Of a DNA stretch of 64,000 bases, positions 1 through 64,000 are shown in pieces. The translations under genes and the position numbers were made by a program. Within the stretch, counting starts at the first letter, position 1. The number at the start of each line of letters is the position of its first letter. The notes beneath the pieces are model-generated. The model saw nothing but the letters and a program-made list of their open reading frames with translations, had not been told where the DNA came from and did no database searches. This stretch comes from a virus, in IMG/VR virus record IMGVR_UViG_3300036766_000806, positions 27,048-91,047 of that record; one strand, given 5' to 3'.

Positions 1-78
1 GGCAACTTTGTGGAAGCTTTGACATCTGTTATGGGCAGGGCACCCGGAACTCCAACCGCTACCCCTGTCACAAAATAA
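1..78 (+). CDS. 3' end of a gene entering from the left edge
   Basis: Open frame GNFVEALTSVMGRAPGTPTATPVTK ending at TAA 76-78. Confidence 0.5.
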   Translation, partial: GNFVEALTSVMGRAPGTPTATPVTK

Positions 79-175
79 GCGTTTAGACGCTATAATAAGT
101 TGACTGTTTATCCCCTTCGGTGTATGATAAGTGCATCGGAGGGGATTGTGTTTTTCCCCAAAGGATTTATCAAAT

Positions 176-466
176 ATGGATTATATTCCAACAGTTCAAA
201 CTTCTCCACCAGCAGCACCCGTTGCACCTAGTTACGAGCTTAAAACAGATGTTACGGGGAAACCTCCGCCAAAGCGTGGCCCTCAGATATTAAAAGCGGT
301 GAAGCCTTATGAAGAGGATGGAGAAAAAAAGAATAAAATACTTGAGTTCAAAGTACCATATCCTCCTAAACCAAATTGTAAGTATTGTTACGGCAGAGGA
401 TATATTGGATTTGAAGCTGATACAGAAGAGATAGTACCTTGTAGAAAGTGTTATCCACTGAAATAA
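176..466 (+). CDS. hypothetical protein with C-terminal CxxCxGxG...CxxC zinc ribbon
   Basis: CKYCYGRG and CRKC motifs; ATG 176 preceded by AAGGA and by promoter TTGACT(100)-TATGAT(123). Confidence 0.7.
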   Translation: MDYIPTVQTSPPAAPVAPSYELKTDVTGKPPPKRGPQILKAVKPYEEDGEKKNKILEFKVPYPPKPNCKYCYGRGYIGFEADTEEIVPCRKCYPLK

Positions 467-469
467 GAT

Positions 470-1156
470 ATGGCTAAAAAACTCATAGGAGTCACCGAGA
501 GAGGCGATCCCGCCTTAGACCATAGTTGGCTACCTTGGGTGTGAGATGGTAAGCCTGCGGTTGTTATAACAAAGAATTGTGTAGTGATTGAGAAGTTATT
601 ATCTGAATTGATGATGCCTAATGTAATCGTTCATTGTAGTATTACTGGTTGGGGTGGATCAGTACTCGAACCTAATATCCCGGCTCCAGAAATTACTCTG
701 GCAGCATATAAATCATTAAGTGGTTGGCTCGGTGAGGATAGAATTGTATTAAGAATAGATCCTATAGTGGTAAGTATTGAAGGGTTTACAAAAGCAACAA
801 AAATTGCTGCTCATAAAATAGGAAGGATGAGAATATCATTTTTGGATGTTTATCCTCATGTTAAAAGAATATTTAAGGAGAATAATTTGGCAATACACGA
901 AACATTTCATGCTCCTGAAAATATTCGTAAAGAAATGTGGATCGAACTAGGCAAACCAGAGACATGTGCTGAACCAGGATTGCCAAGTGTAGGTTGTATT
1001 AGTGAAGTGGATTGCAAGATTCTCGGTGTAGAACCCAAACCACTTTTTAAGGGCCAACGTCCTCTATGTACATGTTTGGCCAACAAATTTGAGCTTCTAA
1101 CAAAAAAAGAGCCATGTGGTCATGGTTGTCTCTATTGTTATTGGAAAGGATTCTAA
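470..1156 (+). pseudogene. DUF1848-like / radical-SAM-like protein interrupted by in-frame TGA
   Basis: ATG 470 gives MAKKLIGVTERGDPALDHSWLPWV, TGA at 542-544, then DGKPAVVITKN continuing in frame into the 584..1156 ORF; LRIDPI and C-terminal CGHGCLYCYW. Confidence 0.7.
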
Positions 1157-1157
1157 A

Positions 1158-1742
1158 ATGAACAAGATACTTGAAAAATATTTTATAAAAATATATCCTA
1201 GAATTTTCGTGGATATGTATGGAGACCCAAAGAAAACATGCATGTGGGAAGGCATATCGACCGGCGATGGTTGGTTCTTTCTATTAGATGGTCTTTGTTC
1301 TGAAATCCAATGGCATATAGACTATCGTGCTGAGTTAATTTCCAATGGTTATCAGAACTTCGGTGAACAAATCCCTCAGTTTGTGGCCAAGCAAATAAAA
1401 GAAAAGTTTGGGCGATTAACAATATATTATGATGGCGGCAACGAAACTATTCATGCTTGGGTAGAAATGGCCAGATCTCTTTCTCATAATATTTGCGAAA
1501 ATTGTGGAGCAATGAATCAACATGTCGGGCGAGTAACTAAAGGATGGATTCAATCTTTATGTTCTACTTGTGCTAAAGAATATGGCAAGAAAATTGTTCA
1601 AAGAAAAGACATGTTGAATTTGTGGAATAAAGTAGTAGAAAGCCGTCATAATCCAAAACGTAGCTGGAAAAGTGCAGATGAATTAACTAAAGAAGATTTC
1701 GAACCTTTTAGATCAAAAAAACAAAAGAAAGAAAAAAAGTAA
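1158..1742 (+). CDS. conserved phage hypothetical protein
   Basis: GDGW...QIKEKFGRLTIYY...SHNICENCG...GWIQSLC pattern seen in large-phage hypotheticals. Confidence 0.75.
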   Translation: MNKILEKYFIKIYPRIFVDMYGDPKKTCMWEGISTGDGWFFLLDGLCSEIQWHIDYRAELISNGYQNFGEQIPQFVAKQIKEKFGRLTIYYDGGNETIHAWVEMARSLSHNICENCGAMNQHVGRVTKGWIQSLCSTCAKEYGKKIVQRKDMLNLWNKVVESRHNPKRSWKSADELTKEDFEPFRSKKQKKEKK

Positions 1743-1743
1743 T

Positions 1744-2223
1744 ATGAATGATGAAGAGAAAAAAGCATTTGATGAATTTTTCAAAGTAGATACATTAAAT
1801 GAAGTATGTGATGAAGTTCTTGGGAAAGAGCTTCCCACGGAAAAGGAGATTAACAAAATGCTAAAGGAAAAGAATGTAGAAATACATTATGAAAATGAAA
1901 ATGAGAATGAAGATCCTGTTGATCTGGATGATCTTCTCAAGGAGCTTGCCGCCGATGAAAAAATGGAAGAATTGGAAGAGAAAGAAGTTAGAGAAGGTGT
2001 AGAATTCAATCGGAAAGTTCAAGAACTAGAAAATTTTGCCGCCAGGGAAAGGAAAAAAGATATAACTCGAAAAGACCCTCTTCGAAAAGGATGCCCCGTA
2101 TGTGGTGAGAAAATGGTGATTATTCGTGGTAGATACTCGGGTAATGATAATAGAATTGTATGCCTGGTTTGTTTAGCAAATCAAATGGATATGATACGAG
2201 AAATATTAGATCCATCTTATTAA
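1744..2223 (+). CDS. acidic hypothetical protein with C-terminal zinc ribbon
   Basis: E/D-rich; CPVCG...CLVC; abuts upstream stop. Confidence 0.7.
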   Translation: MNDEEKKAFDEFFKVDTLNEVCDEVLGKELPTEKEINKMLKEKNVEIHYENENENEDPVDLDDLLKELAADEKMEELEEKEVREGVEFNRKVQELENFAARERKKDITRKDPLRKGCPVCGEKMVIIRGRYSGNDNRIVCLVCLANQMDMIREILDPSY

Positions 2224-2240
2224 CAAGCATATCAAAAAAT

Positions 2241-2453
2241 ATGGATAATATATCTATATATCACTCCCGAAAAAAGTTTTATGGAAAACTGATATATTGG
2301 TATGAGTTTTATGTAGATAAAACGGTTCCCATACCTCCAAAATTTTTACAAGTTCCAGCCACCATTTATTATGAATATGGTGGGACTCATAAGGAAGCAC
2401 TAAAAGATCTAAAAGCAAGCAAATTTTATATTATAAAAGGGGAAGAATTATAA
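2241..2453 (+). CDS. hypothetical protein
   Basis: ATG after AAAAAAT; fills gap between neighbours. Confidence 0.55.
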   Translation: MDNISIYHSRKKFYGKLIYWYEFYVDKTVPIPPKFLQVPATIYYEYGGTHKEALKDLKASKFYIIKGEEL

Positions 2454-2454
2454 T

Positions 2455-3030
2455 ATGAATTTTGTCGATCTTACAGGAAAACGATTTGGGAGATTGATAG
2501 TATTAGAAAAAAATTCTATCAACAATTCATCTGGTCACATTAGATGGCGATGTAAATGTGATTGTGGCAATGAAAAGGTAGTGACTGGGTATGACATGCG
2601 AATAGGTCATATAAAATCTTGTGGATGTTTTCGAAAAGAAAAAAATTGTCAAAGAAATAACAATTTTCATCCTTCTTGGAATGGGTACGAAGGTATGTCA
2701 GGAACACAATATAATGTAATACGAGCAAATGCACGGCGAAGGCATATTATTTTTAATGTAAGCATAAAATATTTATGGGACTTATTTCTAAAACAAAATA
2801 AAAAATGTGCTTTAACTGGAATCCCTCTTATATTCGAAACTCGTTGTGCTGCTTGTGATGGAAATGCATCCTTAGATAGAATCGACTCATCCAAGGGTTA
2901 TATTGAAGGTAATGTTCAGTGGACTCACAAGGAAGTTAATGTAATGAAATTAAATCATGATTTAGATCATTTTGTAGAATTATGTAGGAAGGTGGTAGAA
3001 TATTATGATAGGAATAAAAAAATCGTTTAG
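2455..3030 (+). CDS. HNH-type homing endonuclease
   Basis: DLTGKRFGRLIV...CKCDCG...KSCGC N-terminus; KQNKKCALTG, SLDRIDSSKGYIEGNVQW nuclease motif. Confidence 0.85.
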   Translation: MNFVDLTGKRFGRLIVLEKNSINNSSGHIRWRCKCDCGNEKVVTGYDMRIGHIKSCGCFRKEKNCQRNNNFHPSWNGYEGMSGTQYNVIRANARRRHIIFNVSIKYLWDLFLKQNKKCALTGIPLIFETRCAACDGNASLDRIDSSKGYIEGNVQWTHKEVNVMKLNHDLDHFVELCRKVVEYYDRNKKIV

Positions 3031-3439
3031 TAAAAAATTACACCGTCAGAACGATCCTGCTTCAAGAAGAATAGTCAAAGAATATTTTTCCAAACAAGGA
3101 ATAATAATCGAGGACAACCCCGATAAATTTGGAGTGGATCTTCTGTCTAAAGACGGAACTCTGAAAATAGAAGTTGAGCATAGATTGGTCTGGATTGATG
3201 ATGATTTCCCTTTTGCCGAAGTAAATGTTCCAGAACGGAAAGCCAAGTTCTTTGTAGAAAACAGCGTGGCTTATGTTATTCTTTCTCGAGATTATTCTCG
3301 TCTTGGGATGATTGATGGAAAAACATTGCGACAATACATTGTTGATTTCAACTTGAAAGAGTCACCCAATAAGTATGTAAAAGAAAATGAATATTTCTAC
3401 AAGATCCCTCGAAATATATTCAAATGGGTAAAATTATAA
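3005..3439 (+). CDS. PD-(D/E)XK-like nuclease-fold protein
   Basis: GVDL...IEVEHR motif; VPERKAKF. Confidence 0.55.
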   Translation: MIGIKKSFSKKLHRQNDPASRRIVKEYFSKQGIIIEDNPDKFGVDLLSKDGTLKIEVEHRLVWIDDDFPFAEVNVPERKAKFFVENSVAYVILSRDYSRLGMIDGKTLRQYIVDFNLKESPNKYVKENEYFYKIPRNIFKWVKL

Positions 3440-3440
3440 T

Positions 3441-3977
3441 ATGGGATTGTTTATAGATAGAACTGGTCAACGATTTGGAAAACTTACGGTGATTAGAAGG
3501 TTACTTAATGATAAAGTTAATCAAGCAGTATGGCTTTGTAAATGTGATTGTGGGAAGGAAAAAACATATCGAGCTTCTAATTTACACAGTAAAACATCTA
3601 TGAGTTGTGGATGTTCTCATAAAAAGAAACCATTTTTATGGATTTACAATAAACTTTTGAAGAGAGCCGAACTCAGAAATCTTAAATGTGATTTAAATTA
3701 TGAAGATTTTATAAGTTTTACGACTATAAATGAATGTTATTATTGTGGATCTCATATAAAGTGGGCGGCAAATCCAATTAGAAAAGTAGCATATACTCAA
3801 AGATATAATATAGATAGATTAAATAACAATTTGGGATATACTAAAAATAATTGTGTAGTATGTTGTTGGGAATGTAATTGTATGAAACGAAATCGCTCAG
3901 ATATTCAATTCATAAATCACTGTAACAAAATAGTTCAATATCGAAAAATATTGACATTTTTTCAGAATATGATATAA
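3441..3977 (+). CDS. HNH-type homing endonuclease
   Basis: TGQRFGKLTV...CKCDCG; CYYCG, IDRLNNNLGYTKNNCVVCCWECNCMK. Confidence 0.85.
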   Translation: MGLFIDRTGQRFGKLTVIRRLLNDKVNQAVWLCKCDCGKEKTYRASNLHSKTSMSCGCSHKKKPFLWIYNKLLKRAELRNLKCDLNYEDFISFTTINECYYCGSHIKWAANPIRKVAYTQRYNIDRLNNNLGYTKNNCVVCCWECNCMKRNRSDIQFINHCNKIVQYRKILTFFQNMI

Positions 3978-3984
3978 TGTCCAT

Positions 3985-4443
3985 ATGATAAAAGAAGTGG
4001 ATACAGACCTATTAGAATACTCGTTAGATGGATTTATCCATCAATGTAACTGCTTTCATACTATGGGAGTGGGCATTGCTTTGTGTATTAAAAACAAATA
4101 TCCCGAGTTGTACAAAGCAGATATTCACCACGGTCGTAAAGGAGATATAACTCGTCTTGGCAAGTTTTCTGTTGTAAAATGTCACGATGACAAATATGGA
4201 TACAATTTGTATGGTCAGTACAATTATGGACTACAACAAAGACATACAAATTATGAAGCAGTATATACTGGATTAATAGGCATCCGCAATCATGCCACTC
4301 AAGCAAATATTATTCGATTGGGACTCCCCAAAAATATGGGGTGCCGACTTGGGGGCGGTTCCTGGGGAATAGTAAAAGCCATTATTGATGATATATTCGA
4401 GAAGTGGCCACACGAGTTGTATATCTGTAATTATGATGGATGA
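3985..4443 (+). CDS. macrodomain (ADP-ribose binding/processing) protein
   Basis: DLL...HQCNCFHTMGVGIA...NLYGQ...LPKNMGCRLGGGSW, phage macrodomain signature. Confidence 0.85.
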   Translation: MIKEVDTDLLEYSLDGFIHQCNCFHTMGVGIALCIKNKYPELYKADIHHGRKGDITRLGKFSVVKCHDDKYGYNLYGQYNYGLQQRHTNYEAVYTGLIGIRNHATQANIIRLGLPKNMGCRLGGGSWGIVKAIIDDIFEKWPHELYICNYDG

Positions 4444-4446
4444 AAT

Positions 4447-4722
4447 ATGTTTTTTAGAGTAAATTTTAGAAATCCAAACGAACAAAAACCGCTCCCACAA
4501 AATGATATGAATGAAAAAGTTAAAGAATTAAATGAAAAGCTGGAAAGTCTCAGTAAAGATTTGGCAAGCATAGGAGCTACTAGTGTTATTGATGCCATTT
4601 TGACTTTGAATGATAAAGTTACTAAACTCCAAGAAGAAGTAAAAAATTTAAAAACCGGGCAGAACCATCTTCATGGTCGTTTAAGAGATATAGAACACAG
4701 TTCCGCCTTCATGGTCACTTAA
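4447..4722 (+). CDS. coiled-coil hypothetical protein
   Basis: Heptad L/V pattern; ORF track. Confidence 0.6.
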   Translation: MFFRVNFRNPNEQKPLPQNDMNEKVKELNEKLESLSKDLASIGATSVIDAILTLNDKVTKLQEEVKNLKTGQNHLHGRLRDIEHSSAFMVT

Positions 4723-4745
4723 GAGATATAAATGAAAGGAATAAT

Positions 4746-5090
4746 ATGACTAATACCGAAGCAGTTCAAAACACATTGGATGCAGTTGAAAAAGAATTGC
4801 GGGCTAAACTTATTGCATGTGCCGAAACCAATGATTATGAAGGTGCAGTACTCGATTCTAATTATAAAACAATGGGAGAATCCTTCCGGGGTGGATTATG
4901 CTCTCGATGGCTTAATGTATTACGGCTGAAATCCATGTTGGCAAGTAAAAAAGTTGATTATTTGTGGGTTTGCGTGGAGTTATCTCAGCAAGATATGGAA
5001 ACACTTAAAGCCGTACATAAAGCTATGCCAGAATATCTGCGAATAATAAAAAATGTGATAAATATTTTGATATTAATACAGACGGATTAA
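4746..5090 (+). CDS. hypothetical protein, C-terminus probably lost at a deletion junction
   Basis: Last ~16 codons read out of frame over the methyltransferase remnant. Confidence 0.55.
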   Translation: MTNTEAVQNTLDAVEKELRAKLIACAETNDYEGAVLDSNYKTMGESFRGGLCSRWLNVLRLKSMLASKKVDYLWVCVELSQQDMETLKAVHKAMPEYLRIIKNVINILILIQTD

Positions 5091-5398
5091 AACAGGATTG
5101 GAAAGGTGTTTGTTGGATGAATCCTCCATTCAACAAAGAATTAAAAAAATGGGTAATCAAAGCAAAAGACGAATCAATTAAACATCATTCAATTGTCTGT
5201 TGTCTAATTCCTGTAAGAAGTAATACTATTTGGTGGAAAGATGTCTCGAAATATGCCGAGATTCGTTTTATTATAGGTGAAGTAAATTTTAGTAATTTAA
5301 AAAGAGGGTTGTGGCTTCCAATGTGTTTAATGATTTTTGGAACACGCAAGATGGGTCAATTTAGTGTTATAAATTATAAAGAAATTAGAAAAGGTTAA
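5036..5398 (+). pseudogene. 5'-truncated phage DNA N6-adenine methyltransferase
   Basis: Frame upstream of ORF reads SANNKKCDKYFDINTDGLKQDWKGVCWMNPPF, then LIPVRSNTIWW and EIRFIIG; N-terminus missing. Confidence 0.75.
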
Positions 5399-5455
5399 GA
5401 AAAATCAAAAATTTTCACTTGACATTTTCTCTTGATGTGCTATGGTACACCCGTT

Positions 5456-5920
5456 ATGGAGCAATTGTTATGTCATTTATTCGGGGACTATTTTTTCCAG
5501 CCCGATTGGTGTGCTCTAAATAAAAGCAAACGTACTTGGCCTTGTCTTGTTCATGTACTTCTTTATACCGCTTGTTTTCTATTTTTAACTTTCAGTTGGA
5601 AAGCATTGCTGGTGATTGGGGCGACTCATTTTATTATTGATCGCTGGCATACTCCATTAAAACGCTTTATCTGGTTAAGAGGGCATCTCGATCCAAAGTT
5701 TCGGTATCCAGACTACAAATGGTGTAATACCACAGGGTTTTATGATGATAGTCCTTACAATATATGTTCAGGCAAAAATCCTGGCGCAGAATATAAAACT
5801 CCTGATTGGTGGGGCAAACCCAGACACTTTTTTATTACAATGTGGCTATACATTATTCATGACAATTTGCTTCATTTGACCATCAACTATTTTGCTTTGA
5901 AGTACTTGAGTAACATTTAA
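5456..5920 (+). CDS. DUF3307-like membrane protein
   Basis: LCHLFGDYFFQ...HVLLY...THFIID...DNLLH; ATG just downstream of promoter at 5419-5446. Confidence 0.75.
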   Translation: MEQLLCHLFGDYFFQPDWCALNKSKRTWPCLVHVLLYTACFLFLTFSWKALLVIGATHFIIDRWHTPLKRFIWLRGHLDPKFRYPDYKWCNTTGFYDDSPYNICSGKNPGAEYKTPDWWGKPRHFFITMWLYIIHDNLLHLTINYFALKYLSNI

Positions 5921-5932
5921 ACTAAACAAAAG

Positions 5933-6187
5933 ATGATTCCGTTTCTTCGATTACCACTCGAATCTTACTGTCGAATGTGGATAAAAAAAGTAAGAATTGA
6001 CTATTTGGATAGAAAAAGAAAAAATGGATATTTTTCATTATCATGTCCATCTTATCAAGGAAGTGTGGAGTGGCTTCGTTATCATAAACCTTTCGGGAAA
6101 TGGCTTTATGCAATTCAAAAAGATCGATTAACTATTCCTCAAATATTGGCAAAACTAGGAAAGAATCCTCTTCGTTATCGCTATTAA
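5933..6187 (+). CDS. hypothetical protein
   Basis: ORF track; collinear. Confidence 0.55.
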   Translation: MIPFLRLPLESYCRMWIKKVRIDYLDRKRKNGYFSLSCPSYQGSVEWLRYHKPFGKWLYAIQKDRLTIPQILAKLGKNPLRYRY

Positions 6188-6247
6188 AAAAATAAGGACT
6201 TGACAAATTGTCTGAACGGTGTATATTATGGGCATATAATAGTAGCA

Positions 6248-6990
6248 TGAGAAGTGAACTTATTAGAACGTTAAAAGCCACCGCAATTGCCATTATCATA
6301 GTTAGTCTCGTAATTGGAGGGATGGTCGGTGGTATTACATATTCAGCAAAGAAAAAACAGGAGCAGGCTTTAAAACAACAAAAGCAAATTGCCCGAGATG
6401 CTATTCGTCAAGCACTTGAAAATTCCCAAAAAGAAACAGAAAAACTTCGACTTATTGATAGAGAGAAAAAGCAAAAAGAGGCAAAGCGACAAGAACAAGA
6501 ATTTTTCAATGCCAATTTCATAGTAGAAAAAGACGAAGTTAGAGGTCTGAGGTTTATTATGCCTAACCCTGCGAATGATCCTTTAGAACGAGAAGTAACG
6601 GGATGTGCTTTATATATCGGGGACAACTATGACGGAAATCCAGCTTTATTTCTTAGATGTGTATTTGTTGGAGAAAAACTTGATCATTTCGACGAAGTGA
6701 TGTTTAGGGCAAATAATCATACTTTTACGATTCGCAATGAAAACTTTAGGTTAATATCTCATTACAGAAATGAACATCGGCAAAGGGTTATGTATTATGA
6801 TTTTCCGGCATCGAGCGAAATTAATAAGGATGCAATTCGAGCACTAGTGAATATGACCAGCGAAACCAAATTTAGATTCTATTCATCTATCTATAATCAG
6901 GCGGATGATATCACCCTCTCTGAGCAAGATTTACGCCTTCTAAAAGCAGCATACAATAAATGGCTGACTATGAGTATTAGAAATCGTTAA
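6248..6990 (+). CDS. membrane-anchored hypothetical protein
   Basis: N-terminal TM helix, coiled coil, then globular domain; promoter at 6200. Confidence 0.7.
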
Positions 6991-6998
6991 AACGTAAT

Positions 6999-7235
6999 AT
7001 GGAAAAATTAATCGAATATCTAAACACTGGCGGATTCTGGTTTGCCTGTAGTAACGAACAAGATGAATTGGCTCGGGAAGCTTGTCGGCAAGGCATTCTC
7101 CAGCCCATCGAAAACCTTGGGGTTGGTTATCCAAATGTAAAGAAGTCGTATTTCTATGTTCGTGCTCAATTAAAATCCAAGTACGAATTGCCCATCGGCA
7201 TGTGGAATCATTTTATTCTTGGCATTCCGTGTTAA
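6999..7235 (+). CDS. hypothetical protein
   Basis: ORF track. Confidence 0.5.
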   Translation: MEKLIEYLNTGGFWFACSNEQDELAREACRQGILQPIENLGVGYPNVKKSYFYVRAQLKSKYELPIGMWNHFILGIPC

Positions 7236-7432
7236 GTGTGTTATTTAGTGAACGGTGACGAAGAAGGCGGCGATACTCCCACACATGTGCAGCACATTAA
7301 GGGATATATTTCCGGATACGCATAAGATATCTTCTCACAAAGAAGGTAAGGACATCGTGTTTCTAGCGTTCCCCGATGTTCCTTATCGGGGCCAGACTAT
7401 TCGGGTGGTCTGGCCCCTTTCTTTTTCTACTT

Positions 7433-7636
7433 ATGACTGACAAATGTTTCATACATCCTGATAGACAAAAAGTAACTCCCGACGACCCGTGGCATGTTCC
7501 TTTATGTTCTGAATGTGTCAAACCTGAAAATGTCGAATTTGTAAATAGAGAGTACAAACTATTTATGGACAAGTATAATGCTGAGAAAAAAGATTATTTT
7601 AAGAAAACAGGCGAACACTATGTCAACTGGGGATAA
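7433..7636 (+). CDS. hypothetical protein
   Basis: CxxH...CxxC; abuts next gene. Confidence 0.5.
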   Translation: MTDKCFIHPDRQKVTPDDPWHVPLCSECVKPENVEFVNREYKLFMDKYNAEKKDYFKKTGEHYVNWG

Positions 7637-7638
7637 CT

Positions 7639-8121
7639 GTGAAAATACATATTACTAATCAACGGTTTAGTGAAATGGCGACAGATTTGTGTAATCAACT
7701 TCTTCCTTTTAAGAACAAATTTGAGTGGATAGTTGGCGTTGAGCGTGGAGGATTACCGCTTAGCAACTGGCTATCCTATGTAATGGGAAAACCTCACACT
7801 TCTGTTCAAATATCTTTATACGGGGATGGAGATAAAATAAAAATCAATTCTCCATATGTATGGCTCGGCCTCCATCATGAAACATATCTCAAACATCCAT
7901 TTCTTCTTGTAGATGATATTGTGGATAGTGGCAAAACCCTTGCCTTGTTCCGAGATTTGACTTTTTTACATAAACCAAAATTTATGGTCGCTACTCTCCA
8001 TTGGTGCCCCGAGAACAACCCCAATCACAAGCCCGATTTCTACATCGAAACAAAAAAGAAGGAAGATTGGATTGTTTATCCTTGGTCAAGCCCTACTGAG
8101 GGAGAGAGTTACTCTCAGTAA
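7639..8121 (+). CDS. type I phosphoribosyltransferase (xanthine/hypoxanthine PRT-like)
   Basis: GVERGGL, LLVDDIVDSGKT PRPP-binding motif, PDFY...WIVYPW. Confidence 0.9.
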   Translation: MKIHITNQRFSEMATDLCNQLLPFKNKFEWIVGVERGGLPLSNWLSYVMGKPHTSVQISLYGDGDKIKINSPYVWLGLHHETYLKHPFLLVDDIVDSGKTLALFRDLTFLHKPKFMVATLHWCPENNPNHKPDFYIETKKKEDWIVYPWSSPTEGESYSQ

Positions 8122-8817
8122 TCTTTCTACATATATCTAAAAACTCCTTTTTGGAGAGACCATTTTCATAATATTTATAATGTTACAGCATAACACCACA
8201 TTATCTCTTGTATATCCTTTTGTGGAATCTAGTCTTTCCAAGGATAGCGAATAAGAATCGCTGTTGTTTCTATTTCTATTTTCTATAGTAGTTTTCATTG
8301 GGATTTTAGAATAGTAACACAACCCATTTTAACGATTGTATATTTCCATTAGAAAATCTCTGGTTATGTTTAGCTCTATATTTCTATTTTTAGCTCTACT
8401 TTTTGCTGCTCCAAATCGTTTGACAATGAGATGAGCGGTGGGATCGTTTTTATATTTTTTTATAAAATCCTCTTTCTCTCCTCGTTTGAAATACGTGAAT
8501 GTAATAATCCCCATTTTCTTTGCTTTATATTGGACTTGTTTTTTTGTTTTGTTTAACTTTTTCGCTATCTCCCAGAAGGGGAGTTTATTATCAGTATATT
8601 GTTTTAGAAGGCTATCTTCATCATCTGTCCATTTAGATATGTCAAATGTTCTTTTTGCTAATCCCAATTTTATTCTTTTATAAGAAATACTTTCCACCGA
8701 CCGATTTAATTCGGCAGCGATTTGATAGTTAAAATATCCTTTATTCAATAAGTCTTTAAGTCGTTCTACATCACCGCTGCTCCACGGTTTCCATCTATTT
8801 TTGTCTAACATTTTCAT
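8110..8817 (-). pseudogene. HNH endonuclease with two Myb/SANT-like repeats, inactivated
   Basis: W..D..L...IA..L.R repeats; YNR-TAA(8329-31)-NGLCYYS in frame; SLERLDSTKGYTRDNVVLCC; 1-nt deletion near 8165 shifts away from KNGLSKKEFLDIC. Confidence 0.8.
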
Positions 8818-8938
8818 AATATTTTCGCATTCTCTTTTTATTTATTTTATCTCTATTTTTGTAGTAATATACACTTCTCCACTTTCTCTTAGCGAGAGTT
8901 AGAGAGTTTTCATCATTATATTTTTTTCTTCTTCCCAT
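8795..8938 (-). CDS. small basic protein upstream of homing endonuclease
   Basis: MGRRKKYNDENSLTLAKRKWRSVYYYKNRDKINKKRMRKYYENVRQK; TATTTAT motif 5 nt upstream. Confidence 0.65.
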   Translation of the reverse strand: MGRRKKYNDENSLTLAKRKWRSVYYYKNRDKINKKRMRKYYENVRQK

Positions 8939-9023
8939 ATCTAATAAATATATAACTCCTACGAAAAAACTCCGAAAAAATTATTACTTGGCTTTTTGTA
9001 GGAACGTGGTATATTCTTGGGAA

Positions 9024-9401
9024 ATGAATGATTACTACAAAGAATATACACAGGAGCAGATTAATAAAATGCTTTCCAATCCGCCAAGAGCAGTAAAACC
9101 TCCAGTAGTAAAAACTATAATCCCTCCTCCACTTATATACCCGAAATAATCCTCAAACTTCACCCGATTTATTACAAAATGGATAATTTTTGTTTGGACT
9201 GGTTTTTGCGGAATTGGGTGCGCTGTTACAGGATTATTGGGAATTCTAAATTCTGCTGCCAGTTATCCCTCCGATCCGTCCCCATCCTTCCAACTTGGAA
9301 CTTTTTTAGGAATAATGTCCCTGTTAGGGGTTTGGGGTATTCTATGGAGTATAATAGCAATTCCATCGATGGTAATATGGATTATTTCCGGGAGAGAATG
9401 A
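9024..9401 (+). pseudogene. two-TM membrane protein interrupted by in-frame TAA
   Basis: ATG 9024...IYPK-TAA(9147-49)-SSNFTRFITKWIIFVWTGFCGIG...WIISGRE-TGA in one frame. Confidence 0.65.
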
Positions 9402-9496
9402 ACCTCATCGAGTTTTTAAAGACCAAATGGGCATAAAATAATGTCTTGACAATTTCACCGTGTTGGTGTATAGTACAGCAGAAAATTTGGGAACCC

Positions 9497-9673
9497 ATGT
9501 CGAGAACCAAAAAGAAAAGCAAAACTATGGTATACGGTTCACATGAAGAAACTTGGGAATATTGGGATGAAATCAGAGAGTTGAGAAAAGTTCTTCGACG
9601 CATTTTGAAGAATCCGTATCGAAAAACTCCTCGTACCAAAGCGAGAAAACTATTAAATTCGTCACGGCGATAA
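9497..9673 (+). CDS. small basic hypothetical protein
   Basis: Promoter TTGACA(9446)-TATAGT(9469); MSRTKKK... Confidence 0.55.
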   Translation: MSRTKKKSKTMVYGSHEETWEYWDEIRELRKVLRRILKNPYRKTPRTKARKLLNSSRR

Positions 9674-9719
9674 TCCGATGTCAGAAAAACAGTAATCAAC
9701 ATATAAACAACAAAAAATT

Positions 9720-10814
9720 ATGGCAACAAAAAACATACATCTAATCATCATCGATCCGCAGAATGATTTCTGCATCAAAACTGGCCCCGGCGGTGAAATC
9801 GGCGCACTAGTTGTAGCGGGTGCTGATTCTGATATGAAACGGCTCGGCGCTTTCATCACGAAAAACAAAACTCGCATTAATGAATTTCACTGTACCTTAG
9901 ATTCTCACCAAGAAGTACATGTCGCCCATCCAATCTTTTGGTTGGATTCCAAGGGCAATCATCCCGCTCCCTTTACATTGATTACAGATGATGACGTGAG
10001 AAACGCCAAGTGGCGATGTTTTAATCCTAAATGGCAACCTCGTGCTCAGGCTTATGTGGATGCTCTCAAATCAAAAGGTCTCGACCAGCTAAATGCTGGC
10101 AGTGGATACAAATTCAGCGCAACCAGAGTCAAAGATCTGGGTGCGTCTGAATACACCCTCGCAACAATTGTCGTGGATGCATCTGGGTCTGTTGCGGGGT
10201 TTGAGGATCAGCTAAATCAATGTCTCAAAACCGTTTTCAATGCTTGTGCCAAGTCTCCTCGCCGTGATAATCTGATGCTTCGTGTCATTCAGTTCAATAC
10301 AGTGTTGACTGAGTTACATGGATTCAAGTTGCTTGGTTCAATCACCGAAAAGGATTATGACAACATTCTTCAAATTGGTGGATCAACAGCCCTCTTCGAG
10401 AGCATGGATGAAGCAGTTCAAGCTACTGGTACTTATGGCAAGTCTTTAACTTCTCAGGACTTCCTCTGCAATGCAATTGTTGTTGTAGTCACTGACGGAG
10501 AAAACAACGATGGTGCAATTATGGACCCGGCACAAGTCAAGAAATCTCTGCAACAGGTTCGCCGTTCAGAGAATCTCGAATCAATTCTTCTCATTCTCGT
10601 TGGCGTCACCAACGATGATGTAAAGCTGAATACTTATCTCCAGACTGTCAAGGATGACTGTGGATGCGATCAATATGTTTCAATAGGTCGTGCAACCCCC
10701 GGACGTGTGGCAAAACTTGCAGAGTTCATAAGTCAGTCCATATCAAGTACTTCCTCGGCTCTGGCGAATAAGACGCAAAGTACGCCGCTCAATCCGGCAT
10801 CGTTCAAGTTTTAA
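9720..10814 (+). CDS. chimera: N-terminal half of nicotinamidase/isochorismatase (PncA-like) fused to vWA domain
   Basis: IIDPQNDFC...GALVVAGA...TLDSH...HVAHP (PncA) to about residue 120, then VVDASGSV (MIDAS), GGSTALF, VVTDGENN (vWA). Confidence 0.85.
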   Translation: MATKNIHLIIIDPQNDFCIKTGPGGEIGALVVAGADSDMKRLGAFITKNKTRINEFHCTLDSHQEVHVAHPIFWLDSKGNHPAPFTLITDDDVRNAKWRCFNPKWQPRAQAYVDALKSKGLDQLNAGSGYKFSATRVKDLGASEYTLATIVVDASGSVAGFEDQLNQCLKTVFNACAKSPRRDNLMLRVIQFNTVLTELHGFKLLGSITEKDYDNILQIGGSTALFESMDEAVQATGTYGKSLTSQDFLCNAIVVVVTDGENNDGAIMDPAQVKKSLQQVRRSENLESILLILVGVTNDDVKLNTYLQTVKDDCGCDQYVSIGRATPGRVAKLAEFISQSISSTSSALANKTQSTPLNPASFKF

Positions 10815-10845
10815 GCGGGAACCTGCTGCTAACCCTAAACGGAAG

Positions 10846-10874
10846 AAAGGGCACCGGATTCCGGTGCCCTTTTT
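10846..10874. terminator. bidirectional intrinsic terminator
   Basis: AAAGGGCACCGG-ATT-CCGGTGCCCTTTTT. Confidence 0.8.
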
Positions 10875-10898
10875 GATAATGTCAAAATACACACGACC

Positions 10899-12032
10899 CT
10901 AAAGGGTCGGTGCTTGCCTCTGACTGACAGAGACGATTGGTGATTTGACTTTCACCTGTCCATCAAGTGCGGAGCACGTAATGGAGTGTTTGTTATACCG
11001 AAGTCCAATATTATTAGAAGCGTTGAGGTCAGCATCTAATACTTTTCCGTCAATGGCATAATACCTACATCCTTTACGCTTGCCATTGTCAAGACCCCGA
11101 TAGTCAAGTTGGCTGGTGTAGTGAGGACAAACGACTTCCACTCTCTTGCCGAGAGCGAGTGCCTTGTAGGTCAATATGGTTTTGAGTGTGAAAAATGGGA
11201 CTTGGGATAATCGGTTGTTGAACCTTTTACCTTTGGATTTGGACTTGATTTTGGAAAGGTCTTCCAAGACCAATATGTTTGCGGAAGTTGTCAATAGGTC
11301 ATTGACAATGTGATGTGTGTAGTTCTTTGAGAAATGATATTCTCTGCGTCTCAACGTTTTGAGTTTGGTTCGGGCAGAGTGAGAAAGTTTGCCTTGAAGT
11401 TTGCGTTTATTCCAACGTATCTTTCGCTTATGCTTATTGAAGTCGTTGCCTTTGACGATGTTTCCTTCGCTTGTAGCGACAAGACGTTTTAGACCTAAAT
11501 CTATACCAATGGTCTTGGTTCCTTTGAGTGGTTTGGTGGTGTCGTTGAAAACAACAGACAGAAATACATCGTTTCCTCTTGCGAATACGGATGGGTCTTG
11601 TAGAGGAAACTTCTCAAATAGTTCATTGACCTTTTGATACTTGGAGAGTTTGGCAGTGATACGTCCATCCATCGTAGTGAGTTTGATGGCATCATTTCCA
11701 ATCCAAGTATAGATACGCTTATCAAGTTGGATGTTGAGACGATTGGTTTTGACTGGTTCCTCAATCTTGTGATGATTGGCACGGATGGTCTTATACTTGG
11801 AGATTACGTCTTGTTCTGCCTTGATTACAAACTGACTTGGAAGGGCTGGAAACTGCTTACGGACTAAATCGTAGGAGCGTTGGTGAAGAGGCATAATGCC
11901 ATTACAGGTCTTCATTCCAAAGCGGATGGTGGATATAACGTTGAATGCCTCACGCTTCAAGGCGAGGGAGTTGATGAGGGACTGCTTATCCTCATCTTTC
12001 TCAAAAATCAACTTTATATTGTATGTTTTCAT
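10899..12032 (-). CDS. tnpB: TnpB RNA-guided nuclease
   Basis: RuvC motifs IGIDLGL, VLEDL, DADLNAS; YTSQ; Zn finger reduced. Confidence 0.92.
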   Translation of the reverse strand: MKTYNIKLIFEKDEDKQSLINSLALKREAFNVISTIRFGMKTCNGIMPLHQRSYDLVRKQFPALPSQFVIKAEQDVISKYKTIRANHHKIEEPVKTNRLNIQLDKRIYTWIGNDAIKLTTMDGRITAKLSKYQKVNELFEKFPLQDPSVFARGNDVFLSVVFNDTTKPLKGTKTIGIDLGLKRLVATSEGNIVKGNDFNKHKRKIRWNKRKLQGKLSHSARTKLKTLRRREYHFSKNYTHHIVNDLLTTSANILVLEDLSKIKSKSKGKRFNNRLSQVPFFTLKTILTYKALALGKRVEVVCPHYTSQLDYRGLDNGKRKGCRYYAIDGKVLDADLNASNNIGLRYNKHSITCSALDGQVKVKSPIVSVSQRQAPTL

Positions 12033-12059
12033 TTACTGACTGATACATATAGTGAGAAT

Positions 12060-12473
12060 ATGTCAAAAGCACAAAAATCGTATCATTGTTCGTCCCATAG
12101 CAAATATTTGCTACAGGCACATCTTGTATTTGCGACCAAGTATCGCAAGAAACTGCTTGATTGTCAAGTCAAAGAAGACATCAAACAAATCTGCTACGAC
12201 ATTGCGAAGGAGAAGGGTATTACTATTGTAGCGATGGAAACTGATTTAGACCACATACATTTGATGGTGGATTATCCACCTACGAAGTCAGTGTTAGAAA
12301 TGGTTGGGAACTTCAAGTCCATATCCACGTTTAGGATATACAAGAAGCATAGAGCATTCCTAAAGGGTCATTTTTGGAAGGAAAATACGTTTTGGAGCGA
12401 TGGATATTTCACTTGCTCCATTGGTGAGGCATCACCTGAAACCATCAAAAAATACATTGAAACACAAGGATAG
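12060..12473 (+). CDS. tnpA: IS200-type Y1 HUH transposase
   Basis: HLVFATKYRK, DHIHL, FWSDGYF, IKKYIETQ. Confidence 0.95.
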   Translation: MSKAQKSYHCSSHSKYLLQAHLVFATKYRKKLLDCQVKEDIKQICYDIAKEKGITIVAMETDLDHIHLMVDYPPTKSVLEMVGNFKSISTFRIYKKHRAFLKGHFWKENTFWSDGYFTCSIGEASPETIKKYIETQG

Positions 12474-12530
12474 ATGTCGTTGCTCCTCCCCTACCCTAAA
12501 GGGATAGGGGTTTCCGCAACGAGAAAAAAT

Positions 12531-13295
12531 ATGAATGAAGCACCCGAAATTGCTAACCACGCCGTCTATAATGGAAAAATGGAGCTTTCCATGATGGATA
12601 AACTTTTCTTCGTTGACAAAATCGAGCCAGATGTTGTTGTGGACCTTGGTTGCGCCAACGGCGCTTTGTTACGGGCTATTAGCAGGGCGAAAAATGTCAA
12701 GCTGGTTGGATATGACAATGATCCCAAAATGGCACAGATGACTACAGATTTTTCTGTCTATTCTGATTGGGAAAGTGTGAAATTTGTCATTACTGAATAT
12801 AAGCACCCCGCTTTTGTTCTTTCCTCTGTCATTCACGAAGTTTGCCACTACGGAAGTAAAACGGATATTGATGCTTTCTGGAAACGGGTTTTTGAGTCTG
12901 GATTTGAGTACATAGTCATTCGGGATATGGTGCCGGGGCGAGCGGTTGATCGGATGAGCAATGCGAATGATGTCAAGAAGGTTTATCATAAGTTTCTTGG
13001 CACCAAAGCTCTTGACGATTTTGAACGGGTATGGGGAAGTATTGAAAACAATAAGCAGCTTATCCATTTCCTTCTCAAATACCGCTATCTCGAACCGAAC
13101 TGGGAGCGAGAAGTGAGAGAAAACTATATGCCCATCACTCGTGAAGCATTACTCGCCAAGATCCCAATGGAATATAATGTTATATTTCACGAGCATTATG
13201 TTTTGCCATATTTACTACAAACAGTACAAGATGATCTCGGGGTAGAAATCAAAGATCCAACACACTTAAAACTGATATTGAGGAAAAGCAAATGA
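12531..13295 (+). CDS. class I SAM-dependent methyltransferase-like protein
   Basis: VVDLGCANG, VGYD, LSSVIHE. Confidence 0.75.
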   Translation: MNEAPEIANHAVYNGKMELSMMDKLFFVDKIEPDVVVDLGCANGALLRAISRAKNVKLVGYDNDPKMAQMTTDFSVYSDWESVKFVITEYKHPAFVLSSVIHEVCHYGSKTDIDAFWKRVFESGFEYIVIRDMVPGRAVDRMSNANDVKKVYHKFLGTKALDDFERVWGSIENNKQLIHFLLKYRYLEPNWEREVRENYMPITREALLAKIPMEYNVIFHEHYVLPYLLQTVQDDLGVEIKDPTHLKLILRKSK

Positions 13296-13744
13296 TCGTT
13301 ATCTATTCAGATCAAGACGTACAAAGGCTTCTTTCGATAAATGTGGACAGCGTTTTTCTCGCTGGTCCAACTTCACGATCCAAAGACGTGCCTTTATGGA
13401 GACCCGAAGCACTGGATATTTTGCGAGCACACGAATACAGCGGGCAAGTATTAGTGCCTGAGTATCTTGATAAGGAGAAACCCTTTGATTTTGATAAACA
13501 AGTAGAATGGGAGTACTATGCACTTGAACATTGCAAGAAGATTATTTTTTGGATACCGAGAAAAATGGACACGATGCCAGCCCTCACAACCAATGTAGAG
13601 TTTGGGCATTATGCTGGTTATTGTAGGGTGTTTTATGGCAGACCTGATGATGCAGAAAAATGTCAGTATCTCGATTGGTTTTACCGAAAGCATGAGTGGA
13701 GACCTATTTACAATAACCTCAAAGACCTATTGAATGCAATATGA
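13292..13744 (+). CDS. nucleoside 2-deoxyribosyltransferase-like protein
   Basis: SVFLAGPT...WR...QVEWE...IIFWIPR...TTNVEFG. Confidence 0.8.
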   Translation: MIVIYSDQDVQRLLSINVDSVFLAGPTSRSKDVPLWRPEALDILRAHEYSGQVLVPEYLDKEKPFDFDKQVEWEYYALEHCKKIIFWIPRKMDTMPALTTNVEFGHYAGYCRVFYGRPDDAEKCQYLDWFYRKHEWRPIYNNLKDLLNAI

Positions 13745-14352
13745 AAACATGGATTACAGCAGATTGGCACCTTGGCGAAGATCGCTTTGAATTGATGGGC
13801 GGGCCATTTTCAAGTGCGAATCAAATGTCAAGTACTTTGATTACTAATCACAATCTCTTGGTTGCGCCCGAGGATAAAGTTATCGTGGTTGGGGATGTTT
13901 GCTATCAAAAAGCACCAGAATATCTTTATCAAGTGGCACATTTCAATGGACACAAAACACTTGTGCGTGGCAATCATGACCGAGTATTTACGGACGAACA
14001 ACTGAAACCATATTTTGATACAATTATTGCCGATGGAGACGGATTTGCTATCACGACAGGCGACGATTTACTTTGTTATGTTACGCATTATCCCACTGAG
14101 GGAAGGGGAGATATATTTAACTTGGTGGGGCATATTCATGCCGCCTGGAAATATCAGTTGAATATGCTTAATGTTGGAGTGGACGTACATCACTTCCAAC
14201 CAGTAGATATCGATAAGATCCCATTTCACCTTGAAGCAATCAAAAGGTATTATGATAAAGATGTATGGGTTGCTTATGACAGCGCAAATACGAAGTGGTG
14301 TGGATTAAGGGGTAAAAAGGGAACGTATTTTCGTCCCCAAGCTGACAAATAA
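13741..14352 (+). CDS. calcineurin-like metallophosphoesterase
   Basis: DWHLG, VGDV, GNHD, THYP, GHIH. Confidence 0.9.
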   Translation: MKTWITADWHLGEDRFELMGGPFSSANQMSSTLITNHNLLVAPEDKVIVVGDVCYQKAPEYLYQVAHFNGHKTLVRGNHDRVFTDEQLKPYFDTIIADGDGFAITTGDDLLCYVTHYPTEGRGDIFNLVGHIHAAWKYQLNMLNVGVDVHHFQPVDIDKIPFHLEAIKRYYDKDVWVAYDSANTKWCGLRGKKGTYFRPQADK

Positions 14353-14391
14353 TCTACTTGACTTTTTATACAAGTATGGTATGGTACAAGC

Positions 14392-14571
14392 ATGAAAGTT
14401 AAAGATCTCATACGCAAATTAAAAAAAGAAGATCCCGAAGTAGAAGTGTTAGTCCGGACACGTACTTGTGTGGGAAATGTGGCTTATGTCCGTAGAGTAG
14501 AAAAATCTACCTATGGATTCTTTGGGAAAAATATTCCTTGTATTCTTCTTAATCACGATGGTCAGGAATAG
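14392..14571 (+). CDS. small hypothetical protein
   Basis: MKVKDLIRKLKKEDPEVEV; leaderless after promoter 14358-14385. Confidence 0.65.
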   Translation: MKVKDLIRKLKKEDPEVEVLVRTRTCVGNVAYVRRVEKSTYGFFGKNIPCILLNHDGQE

Positions 14572-14653
14572 TTTGATGTTATGATGGAAAATTGTTGGGG
14601 ATTACCAAAAAGGAACACCTTGACATTTTATAGTTCTGTGGTATCTTCTCAAT

Positions 14654-15832
14654 ATGATAAAAATTGATAAGCCGATTATATTATCTATACTAGACACGGA
14701 TCTTTATAAAGTTACGATGGGACAAATGGTGTTCCATGATTTTCCCGAAGCTGTGGTACAGTATGATTTCATAAACCGTGGTAAAACACCATTTCCTCCC
14801 GGATTTGATAAGGCTTTACAAGAACAAATCAACCATTTGGCATCTCTTCGTTTGACTCCGGATGAGGAGGGGTGGACAAAAACCATTCCATATATTCGCC
14901 CGACGTATATAGAATGGCTTAGAGGATATATTTACGATCCTAACAAAGTTGTGTTTGAGCTAGATTCTAACGGTCAGCTTAGACTTCAAATTCACGGTCC
15001 CTGGTATCGTACTATTTATTGGGAAGTACCTCTCATGGCTATTATTTCTGAATTGTTTTTCAAAATGACAAACCAACAAATGGATAGTAATGCTTATTCT
15101 CGCATTATTACTACGGCAGAAAACCTTAGAAATGCTGATGCTTACTGGATAGATTTTGGTACAAGACGCCGATTTTCATATGAAATACAAAATGCCGTTG
15201 TTAGAACTATGAAAAAATATAAAGGATTTCTTGGAACGAGTAATCCTTATTTAGCTTATATACACGGTGTTACTCCACATGGTACATTTGCCCATGAACT
15301 CGTACAAGGAATTTCGGGAATGTATGGAGTCCGAGGAGCCAATACGATTACAATGAAACGTTGGGCAGAGCATTTCAATGGTAACTTGGGTGTAGCTTTG
15401 TCCGACACTTTTGGAACCTTTTCGTTTTTAAGAGACTTTGATATATATACCGCTAAACTTTTTGATGGAGTTCGCCAAGATTCTGGAGATCCAATTTTTT
15501 GGGGACATAAAATAATAGAGCATTATAAAAAGTTGGGTATTCCAACCAGTAACAAGCGATTGGTGTTTAGTGATAATCTCAATGATGAAAAGTACATTAA
15601 AATTCACAACTTATTTAAGGATATTGCTCAACCCATCGGAGGAATCGGCACTTTTCTTAGTAACAATGTTGGAGTAAAACCATTAAACATGGTAGTGAAA
15701 TTGAAACGTATCAAAAAAACAAAAAATTCGGAGTGGATTGATGTAGTGAAGCTCAGTGATGACCCAGGAAAAGAAATCGGTACTCCAGAGGCAATAGAAC
15801 TTGCTAAAAAAGAATTAGGCATAAGTGCTTGA
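14654..15832 (+). CDS. pncB: nicotinate phosphoribosyltransferase
   Basis: LDTDLYKVTM, DFGTRRRFS, GTSN, GTFAHE, DGVRQDSGDP, VFSD, GIGT, KLSDDPGK. Confidence 0.93.
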   Translation: MIKIDKPIILSILDTDLYKVTMGQMVFHDFPEAVVQYDFINRGKTPFPPGFDKALQEQINHLASLRLTPDEEGWTKTIPYIRPTYIEWLRGYIYDPNKVVFELDSNGQLRLQIHGPWYRTIYWEVPLMAIISELFFKMTNQQMDSNAYSRIITTAENLRNADAYWIDFGTRRRFSYEIQNAVVRTMKKYKGFLGTSNPYLAYIHGVTPHGTFAHELVQGISGMYGVRGANTITMKRWAEHFNGNLGVALSDTFGTFSFLRDFDIYTAKLFDGVRQDSGDPIFWGHKIIEHYKKLGIPTSNKRLVFSDNLNDEKYIKIHNLFKDIAQPIGGIGTFLSNNVGVKPLNMVVKLKRIKKTKNSEWIDVVKLSDDPGKEIGTPEAIELAKKELGISA

Positions 15833-15856
15833 CTTTTTATAAAAGTGGAGTATAAT
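15829..15856 (+). promoter_or_regulatory. representative sigma70-type leaderless promoter whose -35 box contains the pncB stop codon
   Basis: TTGACT(15829)-N16-TATAAT(15851)-N6-ATG(15863). Confidence 0.85.
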
Positions 15857-15862
15857 GTCAGC

Positions 15863-16276
15863 ATGATTATCAAACTCCATTGCGACTGCGGACAACCCAT
15901 CGAAGTAGAAGCCGAACAACACGGACAATCCTTCAACTGCCCCTCTTGTAATAAGGATTTGATTGTCCCCGATTATAAACCATCCCCGCCCGTTATTCCT
16001 CCACCCATTCCCGTGACAGAACGAGTGAAGATAAAGGAAAAGCAATCCCACGCCGGTCCTATTGCCTTGTTTCTGATTGGTCTAATCCTTACTCCCTTCA
16101 CCTGTGGCATAGGAATACTATTCATTGTCGTCGCCATCATTGCCGACCTACTTACTCCTATCTACAAATCCATTTATGTCTGCGGTCAGTGTGGCAACTC
16201 CATTTCCTCGGTCTCTAAAATCTGCCCAGTCTGCCATATAGAACTCATTGATCCTCGCCCGTGGTGGAAGTTTTAG
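15863..16276 (+). CDS. double zinc-ribbon membrane protein
   Basis: CDCGQPIEV...G...CPSC...VP, Pro-rich linker, TM helices, CGQCG...CPVC. Confidence 0.75.
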   Translation: MIIKLHCDCGQPIEVEAEQHGQSFNCPSCNKDLIVPDYKPSPPVIPPPIPVTERVKIKEKQSHAGPIALFLIGLILTPFTCGIGILFIVVAIIADLLTPIYKSIYVCGQCGNSISSVSKICPVCHIELIDPRPWWKF

Positions 16277-16288
16277 AAAAATAGGGTT

Positions 16289-16624
16289 ATGAGTGTGAAA
16301 ATGGAACACAAATACAAACAAATGAAAAAATCAAAAAAACCAGAACCATTACGGATGTCATATGAAACGTATGCTTATCTCAAATCTCTTCTTGAAAGAG
16401 AAATGAAGTTATTAGACCACGATTTAAAAATAGCGTATAATTTCATTCCCAAAGAACCATATGAGCGTGGAAAACTTTCGGGAGTAGATAAAGCTAATAA
16501 CATCTTTATAACTGAGTATTCCAGATTAAATGCCATGTTAACCGAACTTTGGAAGGTTGCTCAAGCAACTTACAAAGATCACCCAAATCTTGAAATGAGA
16601 AGATTTTGGGGACTAAAAGAGTGA
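16289..16624 (+). CDS. hypothetical protein
   Basis: ORF track. Confidence 0.6.
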   Translation: MSVKMEHKYKQMKKSKKPEPLRMSYETYAYLKSLLEREMKLLDHDLKIAYNFIPKEPYERGKLSGVDKANNIFITEYSRLNAMLTELWKVAQATYKDHPNLEMRRFWGLKE

Positions 16625-17061
16625 ATCTATTCAATATCAGAAATACGTTTGAGACCAAGGAAGCCAAAGGCTGGTCAGAAGTCTATTTCTGTGTTGATCT
16701 GCATGGCACTATAATTCCTCCTGGTAAAGATGCCAGCGATAAAACAGATGCCTTAAAGTTTTATCCAGATGCCAGAATAGTTCTTCAATGGTTGAGTCGC
16801 CGCAAAGACATAGTAATGATTTTGTGGACTTCTACGCCTGTTGATCGGCTTGTTCCGATATGGCAATGGCTAAACAATAATGATGTTTATTTTGATTATC
16901 TTAACAGAAATCCTCACGCTAAAGATACTCCTAGAAGTGACTTCTCCAAAAAGTTTTATGCTAATGTTTTATTAGACGATCATGCCGGCTTTGAACCAAT
17001 GACTGACTGGACTAAAATAAAACAAGAACTGATTGATATTGGAGAGTGGGATAAAACTTGA
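16621..17061 (+). CDS. HAD-superfamily-like protein
   Basis: VDLHGT, LWTS, K...LLDD. Confidence 0.65.
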   Translation: MNLFNIRNTFETKEAKGWSEVYFCVDLHGTIIPPGKDASDKTDALKFYPDARIVLQWLSRRKDIVMILWTSTPVDRLVPIWQWLNNNDVYFDYLNRNPHAKDTPRSDFSKKFYANVLLDDHAGFEPMTDWTKIKQELIDIGEWDKT

Positions 17062-17093
17062 CATTCCCCCGCCAATATGATAAGATTGAAAAT

Positions 17094-17243
17094 ATGAATA
17101 ATAGCAATACACCAAATCCAAATGAGCGAACTCCTGTTGTAGAGTTTGAATATCCTGATAGCACCACCGGCAAGATGAAAGTACGTTATCTTCGTGTCAT
17201 TGAAGCCAATGGCCACTTTCAATACTACAGTGCGCTGGAATAG
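17094..17243 (+). pseudogene. truncated paralog of the WYL-like protein at 48734-49177
   Basis: PVVEFEYP...RYLRVI resembles PLVFFCYP...VVRVI; ends early. Confidence 0.45.
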
Positions 17244-17401
17244 GACTTCTAATTCGTCTTTTTACTTATGAAAATCCTTTTGGTCATACAGCAGATAACA
17301 AAGATATAAAGAAATCCACAAAGATGGCCAGATTAATTGGATTGTTAGCTCTTCCTTGGATGTGGCTTCTTACGGGATATATTATCCATAAAATGTTATA
17401 A

Positions 17402-18091
17402 ATGGAAATTTCACTTGCGATAGTAGGAACGGCGGGACGCCAAGATGATGCTAAAAAATTGTCAAAGCAACATTTTGAAGCAATGTATGTTGTAGCAGAA
17501 GGTTTAATAGACCAACTAAAAGAAAACAATTACCCGATTACACATTTAGTTAGTGGAGGCGCTGCGTTTGCGGATCATGTAGCAGTAAGATTATTTCTTG
17601 ATAAGAAAGTTGCTCATCTTCGTCTCTTTATTCCTTGTGAATTTGTCGGCGGTTCTTATAGAGATAATGGGGCGGGAGATCCTTTCAAAAATCCTGGGGG
17701 GACTGCCAACTATTATCACAAACAGTTTCAAGTAACTACTGGGATAAATTCCCTTACTGAAATACAGATAGCAAGTTCCGAAGGAGCAGAACTAATACCT
17801 GTAGCAAGGGGATTTTATGCAAGAAATGCACTTGTGGCAAAATCAGATTTTCTTTTAGCAATGACATTCGGTAAAGGTAGGGAAGTCAAGGATGGCGGCA
17901 CGGCAGATACAGTACGCCGTTATCTTGAACGAGTACGCAAAGAAGGTTTTTTCAATAAAAGTTTCCACTATAATCTGGGTGATGGACAGATTTATGAAGG
18001 ATGTACTACGCCATCAAGGGAAAAAGAAGATAAGGGAGGACCATATACAATACCTCAATATCTTCATAAGTTAAAGAAAGTCAATCCATGA
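17402..18091 (+). CDS. SLOG-superfamily (DprA/YspA-like) protein
   Basis: LAIVGTAGR, LVSGGAAFAD, ARNALVA, GGTADTV. Confidence 0.75.
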   Translation: MEISLAIVGTAGRQDDAKKLSKQHFEAMYVVAEGLIDQLKENNYPITHLVSGGAAFADHVAVRLFLDKKVAHLRLFIPCEFVGGSYRDNGAGDPFKNPGGTANYYHKQFQVTTGINSLTEIQIASSEGAELIPVARGFYARNALVAKSDFLLAMTFGKGREVKDGGTADTVRRYLERVRKEGFFNKSFHYNLGDGQIYEGCTTPSREKEDKGGPYTIPQYLHKLKKVNP

Positions 18092-18390
18092 GTACTATTA
18101 TCAAAGCACCGTGGTCAAAGGAATTTGTAGATATACTCAATGCTTATCAACAAAATCCCGACGCTCATCCATATACTTGTGAACATTGTCGAAATATTTA
18201 CGGCACCCGTTTTATTATAGATGAAAATGGAAAATTGATAAAAGAACCTTCTGACTTTAAGCCTTGGGAAGGGGATAACTGGAAGAAAGTAATTTTCAAG
18301 GAAAGAAAACTAGTCGCCACTAGAAAGGGATGGGTATGCAAGACCTGTAATAATATCCAAGACTGGTGTTATGATTTCTCAATATTATGA
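18088..18390 (+). CDS. hypothetical protein
   Basis: HPYTC...LVAT..GWVC..C...QDW pattern of phage hypotheticals. Confidence 0.65.
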   Translation: MSTIIKAPWSKEFVDILNAYQQNPDAHPYTCEHCRNIYGTRFIIDENGKLIKEPSDFKPWEGDNWKKVIFKERKLVATRKGWVCKTCNNIQDWCYDFSIL

Positions 18391-18391
18391 G

Positions 18392-18655
18392 TTATACCAC
18401 CGAAGAAATAATCTTTGCGGCATCCTTCTCAGAAGCATTTTGTCTTGCTATGAATCGGCCAAGGCTCTTCATTCGATGTTCAATTGATTCAAGCATTTCT
18501 TTTACTTCGTTTATATCAGCCTCATAATCCTCTTCGCCCCACCCATAATCCTCTCTATACACATTGAGAATTTCTGGATTAGAAAGAAACTCAGTCAGGG
18601 TTTTCTTTATTGTCTCCAAAGTTTTGAGGCTTCTGATGCGATTTAGATCAATCAT
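18392..18655 (-). CDS. hypothetical protein
   Basis: ORF track, internal ATG. Confidence 0.6.
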   Translation of the reverse strand: MIDLNRIRSLKTLETIKKTLTEFLSNPEILNVYREDYGWGEEDYEADINEVKEMLESIEHRMKSLGRFIARQNASEKDAAKIISSVV

Positions 18656-18732
18656 ATAGATCGTTATTTTTATAATCCTTCCTCCACCAGATAAGGACAA
18701 TCGGCAAAAGTATGCAAAATGCAAATGCCAAA

Positions 18733-18972
18733 TCAACGAGGTTTTTCATCTTTTCCCACAATTTTTTCATATTTTTCATCCGGCGCTGCGGAAGCAATAA
18801 GGCCAAGTACTACGCCAATAAATATCACAATAATGAAGAAAGCTGGTGAGGGAATTTTAGTCAATACAGAAAGAATGCCTCTCCATAGAACAATCACTAT
18901 TAGACCAAGGACAAGAGTTGAAGCCATTTGATCCGGCACCACCACGAGAACTCGTTTTAGATATTTTATCAT
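18733..18972 (-). CDS. two-TM membrane protein
   Basis: Hydrophobic helices; minus-strand promoter at ~19005-18978. Confidence 0.65.
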   Translation of the reverse strand: MIKYLKRVLVVVPDQMASTLVLGLIVIVLWRGILSVLTKIPSPAFFIIVIFIGVVLGLIASAAPDEKYEKIVGKDEKPR

Positions 18973-20011
18973 ACCATATTCTACTGTACTTCGAGAAAAA
19001 TGTCAACTACGGACTTGACTTTTTTCAAAAATGGTGTATGATATTCCGCAATGGCAGCAAAATGGCATTTGGCATGTGATGAATGCGGCAAAAAGGAGTC
19101 CTTTAATGACGCCAAGGACATTATCTTTGCCAAATGGAAGATCATTGCCTGGAAAGTTCCATCGGGGGAGCCAAAAGTGCTCTGTCCTGATTGTGAATAT
19201 GGCAAACCGAAGAATAAAAAGAAAAAATAAGCTATGAAAACACTTAAACTAATCTATGAATTTTTGTTTGATAGATGGGAACAAACGATTTGTGAAAGGG
19301 GGACAGAAAAAACAGGAGCGTATCGGGGCGGAATGTGGATGGCAAAGATCAAAACTCAAACATATTTAGATAAACTATTTAACCGATATGGTGAAGAAGG
19401 ATTGCAGAAATACGGAGAATAAGTATATGAAAAATAAATGGATTACAACACAACCCGTATCTCCTAACGATACAATTTTCGATGATGCTCCTCAACCCAT
19501 CAAATGTCCTGAATGTTATGTTGGGTATTTGGATGTAATACATGATCAGTACGGTTTGCATATGAAATGTCCTCATTGCAAATGGGATTCTGCTAGTTTA
19601 TACAAAACCAGAAACAGATACGGAAATAAATGAATACTTTAGCTGAAAGTCAAATATCTCTTGTCGCAAGGTTGAGTAGAATATCAAATCTCAGTAACCT
19701 TCTAATGTTTATTGTGCCATCACCCACGGATGTTTCACAAACACGGGATATAAAAGATTATGTGAATCATTCAAGTCGGGAATAATTAAATATCTATTTG
19801 TGTCAAACTCTGTCGACTGTACCGACAGTAAAGTTTGGGATTATTTGGAGTTTCTTCCTAATCCTTTTGATGACGCCACGGGTACTAGCGGACTTAGAGC
19901 ACATACAGAATGGAATTTTAAGAACAAAGTAACTTACGTTGATGTTTCTCCAGTATTTGCCCAAGCAATCAAATCCATTCACATGGACGAAAGTATTAGC
20001 TCGCTATTTGT

Positions 20012-20338
20012 ATGAATAAAAAACTAATTCTCCTGTACTTAGTCAAGGCAGTTTGTAGAATAAATCGCTGGATAGATGAAACATGCGGTGCTCCCTTGAT
20101 GGTACTTGGTATGTGCGCTCTGCCCGCTCTTCTCGCAGAGGGAATATTGGCTCTGGAGAATGTTGACAATGGAAACGGAGTCACTCTTTTCAGATTTATA
20201 TGGATATGGATCTGGTTAACTATCCGATTAGGATTGTTATTCAACTTTATGTTCTATCTCGGATGGGAAATTAAAAACGGATTTGAAAAAGCAAGTAGAT
20301 GGGCAGGAAAATATGAAGATAAAAATAGAAACGAATGA
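20012..20338 (+). CDS. membrane protein
   Basis: Two hydrophobic segments. Confidence 0.6.
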   Translation: MNKKLILLYLVKAVCRINRWIDETCGAPLMVLGMCALPALLAEGILALENVDNGNGVTLFRFIWIWIWLTIRLGLLFNFMFYLGWEIKNGFEKASRWAGKYEDKNRNE

Positions 20339-20565
20339 ATTTCCGGCAAGCCAAAAAGATTCTCGACAATGATAAAGAACTCAATCTTGAATTATTAGCA
20401 CAAGCTCACATCGAGGAACAAAAAAGAGCAAATAAGCGTCGAAAAGGAACTCCTGGGGGAATGCAACGTTCTTTCGATGCTTGGATAAAACTAAAAGCTC
20501 GAGAAAAAGCCGAAGAAATTTGGCGGCAAAGGATTGCAAAGGCATGGAAGAGGGTTAAGAAATGA
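20335..20565 (+). CDS. basic hypothetical protein
   Basis: ATGA overlaps at both ends. Confidence 0.65.
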   Translation: MNFRQAKKILDNDKELNLELLAQAHIEEQKRANKRRKGTPGGMQRSFDAWIKLKAREKAEEIWRQRIAKAWKRVKK

Positions 20566-22121
20566 TGGATCTAAAAAACACTTTATTACAAGGCGGCGGG
20601 ATTGCCGCCTTGGTTGCTATTATAGTCGGCGCTTGGGGGTATATCAGATCCATATGGAAATACATTGTAAATATTTTCATAGGAGAATCAATATTGAAAG
20701 ATGATGCTGCAAACGCAACGGTTGCATTTTCATTTAATAAAGCAATTAGATCTCCATTGGGAATGCGAGTATTTGGTGGGTATGAAAGTTATGTGCATCC
20801 TAAAAGATGGTCTGAATCTATCGTGTATGAAGGAATAACCTCTGATCCTATTCTTGTCAAATACAATAAACGATATGCATTAGTATCCCTAGCTGGTGGG
20901 GGAGAAAAAAGTTCCTCGTCGAATATTGGCGAGTACAATGACAACATGGCAAATGTGGTAAAAGTACGTTATTTACGATGGTTCTTTGATATTGAAAAGT
21001 TTATTATTGAAGCTGTAGATTTCTATAACTCGGAAAAACGACAACGAAATGGAGACAATAATAAAAAGAACAAGCACACTCGCTTCAAGATGGTCCGCTA
21101 TTCAGGTCGTGGATATTCCCTTCGTGAAGATGGTAAACCACCCGAACCTACTGCGGGGAACTCACCAGCCACATCAAAAGGTGGTAATAGAATAGAAAAT
21201 TTGATTATGACAGGTGTGTTTCGTTTGTTAAGATGGAACCGAGAAGATTTACAAATGAAACCCGAAGATGGTCAGTCACCTTTTACTGGTTATCCTTTTC
21301 CTGACGAAGTAGGAGAAGCAATCAAAGAGTTAAACTGCTGGTTGAATAATGAGAAGTGGTTTAGATCAAAATCTATCCCGTGGCGCAGAGGATGGTTGCT
21401 TTATGGTCCTCCAGGCACGGGAAAAAGTACGTTAGTGAGAGCATTAGCAATGTATTTCGATTTGCCCGTGTTTATTTTTGACCTTTCTTCTATGACTAAC
21501 GATCAATTTGTAAAGTATTGGGAAGAAATGCTATCAAATACCCCATGCATTGCTCTTATTGAAGATATAGACTCTGTATTTCATGGACGCAAATATGTTG
21601 GTAGCGAAATGCAAGGTATTCCTCACATTACCTACGATTGTATATTGAACTGCATAAGTGGTGTTAAACAAGCCGGTGGCGTATTTATGATAGTCACCAC
21701 CAACTTTGTTGATAAAATGGATACAGCCCTCGGCGTGCTTGATAAAGATGGAAAAAGTTCTCGTCCTGGGAGAATAGATAAAGCAATTCATCTTGGCAAT
21801 ATGGCAGAACCACAACGAAAAGTGCTTGCCAAACATATTCTTTCTGATTACCCCGAGTTAGTTGAAGAAACTGTTAAATTAGGTGATGGCGAAACGGCGG
21901 CTCAATTTCAAAGTCGGTGTGCTCAAATTGCTCTTTCTAGATTCTGGACTGATAGCAAATTTTTGGATAAAAAACCTATCGAAGTGGTACATTTCGAGAA
22001 TAAAGAAGAAGAGGAGGAAGAAGGATATGTAACCATTCCTCCTCCTCCTAATAATCCCTCCGCTGAATTTTATGTTGGTGATGACTATCATGTAGTTCGT
22101 CCCGCTAAAAGAGTCTCTTGA
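20562..22121 (+). CDS. BCS1-like membrane-anchored AAA+ ATPase
   Basis: N-terminal TM; IPWRRGWLLYGPPGTGKS, IEDID, TTN, RPGRID. Confidence 0.9.
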   Translation: MMDLKNTLLQGGGIAALVAIIVGAWGYIRSIWKYIVNIFIGESILKDDAANATVAFSFNKAIRSPLGMRVFGGYESYVHPKRWSESIVYEGITSDPILVKYNKRYALVSLAGGGEKSSSSNIGEYNDNMANVVKVRYLRWFFDIEKFIIEAVDFYNSEKRQRNGDNNKKNKHTRFKMVRYSGRGYSLREDGKPPEPTAGNSPATSKGGNRIENLIMTGVFRLLRWNREDLQMKPEDGQSPFTGYPFPDEVGEAIKELNCWLNNEKWFRSKSIPWRRGWLLYGPPGTGKSTLVRALAMYFDLPVFIFDLSSMTNDQFVKYWEEMLSNTPCIALIEDIDSVFHGRKYVGSEMQGIPHITYDCILNCISGVKQAGGVFMIVTTNFVDKMDTALGVLDKDGKSSRPGRIDKAIHLGNMAEPQRKVLAKHILSDYPELVEETVKLGDGETAAQFQSRCAQIALSRFWTDSKFLDKKPIEVVHFENKEEEEEEGYVTIPPPPNNPSAEFYVGDDYHVVRPAKRVS

Positions 22122-22161
22122 CAAACTCCAAAATTAGTGTATAGTGTATGGCATATGAAGA

Positions 22162-22611
22162 ATGCCGCATATTTTTGCCATGATGACTCGTTCTCAAGGT
22201 AGAAACCTTAAGTTTTGGACTAACCAGAAAGTTGCCGTAGAAAATCCTCCCGTGACTTCGGCGGCGGCTCTCGTCCTATTGATAAAGAAATATCTTCCTC
22301 TTGACAAATCCATTTACACCGATTCACGAATGTCTCGTTTGCGGAATAGTTGGTTAAAAAAACAAATGAAAACGCCCGATGAAGAAGGCGGACTTACGTG
22401 TGCTATTTGTAAGAGAAAGGGATTAAAGCCTCATTCATCCAATAAAAAGAAACTGGCGACTTTGGATCATATTGTAAATATTCTGGATGGGGGATCATGG
22501 AATGACCCGAGCAATTTTCAAGTAGCCTGTGTTCAATGCAATACGTGGAAAAATGTAGAAAAGCAACGCCGTAAAAAATTGGCCTTGACTTTTTATAAAA
22601 GTGGTGTATAA
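22162..22611 (+). CDS. HNH endonuclease
   Basis: CAIC...ATLDHIV...GG...NFQVACVQCN. Confidence 0.8.
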   Translation: MPHIFAMMTRSQGRNLKFWTNQKVAVENPPVTSAAALVLLIKKYLPLDKSIYTDSRMSRLRNSWLKKQMKTPDEEGGLTCAICKRKGLKPHSSNKKKLATLDHIVNILDGGSWNDPSNFQVACVQCNTWKNVEKQRRKKLALTFYKSGV

Positions 22612-22623
22612 TGGTTAAAGAGC

Positions 22624-22896
22624 ATGAGCAGTCGGAAAAAATATGACGTAGAGCGTGCTGAATTGGATGTAAAACATGCCGAATCCAGAATGAGAGAAGC
22701 TCAATCTAATCTCGAAGAAGGATATAAAAAAGGACAAGCTCAAATAAAAGAAGCGCAGGCAGATGCAGAACGTGACTATAAGCGATTAAAAGAAGAACTA
22801 GAATGAGCGAAAATTGATTTCGAAAAAGAAAAATCAAATCTCAACTTTTGCAAGGAAGCTTTAGAAAGAGGGTTTGATGACGATTCTGAATCTTAA
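22624..22896 (+). pseudogene. coiled-coil protein interrupted by in-frame TGA
   Basis: KEELE-TGA(22804-06)-AKIDFEKEKSNLNFCKEALERGFDDDSES-TAA; helical pattern continues across the stop. Confidence 0.6.
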
Positions 22897-23088
22897 TAAA
22901 TGTAAATAGAAACATATGAAAAGTAAAACTCTTTTTTGGCTCGCCATGCTCGCAGCAGCAGTGTGTATGGTTGCATGTATTGGCAATATACTCGAACACA
23001 AATACTTTATGGCAATAGTAATGGCTGCCTGCATTGGTATCAATTGTTACATCGCTAAAATTAGCTTAAAATGAAAGGATAAAACTAT

Positions 23089-23178
23089 ATGGGCGCATGG
23101 GGTACAACTGAATTCGAAAACGACACTGCATTAGATTGGGTGGGACAAGGGCAATCTCAATACTCCTTTAGTCTGTAA
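23089..23178 (+). pseudogene. DUF4259-like N-terminal fragment
   Basis: MGAWGTTEFENDTALDW, then unrelated sequence and stop; AAGGA upstream. Confidence 0.65.
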
Positions 23179-23196
23179 ATACTGTCTAAGCATATT

Positions 23197-25007
23197 GTGA
23201 TGAACATAGAAGTATTGAGTACCTCCGAAGGTGAGGTTTACGCTTCGGTAGGAGATCTGTTGCTTCTGCTAAAAGATGCCAAAGAACATCCTGAAAAATA
23301 TAATGAAGAAATGGTGACACGATTGGCAGAAGAAATCTTGGGAAAAAGAGAAGTAAAACCAGCAATAGAGAAACCTTTTTGATACTAATTGAGAAAGTCC
23401 TTGACTTTTTACAATTAGTAAGGTAGATTGTGGACACATATGAAAGATCAATCGCCAGAACCAGTCGAGTTGTTGGGAGCAAAATGGATTACGGACTACC
23501 CCGGCACTCCTGCGGGGCGCATTGTACGAGGAATGCTTGTATGTACTAATTGTCATCAATCTATATATCCCGGTGGCGGAAGCGATAGCGTATCAAGCGA
23601 TTGTGCGCTGGCAGTTTATGGAACAAATAATCCGAGGAAGCCGACGAATTTTGTCTGCCCTCAATGTCGAGGCTTATTGAAATAATATGAGAATCCCAAA
23701 AAGAATAAAAGCCATTGAACTCAAACCTGGAGATATTCTCCGGTTAAATAAAAGACCAGAATACGGAGTTTATATTGCCAAAGTTGTTTACTCTCCAAAA
23801 GGGAAAGTATTGGCTTATTCCCGTTGTGGCAATAATCCTGTTACTGGTGAGGGACTTTTGGCTAATCAATGGGTTACAATTCTTGTGGATGATGGAAACC
23901 GAAAAAAGAGTATGATGTAGAAACTCTTACTAATTTCTTCTGGGAAATCGCCACGCTTGCTAGTAATTACAATGCAATTACTTCAAATGATTTTGAAAAA
24001 GCATTAAGGAAAGTTGATCCCGAGTGGTGGAGAGGTAATCCCGAAAATAATATGGAGTGTGGTTATGCGGGTATATGTTCTGATACTAATGGGAACCCCG
24101 CCGATTCCTCGCCCGATCCCAACTAAATAATGACAATTGAAATATGAAAGAGAAAATCATAATTCATGGAGCCAATTTCAAAGCTTCTGTGATGGTAGAT
24201 CCTTCTATTTGTCAGAATATTTACATGGAAGCCGCCACTCGGGTAATGGAAAATACATTTGGTCACGGACCTGATTCGGAACTATCAGATGAATTCAATA
24301 TTGAAATGGAAGATGATGATTTGCCATCTTTAGGGCCTATTATGTGTTGCCATAAAGAAGGAATTAGTATGGATGATGAAAATAATGCGTATTGGGTATT
24401 TACCGAAAGAGTTGCGGAAAATGCTGGACTTCCAGAAATAGTAAAAATGTGCATAAACGCTCGTGAAAAAATGACAAATGAAAACTGATTATAAACATAC
24501 ATTTCATTGTAATTGTGGAAAATCTATCACAGTAGAGCTTTCTTCGAATAATTCATACAATGTAGGAGAAGCCGTTGATAAAACTGGATGGACTTACGGA
24601 AGCTGTGAATATACTCAAAGAGCCGTTTGGTTATGTCCTGAATGTGCTGAGAAAGCGAAAAAATTAGCAAAAGAATTGTATGACTTAACTGGAACTCCAT
24701 ATTATTATGTGCGTTCTCTTTTGGAAAAAGAACTTGTAGACAAATGGTCTGATGAACATAAATGATAGTTATTTATATGACAATTGTAGAAACACTTCGC
24801 AAACTGAAAGGAATAGATCCATCTCGAACCTATGGCGTTTCAATTAGACAATGGTGGCCTTACTATCAATCAGATCTCTCAGCAGAGGAGGCAGATATAT
24901 ATGTAAATCCTCCAAGCGACCATTATACTGCTCCTACGCTTGAAGAAGCTTTTATTAAAGCGTCTATTGCAATTCTAAATGCGAAACCGCAAGTCCACGG
25001 TCATTAA
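23197..25007 (+). other. run of small hypothetical genes (23197-23382, 23439-23685, 23687-23920, 24144-24488, 24478-24765, ~24777-25007)
   Basis: Collinear, abutting + strand ORFs. Confidence 0.55.
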
Positions 25008-25021
25008 GTGAAAGAACAGAT

Positions 25022-25420
25022 ATGAAAAAATATTTCGGTCTGACAATATGGCTGATTGTTGGTTCGGTTATTTCCCATTCATTCTTTCGCCATTATGGGG
25101 TGTCCGCTTCTATAGTGCAAGGATCATCAATGGAACCAACTTATCACAATAACCAAAAGGTGTTTGTGAATGCTTGGACTCTTCTCTGGCGTAATCCTTA
25201 TAAGGGCGAAGTAATTCTTGTTCGGGACTCACAAGATGGTAAAATTGATATGAAGAGGATTGCCGCTGTACCAGGTGATTTGGTAAATAAATCCGGAATA
25301 AACTCATACAAATTGAGAAAAGATGAATACTTTGTCTTGGGTGACAATTCAAAAAACAGTTATGACAGCCGTTATTACGGGCCAGTTACACGCAATCAAA
25401 TCCTTGCTGTTGTAGAATAG
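25022..25420 (+). CDS. signal peptidase I (S26)
   Basis: GSSMEPT, MKRI, FVLGDNSKNSYDSRYYG. Confidence 0.9.
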   Translation: MKKYFGLTIWLIVGSVISHSFFRHYGVSASIVQGSSMEPTYHNNQKVFVNAWTLLWRNPYKGEVILVRDSQDGKIDMKRIAAVPGDLVNKSGINSYKLRKDEYFVLGDNSKNSYDSRYYGPVTRNQILAVVE

Positions 25421-25423
25421 TTT

Positions 25424-26581
25424 ATGCACGTAGATATCTCAAAAATAGATACGACTCAATTCATGATTCATGAGCATATCGTGAATGGAGAAATCCTATA
25501 CCTTGTTCAGCCTCAGTTTATAGGAGTAAAATGGACTCAAGCCAACAAAATATTCAGGTCAAGTGTGTGGAATAATGATGGAGAACTTGTTTCTGGTGCA
25601 TTTCCAAAATTCATGAATTGGGGAGAGAATCCCGAACATTTTCCTGTCCCCACTTCTCTCAAAGATGCCGTCATCACCGAGAAAATTGATGGCTCTCTTC
25701 TCATTGTATCAAAATATAAAGGCCAAATCATTCTTCGTACTCGTGGTACTTCGGATGCTCGAAAACTTGAGAAAAACGGGTATGAATTGGAAATCTTTGA
25801 ACAAACCATATTGCCAGTGGTTGAATCAATGATGTTTTGTGAAGTAGCTGGATTAGACACTTGGAGATTTTCAGTTCTTTTTGAATGGGTTTCTCCAAAG
25901 CAAAGAATAATTCTTAATTATGGTGATCAACCCGAATGGTATCTTGTTGGAATTGTAGATCATAATGACTATTCTATATTTTCTCAAGAAATGTTGAATG
26001 GTTATGCCTTGCAGCATAATTTTAGGCGTCCTCCTGTTTATACTTTTCCCACCATTGAGGATTTAATGTCAAATGTGGAAGCATGGAAAGGCAAAGAAGG
26101 AGTTGTTATTTATTCCAATCAAGGACAATCTTTACATAAAGTCAAAGGATTTTGGTATCTTGCTCTGCATCGTATGAAAGAAGCTCTTTCATCAATAGAT
26201 AAAGTTATTGATGTATGGTATGAGCAAGGTGAACCATCATATACTAATTTTGAGGCTTATATTACCGGACAATTTGATTACGAATTATGGACTCAAATTC
26301 GTCCGGAAGCCAGCAGAATATGTGATGCCGCTAAAGATGTTCAACAAATAATTGCTGGTATGCAAAAGTTTGTTGATGAAACTCTAAAACCTTTACCAAC
26401 TCGCAAGGCACAGGCAGAAAAAGTATTATCTAGTTACGGAAAAACGAACAGAAGTCAATTTGTATTCAAACTGCTTGACCGGAAGCCTCTTGGGGACGAA
26501 GATAGGAAGAAACTTTTGTATCAATGCCTCAAAAAACAGTCAGTTAAATTCTTACAGAAGTGTGGTAGAGTTGTCGTATGA
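25424..26581 (+). CDS. T4 Rnl1-like RNA ligase
   Basis: FPKFMNWGE, EKIDGSL, TRG, FEWVSP...I, EGVV, KVK..WY...H. Confidence 0.88.
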   Translation: MHVDISKIDTTQFMIHEHIVNGEILYLVQPQFIGVKWTQANKIFRSSVWNNDGELVSGAFPKFMNWGENPEHFPVPTSLKDAVITEKIDGSLLIVSKYKGQIILRTRGTSDARKLEKNGYELEIFEQTILPVVESMMFCEVAGLDTWRFSVLFEWVSPKQRIILNYGDQPEWYLVGIVDHNDYSIFSQEMLNGYALQHNFRRPPVYTFPTIEDLMSNVEAWKGKEGVVIYSNQGQSLHKVKGFWYLALHRMKEALSSIDKVIDVWYEQGEPSYTNFEAYITGQFDYELWTQIRPEASRICDAAKDVQQIIAGMQKFVDETLKPLPTRKAQAEKVLSSYGKTNRSQFVFKLLDRKPLGDEDRKKLLYQCLKKQSVKFLQKCGRVVV

Positions 26582-29500
26582 ATAAAAACGCTACATCATC
26601 GAATGTATCCTATATCATTGTGTATGGGTGTCCTGAAAATCCTCCTGTAGGTGAGACATCTGCTTTCCTAAAAGTTGGAGTCACGACTGATCACGGAATG
26701 AACAAAAGGTTCGATGACTATCTTGGACACTATCCGGACAAAAAAATGTCTGATATTCATACACGACAAATCAAGTACGATCTCTCCCTATTCAGGCTAA
26801 CAAAAACCAACACTTTCCTGATAGAAAAAGTGGATGGAAAAAATGTCGAGCCAGATGAATTCATTCACAAAATGCTCCGTCTCAAGGGTTACAAAAATCC
26901 AGATAAAGGTGATGCCAAAGGCAAGCACAGGACCAGTGAGGTTTTTATTGATCTTCCGTGGAATGTGGTAGATGATTGTATTACAATCGCTATTAATAAC
27001 TTTTGGAACTGGAAATCTTGTAAAAAGGTTCTTTCTGCAAACAAACCTTCTCTCCATCTTTATCTCTGGCAAGCATGGAATATTGCAAAACGAGCAGATG
27101 TCAGAAGAGCACTCCCGAATGAAGATGTAATCGCAGAGTTTTCATGTCCTCGGTTCGGCAAGACTATCCGAGAGTTGTACGAGTTTTACAAGAGCGATAG
27201 AAACTTGCTTGTCCTTGTTCAATATAACCTCAGTCCTGTGACATCCTTCTTCACTGAGATTGAGTCTTGGGCAGAATTTGCTGAAATAGAGACTTATGAT
27301 GCCACCGATTCGTTGGTGGAGATAAGTAGCCTTCCTCCTGATCTTACGAATGGGAAGAAAGTTATTGCTATATCCTTGTGTGGAGAGAAAGACAGGGATA
27401 AGAATGAAGAATTCTGTAAGTACCTAAAACTTCACGCCGAAGCATCTAAAACTATCATCAAAATGGATGAGGTAGATTTTGGTGCCGCTACAGAGAAGAG
27501 CAAATACAAGCTAGAAAAGATCAAGAATTCACTCAAAGGAGTGAAAGTTGATATTTTCTCTGGAACCGGCGAGGATAAAGTCAATTTTAAGATGGAGTTA
27601 GATGACAGGGTAAAAGCATCTGCTATCAGAACTGGCTATATCGAGTTGCTCCTTATCAAACGGGGCACTCATTATCTGTTTACTCCGGAATACCGACTTT
27701 CTCTCGATCCTTCGAGGAATAAGTTCGAAATTGAATTCCTTGACAAAATTGGTGCCACTAATTATCGCAGTCCCGAGGGGTTGATTAAACCAGTTTTTTT
27801 CGGACTCAGCGTGGGCGATGATATCTGGAGAAATATTGACAAAGTTCATAATGAAAAAGGAGATTATGATCCTCGTCTTGGATTTGCTTATGGCAAGATC
27901 AACAAAATGCCATTCAAATATGTTACTGTCCATCAGAACATATGGAGACAATTTCTTGGTGTTGATAAGTTAGCCGGCGGGCGACTTGACTACAAGCAAT
28001 TTACTGCCGGCAAACCATTGCGAGTTATTCTAACATGGGTAAGTGCTGGTGGTGGGATGACTAAGGAAAAACTACACGATCTTACCGATGTCGTAGGCAA
28101 TGATCCGGATATAGCTAAAGAATGGTTGGTCGTTCCCGTTTGTGGAAAGAAAAAGTGGGGAGCGTTTAGCAAAGGTGGAAAAACTGCCACAAATAATCGC
28201 AATGCAGAGCGATTTGCTAATACCTGGATTGACCGTGCTAAAAAAGAAGGAAAAGGTGTCATTTTCTTTGCTATGATATTGGCTCAACGAAGTTTCAGCG
28301 TATCTCGTATTGATGCCATAATGTTCTATCGTGATGACCTTCCTGCGGACTCTGCCGAACAGAAATTATCACGGGTTCTCACACCTGGTAAAGATTTCTA
28401 TGGAGCAGACAAAAAGTGTGGATATATCTTTGATCTTTCTTTGACACCAAACTCATCTGTCATCGAAAACTATATCTTTAGCGAAATCAATGAGCAGGCA
28501 AGAAATGGCATTTCTGCCAAGGTAGCTGCTACCAAGTTCTTTGAGGTTATTGATGTGTTCCGAATGAACCAGCTTGGCCTTGTTGAGAAACAGGTAACGT
28601 TTTCGGATGCCGACTTTACTTCCTATGCCAAAGCATGTCGTACAATGTATGCTCGGACAGAAATCCGTGATATGGTTCTAGCTATGGGAGATATGGGTGC
28701 TTTCATGGACTTTGTTCGATGGGCGTCTACCAGGAAATCTCTCACCAATCAGCAACGGGATGTGCTCAAAGGGTTTGTTAAAGGTGCCAAGCTTAATGAT
28801 GGAAAGATAACTAAGCATCACCACCCTTCGGATGAAGATGATAATGCAAAGCGTCCTATAGATGGATTTACTCAGGCAATGGTACTTGCCCGTCGCTTGC
28901 TCTATGAGAGCGTTCTTAACATGGCAGCGATTCACTGTTCGGTGAAGAATATCAAGCTGTCAGACATCGAAAAAAATCAGATAAAGTACAGTGACATTCT
29001 TGCTACTATCGAAAGTAATCCGACCGCTTTTGATCTTTTTAAGGATCATTTTAAGTTCGACTCGGACGAACAAGCTACAAAGATATTGGGATACATTCAG
29101 AGGATGCCGCTGGATGATAAGCTTACTGCTAACCTTCATAGTGTCATTCTCGAAACTGCCTTCGGAAAGGATTGGAAAAATGATGATCTGAATGACTATC
29201 TTTACACGGATACTGACGATGGAAAAATCCACACACCAATGAGTCTGGTTGGTGAAATGATGAATAAGTGGATTGCCGTTGCCAGGGGACATAATGACGA
29301 TCCTCGTACAATGAAGTTTCTTGACCCTCACTGTAAGACGGGTTCATTCTTGCGATGGATACACCAGACACTAAAAGACGATGGAGTATCTGAGGAAAAT
29401 ATTCAGAAGCAGGTAATGGGAATTGAGAATGACCCGGTGTATCTGGTGCTTGCTCGGCATATATCGGGGATTGATAATATCCAGTATAAAAACTTGATTG

Positions 29501-30402
29501 ATGACGAGGAACTTGCTATATTTACTAGCGAGAACATGAAGAAGTTTGATGTCATCGTTGGAAATGCCCCCTACCAAGCACCCGCCAATAAGGAACGTAA
29601 AGGCGGTTCTCCCAAGAGCATTTGGGAGAAGTTTGTCCATCTATCTTTATCCTGTTTGAAGGATGGTGGATACCTATGCTATATTCATCCTTCTCGATGG
29701 CGTAAGCCCGAAGACGAGTTGTGGAATGTGCTTGGAAGTAAACAGATAATATGGCTTAAAATCTATGATAACGCCGCCGCCACTGACCTGTTCGGAGTAG
29801 GCACTACGGCTGATTGCTACGTGCTAAAGAATACCCCCTATATCTCTCCCACCACGGTTATTGACTGTGACGGGAAAGAACATACAATTGACTTCCGAGA
29901 GTGGGAGTGGCCTCCCAGTGCTGAGTATGAACTAATCAAATCCATTATTGCCCACGGCGACGATGAAAAATGTGAAGTGCTCTACGATTGCGTTTATCAC
30001 AACCAGCGAAAAGATGTAGTTAATGGAGAAGAACCGAATGGGGCGTTCGTCAACCCATGTGTCAATCACACCAAAAAGAATGGAATAATTGAATATCTCT
30101 ATTCCAACACCAAGGAGCGTGGGCATTTCGGTATTACAAAGGTCATTGTTGCAGATAATGGGCATGTGAGACCGATAAACGACAGTGAAGGAAAATTAGG
30201 AATGACCGAATGTTGCTTCGCTATAACCTCGGTTGGAAAATCTGACTGCGAGCAAGTATGTAATGCCCTTTCCTCGGATAAGTTTGCTAAGGTAGTGTGG
30301 GCAACAAAATGGGGGAATTATAGGACAGAATACAGGATGTTCCGCTACTTTCGCAAAGACTTCTGGAAGGATTTCCTCCCCGCCAATGAGTCACACCCGT
30401 AA
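26578..30402 (+). CDS. GIY-YIG(T5orf172)-like nuclease / SF2 helicase / N6-adenine MTase fusion (Type ISP/IIG-like R-M enzyme)
   Basis: YIIVY...LKVGVT...R; PRFGKT, MDEVD, FSGT, EQKLSRVLTP; HTP, FLDPHCKTGSFL, VIVGNAPYQ. Confidence 0.75.
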   Translation: MNKNATSSNVSYIIVYGCPENPPVGETSAFLKVGVTTDHGMNKRFDDYLGHYPDKKMSDIHTRQIKYDLSLFRLTKTNTFLIEKVDGKNVEPDEFIHKMLRLKGYKNPDKGDAKGKHRTSEVFIDLPWNVVDDCITIAINNFWNWKSCKKVLSANKPSLHLYLWQAWNIAKRADVRRALPNEDVIAEFSCPRFGKTIRELYEFYKSDRNLLVLVQYNLSPVTSFFTEIESWAEFAEIETYDATDSLVEISSLPPDLTNGKKVIAISLCGEKDRDKNEEFCKYLKLHAEASKTIIKMDEVDFGAATEKSKYKLEKIKNSLKGVKVDIFSGTGEDKVNFKMELDDRVKASAIRTGYIELLLIKRGTHYLFTPEYRLSLDPSRNKFEIEFLDKIGATNYRSPEGLIKPVFFGLSVGDDIWRNIDKVHNEKGDYDPRLGFAYGKINKMPFKYVTVHQNIWRQFLGVDKLAGGRLDYKQFTAGKPLRVILTWVSAGGGMTKEKLHDLTDVVGNDPDIAKEWLVVPVCGKKKWGAFSKGGKTATNNRNAERFANTWIDRAKKEGKGVIFFAMILAQRSFSVSRIDAIMFYRDDLPADSAEQKLSRVLTPGKDFYGADKKCGYIFDLSLTPNSSVIENYIFSEINEQARNGISAKVAATKFFEVIDVFRMNQLGLVEKQVTFSDADFTSYAKACRTMYARTEIRDMVLAMGDMGAFMDFVRWASTRKSLTNQQRDVLKGFVKGAKLNDGKITKHHHPSDEDDNAKRPIDGFTQAMVLARRLLYESVLNMAAIHCSVKNIKLSDIEKNQIKYSDILATIESNPTAFDLFKDHFKFDSDEQATKILGYIQRMPLDDKLTANLHSVILETAFGKDWKNDDLNDYLYTDTDDGKIHTPMSLVGEMMNKWIAVARGHNDDPRTMKFLDPHCKTGSFLRWIHQTLKDDGVSEENIQKQVMGIENDPVYLVLARHISGIDNIQYKNLIDDEELAIFTSENMKKFDVIVGNAPYQAPANKERKGGSPKSIWEKFVHLSLSCLKDGGYLCYIHPSRWRKPEDELWNVLGSKQIIWLKIYDNAAATDLFGVGTTADCYVLKNTPYISPTTVIDCDGKEHTIDFREWEWPPSAEYELIKSIIAHGDDEKCEVLYDCVYHNQRKDVVNGEEPNGAFVNPCVNHTKKNGIIEYLYSNTKERGHFGITKVIVADNGHVRPINDSEGKLGMTECCFAITSVGKSDCEQVCNALSSDKFAKVVWATKWGNYRTEYRMFRYFRKDFWKDFLPANESHP

Positions 30403-30856
30403 ACATGCCAAACAAGCCATTAAGCAGCGTGGGGAAGTATTTACACCGACTCCGCTGGTTAATGAAATGTTAGACAAGCTCCCGAAAGAATTATTCCTAG
30501 ATCCCGATAAGACTTTTCTGGATAATTCGTGTGGTAATGGCAATTTTTTAGTGGCGGTGCTTGAAAGAAAAATGCAGAATGGCATATCCCATAAACAAGC
30601 ACTTAATACTATCTATGGAGTAGAGATAGATGAAAATAATTCCAAAGAATGCAGACAAAGATTATCTCTTGGGAGTCAAACCCCAGAAATATGGACAATT
30701 CTTGAAAATAATATTATCACCGCCGATGGTCTCGATCCCAATCACCCCGGTTGGATTAAAGTAGGTTTCTATTGGGATAGAGAAGGATTACCCAAGATCA
30801 TAATAGACATTATGACTCATTGGAATGAACAAATAAAGAATGGAGAAACATGGTAA
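30386..30856 (+). CDS. short DNA methyltransferase (SAM-binding half only)
   Basis: RGEVFTP, FLDNSCGNGNFL, IYGVEID, ADGL; no NPPY-type motif. Confidence 0.8.
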   Translation: MSHTRKHAKQAIKQRGEVFTPTPLVNEMLDKLPKELFLDPDKTFLDNSCGNGNFLVAVLERKMQNGISHKQALNTIYGVEIDENNSKECRQRLSLGSQTPEIWTILENNIITADGLDPNHPGWIKVGFYWDREGLPKIIIDIMTHWNEQIKNGETW

Positions 30857-30920
30857 TAAAATCTTCCACTTGAAGAAATAACTGCTTGACTTTTTATAGC
30901 AGTATGATATAATGTTGAAC

Positions 30921-31886
30921 ATGAAAGCACTAAAAATTGTTGGTCTAATTTTCTTTGTGGGGTTGATAATTCTTGGAATGACGGGATGTAGCAAACCTCC
31001 CCGAGGATTTTACGTATCCCAAAATTCCAAAACAACTTGCTGTTTGGAATTCAAAAATGGTGGAAAAGTTATAATCCGGGATTTGCATTCAATGTTTGTG
31101 GATGTGCAAACGTACACAGTTGAGAAAAACGTTGTCAGAATAAACCAGTTCAGATTAGGAGGAGTATCATCCGTAATTGAATTCAGCATAGATGGAAACA
31201 GACTAATCAGTGCTAATGGATTACAGTTCAAAAAGGATACTTCTGGGAAAAGTTATACCCCAATGGAACGCATTGCGGAACTCAATAAAGTTAGATCCGA
31301 GACTGATAAGATACAATCGCAAATACTTCTTACTAACAAATGGTTAGAAATCAAAAAAGAGGAGCGACGATTATCCGAGATTAGATTTCAACAAGAGTCC
31401 CAACGATTAACATGGGAACAAGTTAAAAGATTCGCCGATGCAAAGCGAGTGGCAGATGAAAAAGAAGCTGCACGACTTAAAGCTATTGCGGACAAAGAAT
31501 ATGCGAAAAGAGTTGCTGCGGCATATCTTCCAGTATTCACTAACCAAATTGTTACTATAATGTGTAATGATGGTATTACTTATAGTAATATTTCGCTTGC
31601 AGGATCAACTTTGGATGGCATCACTTATCGCATTCCCGAAAAAACCGAAGGAGGATGTATTTCTTATTTAAGAATAACTCCTGAAATCTTGGAAGAATTA
31701 CATATCAATACAAATCTTGTTGATGTAGCAAGAGATCGTCTCACTCAAAAAACTAACTCACCCCAAGTAATCGTTGTGCCTGTCCAACGTTTACAAGAAC
31801 GGAGAGCTAATAATGCAGAGAGCAGGGCGGCGGAAGCATTTAGAAAACAATATGGGTTGGATAGATATGGTAAAAGAGTTAAATAA
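30921..31886 (+). CDS. putative lipoprotein
   Basis: Signal peptide ending MTG-C; coiled-coil middle. Confidence 0.7.
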   Translation: MKALKIVGLIFFVGLIILGMTGCSKPPRGFYVSQNSKTTCCLEFKNGGKVIIRDLHSMFVDVQTYTVEKNVVRINQFRLGGVSSVIEFSIDGNRLISANGLQFKKDTSGKSYTPMERIAELNKVRSETDKIQSQILLTNKWLEIKKEERRLSEIRFQQESQRLTWEQVKRFADAKRVADEKEAARLKAIADKEYAKRVAAAYLPVFTNQIVTIMCNDGITYSNISLAGSTLDGITYRIPEKTEGGCISYLRITPEILEELHINTNLVDVARDRLTQKTNSPQVIVVPVQRLQERRANNAESRAAEAFRKQYGLDRYGKRVK

Positions 31887-32346
31887 TTCACTTGACTTTT
31901 CCATCATAATGTCCACAGAAAATAAACATTACAAATGTCCTCAGTGCAAGAGCGAAAATACGGTTATATTTGACCGATGCAGTATTTGTGAAGAACAACA
32001 TCTTCATATGGAATGTAAAGATTGTGGATATCATTGGAACGAATGGACAATCACCGACAAAAAAGCGTGGTGTTGTGGAGATCCCGATAGATATCCTTGG
32101 ACACCCTTAAAATAATCCACTTGACATTTTATACAGATGTGGTATAGTAGTATATGAAAATGAAACTCGCAAAGAAATGTTTATTTTGGATACTTTTCCT
32201 CCCACTTGGAATGTTGATGTTTATTTTGGACTTTATGGGATGGATAGCTGAATCATACGGTAATTTGTTAGAGGTTTATGAAAGATGGACATTCCTCAAA
32301 TAAATAATTCACTTGACTTTTTATAAACCCGTGGTATATTGTGGGC

Positions 32347-34510
32347 ATGAATACTAAAGCATTTTGGGTTTCGTATGTTGTGACTGATAGGGGCAGATTA
32401 CTATTTATGCTCGTGATATTGCTTTTATTCCTTATCCCCATCGCATATTTTCTTCACTTAACAGCACATATGAATAGGGACAATCAAATTATCGGCTTAG
32501 CTTCTGCGACTATTGTTTTGTTTATTATTTTTATAGCAAGCTTAATCACTCTTGCCAAAAGCGAAAAACAAACCGAACGACTTCAACGTGATCTGAGTTG
32601 GTATCAAACAAATCATCTCTCGAAACAAGGTGCCACAACTTTATGGCCTGGAGCCAAGGGTCAGATGATCGATTATCATCTTTACAGTCTCGATGCTGGC
32701 AGAAATTGGTACGCTATTGAAAGGAAAGGTGAGGAAATCATTATCAAAGGTGAAACGGAAAAAATCTATCCAGGTTTATTGAAACACTTGGACAACTGGG
32801 ATAAGTTATGGAAACATGTTGAAGCCAATGGCCCGCTCAATCCAAGTAAAAGCGAAGATGTCAAGTTTTTGGAAAGTATTGGGTTTACCGTCACCAACGC
32901 AGAAGCAAAATAATCATAATATGTGGGTGTTCAACTACATCTTGAAAGTTGTAAAGGATGCAAGCGGGCCATGCATACAAACTCCAAAAGTCAATGTCCG
33001 CATTGCGGATATGACTACTCTATTGAATTAGGTATGAAAAAAGAAACAAAAGAACAAACCGCCGTTATACGTTACGATACAATGGTACTTGGTTTTGCTA
33101 TCGCAGAGCTTGGTGAGGCCATTAGTTCGCAAAAAATGGAGGATTGTTTACGTCATGCTCAAAACGCCCAAAAGTATATCAATGAGTTTGCGAACAATGT
33201 AGCTCCTTCACCAGCTTTGACAGAGAAGGAAGCAGACTATTCGGCATCTTTACATACCTATATGCGAAAAGGTATGATTGACAGTCCTTTGGGTAGTATG
33301 ATGTGGTCTCTTATCAATGAAAGCCGAGGAGAGGCCATTTGGTTTGCTTTTATTAAGGCCGTAGCCAATTCCAAGTATGTTGCCAAGGAAGCCTTTCACG
33401 AGGGTATGAAGGCAGCAAAAGAACAACTACATAAAGGTCATAATACTACCGATGACTGGCTTATGTATAGTTGTCTACAAATGTGGGAAGAAGGTTTTCC
33501 GGATGCGTTAGAATGGATTGGGGAAGAAAGTTAGTCTAATTATGGACATCAAAAGAGATTTAAATGTTACTTGCACAGAGGGAGACCTTGAAATCCAAAT
33601 GGGCCGGGTTTTAACTACATTTTCATATAAAGGGCAAGATAAGTTTGTATTCCGAAATGTGGAACTTGACTCTCTCATTGCTTTACTTACTACAGCTAAG
33701 AAAGAACTGGATAGTTTCTACAATGAACTGAAAAATCATAAAGAAACTTAAACATATGGGTTGGTCAATAGACATCAAAGTAGATAAACCTATCACAGAA
33801 GGAATAATCCAATCTTGCCTGGATGAACTTCCTCCTGTTCTTCGAGAACACTTTGATAATGAGGGTTTAGGAGGATATTCCAAACAATCATGGGGATGGA
33901 GTTGTGCGGTAGATGTTAATTTTCCTACGGAGGATGGTTGGTATATTAGTGGAGCATATTGGAGTTGGAAACTCGGTATGCCTTTTGCCAAAGCATTAGC
34001 AGCATTGTTAGAAAAGTATGGGTACGCAGTAACGTTGGGAGAACAACTATCTTAACAACGAAACAAAATAATATGAAACAAACATTCAAATTCACGAATA
34101 GCAGAATACTGGAGTTTGAAACCTTTGCTTTAAAAGAAGCCAATTATCGTAAAGTTCGTATTCATAATAATGGCGAAGATAGTGAAGGAATATGGGCCTG
34201 TTTCTCTGACGAAGGAATAAAGGCATATACAAATGATACATTGCCTTCAAATGAACATACTTTTCCAGCTATTCTTGTCAATAGTGCGCTCTTCTTCTAT
34301 CCTCGTAATTCATGGGGATTGTATATTCCTGTAAAAATGATGGGGCCGAATCGTCCAGAATGTAATATTGCAGACCTCGATGGAGCGATGATTTTCTGCC
34401 AAGAACGGCTTGATGCTGATGCCAAGAAAGCGAAAAGTAAGGGTAAGCTGTCCAAAAATCAAACAAAGAATGGTCGCAAAACAACTAAAACCCATTCAAA
34501 ATCGGTTTAA
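32347..34510 (+). other. run of hypothetical genes (32347-32913 membrane, 32923-33534, 33542-33751, 33756-34055, 34073-34510)
   Basis: Collinear ORFs. Confidence 0.6.
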
Positions 34511-34515
34511 TTAAC

Positions 34516-34722
34516 ATGAGAAAAATCATTGAATATAAGTTAGTCGAAGTGCCGTCTTACTCGGTACAAACTCTCGAAGTAACTGTGAATAATTTGATAA
34601 AATTGGGGTGGGAACCTTTTGGTAATCTATTCGTAATGAGTAGTGTAGGAGGCAATACTCTTTGTCAGCCGATGGTTAAATGTACAACCATTGGAGAGGA
34701 AACGGTTGGTGGCCCAAGATAA
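34516..34722 (+). CDS. DUF1737-like small protein
   Basis: YKLV...LE..VN.LIK.GWEPFG...QPMVK. Confidence 0.65.
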   Translation: MRKIIEYKLVEVPSYSVQTLEVTVNNLIKLGWEPFGNLFVMSSVGGNTLCQPMVKCTTIGEETVGGPR

Positions 34723-35004
34723 AATATGCCCAAGGTTTTACTTCGGTACATCTGTTCTCAGAAACAAAAACACTTTGATAAGTTGATAAAAATCATTCGT
34801 GAGCACCATCTATATGTTATAGGATGGGAAATGAATAGCTGGTTGAGCGGCGAGATTGATATGGCAAGCAGCAAGAAATGGTGCCGTAACTATCAATGAG
34901 ACTTCACACCCGAATAACTGGACTCAGCATAATATAATGAAAATGGCAGGAGTAATTCAATCCGCTCTTGGCATCCCTCTTTACGAGAAGGATCTAAATC
35001 CTTC

Positions 35005-36195
35005 ATGAATAAGAGAGAAAATCTAGGACAAGTTTTCACTCACCCGAAAACCGTCGATTTCATGTTGAGTCTGCGGAAGAACCATGTTAATACTTCTACT
35101 TTAGAACCTGCGGCTGGCAATGGAGCATTCAGTAATAAACTTCCTGGTTGCGCTGCCATTGAAATTGATCCAGATATTTGTCCCAAAGAAGCGTTGGCAA
35201 TAGATTTCTTCACTTATCCTTCCTTCAAATTTCTTACACAAATAGCCAATCCTCCTTATGTAGCTGGAAAGAATATTCTCCTTGACACAAGAATGATTAT
35301 TGAAAGATCTGGTGGGACGTTATTAAATCACGGGAAAACCAATCTTTATCTCTATTTCCTTGAAAAAATGGCCCGAGAACATATGCAAAGACCGGGTTCA
35401 GAGATTATCATCATTATTCCCCGTGACTTCCTCAAAGCAACTTCGGCAATATTATTGAATAAGTGGCTTTATGCGCACGGTACTATTACTCATTATTATG
35501 ATCATGGTGATAGAAAAATGTTTAAAGATGCTTTTCCTAATACTTGCATTATAAGATATGAACTCGGTGACTATTCAAGAAAAACAATCACAAATGATGG
35601 AGTGAAAAATTTTGTTGAAATAGACGGACAACTTCTTTTCTTGAAAGATGATTATAGCGTGCCTTTATCAAATCTATTCACCGTAAAGGTCGGTGGTGTC
35701 AGCGGGGCGGATGAAATCTTTGCTGATAATGTACTAGGAAATGAAGAGTTTGTATTCTCGGAAACAAGAACTACTGGGAAAACTCGTAAAATGATATATA
35801 ACTATTCCCCGGCTATTCCTTACCTAGAATTTTTTTATAAAGAAGATCTCCTCAAAAGAAAGATAAAACACTTTACCGAAGATAACTGGTGGCAGTGGGG
35901 ACGGGATTTCCATCATTCAACTGATAAGAGAATTTACGTTAACTGCAAGACCAGACAAGCCAATCCGTTTTTTACTCATCCTTGTACAAATTACGATGGC
36001 TCTATATTAGCTTTGTTTCTAAAAGACCAATCTCAAGACCCCAAAGCTCTTTGCAATGCCTTAAATAAAGTAAATTGGAAAGATTTAGGCTTTGTTTGTG
36101 GCAATAGATATTTATTTTCTCAGCGAACTCTTGAGCGTATTATACTTCCTTCGTCGCTATTTATAGAGTATGCAAAGAAGATATATTCGCAGTAA
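35005..36195 (+). CDS. N6-adenine DNA methyltransferase (Eco57I/TaqI-like group)
   Basis: GQVFT, LEPAAGNGAF, IANPPY, NLYLYFLEK. Confidence 0.88.
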   Translation: MNKRENLGQVFTHPKTVDFMLSLRKNHVNTSTLEPAAGNGAFSNKLPGCAAIEIDPDICPKEALAIDFFTYPSFKFLTQIANPPYVAGKNILLDTRMIIERSGGTLLNHGKTNLYLYFLEKMAREHMQRPGSEIIIIIPRDFLKATSAILLNKWLYAHGTITHYYDHGDRKMFKDAFPNTCIIRYELGDYSRKTITNDGVKNFVEIDGQLLFLKDDYSVPLSNLFTVKVGGVSGADEIFADNVLGNEEFVFSETRTTGKTRKMIYNYSPAIPYLEFFYKEDLLKRKIKHFTEDNWWQWGRDFHHSTDKRIYVNCKTRQANPFFTHPCTNYDGSILALFLKDQSQDPKALCNALNKVNWKDLGFVCGNRYLFSQRTLERIILPSSLFIEYAKKIYSQ

Positions 36196-36652
36196 AGGAA
36201 AGACATACCTAGTTAATGTAGTTGGATATGAAGATGGAATTGGTGCTGGGTTCGCTGTAGGTCAATTAGTCCTCAAATCCATAAGTGATAATCATTGGTA
36301 TGTAATCACCACGAGCGGATCTATTCCCTCGGTGACGACTTATATAAGCCAAAGTGCTTTGAGTTTTCCCACGAGTTCCTACTTTGATTTGAATTATCCC
36401 TATCAGCTTCTTGCTTGTGCAGATGGGAATACTTATGCTGTTTATTTAAGTGGTTCTGCTCCGAATGCAGCGTTAGTTATAAGTCAATCAATGTATACTT
36501 CGGGAAGTAGTAATGCAAAACCCTATTTATTTCTACAAAACATTACCGATTGCAACTACTATGGAGCATACTTAACAGCTTCGGCGGGACAAATAAGTAT
36601 GAGTGTAAGTCAAACAATGACATCTCAAAGCTGGGTCAGACCGATTTTTTAA
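36170..36652 (+). CDS. Ser/Tyr-rich beta-type hypothetical protein
   Basis: Internal repeats; TATTTAT motif 5 nt before ATG. Confidence 0.65.
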   Translation: MQRRYIRSKGKTYLVNVVGYEDGIGAGFAVGQLVLKSISDNHWYVITTSGSIPSVTTYISQSALSFPTSSYFDLNYPYQLLACADGNTYAVYLSGSAPNAALVISQSMYTSGSSNAKPYLFLQNITDCNYYGAYLTASAGQISMSVSQTMTSQSWVRPIF

Positions 36653-37008
36653 TCTCTATTACTGTAAAACTCTTCGAGAATTCGTTTATCTAAATCGTCT
36701 AACTTGAATGGTACTAAAATTTTTGCATCCGTTTTTACTGGCCTATCACTTGAATAATCACTGCTTATTCGTATAGGCGGCGGAGAATTTTTCCGTTTAC
36801 TTTTGGCATATTCGATCAATTCCTGCTCCTTCTCTTCTCTGTCTCGCCTCTCTCTGGCTTCTTTCATTATTGCAGCTATTTCTTCGAGTGATTTTGATTC
36901 TTTTTCAATCACCACAGGAGACTTCTCGCTCGGTGAAAAGATGGAATAATAGAGCAATACAATCAGTATCAATACCAAAACAATCAATATTCCCCATTGA
37001 ACTAACAT
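36649..37008 (-). CDS. membrane-anchored hypothetical protein
   Basis: N-terminal TM helix. Confidence 0.65.
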   Translation of the reverse strand: MLVQWGILIVLVLILIVLLYYSIFSPSEKSPVVIEKESKSLEEIAAIMKEARERRDREEKEQELIEYAKSKRKNSPPPIRISSDYSSDRPVKTDAKILVPFKLDDLDKRILEEFYSNRD

Positions 37009-37011
37009 ATA

Positions 37012-37416
37012 TTATTCATCACACCGTTTCCACCATTCTCCATAATCATCATCATCTTCATCTAAATCAGGTAAGCGTTCTGAAATTTTATGGTTGCCTT
37101 TCATAATCTCTCTATCATAAAATTCATTTGTCCGTTTTCTTAAATCCTCAAAATCAAGTTCCATTCTGATAAGTTTTTCTCTGGTGTTCTGTAAATGCTT
37201 CCACAGCCTTTGAGCATCATGTATTTCTTTTTCACCCTTCTGCCAATCGAGAATAGTTCTGAAATCATCATTCATATATTCTTCTACGTGTTTATCAACT
37301 TTTTTGACATTTATTCCAGATTCTTCCAAAATAGCCTCGGAACGCATCATCAACACCACCGCCTCATCCATTAAAGATTTTTGCTTCTTTAACCATTCTT
37401 TGCTCCATTTTTTCAT
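37012..37416 (-). CDS. hypothetical protein
   Basis: Leaderless after minus-strand TTGACA(~37453)-TATAAT. Confidence 0.7.
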   Translation of the reverse strand: MKKWSKEWLKKQKSLMDEAVVLMMRSEAILEESGINVKKVDKHVEEYMNDDFRTILDWQKGEKEIHDAQRLWKHLQNTREKLIRMELDFEDLRKRTNEFYDREIMKGNHKISERLPDLDEDDDDYGEWWKRCDE

Positions 37417-37547
37417 ATAGTAGCATTATACATATAACAAATGAAAATGTCAACTTATTATATGATATTTTCGACTTGACTTTTATTCATACTGTGATAG
37501 AATATTACTTATTCAATTAAGATGACGCTTATCGTTGGTAAGAATAA

Positions 37548-37781
37548 TTTGTAAATAGCCCAGTTAGAAACACTGTTGTTGAATTTGATGGAGAACAACA
37601 TTTTTTGTGGGGAAGGCATATGAGCGGTCAATATATTACCACCGAAGAAGATTTAGAACTCACACAAAAAAATGATAAAATCAAAAATAAATATGCCAAA
37701 TCTAAAGGTATTAAGATGATTAGAATATCTTATGAGCAAACTTCCAATATCAACAAAATACTCAATGAAAAAATAATATGA
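37548..37781 (+). pseudogene. start-less C-terminal remnant of a Vsr/DUF559-like endonuclease
   Basis: NTVVEFDGEQHF...NDKIKNKYAKSKGIKMIRISY, no in-frame start. Confidence 0.7.
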
Positions 37782-38395
37782 AAAGTTCCAAAATAAAAGA
37801 AAGAGATCCCTACAAAATTTTAGGAGTTGACAAAGATGTTAGTGATGAAGATTTGAAAAAGGCTTATAAAACTAAGGCAAAATTATATCATCCAGATGTT
37901 ACAACAAACGAAATCGAAAAGAAAAAATTGGAAGAAAAATTCAAAGATTTAGGATGGGCGTATGAAATATTAAGCGACCCAAAAAAGAGACAACAATATG
38001 ACTTAGGTGACACAGATTCTTTTGCTAATATGAACGGATTTCCAAACATGGAAGATTTTCTTCGTCAAGCAATGGGGAAAGATATGGGAGGATTTCATTT
38101 TTCTTTTGGGGGGAATCCAAATGTTCACGTTCATACAATGAATGTGATAAGTACTGTGGTAAATGTTTCTCTTCTAAAAGCTCTTTGCGGCGGTGAAGTA
38201 ACTTTTCCCATTGCTTCAATAGGTACTCTAAAGATAGATATTCCTCCCGGTACTCAGCCAGGAACTACACTTCAAGTCCGTCCCAAAACCGATAAGAATA
38301 CTCAAATTATTATAAATCTAACCATTCAAGTAGAACTTCCACCGAATCTGTCTCCTGAACAACTGGAACAATTAAAGAAGATTTTGCCTGAATAA
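37778..38395 (+). CDS. DnaJ-family co-chaperone (J domain, G/F region, C-terminal domain, no Zn finger)
   Basis: DPYKILGV, YHPD, AYEILSDPKKRQQYD, IPPGTQPG. Confidence 0.9.
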   Translation: MKSSKIKERDPYKILGVDKDVSDEDLKKAYKTKAKLYHPDVTTNEIEKKKLEEKFKDLGWAYEILSDPKKRQQYDLGDTDSFANMNGFPNMEDFLRQAMGKDMGGFHFSFGGNPNVHVHTMNVISTVVNVSLLKALCGGEVTFPIASIGTLKIDIPPGTQPGTTLQVRPKTDKNTQIIINLTIQVELPPNLSPEQLEQLKKILPE

Positions 38396-38449
38396 ATGTC
38401 CTTGACTTTCCCCTGGAAAGGTGTATAATAACCGAGAACTAAATATAAT

Positions 38450-38806
38450 ATGACAACACAAGAATACTACGACATTACTCCAGATAAAGATGGATGGAGA
38501 CTCCTTCCTAATGGGAATAGAATTATGCTTGGCGATTATGCCAAAATTGGCAATTATGCCACAATTGGCAATTATGCCAAAATTGGCGATTATGCCAAAA
38601 TTGGCAATTATGCCACAATTGGCAATTATGCCAAAATTGGCGATTGTGCCAAAATTGGCGATTGTGCCATAATTGGCTATAATGCCAAAATTGGCAATTA
38701 TGCCAAAATTAAAAATAATCAAACAACAGAAGAATTAAATAAGTATTTTATCAGTACCTATCCAGAAAAATCTATTTTTTGGCATCGTTTCAAAAATTAC
38801 AACTGA
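38450..38806 (+). CDS. hexapeptide-repeat (left-handed beta-helix) protein
   Basis: Ten I/L-G-[DN]-[YC]-A-[KT] repeats. Confidence 0.75.
   Translation: MTTQEYYDITPDKDGWRLLPNGNRIMLGDYAKIGNYATIGNYAKIGDYAKIGNYATIGNYAKIGDCAKIGDCAIIGYNAKIGNYAKIKNNQTTEELNKYFISTYPEKSIFWHRFKNYN
38529..38708 (+). repeat. 10 x 18-bp tandem repeat
   Basis: Unit TTGGC(A/G)ATTATGCCA(A/C)AA. Confidence 0.9.
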
Positions 38807-38966
38807 AATATTGTTCAGGAATGAAAATTAGTAAAGTTAATTGGCGTCCTTTAGAAACAAAATATGGATTTAGTGAAAGTGGAAATCTCAACTTCTTCCA
38901 TAAGGAAGATAACTTTCGTTGTATAAAAATTGATGTTACTAGAGTTACTTTTGTGGAAAGCAAAGA

Positions 38967-40077
38967 ATGAAAAAGATAGAAAGAGTAAAGAATGCCCTGA
39001 GGGTAATAATTCCTACTTCGTGGGCAATTCTGTACATTGGTGGTGGAGCGTTTGGCTTTGCTGAATTCGCAGCAGCCAATTCGAGCCATGTTCCACCCTA
39101 CATGGCTATACTGATTTTCGCCTGGGTTGTGGGTTTCTTCGTGGGTTATTTCATGCTTGAATTTTTATGTAAAAAAATCGTGAGGTTATTATCAGATGAT
39201 TGAAATTCTAAATCTCAGCAGAAAGCAAATATCCGCCTTTACTCAATGGCTGAGAACTCTGCCCGAAAGGGAAACTGCTTTTTTATACCAATCTTTTGAG
39301 CCGGAGCCGATTCGTATTCAGAAGCTCAAAGACCTTTATCAAAGATATTTGGAAGAAAAGTCAAAACGAATATGAAAACAAAACTTAGAGTATATTATAA
39401 TAAAAGAAAAAACTATTATACAGTTCAACAAAAGGTGTGGTTGTTCTTCTGGGTTAATGTAAAATTTCGAAGAATATGCTCTATTACAAAAGATGTTGTG
39501 GTATATTTTGAAAACAAAGAAGAAGCTGTGAACTGTTTTTTTCAAAAAATGAGTGAAATCTATCATGAACAGGAACTAAAAAAATTCAGGAAAGAAATAC
39601 TGAAAGCAGAAATAAAAGAGAGAAAAGAGCGTCTCAGATTTCCCAAAGATGATAAAGTAGTCTATAAAGTTGCGGTTTAGAATATATTTTCATATGGCGG
39701 CTAAAACGTAAATGCAGCAAAGTACAAAAATAATATAAAAATAAATGAAAACTCTATATTCCCAATTCCTTCATCTTTGTCATCGCTTATTCTTTGCGGT
39801 GCTTGCCACTCTCGCTGCTCTTTTTCTTTTTTATATGGTCAGCGGCACAGTAGCTTCGGTGGTATTTTGGATTAAAGTTTATGCGGCGGTAGTTATTATA
39901 AATTTACTATGGGATGGATTGATTCTTCTTTGGCGACAGTACAAGAAATATAAAGATAGTGATGATAATAGTGGTGGTTTAAAAGAAGGAAATCAAAAAT
40001 ATGCTGGAGTTAGGCCAGTTCCTACAAATATGAAACGACCATCACCGCCACTACCTCAACGACCGCCTAATATATGA
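38967..40077 (+). other. small hypothetical/membrane genes (38967-39203, 39372-39680, 39745-40077)
   Basis: ORF track; TM segments in first and third. Confidence 0.55.
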
Positions 40078-40244
40078 AATGGGATTATTCCAATCCAAAA
40101 TTCCAAAGACCACGATAAAATAATTTACCTTTTGAAGTTGCCTCTTCTCACCGATGAATTGTTTATAGATATATGTATGTATTCTGTGACGGTACTTCTA
40201 TATAATAAGTTGACATTTTTTCATAATTTGTTATTCTATTCTTT

Positions 40245-40802
40245 ATGAGTATAGAAACAGAAATGGTTGGGCAATTATTTGGGCGATTGATAATAATATG
40301 TCGGCATAGACCTCAGAGAGTAAAAGGAGTTTTCTTTCAATGTAAATGTAAATGTGGAAATACTACAATTGTAAGAGTAGATCATTTAAGAGAAGGGCGA
40401 GTGAAAAGTTGTGGATGTCTTAGAAAAGAAGTTGCTGCTCAACGGAGTAAGAAAAAACCTTATTTCTGGTTATATGCTATTCTGAAACGAAATGCCAAAC
40501 ACTTTACTAGTAAGAATGTTCAGTTGACATTTGGTGAGTTTTTGGAGTTTATTCACATAAAGAATTGTCATTATTGTGGATGTTCAGTAAAGTGGTATGA
40601 ATATGATATTTGTGAAAATGGAAAAAGGCGATCACATTCTTATCATCTTGATAGAAAAGATAATATTGTGGGTTATATTAAAGAAAATTGTGTAGTTTGT
40701 TGCTCATTATGTAATTACATAAAGGGAGATATGTTGACCTATAGTGAAATGCTTAAACTTGGATCTTTGATAGGAGAAATACAAAGAGACAGAGTTGTTT
40801 AG
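40245..40802 (+). CDS. HNH-type homing endonuclease
   Basis: FGRLI...CKCKCG...KSCGC; CHYCG, LDRKDNIVGYIKENCVVCCSLCN. Confidence 0.85.
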   Translation: MSIETEMVGQLFGRLIIICRHRPQRVKGVFFQCKCKCGNTTIVRVDHLREGRVKSCGCLRKEVAAQRSKKKPYFWLYAILKRNAKHFTSKNVQLTFGEFLEFIHIKNCHYCGCSVKWYEYDICENGKRRSHSYHLDRKDNIVGYIKENCVVCCSLCNYIKGDMLTYSEMLKLGSLIGEIQRDRVV

Positions 40803-41440
40803 TTAATATCCCACCCCGTTAGATTGTTATTTTTTCAGTCCTTTGGTCTGTCTCATATTTATCTGTCCTGCTCTTAATATGTAAGTACAATTATATTCAC
40901 ATACATTTATTTAGGCTTACGGATGATTTGTTATGAAAAGGTTTGGTTAATTGTAAAAGAACTTCTTAACGTTTTATTTTGACTTGTTTTGACCTATCAA
41001 TAGATTATAGTAAAAAGCTAAATCATATATAAAAACTCAATTTTGCCCGTAAAAATAACATATTCAAGTGTATAAATATTCCTAAAATGCTCTATAAGCT
41101 TTAATGTTGCCATATAGCCACTATGAGCCATTTATAGGCTTAATGTGGCTATTAGGCTATTTTAGACATTATAGATAACATATTGAATAATCCTTTAATA
41201 AGCAGTCATTTGGAGAAGTTATTCTTAAAATAAGTCATTTTCACCGAGGGAGTATTTATAAATACATTTTATAAAAATGCTTATTCACCGAGGAAATAAA
41301 TATAAAAATACTTTTCACCGAACATTTTTATTTTTATATTCTGGTATATTTTTAGGACTAAAATTATTCATATGGACATTGAAATACTTTTTATAACTTT
41401 AGGGCTAAATTCACTAATTTCCAAGGGTTTAGAAATAAGA
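40803..41440. other. AT-rich non-coding boundary region
   Basis: No ORF >=60 aa; hairpin TAGCCAC...GTGGCTA; three TCACCGA and two TTTAG-NN-CTAAA. Confidence 0.7.
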
Positions 41441-41476
41441 AGTTGACTTTTTATAAAAGAGGGGTATAATGAGGCC

Positions 41477-41728
41477 ATGAAAATTGAAGTAGCTTGTTGT
41501 CCTGAATGTAAGGAACCTGCCAAGGGAACATTGGAATTGATTCCTGGGGTAGCCGGCCTGATTGTGAGAGAGGATGGAATGGCTGACTATACTGGATATA
41601 CTGATTTCAATTATGACGGGCAGGAGTCTGTAATCAGAGATAATATGCACGTACTTATTTGTCCAAGAGGGCATGAGTGGAAGTCAAAGATTTATTTTGA
41701 CCATAGTAGAAAAGGTCCATCTTCTTAA
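41477..41728 (+). CDS. zinc-ribbon small protein
   Basis: CPEC...CPRGHEW; leaderless after promoter 41443-41470. Confidence 0.7.
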   Translation: MKIEVACCPECKEPAKGTLELIPGVAGLIVREDGMADYTGYTDFNYDGQESVIRDNMHVLICPRGHEWKSKIYFDHSRKGPSS

Positions 41729-41773
41729 AAAAACAGTTGACAAAAGCGCCTGGATCGGTATAATAAAGGTATT

Positions 41774-42073
41774 ATGAAACAAGTTGTAAAAAATCTGCCA
41801 AAGAGGGAATTCATAAGCTTTGACCAGTTATCCATTCGGGCACCCATTGGGATACGAGAGACAACCAGCGGGAAGAAATACATTCCTTCTTTTGTTTTGC
41901 AAGACCGCTTGACAACTCCAACTTGGAATGTAAGTTTTGTCAGTTCTTCTAATTATGGATGGGATACCAAAAGGGACGCTACCCAGCTAATGAGAGAAAT
42001 TCTGGATGATAGCAGAATTGAGGTTTTTGCGTTTGATACTTTACAGGAACTAGCCAAATGGCTTTTGGAGTGA
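41774..42073 (+). CDS. hypothetical protein, paralog of 61665-61970
   Basis: MKxVV start; VF.F...QEL..WL end shared. Confidence 0.7.
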   Translation: MKQVVKNLPKREFISFDQLSIRAPIGIRETTSGKKYIPSFVLQDRLTTPTWNVSFVSSSNYGWDTKRDATQLMREILDDSRIEVFAFDTLQELAKWLLE

Positions 42074-42228
42074 GAATATGACTTTTGTAATTGAATTTAC
42101 CGTTAAGCTCAATGGGGGCGTTAATCCAGATGATGTCACCTTTGACATTGATCTTGTAAGGATGACGCCCAAGGATGCCAATAATGAGCCTTGCGGTCAT
42201 GTCACCGGCTATACTACCACTGAGAATT

Positions 42229-43056
42229 ATGAAGAGTGATTCTTTCAAGTGCCCGCTTTGCGGTGCTGTAATGGAGTGGAATTACGGTAATCAAATGCAC
42301 CCTCATGATGAAGCCTTTGGGGTTACTGTGTCTTGTTCTAATAATACGGAATGTCACATGGCTGATTGGGGACACGGCAAAAATGAAAAAGCGGCTTATT
42401 CGATGTTCCGGCAGAAATGTGGATTTGATGGAACGTATGTGCCAGAGCCAGGAGAAGATGAGGAGGAAACCACTGTAATAGCGGTTAAAGTGGCTGTACC
42501 CAAAAAAGTGGTTGCAAAAGTAGATGAAGCCGTTATCGTTAACGCCAAGCCTGACAAGAAAATGGCATCGGTTGAAGGGTTTATCCGTATTGCCAAGATT
42601 CCTGACGAGCCGAAAAAAATAATAGACGTGAAAGCAATCGTTATTCCAATCGGGGAGTTCAGTACTAAAGAACTTGCCGAAAAAAATGGGATCGAATATC
42701 CGCAAGCGTTCCTTCATCTTAAAACCTTACTTGCCAGTGGTGCTGTTAAATGGGTTCGGGATGAACGTAGAAATGTTAAGGGAAAACCAACCCGTCTATT
42801 TATCAAAACGGCTGATTATGTGGCTCCCATAAATACAGGAGAAGTAATGTCGACCGTTGCTCCCCCATCGGTAGCAGTGCTTATGATACCGGAAGGAGAT
42901 TTCAGTACAAAAGATCTGGCGGAAAAAAATGTCGTTGAATACATTGCTGCGTCATTGTTTATTAAAGCATCTGTAGCCAATGGCACAGTGAAGTTTTCCC
43001 GTGAAGAACGAAGAGCGGCTAAAGGACCGATGACTAAACTTTATACTAAGGTCTGA
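42229..43056 (+). CDS. zinc ribbon plus tandem winged-HTH-like repeats
   Basis: Two repeats IP.G[ED]FSTK[ED]LAEKN..EY..A....K.....G.VK..R.ERR..KG..T.L. Confidence 0.7.
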   Translation: MKSDSFKCPLCGAVMEWNYGNQMHPHDEAFGVTVSCSNNTECHMADWGHGKNEKAAYSMFRQKCGFDGTYVPEPGEDEEETTVIAVKVAVPKKVVAKVDEAVIVNAKPDKKMASVEGFIRIAKIPDEPKKIIDVKAIVIPIGEFSTKELAEKNGIEYPQAFLHLKTLLASGAVKWVRDERRNVKGKPTRLFIKTADYVAPINTGEVMSTVAPPSVAVLMIPEGDFSTKDLAEKNVVEYIAASLFIKASVANGTVKFSREERRAAKGPMTKLYTKV

Positions 43057-43301
43057 GGTATTAAACGCCAGTTTTTAACCGTGTGCCGTTTCCCATGAAT
43101 AACGCCACAAACATCGCTTTTTCGTAATTGAAACTTATGAATGAAGTCGTACTGAGTTCCTGTAAATTGCCCTCCAGTTAGGTCATTGGAAAAATTGTGA
43201 ATAGAAGTATCAAATCGAGGATTACCCTTTCCACTAAACATTTTGCTCTGGTAATAGTCTTTGACAATCCCGCTATTGTGGCGGGATTTTATTTTTAGCA
43301 T
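43041..43301 (-). pseudogene. C-terminal DNA-binding remnant of a homing endonuclease
   Basis: GKGNPRFD...FTGTQYDF...GKRHTVKNWR; no nuclease domain. Confidence 0.55.
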
Positions 43302-43412
43302 TATATTTGTTTGGTAATCTTACAGTAGCATATCCCGTGCCAAATTCGGTGAAAAAAACTTTTTTTAATTTCCTCTTGACTTCCGCCTAAATAAGCATAT
43401 AATAGTCGCAGA

Positions 43413-43853
43413 ATGAAAACGCTATTTCGTCTGGAAAGTTTCCCACAAGCGGGGATATATGCTCTTTGTGGCCTGAGCGGAGAAAAATGGAAGAAAATAG
43501 ATGAAATAAGAAAGCTAATGGAGGAACATTTTGGTAACAACTTGGCCGGCCCGAAACACCCTACTCCTCTTAATGACTCTTTGCTTTTCAACAATATAAA
43601 GGCCAAAGGATATAGTACTGATTCTGTATTTTACGGATTCAGTAGTATGGCTCAATTAAGAGCATGGTTTTATTCAGATCCTCTCCTCGAAAAAATGGAC
43701 GAATTAGGATGCACCCTTGCGGCCTACAATGTCTCTTTGTTAATGAAAGGCAATGCTCAGGCTTGCGCTCCGAAATCAGATTGCAAGCCCGAAAATGTAA
43801 AATGGAGAATATCCATCGGGGAATTTTTGAAGTTTTGTATGGGCACCCAGTGA
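43413..43853 (+). CDS. conserved phage hypothetical protein
   Basis: HPTP..D...YGFSSMAQLRAWF; promoter at 43376. Confidence 0.7.
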   Translation: MKTLFRLESFPQAGIYALCGLSGEKWKKIDEIRKLMEEHFGNNLAGPKHPTPLNDSLLFNNIKAKGYSTDSVFYGFSSMAQLRAWFYSDPLLEKMDELGCTLAAYNVSLLMKGNAQACAPKSDCKPENVKWRISIGEFLKFCMGTQ

Positions 43854-43991
43854 AAGGGCTGGGAGAAGCAAGAATACTAGTAGTACCGCCCTCTCGGTCG
43901 TCGGTAAAAGCCCGGCAAGTGCCCAGTCCCAAAAATACGGATTGAGAAAATAATCCCTTGACATTTTCGCAAGTATGTGTATATTGTTTCT

Positions 43992-44348
43992 ATGATTATC
44001 AATAAAATCACTACCGGCTTCGTGATTCAAACCTTCGACACGGAGAAAAAACAATATATCTCCCAGGAATTTATTGCTGGGGATGACGTGGATTATGAGG
44101 ATAAAGAGGAGAATCCAGTTAATTCTAAACTGATGCAATCTCCGGATGGCTCAGAGCCTTATCTGCTTTTTGACATGGTTCAACCGCAAGACATGACCTC
44201 TAACGAGGATACTTGTCCCAAACGTGGATCGTCTATGGAAGATGGGCTTTGCAGTGATGAAACTTGCCCGCTTTCTGATGAGCATTGTCCTTACTGCGGC
44301 AGCGGCCTTCTCAATGACAAAGGAGAATGCCAAATTTGCGGACTATAA
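43992..44348 (+). CDS. hypothetical protein with C-terminal Cys repeats
   Basis: KITTGFVIQTFD...QEFIAGD; leaderless after promoter 43958. Confidence 0.7.
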   Translation: MIINKITTGFVIQTFDTEKKQYISQEFIAGDDVDYEDKEENPVNSKLMQSPDGSEPYLLFDMVQPQDMTSNEDTCPKRGSSMEDGLCSDETCPLSDEHCPYCGSGLLNDKGECQICGL

Positions 44349-44429
44349 AAATACCCCCTTGACATTTTCCTAAATAGATGTATAGTGTAAAGTGTTAGTG
44401 TAGTTAAAACTCAAAAACCAAAACATAGT

Positions 44430-45011
44430 ATGGCAAAGAAAAACAAGAAAAGCAAGAAAACCAAGCAAGTCAGTTCACCCGAAGCCCGTGGTCCTGGTCG
44501 GCCCCAATACACTCCTACCTATCCCAAGGCCAAGAAGTGGACTCTGGCTGACTTCTGTGTAGCCAACGGAGTTAATCCGGAAACCGGCAAAGGGCCGAAT
44601 TGCTCAAAACTGACCTTGATCAAAAACTTGACCCGAGGTCTGTCTGGTCGCAACTCCCTGATTCTCCAGCTTGACGAGTATCGGGAGCCAAATCATGAAT
44701 CGGGCCTTGGCCGCAAGTGCAACGTTTACAGCCTCCGAGAGAAGGCAAATGTCGACACCAGCGCCAAACCTACCCAGGCCCCCAAGTCCGCCCGGACTGC
44801 CAAGCCTACCAAGAAACCCGCCAAAGTCACCAGTACTACAGCGGAGTATGAGGCCACAAAGGCAAGGTTGCTCGCCCCCGAAACCCCGGCTCCCGTCACG
44901 GTGCCTGCTGTGAAGGTTGTTACCCCGACTCCGGCTCCTGCCGAGACTCCGGTTCCCGCTCCTGCCGAGACTCCTACCCCGGCAGCCGAGACTTCCGTTG
45001 CGGCGTCCTAA
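44430..45011 (+). CDS. basic, Pro/Ala/Thr-tailed putative DNA-binding protein
   Basis: K-rich N-terminus, GPGRP, PAPAETP repeats; own promoter and terminator. Confidence 0.7.
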   Translation: MAKKNKKSKKTKQVSSPEARGPGRPQYTPTYPKAKKWTLADFCVANGVNPETGKGPNCSKLTLIKNLTRGLSGRNSLILQLDEYREPNHESGLGRKCNVYSLREKANVDTSAKPTQAPKSARTAKPTKKPAKVTSTTAEYEATKARLLAPETPAPVTVPAVKVVTPTPAPAETPVPAPAETPTPAAETSVAAS

Positions 45012-45026
45012 GCCGCCCTCTCCAAG

Positions 45027-45063
45027 AGCAGGCCGGTTGTTCCTCCCGGCCTGCTCTCTTTTT
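45027..45063 (+). terminator. intrinsic terminator
   Basis: AGCAGGCCGG-loop-CCGGCCTGCT then CTCTTTTT. Confidence 0.75.
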
Positions 45064-45148
45064 GAAGAGCATAAATTGTGCCAAGCCAAAGCCTTTTTCG
45101 CTCTTTTTCCTATTGACTTTTTTTCGGCAATGAGTAGAATGTAAGGCA

Positions 45149-45994
45149 ATGATTAAGCCACAGAAATTGACTTTTGGCATGGGCAATGCCAAACTCGGGA
45201 AGCAGGTGGCCATTTTATCCTTACCAGCGGGACACTCCTGCCTTTTTGCAAAAGTGTGTCAAGCAAAAGCCGATAGGATTACTGGCAAACTTACCGATGG
45301 AAAACATTCCCAATTCCGCTGCTATGCTACCTTATCAGAAAATTTATTTAAGAATGTCCGGGCGTCACGGTGGCATAATCTTAAACTACTTCAAGCACAA
45401 AAGACAGTAAAAGAAATGGCTTATTTGATTGAACGATCTATACCGGACAAAGTAACCTATGTCCGAATAAATGCCTCCGGAGATTTTTTCAATCAAAAAT
45501 ACTTCGATGCTTGGTTACTTGTGGCAAAGCGAAATCCCGACCGTATCTTTTATGGTTACACAAAAGCTCTTCCCTTCTGGATTAACAGAATCAAAGAAAT
45601 ACATCCGAATTTTCGCCTTGTGGCATCGGTAGGTGGTACTCATGATTGGTTGATCGAGCCTCATAACCTAAGACATTCTAAAGTAGTTTTTTCAGAAGAT
45701 GAGGCAAAACAGATGCACTTACCGATAGACCATGACGATAGCCATGTATGGAATTATCACGGCAACTTTGCCGTTCTGCTACATAGTACTCAACCAGGGG
45801 GAAGCCTGGCAGCAAAAGCCTGGCATCAAATCAAGACAAAGGGTAGAGGCGGATATAAGGTAAGCTATTTTGAGCATTATGGGAAATCCAAAAAATCTGT
45901 ATTAGTGTCCGTTATCAAAATTTCAGGAAGAGAAATATTTTCTTCAAGGCGAGTCAAGAATCTTTTCAAGCATAGCAATAAAACTTATGCCTAA
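45149..45994 (+). CDS. Gp88-like phage protein
   Basis: GNAKL...SLPAGHSC...C...CYA; VRINASGDFF..Y..AW; FYGYTK. Confidence 0.8.
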   Translation: MIKPQKLTFGMGNAKLGKQVAILSLPAGHSCLFAKVCQAKADRITGKLTDGKHSQFRCYATLSENLFKNVRASRWHNLKLLQAQKTVKEMAYLIERSIPDKVTYVRINASGDFFNQKYFDAWLLVAKRNPDRIFYGYTKALPFWINRIKEIHPNFRLVASVGGTHDWLIEPHNLRHSKVVFSEDEAKQMHLPIDHDDSHVWNYHGNFAVLLHSTQPGGSLAAKAWHQIKTKGRGGYKVSYFEHYGKSKKSVLVSVIKISGREIFSSRRVKNLFKHSNKTYA

Positions 45995-46232
45995 GAAAAG
46001 AATTCCTTATTATGTGATAGCTGGCTTTAGAACAGAAGAGAATGACTATCTTTATTGGAAAAAGGAAGGGGGATGGGGAGGGGTAGAGGAAGCAACCATA
46101 TACTTTTCTATTCATTCCTGTTTACGATCCCCCCTACCCACAGGAGCCACTGAGATTGTGGAGTTCTCCCCCAATGGCGTAAAATCCTTTCCCATTTTTG
46201 AGGCCGAAAAAAATTCTGAAAAAAGTTATTGA
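45987..46232 (+). CDS. hypothetical protein
   Basis: Overlaps upstream stop; own stop is the TGA of TTGACA. Confidence 0.6.
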   Translation: MPKKRIPYYVIAGFRTEENDYLYWKKEGGWGGVEEATIYFSIHSCLRSPLPTGATEIVEFSPNGVKSFPIFEAEKNSEKSY

Positions 46233-46261
46233 CAATTTCCACAAAGCATGTATAGTTGAAG

Positions 46262-46460
46262 GTGCAAGATGAGCGTTGGATCTGGAAAATGGTTCATGGG
46301 TTCATCCGACATAAAGTGTGAAAGCTGGGCGGTACGTGTCGTAAAATAAAGTTAACTGCCTATTCTTAGAAAAGAAAGCGCCACAGGTGATGGCGAGAGT
46401 GATATGAGCGCAATATCCAAGTTGTCAAAAGGAAATACCTGAGACAATATCACCCCGGAT
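46262..46460 (+). ncRNA. structured RNA / 5' leader candidate (~200 nt)
   Basis: Promoter 46229-46256; several stems and two possible pseudoknots; no ORF. Confidence 0.6.
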
Positions 46461-46467
46461 TTAAAAT

Positions 46468-46746
46468 ATGAAAAGTAAATTTAAACTTGTCGATCAAACT
46501 CCTCAAGAAATTCCCGAAGTAGTTACATGGGATCATGTGAAATCACACGAAGGAATTTGGAAAATTGACGGAAGTTGTTCTGCCAATCTTTTTGTCACTC
46601 TCCGTACAAAAAGCCCCGTCGCATCAATACCTTTGATTACATTGTGGGTTAGTGATTATGCCACATTACCCGCCGATGAAAACTGGCGAGGATGTGATTT
46701 TGTTCCCGTCAGAAATAAATCGCTTTCAATTACATTTTCCCCTTGA
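46468..46746 (+). CDS. hypothetical protein
   Basis: ORF track; stop is the TGA of the next -35 box. Confidence 0.65.
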   Translation: MKSKFKLVDQTPQEIPEVVTWDHVKSHEGIWKIDGSCSANLFVTLRTKSPVASIPLITLWVSDYATLPADENWRGCDFVPVRNKSLSITFSP

Positions 46747-46775
46747 CAATTTCCGAAAAGTACGTATAGTGGAGA

Positions 46776-47525
46776 ATGATTTGACGGCGGAATGAGTAGA
46801 GAATAGCCAACGGTGAGACGCTACATCGTCAATAATTTATTCTTTGAACGTAAAAGTGCGGTCGTGGCATGGATCGAAAGATTCAATGCGAGGATCGAAC
46901 GTGACTAGTCCCGAAGGGGGCTAAGAAAAAATACATTAGCCTTAAATCGTTTTTACACGTTCATTGTTTTGCTCTTTGATTCTGCAATGGTGAATAATCA
47001 AAAGGGAATGTCGGCAAAGCCCAGGACTAGAAACGCCGCACAAAAAATACTCCCACCGTTGCATTAAACAATTTCGGGTTAGCTCCCGAGACACCGCATA
47101 TAAGGGGTGACAAAATCTGCGAGGCTGAACCTTTGTAGATACAAATCATCCGCCCGTTCAGGGGAAAGCGATCCACTATAGGATCGCCGGTGATTGTAAA
47201 ATTTGCCTCTTGCTCCTTTAGTTAACATAACACCTTCACTTGGGGAGTGAATCTTGAAAAAGAATCCGTAAAAGGATTGGCATTCGTCCATTTAATAGGG
47301 TGTAGGAGTGAGTGCGCTGGCTTGCCGCTCCCTTGAAAGCGAGATAGTTCAAAGCCATAAATAAAAGTACCCTCGCCCCGAAAAATGGATATGGGATTGC
47401 CCGTCGTGGAGTCTGTCAGGGAACGGGCAGTCCCTGGTTATAGTCCTAGGGGTGCATGAAAGCCCGGTGATTACAGACAGTCCTTTGGAAACTGAGGATT
47501 GCCTTTAGTCACCGGGCTTTGGCAT
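46776..47525 (+). ncRNA. large structured ncRNA candidate (~750 nt), class unrecognised
   Basis: Promoter 46743-46770; no + strand ORF; more than a dozen helices including nested long-range stems and pseudoknots. Confidence 0.75.
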
Positions 47526-47532
47526 TTATTTG

Positions 47533-47611
47533 ACGAAAAATGGACTGACATAAACCTTATCTTACGAAAAGTGGATTGATATAATTCTTATCTTACGAAA
47601 AATGGATTAAC
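47533..47611 (+). repeat. 2.5 x 31-bp direct repeat
   Basis: ACGAAAA(A/G)TGGA(C/T)TGA(C/T)ATAA..CTTATCTT at 47533, 47564 and 47595 (partial). Confidence 0.85.
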
Positions 47612-47772
47612 TGGCTTTCCGTTTATTGGTATGCTTTTTCCTTCAAGTACTAATAAAATAGTACTTTGTACTTATTAAGCAAAAAATTCAAATGTTCAAT
47701 TGATGATTATTTATATTCCTAAAAATGTTCTTCCTTGTGGTATGCTCGGTGAGATATACTACTGGAAGGGTA

Positions 47773-48730
47773 CTACGTAAGTCTGTTTTCTGTTATTTCA
47801 AAGAGAACTGGAGGTGCTGTAAAATAACCAGAATATGGAATTAACTCACTTTCAATATGAATTGGATCAATGTCATTTTTCACAAATCTAGTGGCAATTG
47901 CTGAATTGATATTATCAATTATTTTTCGAGCTTCATCTACATTACTGCATAAAATTCGTTTTGTGTAATCACCATTATCAGCCATACCGCTATTATACTG
48001 ATAATAATAATATTCTACTTCATACCTTTTCATAGATATCAATGTCTCCCTCTCGTAATTTTATGGCTTCTTTTCAATCACCACAGTTAATCCTCTTACT
48101 GCCTTAAAGGTAAATTCCTGACATCCTACCACTTCTTTCAATTCCCACATATTCATGAACATCATCCTTATAAAGATTTGCCATGTTACTATCAGTAGCA
48201 AATCCTTCTTTATATGTGTGGGATAAATTCTTGACTGCCAATTGAATTATGGCTCTAGCCAAACTTACGTCAGTAACTTGAATATAAACTTTCATGTTTT
48301 GGTTCTTATCGATGTCTCCCGTGAGCTAGGACTTGAATTTGAGGATGAGGGTTCTGAGAGTCAAAGGCTTTGTTTGCTGCCTCGGCTTCATATTCGGAGT
48401 TGCTATTACAAATGACAACCTTCAAATTGGCATCAATATTATTCGCCACTGCTCTAACACATCCATATCTGTTAATAAAAACAACAACTGTTGGATTTAT
48501 GGGAACGAATGCGCTTGCGCTCATGATGGTATCTCATCGTTGCTAAATGTCCCGACAGTAGGACGTTTGCCATCTTCCAGTTTCAAATAGAAAATTGCAT
48601 CGCCCTCATGCTGATTAAGATAAACCTTTTGGGCACGTTTTACCATACCCTCATAAGTTTTAAAAGGGCCAATCAAAGGCTCTGGTTCAACACAACGAAA
48701 AACCGGAATAATATAGTATTTAGTATTCAT
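47773..48730 (-). other. small hypothetical genes (47773-~48030, 48104-48295, 48306-48524, 48521-48730)
   Basis: Collinear minus-strand ORFs. Confidence 0.55.
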
Positions 48731-48733
48731 ATA

Positions 48734-49177
48734 TCAGTAAACACCACATTTGACGCATCGTTCCGTTAATGTGCTGTAAATATGCTCGCCTTTCCTGACC
48801 CGAATCTTGGGAGTACTCTTGGTCATCTTACCCATTGCCGGGATATTGAATTCAAGAAGCTCCACTAAACCATTAGAAATCTTGCTGCGGGAAAATCGCT
48901 TGAATCGGTTCTTGTCATGGACATCCAAGCCAATAACATAGTCTCGATCCATTGAAATTACCCGGACAACTTTGCCGTAAGTAATCCGAGCAAACGATGG
49001 ATTCTTATACGATCTATCTTTTGAAGGATAACAGAAAAAAACCAATGGATTGTTTTCCACGGGAGGGCGAAGAAGCGAATTGATTTTGGAGACCGTTTCT
49101 CCAACGGCACTCCCACCATATACCCGAAGTCCAGCCAAAGCCTCTTCCAGCAATTGTTTTTCAATAGCAATTTTCAT
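48734..49177 (-). CDS. WYL-like domain protein
   Basis: LVFFCYP...RVI...YVIGLD...RFKRFSRSKI resembles the WYL pattern; leaderless. Confidence 0.5.
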   Translation of the reverse strand: MKIAIEKQLLEEALAGLRVYGGSAVGETVSKINSLLRPPVENNPLVFFCYPSKDRSYKNPSFARITYGKVVRVISMDRDYVIGLDVHDKNRFKRFSRSKISNGLVELLEFNIPAMGKMTKSTPKIRVRKGEHIYSTLTERCVKCGVY

Positions 49178-49252
49178 AACGTTGCAATCTTATTATACCC
49201 TTTTCTCGAAGTTGTCAACAACTTTCTTGCTTTCGTTCATATTTATTTGAGT

Positions 49253-49882
49253 ATGGAAAAAATAAGCGGTATTTACAAAATAATAAACCAGACTAATGAC
49301 AAATATTATGTGGGAAGTTCGACTAATATTTCTCATCGGTGGCATGAACATAAAAGAATTTTACGAAGGAATTGTCATGATAATCCTCACTTACAAAATG
49401 CTTGGAACAGATATGAAGAACCTAATTTTATATTTTCAGTAATAGAAGGAGTTAGTATTTCTAACCTCCTCAATGTAGAACAAAAGTATTTAGACATAGC
49501 AAAAAGTGAATCTGACAAATGCTATAACATAAGTTTTGTATCAGATAATCCAATGTTTGGGCGTCATCATTCGGTAGGAACAAAATTAAAAATGCAAGAG
49601 TTAAAAATTGGAAAACGACATACACAGGAACATAATCAGAAAATTGCTAAGTCATTGTTGGGTAATACTCGCAATTATGAAAAAATTCATTCTATTGAAC
49701 AAAATATGAGAAGCTTGCCCTTGAACTGGATATCAACCAGCTTGAAAGTATTTAATCGGGTTCGATTGCTTGGAGCATCCCAGGTTGCGCCCACAATCAA
49801 GAGAGCAGGGTTGGCAGCTTGCCCAACGCAAGTCCATTCAATCGGGGGAGTTGAAGAATCGTTTTTGTCTGTGAATACATGA
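49253..49882 (+). pseudogene. GIY-YIG endonuclease with NUMOD3 repeats; C-terminus deleted, reads on antisense to the next gene
   Basis: SGIYKIIN...YYVGSS...R...H; HLQNAWN; EQKYLD; MFGRHHS; from ~49687 it overlaps the convergent gene. Confidence 0.75.
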
Positions 49883-52800
49883 CCAAGTATGTACTTTTCG
49901 CTAATGTTTAACATAAGAATAGATTATTCTTGGGTAATGGTGAGTGTTCCGTGGAAAGGTCGAAAATACTTTGCTTCCCACTCATCATGGTAATAATCAA
50001 ATGGATGATAGACAGGGTTTCCTTCAACCATAAATCCCCCGAAAGTATTTCTGTCTTTTCCTGGCTCAGTAATCAATACTAAAATGATATCAGAATTTCG
50101 AGCATACAAAGCGAGGTATGGATAGTCGGGAACCGAAAACAATGGAGGAATAGATTGATATGCAATTTTCATAGTTTATTGTTGATTATACTCTTGTTTC
50201 AGGAATTGTCAAGCAGGAAAATGTTTGTCAGCATACTCACTTACTTTGGAACAAAAGTCCTTATAGATAGTATTATCTCTGTCACCGCTTTTCTCCATAT
50301 CCTCAATCTTTTTTCTCAGTGAAGGACTTAGTTTTTTTAGCACTTCCGCACGGGCCTGAACATAGGGATTAGTAGATTTGCTTGCCATCACCGAATCCAG
50401 GCGTTCGCTTTCGTCAACAGCCTCAGCAACCACTTTTACTTCTGGCTTTTTTGCCTTTTCTTCCAGAGCCAGCAATCGTTCTCCCTCAGCCACTAATTCA
50501 GCAATGGTCTCTTCATGATCCGGAATTGGCAGCTTGTTATATCCTTGTTGCAGAATATATTTCTGATAGTTATTTGGGATGCCTTTGATTTTTCCATTAT
50601 CCTTCCTGGCCATAAAATTCCCTCCGATTCTGAGGACGACGATAACTGCTACCACGACCTTTCAATGGCCGTTCAACCCGTGTTGGCAGGGGCATCGGCT
50701 TCCTGATTGACTTGTAGACGGCTATCTGTGCTTTCATGAAATAAGTATGCCACAAATTGCCGAGAATGTCAAGGAGAAGATTAGTTCAATTCCTTTTTAG
50801 TTTTTGTTACCTTTGTTTTCACCGAGCCAATTTGCCGATTGAGTCCGCCCATGCGGTATTCCCACGTCCCTTTTTTGATTCCAATCAAGTTGAAAATGCC
50901 ATTACCTACCGAGGTTTTTCTGGCAAATTCAAAGTGATCTCCGATTTTTAGTTGTCCAAATGTCATACCTATTATTCTACACATGGACGGCGGAATGTCA
51001 ACCGAAAAAAAGCAAAAAATTTTCCTTTTTCCCTTGACTTTTTATCGAGGATCGGTAAAATAAGGGTATATGAATGACAAAGAAACTTTGGAACGCATCC
51101 TCAAGCTGATTGGTAGGGATGATGAACTGCTTGAAACGGTTGCCACTTGCATCGAGATTACTCCTGAAGAGTTAGGCGATTTCATTGATTTCGTGGAAAT
51201 TCCCGAATTGACCCGGAGCAACAAACAAGATGTCAAGGTGAACGCATGAAAACTAAACGCCAGATTGCAAAGGCCAAGTACCTCAAAAGCCCATACCATT
51301 GTCCCCGGTGCAACTCGGGTGACATTGAGGCACAACCACAAGCGGGAGAATTTAATGAGGGGTATAAAGGAAAGAAACCTACAGCTTCGATGCCCGTTAT
51401 TTGTCCGGATTGTGGATACCGCTGGATAGAGATTTACAGCCTGACAAACATAAAGGTCGAGCGCAAAGGCTAAAGTGCTTCACTAGTCTCGCCTTTTGCA
51501 GTTTGTCACCGAAATATCTCAAACAATTTTAGAACTATATTTATTGGTATGAAGATAAGATTTGTTAAAAATGTGTTAGTAGAAGTATATAAATCCCGAT
51601 TGGATGAAGTGTGGGATAAACAGTACAGAAGATGGGATGAGATAGAAGTTGATTCTATCTCGGAAGGAAAATTTGCCGATGTCCGTACAACAGAAGGGGA
51701 TGCCATTTATGGCATCCCCGAGATTCATTTGAAATGATTCGGCCTAGCGGCTAAGACGGAAAGCCTCGATGGGAAGATCGATGATGTTCCGGAGAAACTT
51801 GCCCTCATTGGCATTGAGCCATTTCAGGATTTGTTCACGATCCATTGGAGTATTAGACCATAAACCAAGAACCGTTTTGTTCCCGCCAAGGATATACTTG
51901 AGAGCATCGGGATTGAAGGTAGAATCTTCCCACCGTAATTGAAGAATCACAATATCCTCGCTACTGTGGTTAGGAAAAGTGAAAATATCTCCCACTTTGA
52001 AGTTGGTGATTTTTGGCCGCTCCGGTAGTTTCGGGGGAGTAGGCGGAGCAACTTCGGTAAGCAATCCCAAGAGAGGAAATAGTTTAAAGACTTCTGGTTC
52101 TATTGACATTTGGTAATGCCGGCCATCATGTGTGAAATAAATATTTGCCATAGTGCTTTTATTTTACAGGTTTTTGGAGATTTGTCAAGGGAAAAATTTC
52201 ATCAATTCTTTGGCTGCCGCTCGATCATAAGCAGGATAGTTTTTGTAGTTAAGAAATCCTAATGCTTTTCCTAACCAATTAAGATTAAGACCATTATCAA
52301 TAGCAATAATGGCATTATCATAAGTTATTTCAGCTTTACCAATGGAAAATGTTCTGATAAAGTTTTCGACTTGTCCCGAACAAGCTCCTTTATTTTTTAA
52401 CCATTGCGCCGTAATAATCATCTTAAAATCCGTTAATATAGGCATCTCTTAATTCACCGAGCGTAAACCATAAGGGCGTCAAGTGGAGAGGGGCACCTGG
52501 TTTCTCGAAAGCATAAGAGAAATGTTTTCGGAAAACAATATTCCATCCCATACTTTCCAAATAGGTAATGCACTCTTCCACGGTTGGCAGTTTTGTTTTT
52601 TCCTTATTCATCCTCGGCGTCATTTCCATCTTTGGTTAATTGGAAGAATTCCGGATCGGAAGCCTGTTCCAAAAGGGCATCGGCAGCTTGCTTGCCGTCA
52701 AGCGTTTCTTCGGAAACACATTCAACATGCCCGCTCCAATCGCCCTCAGTAATGTTGTAGTCAATATCTCCAAGGGTACATTCTCCAATTGGCTCTTCCG

Positions 52801-55800
52801 AGAGGATTGTCACCTGGACTATGGTTTTATGGAATTTTCTGTCAGTCATAACCTCTATCCTTTGATTGTATCTTCCGCCGCTTTGTTCAAATCGGCTTCG
52901 ATGGTATTTCGCCTGATTTTAAACCTTCTGCCGTACCAAATTTCGGCCAAACAGATTTTGCGTTTTGAGTTTTGGGCAAACCAATTCTTGATTTGTCTTA
53001 CGGCGGTTTTGGCCTCCTGCCTGATTTGCTCAGGTGGCAACCTTCTATATATATAGCAATCATAATACCACTATTATACCGATTTTGTGGTTTCTGTCAA
53101 GGGCAAAGGTTCAAAATCTTCTTCCCAAAGACGATAAACGTCATTTAGTTTTTGCTCGGCCAAGACATTCGGCATATCGTCAAAGTAAAAATACCGAATC
53201 CCGTCCTCATCTCCAATGATGGTAAGAATTCTACCGGATTGTTTACTTCTCCACTTAGTATTCATCGGAATTGATTATATCTTTTCTGCTTCTTTCGTCT
53301 CGGATAAGTTCACGATAAGATTCCTGGTCTCCCACCGTTTCTTCCATTTCTTCCCGTGATATGGGAATTTCTCCGAATTCGGCTATCGCAGCTTCCCGCT
53401 CTTCTTTTTTCAGTCTCCGTTTTTCAGTTTTTGTCATGGCGCTTTGGAAGTCATAGGTTTAATTATCGCATGATTGCGATAAGGTATGCCCGCTTTAATC
53501 CACCCTTCACAAGTAAGATAATTGCCAGCTACTTGCAGCATTTTGTTGATCTGATTAGTGACTTCCGGATCATAAATATCTTGCGGTCGGCATTCAATAT
53601 GAACTACTGAATGAATGGCACATTTTTCCGGGTCTATCGAAACAACTTCGACGTTTCCAACTCGCAATAGCGGATTCAAAAACGTTTTTCGATCAACTTC
53701 TTTTTTCAGGCGTTTTTGAACCCGCTCATGAAGAGCTTTCCAAAATTCTTCGTTGCCATTTGTCATATAATTAGGGATATTCGGTTATTTCGTAATCCAC
53801 TTTGTACTTTAATTTGCGAAGATCGATTTGTTCCCAAAGTTCATAGGGATTGATTTCCTGCCCCTCAAAGAAGTGTGTCGTTTCCGAGGGCATAAGATGA
53901 GAACCACAAGTTTCACAAGGCTCTTGCCATTCTTGCGGCGCTTCACAATCACGCAAAAATTTGATCTTCACATTTCTATTTTACCGATTTTTATGAAAAT
54001 GTCAACAGGAAAAATTGAACCTCGGAGGTTACGATTCCTCCTCCGAGGCGGTCTAACTGGCATTGCTGTCGTAGCAAAAATTACAACAGTTTCCCCCGCC
54101 GCTCCGGAGGAATGAAAAACCGACTAAGAGTAGCATAAACGCTCCTGGCTTCTCGAAGTCCAAAGCTCATGCGAACGTTAGGAGTCGAAAGAGAAAAACA
54201 TCCTTTTCCCTTTTTACGACTTGACGTGGAGACATATACCGTTATTGCTTTGGTTTTGTTAACTACTGTTTTCATAACTATTACTTTCTCTTCTGCTTGA
54301 ACTCTCGTGAATTGATTGATCCATCGGGAGTCAGCAATCCCTGGTCAAGGGCCATTTGGGTTGCGGTGACGTAGGAGTACATTCGGCGTTCTCCTCTGAG
54401 ATTCGGCGGGCCTTGAATAGAAATACCTTTTATCACCACAGACACGTTGGCACCCTTGGTCTCGGAAGCCCTTCGTACAAGGTTGAACGCCGTGCGGAAT
54501 GCATACGGAAAAGTGTCGCAGGGGATTGGCCCCGTGCCCGTATTTAGAATCCAATTCGCATTCATACACGATCATTCTACATGGTTTTTGAAAATTGTCA
54601 AGGGCGAAATTTCCTGTAGTCGGAAGGATGAACTGAGCCTTCCACTTCCGGATTTGCATTCCAAGCCGCCTTGGGAGTTTTATATCCCAACCGATGATGA
54701 AGATCGTACAGTTCCGAGTACATTTTGAACTCGGCAAAATGGGCATAATTCTCTTGTAGATGTCCACGCCATCCCTTTAATCCCGATTGGGCTGTAACAG
54801 TTTTCACGGTCTTATTATACTGATTTCATCGAAAATGTCAACTTCGTTTTCTAACTTTTTTCACCGAATAATCATATTCCTCTACGGTGGCTGATGTCTC
54901 GCCTGAAAGCGTACCATTATTCACCGCATCCCGTACCACCTGGTACAGATTATGCTCCAAATCCCTTGGATCGGTTCCTTGAGGATCAAATTCCACGTCA
55001 AGAGTTAGTCTGTATTTTAATGTTTTCATCGCATGGAAGTAAGTTTGTTAATACCAGTACGTGCCGCCCCGTCAAGTCCCTTGCCTTGCGTCCGGAGCAG
55101 TCCACCATTTACAAGGACCGCAATTCGCTGTGCCGTTTCAACTCCCCCGGGTACAGGAGTAATGAATTCATATCCCTTGCCATTACCGAAAACCCACTTG
55201 CGATATTTTGGTGAGAAGCCAAAGGTGATTGTCGCAAACGTGTATGTCTTTTTCATATTTAGATAGGTGGTTGTAGTTATTTTATGCCGACAGTTTTAGC
55301 GGCCATGAAATACGCTCTCGCCAGTACTGAAGTGCCCGGCGTGCTTTTGCCTCGCTGGGATGAATTTCCCAGATTGCCCATTCGCCAAGAAACTTGATGA
55401 TAATAGTTTTCTTCACGGTCTCTATTCTATTGATTTCATCGCAGATGTCAAGAACGATTTAATTCATCCGCTCGCCTTTGGGCCGATTCCCGGTATTTGT
55501 ACCATCCTTGCCATTTGACGGTAACTTGTTTCGGAGGATTAAAGGGCACCCATCCGACACCTTCAACGTCATCCCCCTCTATAGTGATTTCCCGTGGGGG
55601 ATTGAGCGCCAGGGTGTATCCATAATGTCGGGGAGCGTCGCCCAATTGTTTCTTGGCTCTTCGGCATGTAATGACTGTATAAGTTGTCATGCTCTCATTT
55701 TACCTATTTAATCACTGGTGTTAAGAACGATTTGGGCGCATTATCTTACGAAAAGAATATGATTCGTCGTAAGTAATAAGTTTTTTGCTCCCATCTTCCT

Positions 55801-56256
55801 TGGGTTCAACACAACAAATCGTTCCCCACCGGCGATCTTCAAGCATAGATTCTTGTTGCTGTCGCTTTGACCATTTAAGTTCACACCAGTAACGATAAGC
55901 GGCGTTAAAATTAGTTGTCACCATTTGGACATTAGCCCCAAGAGAAACGAAAAACGTATTGGGCTTGCCGCCATCGCCAACCATTTCAGTTGCCAGTTTA
56001 TTCAGTGCTTTTACTTTCATACGCTCTCACTTTACCGATTTATTAAGTTTTGTCAAGTGGTTTCACTTGCCAGGGTGAAAAAACATTGTCGGGGTAATAA
56101 TCTTCTACCCACCGATGATCATCCATCCAACGGAATAGTCCCACTAAACCATAAAAAAATTGGGGATAAAGCATTAAACGTGCCATCCTGGATAAAATCA
56201 CCGAACGCACCTGACTTTTTATCGTGGCACTGAATCGCCATAAAATGCTTTCTCAT
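49687..56256 (-). other. array of ~20 small, mostly minus-strand hypothetical genes, many individually promoted (short + strand block at 51069-51737)
   Basis: e.g. 49924-50172, 50209-50612, 51744-52151, 52604-52849, 53434-53766, 54281-54565, 54598-54807, 54838-55029, 55448-55690, 55721-56020. Confidence 0.65.
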
Positions 56257-56476
56257 GGTTTTATTCTACCGATTCACCGAGCAAAAGCAAGAAAAAAGTT
56301 GAAAAAAGTTTTATCACCGAGTACCACCGAATATCACCGAACCTATTTTTAGGGATAAAAATGAGTATCTTTAGAACTAAACTTCTCTGTCATCAGGATA
56401 TGGTTTCGGTAATTCCTCAAAAGATTTTTGAAAAAAGTTGTTGACTCCTTTCCTGATATCAGTATAATGGGGCAGA

Positions 56477-56753
56477 ATGAAAAAAGTAAAAATGCGATTA
56501 GTAGGGCAGGATGGTAACGCTTTCAGCATTGGCAAAGGTGCCTATTTTCCTGGATGCGATAATCTCCGCACACTTCTTCAAGGGATCAAAGCAAGTATTT
56601 GTGCGTCCTACTGGGCCTAGCTATCGTTTCCTCAATGGAACATGGAGGAATATGTATGGCAATGCCTACGCTGCCATTGAAACGGTGATGGGAAGGAATT
56701 ATGAGGGGTCAATCCATTTTCGCTTACTCAAAAGCAAACCGATTTCCTTTTGA
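56477..56753 (+). pseudogene. out-of-frame chimera of two genes
   Basis: MKKVKMRLVGQDGNAFSI (recognisable phage N-terminus) joins near 56530 to another gene's 3' part in a different frame. Confidence 0.6.
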
Positions 56754-57459
56754 CAACTTCCTTCAAATCGGTATAATGGTGACAATATGAAACATGTTTT
56801 CGTTTATCTCAGCGGTGCCGCCACTGCTTCGGGCTTGACATCCGGCCCTAATTCGGTATAATTGCTATCATTATGGGCAAACAGAAATATCCAAATACCA
56901 GAGCGGCAAGCACGGGATCGCCATCATCAAAGCCTCACGATCCAACAACGGAAATGGCCTATGAACAATGGCTTGAAAAACAACGACGGGAAAAACTAAA
57001 CCATCGGTGTATTATTTGCGGGGGTCATGTACCAGATTCATTCTCAGGAGAAGATCGTAAATGCTCCGATTGTGGGTACAATTATTTTCAAAGAAAAGTT
57101 CTCTCTTGACAATTCATCGAAAATCGGTAAAATAAGGGTATGATTATTAGAAAAGATAGAAACGGCAATCTCGAAATGACTGCCGATGTTAATGAGCAGG
57201 AGGATATTCAACATAGATTGAGTCATCCGGAAGGATTAACAATGATTAGCCTGGAAGCAAGTTTCATTTCTGATTTTCTCAGCGATGATCCAATGGGCGA
57301 TGGAATTTCTTATGAACAAGTGCCTCCGGCAGAAGTAGGCGCATTGACGGGCGCTCCTTTGATTTCCGATGGAAACAATATTTATGGATATATGGAATAT
57401 CAAGTGAATAATTTCCTGGAGAATTTAGCTACTGGTCGAACGGTTATTTGGAAAAAGGG

Positions 57460-57487
57460 TTGACAATCCTCTCAGGATCGGTATAAT
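57460..57487 (+). promoter_or_regulatory. representative early-region promoter with ATCGG extension
   Basis: TTGACA(57460)-N16 ending ATCGG-TATAAT(57482), ATG 57497; the TGA is the upstream stop. Confidence 0.85.
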
Positions 57488-57496
57488 AATAACAAT

Positions 57497-58270
57497 ATGG
57501 GCTTAACCATTCACTACTCATTAAAGGCCGGAGGCAGCGATGCCCAGGCCAGAAAACTTGTCCAAACACTGCATCAAAGCGCCCATGACTTGCCTTTCAA
57601 GCAATTAGGTCAAGTCGTGGAACTCTCCGGCGACCAGTGCGATTTCAACAAGGTAGATCGGGAAACCCCTCTACATTGGCTTTTGATTCAAGCCCAGGGC
57701 GATGTAAAGCTCAGTCTTAATTGCTCTGCCAGTGTATCGCCATCCCATATTATCGCTTTCACCGCCTGGCCGGGCGAGGGTTGCGAGGAGTCCAACTTTG
57801 GTTTGTGCAAATACCCTGTTGTCATCAAGACATCTGAGGGGCCACGGAAAACAAAGCTCTCTGGCTGGTGCTGGCATTCATTCTGCAAAACCCAATATGC
57901 CAGCAACTCGGATTGTGGCGGTATCCCCAATTTCTTACAATGCCATTTGACGGTTATCGCCTTACTCGATAAAGCCAAGGAATTAGGCTGTTTGGAAGAA
58001 GTACATGATGAGGGCCATTTTTGGGAAAAGCGCAATATCAAAGCCCTGGTAAAAGAAATTGGCTCTTGGAATGAAATGATTGCCGCATTCGGCGGAGCGT
58101 TAAAAGACCTCACCGGAGACGGGCCATTTGAAGTCGAATCGGCCATTGCCCGATATCCAGATTTTGAACGGCTGGAGGCCGCTGGTCAAAATAAAATACC
58201 ACCTGGATTTAAGAAGATCGCCAAGCTCATCGGGCGATTGGGGCAGAAAATTGTTCAAGAAAAGAATTGA
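57497..58270 (+). CDS. conserved hypothetical protein
   Basis: MGLTIHY...PGEGCE...FCKTQYA...H...DEG.FW pattern. Confidence 0.75.
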   Translation: MGLTIHYSLKAGGSDAQARKLVQTLHQSAHDLPFKQLGQVVELSGDQCDFNKVDRETPLHWLLIQAQGDVKLSLNCSASVSPSHIIAFTAWPGEGCEESNFGLCKYPVVIKTSEGPRKTKLSGWCWHSFCKTQYASNSDCGGIPNFLQCHLTVIALLDKAKELGCLEEVHDEGHFWEKRNIKALVKEIGSWNEMIAAFGGALKDLTGDGPFEVESAIARYPDFERLEAAGQNKIPPGFKKIAKLIGRLGQKIVQEKN

Positions 58271-59360
58271 CAATTTTCTCAAAATTGGTATAATGATATC
58301 AATATGAAAATAATTTGTCATTACTGCGGAACTGAATATGAAAGCGAATCACAATCCTGTCCGCTTTGTCATCATAAGCCGATGGATAAATCCGGAGCGA
58401 GCAATGGATTGAAGCCTCGACCAATCAAGGCCCAGAAAAGCGGTTTTCCCTTTTCCTCAAAACTTTCCCCCCGCCCGCCTCTCATGGGCCTTATTATAAA
58501 ATAGGTGTTGACATCTTCGGCCAAATCGGTATAATGATATCAATATGAAACAATCAGCCTCAATGCCGACTACTCCTATGTCTCGGATGATTTATATCCG
58601 TGACGGTGTGACTTACTCAACGGTAGTCCCGACGCAATCCTCAGTGAGCGAGCTACAGCGGTATATGCTCTTTAAGCGTAAAATCGGCCTCAGAACGGAA
58701 GCAATCCTGTCGGTATCGCCTATCCAACCAGCGGCGGATTTTCAGCGGCCCTCGCCAGCGGCAAAACAATTTGCTCGGTACGTAAGTGTCGAGTAATCGG
58801 CTGGCCCACTAGTCGTCAAGCCCTGATAGCGGGACGTGGCGTTAGGTAGCTTACGAAAAAGCTGCCAACCAATTTATGAAAAATGTTATTCTTAATCTCA
58901 CTCCGGCAGAAGCCAAAGTCCTTCGTTCTATCCTGTGGAACATTGGCGGACCTCCCGCTGGCACTCGTGGCCACGCTGATAGAATACAGGACAAGTTAAA
59001 GAGACAAGTGAATAAGTTCGAGGAGGCAACAGTGAATTTGATCACTAATCCCGCCCAGGATGCAATATATTTCCTGTATTAACCAACGATGAAAGTCACA
59101 ATCAATCTTGTTAAAGTCCAAGGGAGAGAACAATCATTCTGGGTTATCCAGAGAGGAGATTACTTTTGGAGTGAAGAAGGTTATTGGACAACCGTTCTTG
59201 AAAAAGCTGCTTTTCATCTGACATACACAGAGGCAAATGGAGAAGCTTTTCGCCTTGGATTTTTCAATCCTTACCAACTTCCAGAATTGATTTTCGGCGG
59301 TAAAGAAGTACTCTTTTTCTCAATCTAATCTTGGTTTCTCCTGTTAGAATTTTTTTGTTT

Positions 59361-59415
59361 TCACCGAACCTAAATATAGCCCTAAACTTGAATATTTTTA
59401 GCACTAAACTTATTC
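59361..59415 (+). repeat. representative copy of the composite TCACCGA / TTTAG-NN-CTAAA element
   Basis: TCACCGA 59361, palindromes at 59375 and 59397; other copies near 41241, 51506, 56334, 60598, 62055, 63441. Confidence 0.8.
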
Positions 59416-60304
59416 CTGCCAACGGCGATGAAAGAAGTTAAAAATAATCGTTGACTATTTTCTCAGAATCGGTATAATGAAGTTGTGATATGAGAAAAAT
59501 CAAGTACAGCGACAAAGCCAAATGCCCTAAATGCGGCGGCATGTTATCTTATGACGCAACCATAACCGAGAAACTCCCTTTGGGATTTGGCTTTGCTCCC
59601 GGTAGCAGCAAGTTTCAAGTGGATATACTGGTTAGCAAAGGCTGGCGGGGTGAATGTATGGAATGCGGCGAAAAAGTGTTTGCAGTCGAGTCTCAGCGGC
59701 ATGTTACCCGTCACCCCCGAAATATCAATCGCAAAATCAGCCCCATACTTCAAGAGGCAACAGCATGAGTACAAAAAGTCCCTGGTCAAACCATGAACGC
59801 AACCATCGCAAAGCTGATTAAGGATTACAAGCGGGAATATCTGCGGGTGAATGGTCGTACTCCTGATATAACCGTCAAAGGTGGCTGGATTACCTTGAAC
59901 GGGTGCGAACATTATCGCAAAACCGAGATTGATCAGGCATTGATAGTGCTTCAGGGTCGAAAAGATTTTTGGAAAAAGTGAAAATTTCTCTTGACTTCTC
60001 TATCTAAATCGGTAGAATGAAGTCACGATATGAATAAGTTTAAGATTCAAGTTGTGGCTGGAGCCTACCAGATTCAAGTACGGAAGTACGCTGCCGGAGA
60101 GAATCACCATTCGACTGACAAGTTTGAACTAGTGGAAGTTGTTACTTGCCGGGTATGGGCAGAACAGATTGGCAATTTCAATCCTCTCTTTTGCCGCTAT
60201 AAAGGCAAGCGGATTATGGTTCATTCGGACGCTGGCGACTTGTCCGATCCTTTCCAGCGAACTGAGGATTATGCCAAGACTTTTTTCATTGAAATTGCAT
60301 AAAG

Positions 60305-60592
60305 CATAACGCTCTTTGAGAAACGATTTCACGTGTCTCCGGTGTAGCTAAAATACGCAAGGGCATTCGGCGCTGAAAAGAGCCTTGTTAGCCTTTGTGG
60401 TGTATGGCATCCGGAGCGTGATTAGCAAGGTTGCCTTAGTACTGGGCAATGGTGATTGTTACATGACCCCTTCCAGAGCTTGTGACGTGTGACTAGGCTT
60501 GTCCTGAAAAAGACCAGGGGCCGAAACTAAAATAAAAGGTGCTTGACTTAGCATTGGATTCCCGGGCTGTGAAATTGGCCCGGGAGTTTTTT
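60305..60592 (+). ncRNA. structured RNA candidate ending in a terminator
   Basis: GC-richer, ORF-free, several stems/pseudoknots; TCCCGGGC-loop-GCCCGGGAG-T run. Confidence 0.55.
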
Positions 60593-60666
60593 TATTTTCA
60601 CCGAACTGTATTTAGGACTATAAAAGTAAATATTTTTAGGACTAAATTTATTGGCACTTATTATCA

Positions 60667-60721
60667 TAGCAATCTTCGTGCCAAGTAAAGAAAAAAACTG
60701 CACTTGGCACGAAAAATGTTT
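60667..60721. promoter_or_regulatory. inverted pair of sigma54-like (-24/-12) motifs
   Basis: - strand TTGGCACGAAGATTGCTA, + strand TTGGCACGAAAAATGTTT. Confidence 0.6.
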
Positions 60722-60810
60722 TTTACTTTTATATTGCAATCCGCTGTGATATCGGTAGAATAGAGTTGAAAATAAGAGGGCATAGTTGCCCTTAGCGAAA
60801 GCGACAAAAC

Positions 60811-61389
60811 ATGAAAAATATAAGCACGATTCTAATGGTCAGTCAATTGGAAATGCTTGGCTTTCTCAAAACAAACGGTACGGCGTGCCGCTTTGTCTCC
60901 CTGGTAGCCGACACTCTGGTTGACAAGATCCGGAAGGGCAATCCCTTTCCTGGTCTCCGCAAGGTCTCGAAAATATCAGGACTCCTTAACGCCAATTACA
61001 ACACCAGCGTCCGGCGGCGGATTGCCGAAACTCTCGGAGTTGAATTGAAGGATGTCGAGTACGAGTCCGGGACTACCTGGTATCAGCATCTTACCACTAC
61101 CGAGGGGAAGCCCCTGCCGGTTGTGGTCAACAAGCGCACTCCGGATAATGGCAAACACTATCTGCAATTCTTCCCGCACAAGTCCAGGTACGAGTACGTC
61201 ACCCCCGGCGGCGAAGTTATCCCGGAAGAGCAAGTCCAGCCTTGGCTCTATGCCAAGCCCGAGCGCCCGGATTACAAGCCCGTTGTGGTCACAATCGGGC
61301 TTGAAAACGTCAAACAACTCAAAGCCTCCGGCATCATCATCGAATTTCCGGGCTTCGATGAAGCCGAGCAACTTTTAGCCGAACAGTAG
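60811..61389 (+). CDS. hypothetical phage protein
   Basis: 192-aa ORF with own promoter; followed by hairpin 61416-61450. Confidence 0.75.
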   Translation: MKNISTILMVSQLEMLGFLKTNGTACRFVSLVADTLVDKIRKGNPFPGLRKVSKISGLLNANYNTSVRRRIAETLGVELKDVEYESGTTWYQHLTTTEGKPLPVVVNKRTPDNGKHYLQFFPHKSRYEYVTPGGEVIPEEQVQPWLYAKPERPDYKPVVVTIGLENVKQLKASGIIIEFPGFDEAEQLLAEQ

Positions 61390-61664
61390 GATCGGCGTGT
61401 CGCCCGCATAAGCACCGGGGAGCGTATCTTAAATGTGGTACGCTCCCCGGCATAGCATACATAAGCACAATATGAATTTAACCTACTCCAAACTCATTTG
61501 GGGATTTGAAAAATGGTTCAAGGCCAATCTCGAAGAGCTAAAAACCCTATTTACTGCTGAGATAGCAGAACTATTCGAGAGCCTAGAGGATTTCGCTGTC
61601 GAATTGTTTGCCGAGATTCATTTTTCCACTTGACAAACCCTTACAAAACCCATAAAATGGCACT

Positions 61665-61970
61665 ATGAAAAAAGTAGTCCAAAACAAGAGCACAACGGAA
61701 GTCGAAGTATCTGCTGTCACTCTGGAAAAGTATTATGGTATCCAATCGGGCCGGGGCACTGATGACAAAGGATTCATTACCCGAGAAAAATTTGGAAACG
61801 GTAATTTCCAGGCTCTTGCGGCATATAAGCTAACGGACGGTAATGGATGGGATGGTTTTTTGTCAAGTGATTTGAAAGGTCTCATCCAATCTCTCTTGGA
61901 TAACGGCAACTTTCTCGTTTTCGAGTTTAACAATTCCCAAGAACTGTTCACCTGGCTGGGTCAGCCTTGA
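61665..61970 (+). CDS. hypothetical protein, paralog of 41774-42073
   Basis: Shared termini; leaderless. Confidence 0.7.
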   Translation: MKKVVQNKSTTEVEVSAVTLEKYYGIQSGRGTDDKGFITREKFGNGNFQALAAYKLTDGNGWDGFLSSDLKGLIQSLLDNGNFLVFEFNNSQELFTWLGQP

Positions 61971-62021
61971 TTGATTTCGGCAGAGTAAATACGCCAAGCA
62001 CGGCGTTCAAAGGTTACTCGA

Positions 62022-62055
62022 TTCCCGGGACAAGTGCTCCGGGAATTTTGTTTTT
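62022..62055 (+). terminator. intrinsic terminator
   Basis: TTCCCGG-loop-CCGGGAA-TTTTGTTTTT. Confidence 0.7.
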
Positions 62056-62321
62056 CACCGAATCTAATAATAGCCCTAAATTCACCGAATCCATTTTTAG
62101 GGATAAAAATAAGTATCTTTAGGACTAAATTCATTCTAACTCGGGATTTTAACTTTAACGTTAAAGTTATTACAAAACAAGTTTTATGCCAATCGCCTGA
62201 AAAATCATACTTGGCATGAAAATTGTTTCTTGGAATAATTCATTTCGTTATTGACTTTTCAAGCCAAATGGATAAACTTGTAAGTGACGGTAACAGTATA
62301 GAACAAAAACAGAATCAAATC

Positions 62322-63323
62322 ATGAGTGCAAACATATCAGTAGTAAATGGCAAGACTGAAATGTTCAGCGGCCTAGGTCAAGTCCCGTGGCACGGGTTAG
62401 GTCAAATAGTCTCCGGATTACTTACGGCAAAAGAGGCAATCGAAGCGGCCCATTTGGGATGGACTGTTAAAACGGTGCCTGTTTTTGTCAATGGCAAGCA
62501 ACTCCGCTTTCCCACCGGCGAGGACTCAACGGATTGCTGGCAGGGAATTATCCGAGAGGATACCGGCGATGCTCTTAGCGTTATGAAAGGGCGTTATAGC
62601 CCCATTCAAAACGTGGAATGCTTTGACTTCCTCGATACTCTGGCCGGCGAGGGCAATCTGAAATATGAAACCGCTGGCGCTCTTAAAGGCGGGCGGATTG
62701 TATGGATGATGGCCCGTTACAACGGCGACATCGATATCAACGGAGACAATCACCAACAATGGTTGCTTCTCTGTACTTCCCATGACGGCTCTTACAGTCT
62801 CATGGTTCAATGGGTAACGGTGCGGGTCGTATGTGCCAATACCCTCTCAGTCGCCCTCAAAGACGCCAAAAACCAGGTCAAAATCCGGCATACTACCACA
62901 TGGGAAAGCAAGGCAGAAGAGGCTCGCCGGGTACTCTGTTTGACTCGGAATTACTTCTCCACTGTGAAAGAAACTCTTGTTGGAATGAACAAGCAACTTG
63001 TCACCCCGGGAGTGGAGATTGAATTCGCAAAGTTCCTTTTCCCGGCCAAAGACGAGAAGGAAGTGCCAACCCGGACACAAAATTCCCGTCTTAGTATCCA
63101 GGCGCTTTTCAATCGCCCGGCCACCGGCACTTTTGGCCAATCCCGATGGGATTTGCTGAATGCTGTAACCGATTATGCCGATCACGAGCGGAAACTTCGG
63201 GGCGATAATTCTTCCCGGCTTGAAAGTTCCTTGCTCGGCTCCGGGGCGGTCCTGAAACAGTCGGCCTACGACTACCTGACTAACGACAAGTTCATGGCAG
63301 ACCTTGCCCTTGCCGTTAACTAA
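62322..63323 (+). CDS. DUF932-family phage/plasmid protein
   Basis: PWHGLG, Y.PIQN.E.F, ETAGAL.GG, SHDGS, VRVVCANTL, IRHT, W.L.NAVTDY.DH. Confidence 0.88.
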   Translation: MSANISVVNGKTEMFSGLGQVPWHGLGQIVSGLLTAKEAIEAAHLGWTVKTVPVFVNGKQLRFPTGEDSTDCWQGIIREDTGDALSVMKGRYSPIQNVECFDFLDTLAGEGNLKYETAGALKGGRIVWMMARYNGDIDINGDNHQQWLLLCTSHDGSYSLMVQWVTVRVVCANTLSVALKDAKNQVKIRHTTTWESKAEEARRVLCLTRNYFSTVKETLVGMNKQLVTPGVEIEFAKFLFPAKDEKEVPTRTQNSRLSIQALFNRPATGTFGQSRWDLLNAVTDYADHERKLRGDNSSRLESSLLGSGAVLKQSAYDYLTNDKFMADLALAVN

Positions 63324-63342
63324 CGGTCTATTTTTCAACAAA

Positions 63343-63370
63343 CCCGGCCTCACAAGGGCCGGGTCTTTTT
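63343..63370 (+). terminator. intrinsic terminator
   Basis: CCCGGCC-TCACAAG-GGCCGGG-TCTTTTT. Confidence 0.75.
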
Positions 63371-63672
63371 ATGTACGGATTTACTCCCTATTTGGCACAG
63401 ATATTGCTGGCAACACTTTGACACGAGAAATGCTGTGCTTTCACCGAATGCATTTTTAGCCCTAAAGTTATACGACATTTTTAGGGCTAAACTTATTCGT
63501 CGTTTGTCGGCCCGGCCAGGATTATCGGCGGTGCCATTACAAAACAAAGTCTATGCCAAATAAGGATTTATTTCTACTTGGCATAAAACTTGTTTTTTAG
63601 AAAAAAATAGACATTTTTAGTCGACTCTGGCACAGTAGGGGTGACGGTAGAAAATTAAACTATCAAAAGACA

Positions 63673-64000
63673 ATGAATAGCATTGAAACGAAAACAGTCC
63701 GCAAGCTCGCCCGTGAGTTACAGGGCGAAGCTCGCAAGCTACAGGGCGAAGCACGGTCCACGACAACGGACAAAAACGGAATTTACACTGCGGCAGGCAA
63801 TGTCAGTCCTATGTTTATGGATCACGCTGTAGATATGGCAACCGGCAAAAATGGAATTGCTTTCCTAATTGCAGAAGTCCTACAGGAGCGGGAAGCGGTT
63901 TTTCCTGCCAACGTTGCCAATACTCAATTCCGGCAGACTGCGATTGCGGCGGCGCTCTACACCCGGGAAATTGAAGAAGCGGTCGACGCCAAAATGAGAG
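63673..64000 (+). CDS. hypothetical protein, runs off the window
   Basis: MNSIETKTVRKLARELQGEARKLQGEAR... open to the edge. Confidence 0.6.
   Translation, partial: MNSIETKTVRKLARELQGEARKLQGEARSTTTDKNGIYTAAGNVSPMFMDHAVDMATGKNGIAFLIAEVLQEREAVFPANVANTQFRQTAIAAALYTREIEEAVDAKMR

Follow-up and report, generated by a model that had tools for sequence, protein, structure and literature searches.

A promoter-headed, ORF-free 750-nt stretch of an uncultured jumbo phage is a plausible single-copy candidate for a large structured RNA

Whether 750 nt that lie between two converging blocks of phage genes and hold no evident gene of their own specify a structured RNA is the question raised by positions 46776–47525 of the DNA considered here, for which the first-pass annotation had proposed a promoter-driven, pseudoknotted RNA of unrecognised class. 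The DNA analysed (64,000 nt, hereafter the window) corresponds to bases 27048–91047 of a 91,047-bp IMG/VR virus record from an uncultured jumbo phage. Since the completeness of this record is estimated at 26%, the phage genome would measure roughly 350 kb. The record represents an accessory-gene region, with genes for NAD salvage enzymes, a T4-type RNA ligase, an AAA ATPase and DnaJ within the window, and additional genes for PARP, a protein kinase, Thg1, ThyA and DNA ligase in the first 27 kb of the record. Genes on the + strand end at 46746 and genes on the - strand follow from 47773 onward, placing the 750-nt candidate at a convergent junction. Its directly upstream neighbour, ORF92 (92 aa), is an ORFan (0 relatives among 5.8 billion proteins, and none in IMG/VR), so that the whole patch may consist of young or fast-evolving DNA; the 293-aa gene at 42175 has no relatives in IMG/VR either.

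Coding capacity was scrutinized for the entire interval between the flanking genes. No ORF of at least 75 aa is present in 46747–47772 under genetic code 11, and this is the largest such ORF gap in the 91-kb record. An alternative genetic code was rejected, as neither reading TGA as W (code 4) nor reading TAG as Q opened a convincing ORF that could rescue a gene. The codon-usage scores of the ORFs in the region range from -0.08 to 0.09, versus 0.20–0.30 for the flanking small genes and 0.24±0.06 for the training genes. A spurious 70-aa ORF within the candidate RNA has 0 relatives in the protein collection, and a frame-shifted pseudogene on the - strand was likewise discarded (4 short ORFs with non-coding scores and 0 PHROG matches). 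The proposal that the 750 nt are free of ORFs was thus borne out, both by codon usage and with each of the three genetic codes applied. The accompanying claim that the stretch is richer in GC than its flanks holds against the downstream DNA (0.31), whereas the excess over the upstream genes is only slight (0.41–0.52 vs. 0.36–0.43).

These data bear directly on the main rival to the structured-RNA reading, i.e., that the stretch has no function or is decaying within a hypervariable accessory island, possibly left over from a lost gene or an import and headed by an active or a fossil promoter, in which case its foldability would reflect its composition and a single strong terminator hairpin. This neutral scenario, which we consider rather unlikely but take seriously, is consistent with the stretch being an orphan in all collections searched, next to a neighbour (ORF92) that is an ORFan as well. 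The 15–17 stops in each frame of the + strand, however, exceed what a recently decayed gene would carry, there is no trail of frame-shifted coding sequence, and the ORF fragments of the region yielded 0 matches to PHROG families at E below 0.1.

The near-consensus promoter ahead of the stretch is present as described in the first-pass annotation, with 11 of the 12 consensus positions matched by its TTGACA and TATAGT boxes (Table 1). It belongs to a phage-specific class (TTGAC(A/T)nTTTYC...GTATAAT/TATAGT), the 18-nt core of which has 14 matches in the window vs. 2.1±1.4 expected from shuffles. About 20 copies of the class occur across the 91-kb record, and a 31-nt promoter copy with 84% identity is located at 46229–46259. 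At most of the other promoters of this class the ATG of a gene lies 5–12 nt past the -10 box, and the two-codon ATG ATT TGA that follows the present promoter would fit the start of a lost gene, as decaying DNA predicts. On the other hand, phage genomes seldom retain as much as 750 nt of junk downstream of a consensus promoter. No internal promoter with at least 10 of 12 matches was found inside 46776–47525, and a scan of IMG/VR with the promoter motif retrieved 9 contigs, all of them unrelated.

Table 1. Features of the candidate RNA locus and its surroundings (window coordinates; RNA domains and hairpins as predicted by folding)
Feature	Position	Strand	Remarks
GP88-family gene (Pfam PF17338)	45149–45994		0.8 kb upstream of the candidate RNA
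Sigma-70-type promoter	46743–46770	+	-35 TTGACA 46743–46748, 16-nt spacer, -10 TATAGT 46765–46770
Predicted transcript start (~46777) and two-codon mini-ORF ATG ATT TGA	46776–46784	+	start inferred from sequence
5' domain (~290 nt)	46777–47066	+	closed in the MFE structure by pairing of the first 15 nt with 47050–47066
GAAA-capped hairpin within the 5' domain	46859–46897	+	
Central cluster of four hairpins	47072–47091, 47092–47109, 47115–47140, 47168–47187	+	pair probabilities 0.75–1.0
3' domain (255 nt)	47204–47458	+	closing helices 47209–47221/47446–47458 and 47225–47231/47437–47444
Contents of the 3' domain	47235–47251, 47263–47278, 47286–47390, 47393–47434		two hairpins, a branched sub-domain and a further hairpin, respectively
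Terminal hairpin (62 nt, 26 bp)	47459–47520	+	GAAA-type loop; P 0.96
Three tandem 31-nt direct repeats	47526–47618	+	core ACGAAAA(A/G)TGGA
AT-rich spacer (GC ~0.31)	47619–47772		reaches the stop codon of the convergent gene
Convergent gene	47773–48042	-	stop codon borders the AT-rich spacer
Free-standing GIY-YIG/NUMOD3 homing endonuclease gene	49154–49882		1.6 kb away

The folding energy of the stretch was compared with that of shuffled sequences. The full-length RNA has an MFE of -261.8 kcal/mol, corresponding to a z-score of -5.72 on the + strand vs. -3.24 on the - strand (20 shuffles each). When the terminal hairpin is left out (46776–47458), the z-scores become -3.63 and -1.54, respectively (70 shuffles). 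The + strand is thus more stable than chance, as is its body alone. The drop from -5.7 to -3.6 indicates that the terminal hairpin supplies much of the signal, in line with the decaying-DNA scenario, against which stand the z of -3.6 retained by the body and its clear strand asymmetry. That G-U pairs occur among the stems, as had been noted, was found to be correct for 31 of the 236 pairs in the MFE structure, which explains why the + strand folds better than its complement. Across the whole record, 150-nt windows (n=606) have a mean z of -0.48 (sd 1.36); the five-window mean of the region (-2.58) puts it into the bottom four loci, and its strand bias is the most pronounced. Coding-like ORFs harbour some of the remaining three low-z loci, and z alone is therefore not decisive, a point that the neutral scenario can also claim for itself.

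All 12 stem and pairing motifs named in the first-pass annotation were located exactly where it had placed them. Of its nested stems, however, several in the 5' half have an ensemble probability below 0.5, even though their sequences are present. Perfect complementary runs of at least 7 bp number 23 in the stretch vs. 14.1±3.5 in shuffles, and those of at least 8 bp number 7 vs. 3.6±2.0. Judged by such run counts, the four crossing pairings of 6–8 bp on which the term "pseudoknotted" was based occur at about chance level, so that individually they carry no weight and the term is not supported.

The predicted fold is unevenly defined along the candidate RNA. The 5' domain (46776–47067) has a z of -2.53 on the + strand vs. 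-0.99 on the - strand, though few of its helices reach P≥0.7 and its internal structure is ambiguous; the ensemble diversity of the 5' domain and of the central part is not unusual vs. shuffles. An ill-defined 5' half is what decaying DNA would lead one to expect, and the want of a well-determined fold there also weighs against the structured-RNA reading in general. The central cluster (47072–47187) has local 150-nt z-scores of -4.35 to -5.15, the lowest within the RNA body. The 3' domain, with helix probabilities of 0.76–0.94, reaches a z of -2.88 on the + strand (0 of 200 shuffles as stable) vs. -1.58 on the - strand. The ensemble diversity of this domain amounts to 0.105 per nt, compared with 0.237±0.071 for shuffles (0 of 80 as low). 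According to these models the 3' domain would be the most credible folded module of the candidate RNA, and such unusually good definition speaks against neutral DNA.

Known RNA families were searched with covariance models. A cmscan of the whole window against Rfam 15 returned 0 matches at gathering thresholds, and a scan of 46400–47900 at E≤10 returned two chance miRNA matches only. The models of GOLLD (RF01998) and ROOL (RF03087) gave no match even at E≤10, nor were those of OLE, HEARO/omega-RNA, raiA and other large Rfam RNAs matched. For tmRNA, RNase P RNA, SRP RNA, 6S RNA and tRNA, neither Rfam nor ARAGORN produced a match, and this also ruled out a degenerate tRNA array. As far as these models reach, GOLLD, ROOL, OLE, HEARO, raiA, introns, RNase P and tmRNA thus appear to be excluded, and the view that no recognised RNA class is involved holds for Rfam 15.

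The presence of a homing endonuclease gene 1.6 kb away and of a GTGCG motif at 46856 could suggest that the stretch is the remnant of a self-splicing intron or of a mobile RNA element (group I, group II or an IS-associated guide RNA). Against this origin, the group I (RF00028) and group II (RF00029 and D1–D4) intron models, like those of HEARO/omega-RNA and of ribozymes, found no match at E≤10, and no RT, maturase, TnpB or IscB gene adjoins the candidate RNA. Moreover, ORF92 has no longer homologues and a downstream exon-like ORF is absent, in agreement with the earlier remark that no interrupted host gene is visible. Based on these sequence comparisons, we consider an intron or mobile-element remnant all but ruled out.

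Homologues of the candidate RNA were sought in related phages as well as in general collections. A blastn search against 50,697 GenBank phage records left it unmatched, and its own 91-kb record holds no paralogue, making it single-copy. Around 190 GP88-anchored neighbourhoods were then considered, i.e., 35 from IMG/VR, 80 from metagenomes, and 73 further IMG/VR loci that were found by alignment of the closest GP88 proteins (GP88 identity up to 60%); nhmmer and blastn searches with the RNA yielded no match in any of them. The same was true for BLAST against 54 whole related virus records (18 + 36), sixteen of which have an estimated completeness of 90% or more and several of which measure 365–389 kb. 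Single-sequence covariance models of the 3' sub-domain (R1, 47283–47436) and of the central hairpins (R3, 47068–47192) matched only the query itself in sets of 10, 36 and 42 records, and R1 found no match in the RaK2 record, a weak test given that the model is built on a single sequence. Pattern scans of IMG/VR gave one unrelated giant-virus tandem repeat with the repeat pair, 69 chance matches with the helix plus 12-mer pattern, and one chance match with a 16-mer. No description of such an RNA was found in the literature. With no second member in any collection searched by BLAST, nhmmer or covariance models, there is no family, and the word "class" used in the first-pass annotation is not supported.

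The genomic position of the candidate was examined in related phages via the GP88-family gene. Closer GP88 relatives (65–68% identity) occur only on ENA, Logan and JGI contigs, and the nearest accessible ones (L240 and L241) have 60% GP88 identity and share five genes with the window (homologues of 44430–45011, GP88, the GIY-YIG gene, 50209–50655 and 54281–54565). Three further GP88 relatives (G001–G003) were dismissed as close kin, as they share few genes at 30–50% identity. Both L240 and L241 contain a 908-nt ORF-free gap ~0.7 kb after GP88, in which a tRNA-like RNA is followed by a phage-class promoter, a ~230-nt RNA with a terminator, and AT-rich DNA with CACCGAA repeats. The tRNA-like RNA is 120 nt long and has a 48-nt insert in its anticodon arm (35 bits with the Rfam tRNA model, none with ARAGORN). 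The ~230-nt sRNA is conserved in L240, L241 and L245, with compensatory changes in three helices (L245), and a covariance model built on it (R2) also detected it in this slot in L259 and at other positions in two additional records. In addition, ordinary tRNA genes lie 0.3–4 kb from GP88 in at least eight relatives (L004, L006, L011, L014, L018, L251, L253 and L254).

In terms of layout, the ~230-nt sRNA of L240, L241, L245 and L259 resembles the 750-nt stretch in its place after GP88 and in the succession of promoter, structured RNA, terminator hairpin and AT-rich repeats, but it is three times shorter and has no detectable homology to it: a cmsearch of the window with R2 (filters off) peaked at 14.6 bits (E 0.2) at 45946 and found nothing in 46776–47525, and pairwise alignment of the two RNAs scored at shuffle level only. 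Since the closest accessible relatives hold different RNAs in the slot, the 750-nt sequence is not conserved even at the family level. The comparison indicates that phages of this group use the slot after GP88 as a variable island for stable RNAs, and the fact that relatives keep tRNAs or small RNAs there favours an RNA gene for the 750-nt stretch as well. A published account of ROOL and GOLLD, RNAs of phages and prophages, places them "often near tRNA islands" (bioRxiv 10.1101/2024.12.08.627333), a siting that the island placement of the present locus parallels.

At its 3' end the candidate RNA would be bounded by the terminal hairpin, the region of which (47440–47545) folds with -47 kcal/mol and a z of -6.45. 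The hairpin is flanked by AAA on its 5' side and by UUUGGCAUUUAUUU on its 3' side; it falls outside the T-run rule for terminators, and the absence of a canonical U-run counts against the structured-RNA reading. Judging from its sequence, it is terminator-like and may act bidirectionally at the convergent junction. This raises the alternative of a composite or cis-acting locus, in which either a ~320-nt RNA (the 3' domain plus the hairpin) follows a leader, or the stretch serves as a structured bidirectional-terminator buffer, insulating two convergent units from each other and stabilising their ends. Such an arrangement would suit the confinement of good definition to the 3' domain and the terminal hairpin, the location of the locus exactly where the + and - strand genes converge, the symmetry of the hairpin (an A-run on its 5' side, a U-run on its 3' side), and the length of only 120–230 nt of the RNAs in the slot of relatives. 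Nevertheless, a separate ~320-nt RNA would lack a promoter of its own with at least 10 of 12 matches within the stretch, an insulator would need far less than 750 nt, and the predicted 5' end pairs with 47050–47066, closing the 5' domain right from the predicted start. We therefore regard a composite locus as improbable.

Beyond the terminal hairpin, by 6 nt, begin the three direct repeats, followed by AT-rich DNA (GC 0.31). The 12-mer core of these repeats (CGAAAAATGGAT) has 5 matches in the window vs. 1.07 expected, and also constitutes the 3' strand of the helix 47286/47383 inside the RNA. Several-hundred-nt structured transcripts that run from their own promoter towards AT-rich repeat DNA are reminiscent of ColE1 RNA II, the model of a pre-primer, while the origins of T4 and T7 combine a promoter with an unwinding element. 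By analogy, the stretch might specify an origin-proximal transcript, i.e., a structured pre-primer or activator RNA directed towards the repeats and AT-rich DNA of 47526–47772, and the recurrence of the repeat core as a helix strand would fit this idea. So would the AT-rich DNA with repeated TTCACCGAA motifs that directly follows the ~230-nt sRNA in L240 and L245, and a 1.3-kb AT-rich tandem-repeat region near GP88 in L242. In contrast to the ColE1 situation, however, most transcripts would end at the strong hairpin ahead of the repeats, the genes converge on the locus rather than diverge from it, and no antisense RNA I-like partner is evident here. Furthermore, the repeats are only 65–77% alike, no replication gene was found to adjoin the candidate RNA, and the TTCACCGA repeat motif of the relatives lies 6 kb off in this phage, at 41230–41325. 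An origin-proximal role thus appears still less probable.

Taken together, we tentatively favour, at somewhat less than even confidence, a stand-alone transcript of ~745 nt that runs from promoter to hairpin and acts as a structured RNA, a reading that draws on folding thermodynamics, on the arrangement of promoter and terminator, and on synteny. The phage-class sigma-70 promoter at 46743–46770 would start the RNA near 46777, and transcription would continue to the very stable hairpin at 47459–47520, with no protein being encoded. In the predicted fold of the transcript, the 5' domain is loosely defined, hairpins occupy the centre, and the 3' domain is closed and well defined. Its position in the slot that holds tRNAs and small RNAs in relatives is the reason why we read it as a stable, trans-acting structured phage RNA, and by analogy its likeliest role would be that of a scaffold or decoy binding a host or phage protein or RNA, in connection with RNA and tRNA metabolism of the phage. 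What stands of the possible new large phage ncRNA put forward at the outset is accordingly a promoter motif, an absence of coding capacity and strand-specific folding above chance, to which synteny with RNA genes can be added. It constitutes a plausible single-member candidate for a large phage RNA, present in one copy on one metagenomic contig.

Large structured RNAs that form without a protein partner are rare, and GOLLD and ROOL have recently been shown to build RNA-only cages. The present candidate is of a size comparable to theirs (~750 nt vs. ~800 and ~580 nt, respectively), and resembles them in being large, non-coding, phage-borne and possibly multi-domain. As in GOLLD, the 3' part is predicted to be better defined, and the candidate may share with both a stable-RNA or tRNA-island niche, in that tRNAs sit in the same slot in relatives. 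Unlike GOLLD and ROOL, it is known from a single copy, and ARAGORN detected no tRNA or tmRNA genes in the whole 91-kb record. That the stretch is the first member of a new family of large (~750 nt), multi-domain, GOLLD/ROOL-like RNAs of uncultured jumbo phages, working by virtue of their fold and expressed early from a host-type promoter within a stable-RNA island, is an analogy that we consider unlikely. If the RNA is real, it would represent a new family within the large structured phage RNAs; its comparison with every named family came out negative.

As one sequence on one metagenomic contig, the finding has the value of a lead, and each independent large phage RNA provides another handle on the role of such RNAs in infection. 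If the candidate is real, the slot after GP88 would accept tRNAs, tRNA-like RNAs, a 230-nt sRNA or a 750-nt RNA, which would point to a common, interchangeable function connected with tRNAs or translation; genes for Thg1 and a T4-type RNA ligase are likewise present in the record of this phage.

Related jumbo-phage contigs were found to carry, mostly in the slot downstream of GP88, a conserved sRNA of ~230 nt that forms a promoter-to-terminator unit and in which three helices show compensatory changes. This sRNA has no Rfam family and is not present in the window. Two of the related loci around GP88 genes (L240 and L241) also carry a tRNA-like RNA, which in L240 holds a 48-nt insert in its anticodon arm, has a variable region of 12 nt, scores 35 bits against the Rfam tRNA model and receives no tRNA call from ARAGORN.

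As for the record itself, no tRNA genes were found in all 91 kb, despite the presence of Thg1 (tRNA-His guanylyltransferase) and a T4-type RNA ligase. Thg1 is encoded within record positions 1-27047, together with a Ser/Thr kinase and a DUF2828/DUF7788 protein. The same part also encodes a thymidylate synthase of 428 aa and a PARP-like protein that carries WGR and regulatory domains. Within the window, a 193-aa ORF stands out by its GC content (0.55-0.63 vs. ~40% for the genome), and its homologues adjoin GP88 in four related loci (L240, L245, L246 and L259).

Features located in the window, related loci (L) and related jumbo-phage contigs (G)
Feature	Location	Remark
~230-nt sRNA	L240:7330-7600; L241:5403-5673; L245:12441-12740	
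~230-nt sRNA, further copies	G037:C1:43966-44023; G044:C1:54076-54168; G045:C1:184173-184265	
tRNA-like RNA	L240:7144-7263	120 nt; L241 copy identical
193-aa ORF	window 44430-45011	
AT-rich stretch	window 40803-41428	
TTCACCGA(G/A) repeats	window 41230-41325	three, inside AT-rich stretch
Repeats containing TTTCACCAATTT	L242 6900-7140	five in tandem, ~45 nt each
ORF92	window 46468-46746	
Promoter class, + strand	window 3951, 44359, 45113, 46229, 46743, 56441, 56750, 58267, 59451	examples
Promoter class, - strand	window 54601, 19006	examples

Other folding signals were scored as z-values of folding energy against shuffled sequence. Very low values on both strands (-5 to -7) at window 38504-38803 and 61304-61453 suggest hairpins or terminators, while a spot that is low on the + strand only (-3.6 to -4.8; window -196..253, i.e., record 26851-27300) falls within a coding-like 234-aa ORF. 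At window 60305-60592, the local values (-0.5 and +1.1 for 60254-60553) give no support for a 290-nt pseudoknot RNA.

The AT-rich stretch lacks ORFs even at 50 aa, and in both L240 and L245 the TTCACCGAA motif of its repeats is likewise repeated, directly 3′ of the terminator that ends the sRNA. Together with the tandem repeats of L242, these motif repeats are candidate origin or regulator-binding sites.

Upstream of the ~750-nt RNA, a second copy of its promoter (84% identity over 31 nt) was identified at window 46229, separated from ORF92 by a leader of ~210 nt. Local z in this region (46229-46467) is merely -0.8 to -1.1, and thus offers no thermodynamic support for a structured RNA of 200 nt there. 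ORF92 itself, immediately upstream of the RNA, has gene-like codon usage; since no relative was found among 5.8 billion proteins, it is an ORFan.

Both promoters belong to a phage-specific class found record-wide, TTGAC(A/T)nTTTYC-N-GTATAAT/TATAGT. Because the ATG of the gene usually lies just 5-12 nt past the -10 box, early mRNAs from promoters of this class would be leaderless or near-leaderless.
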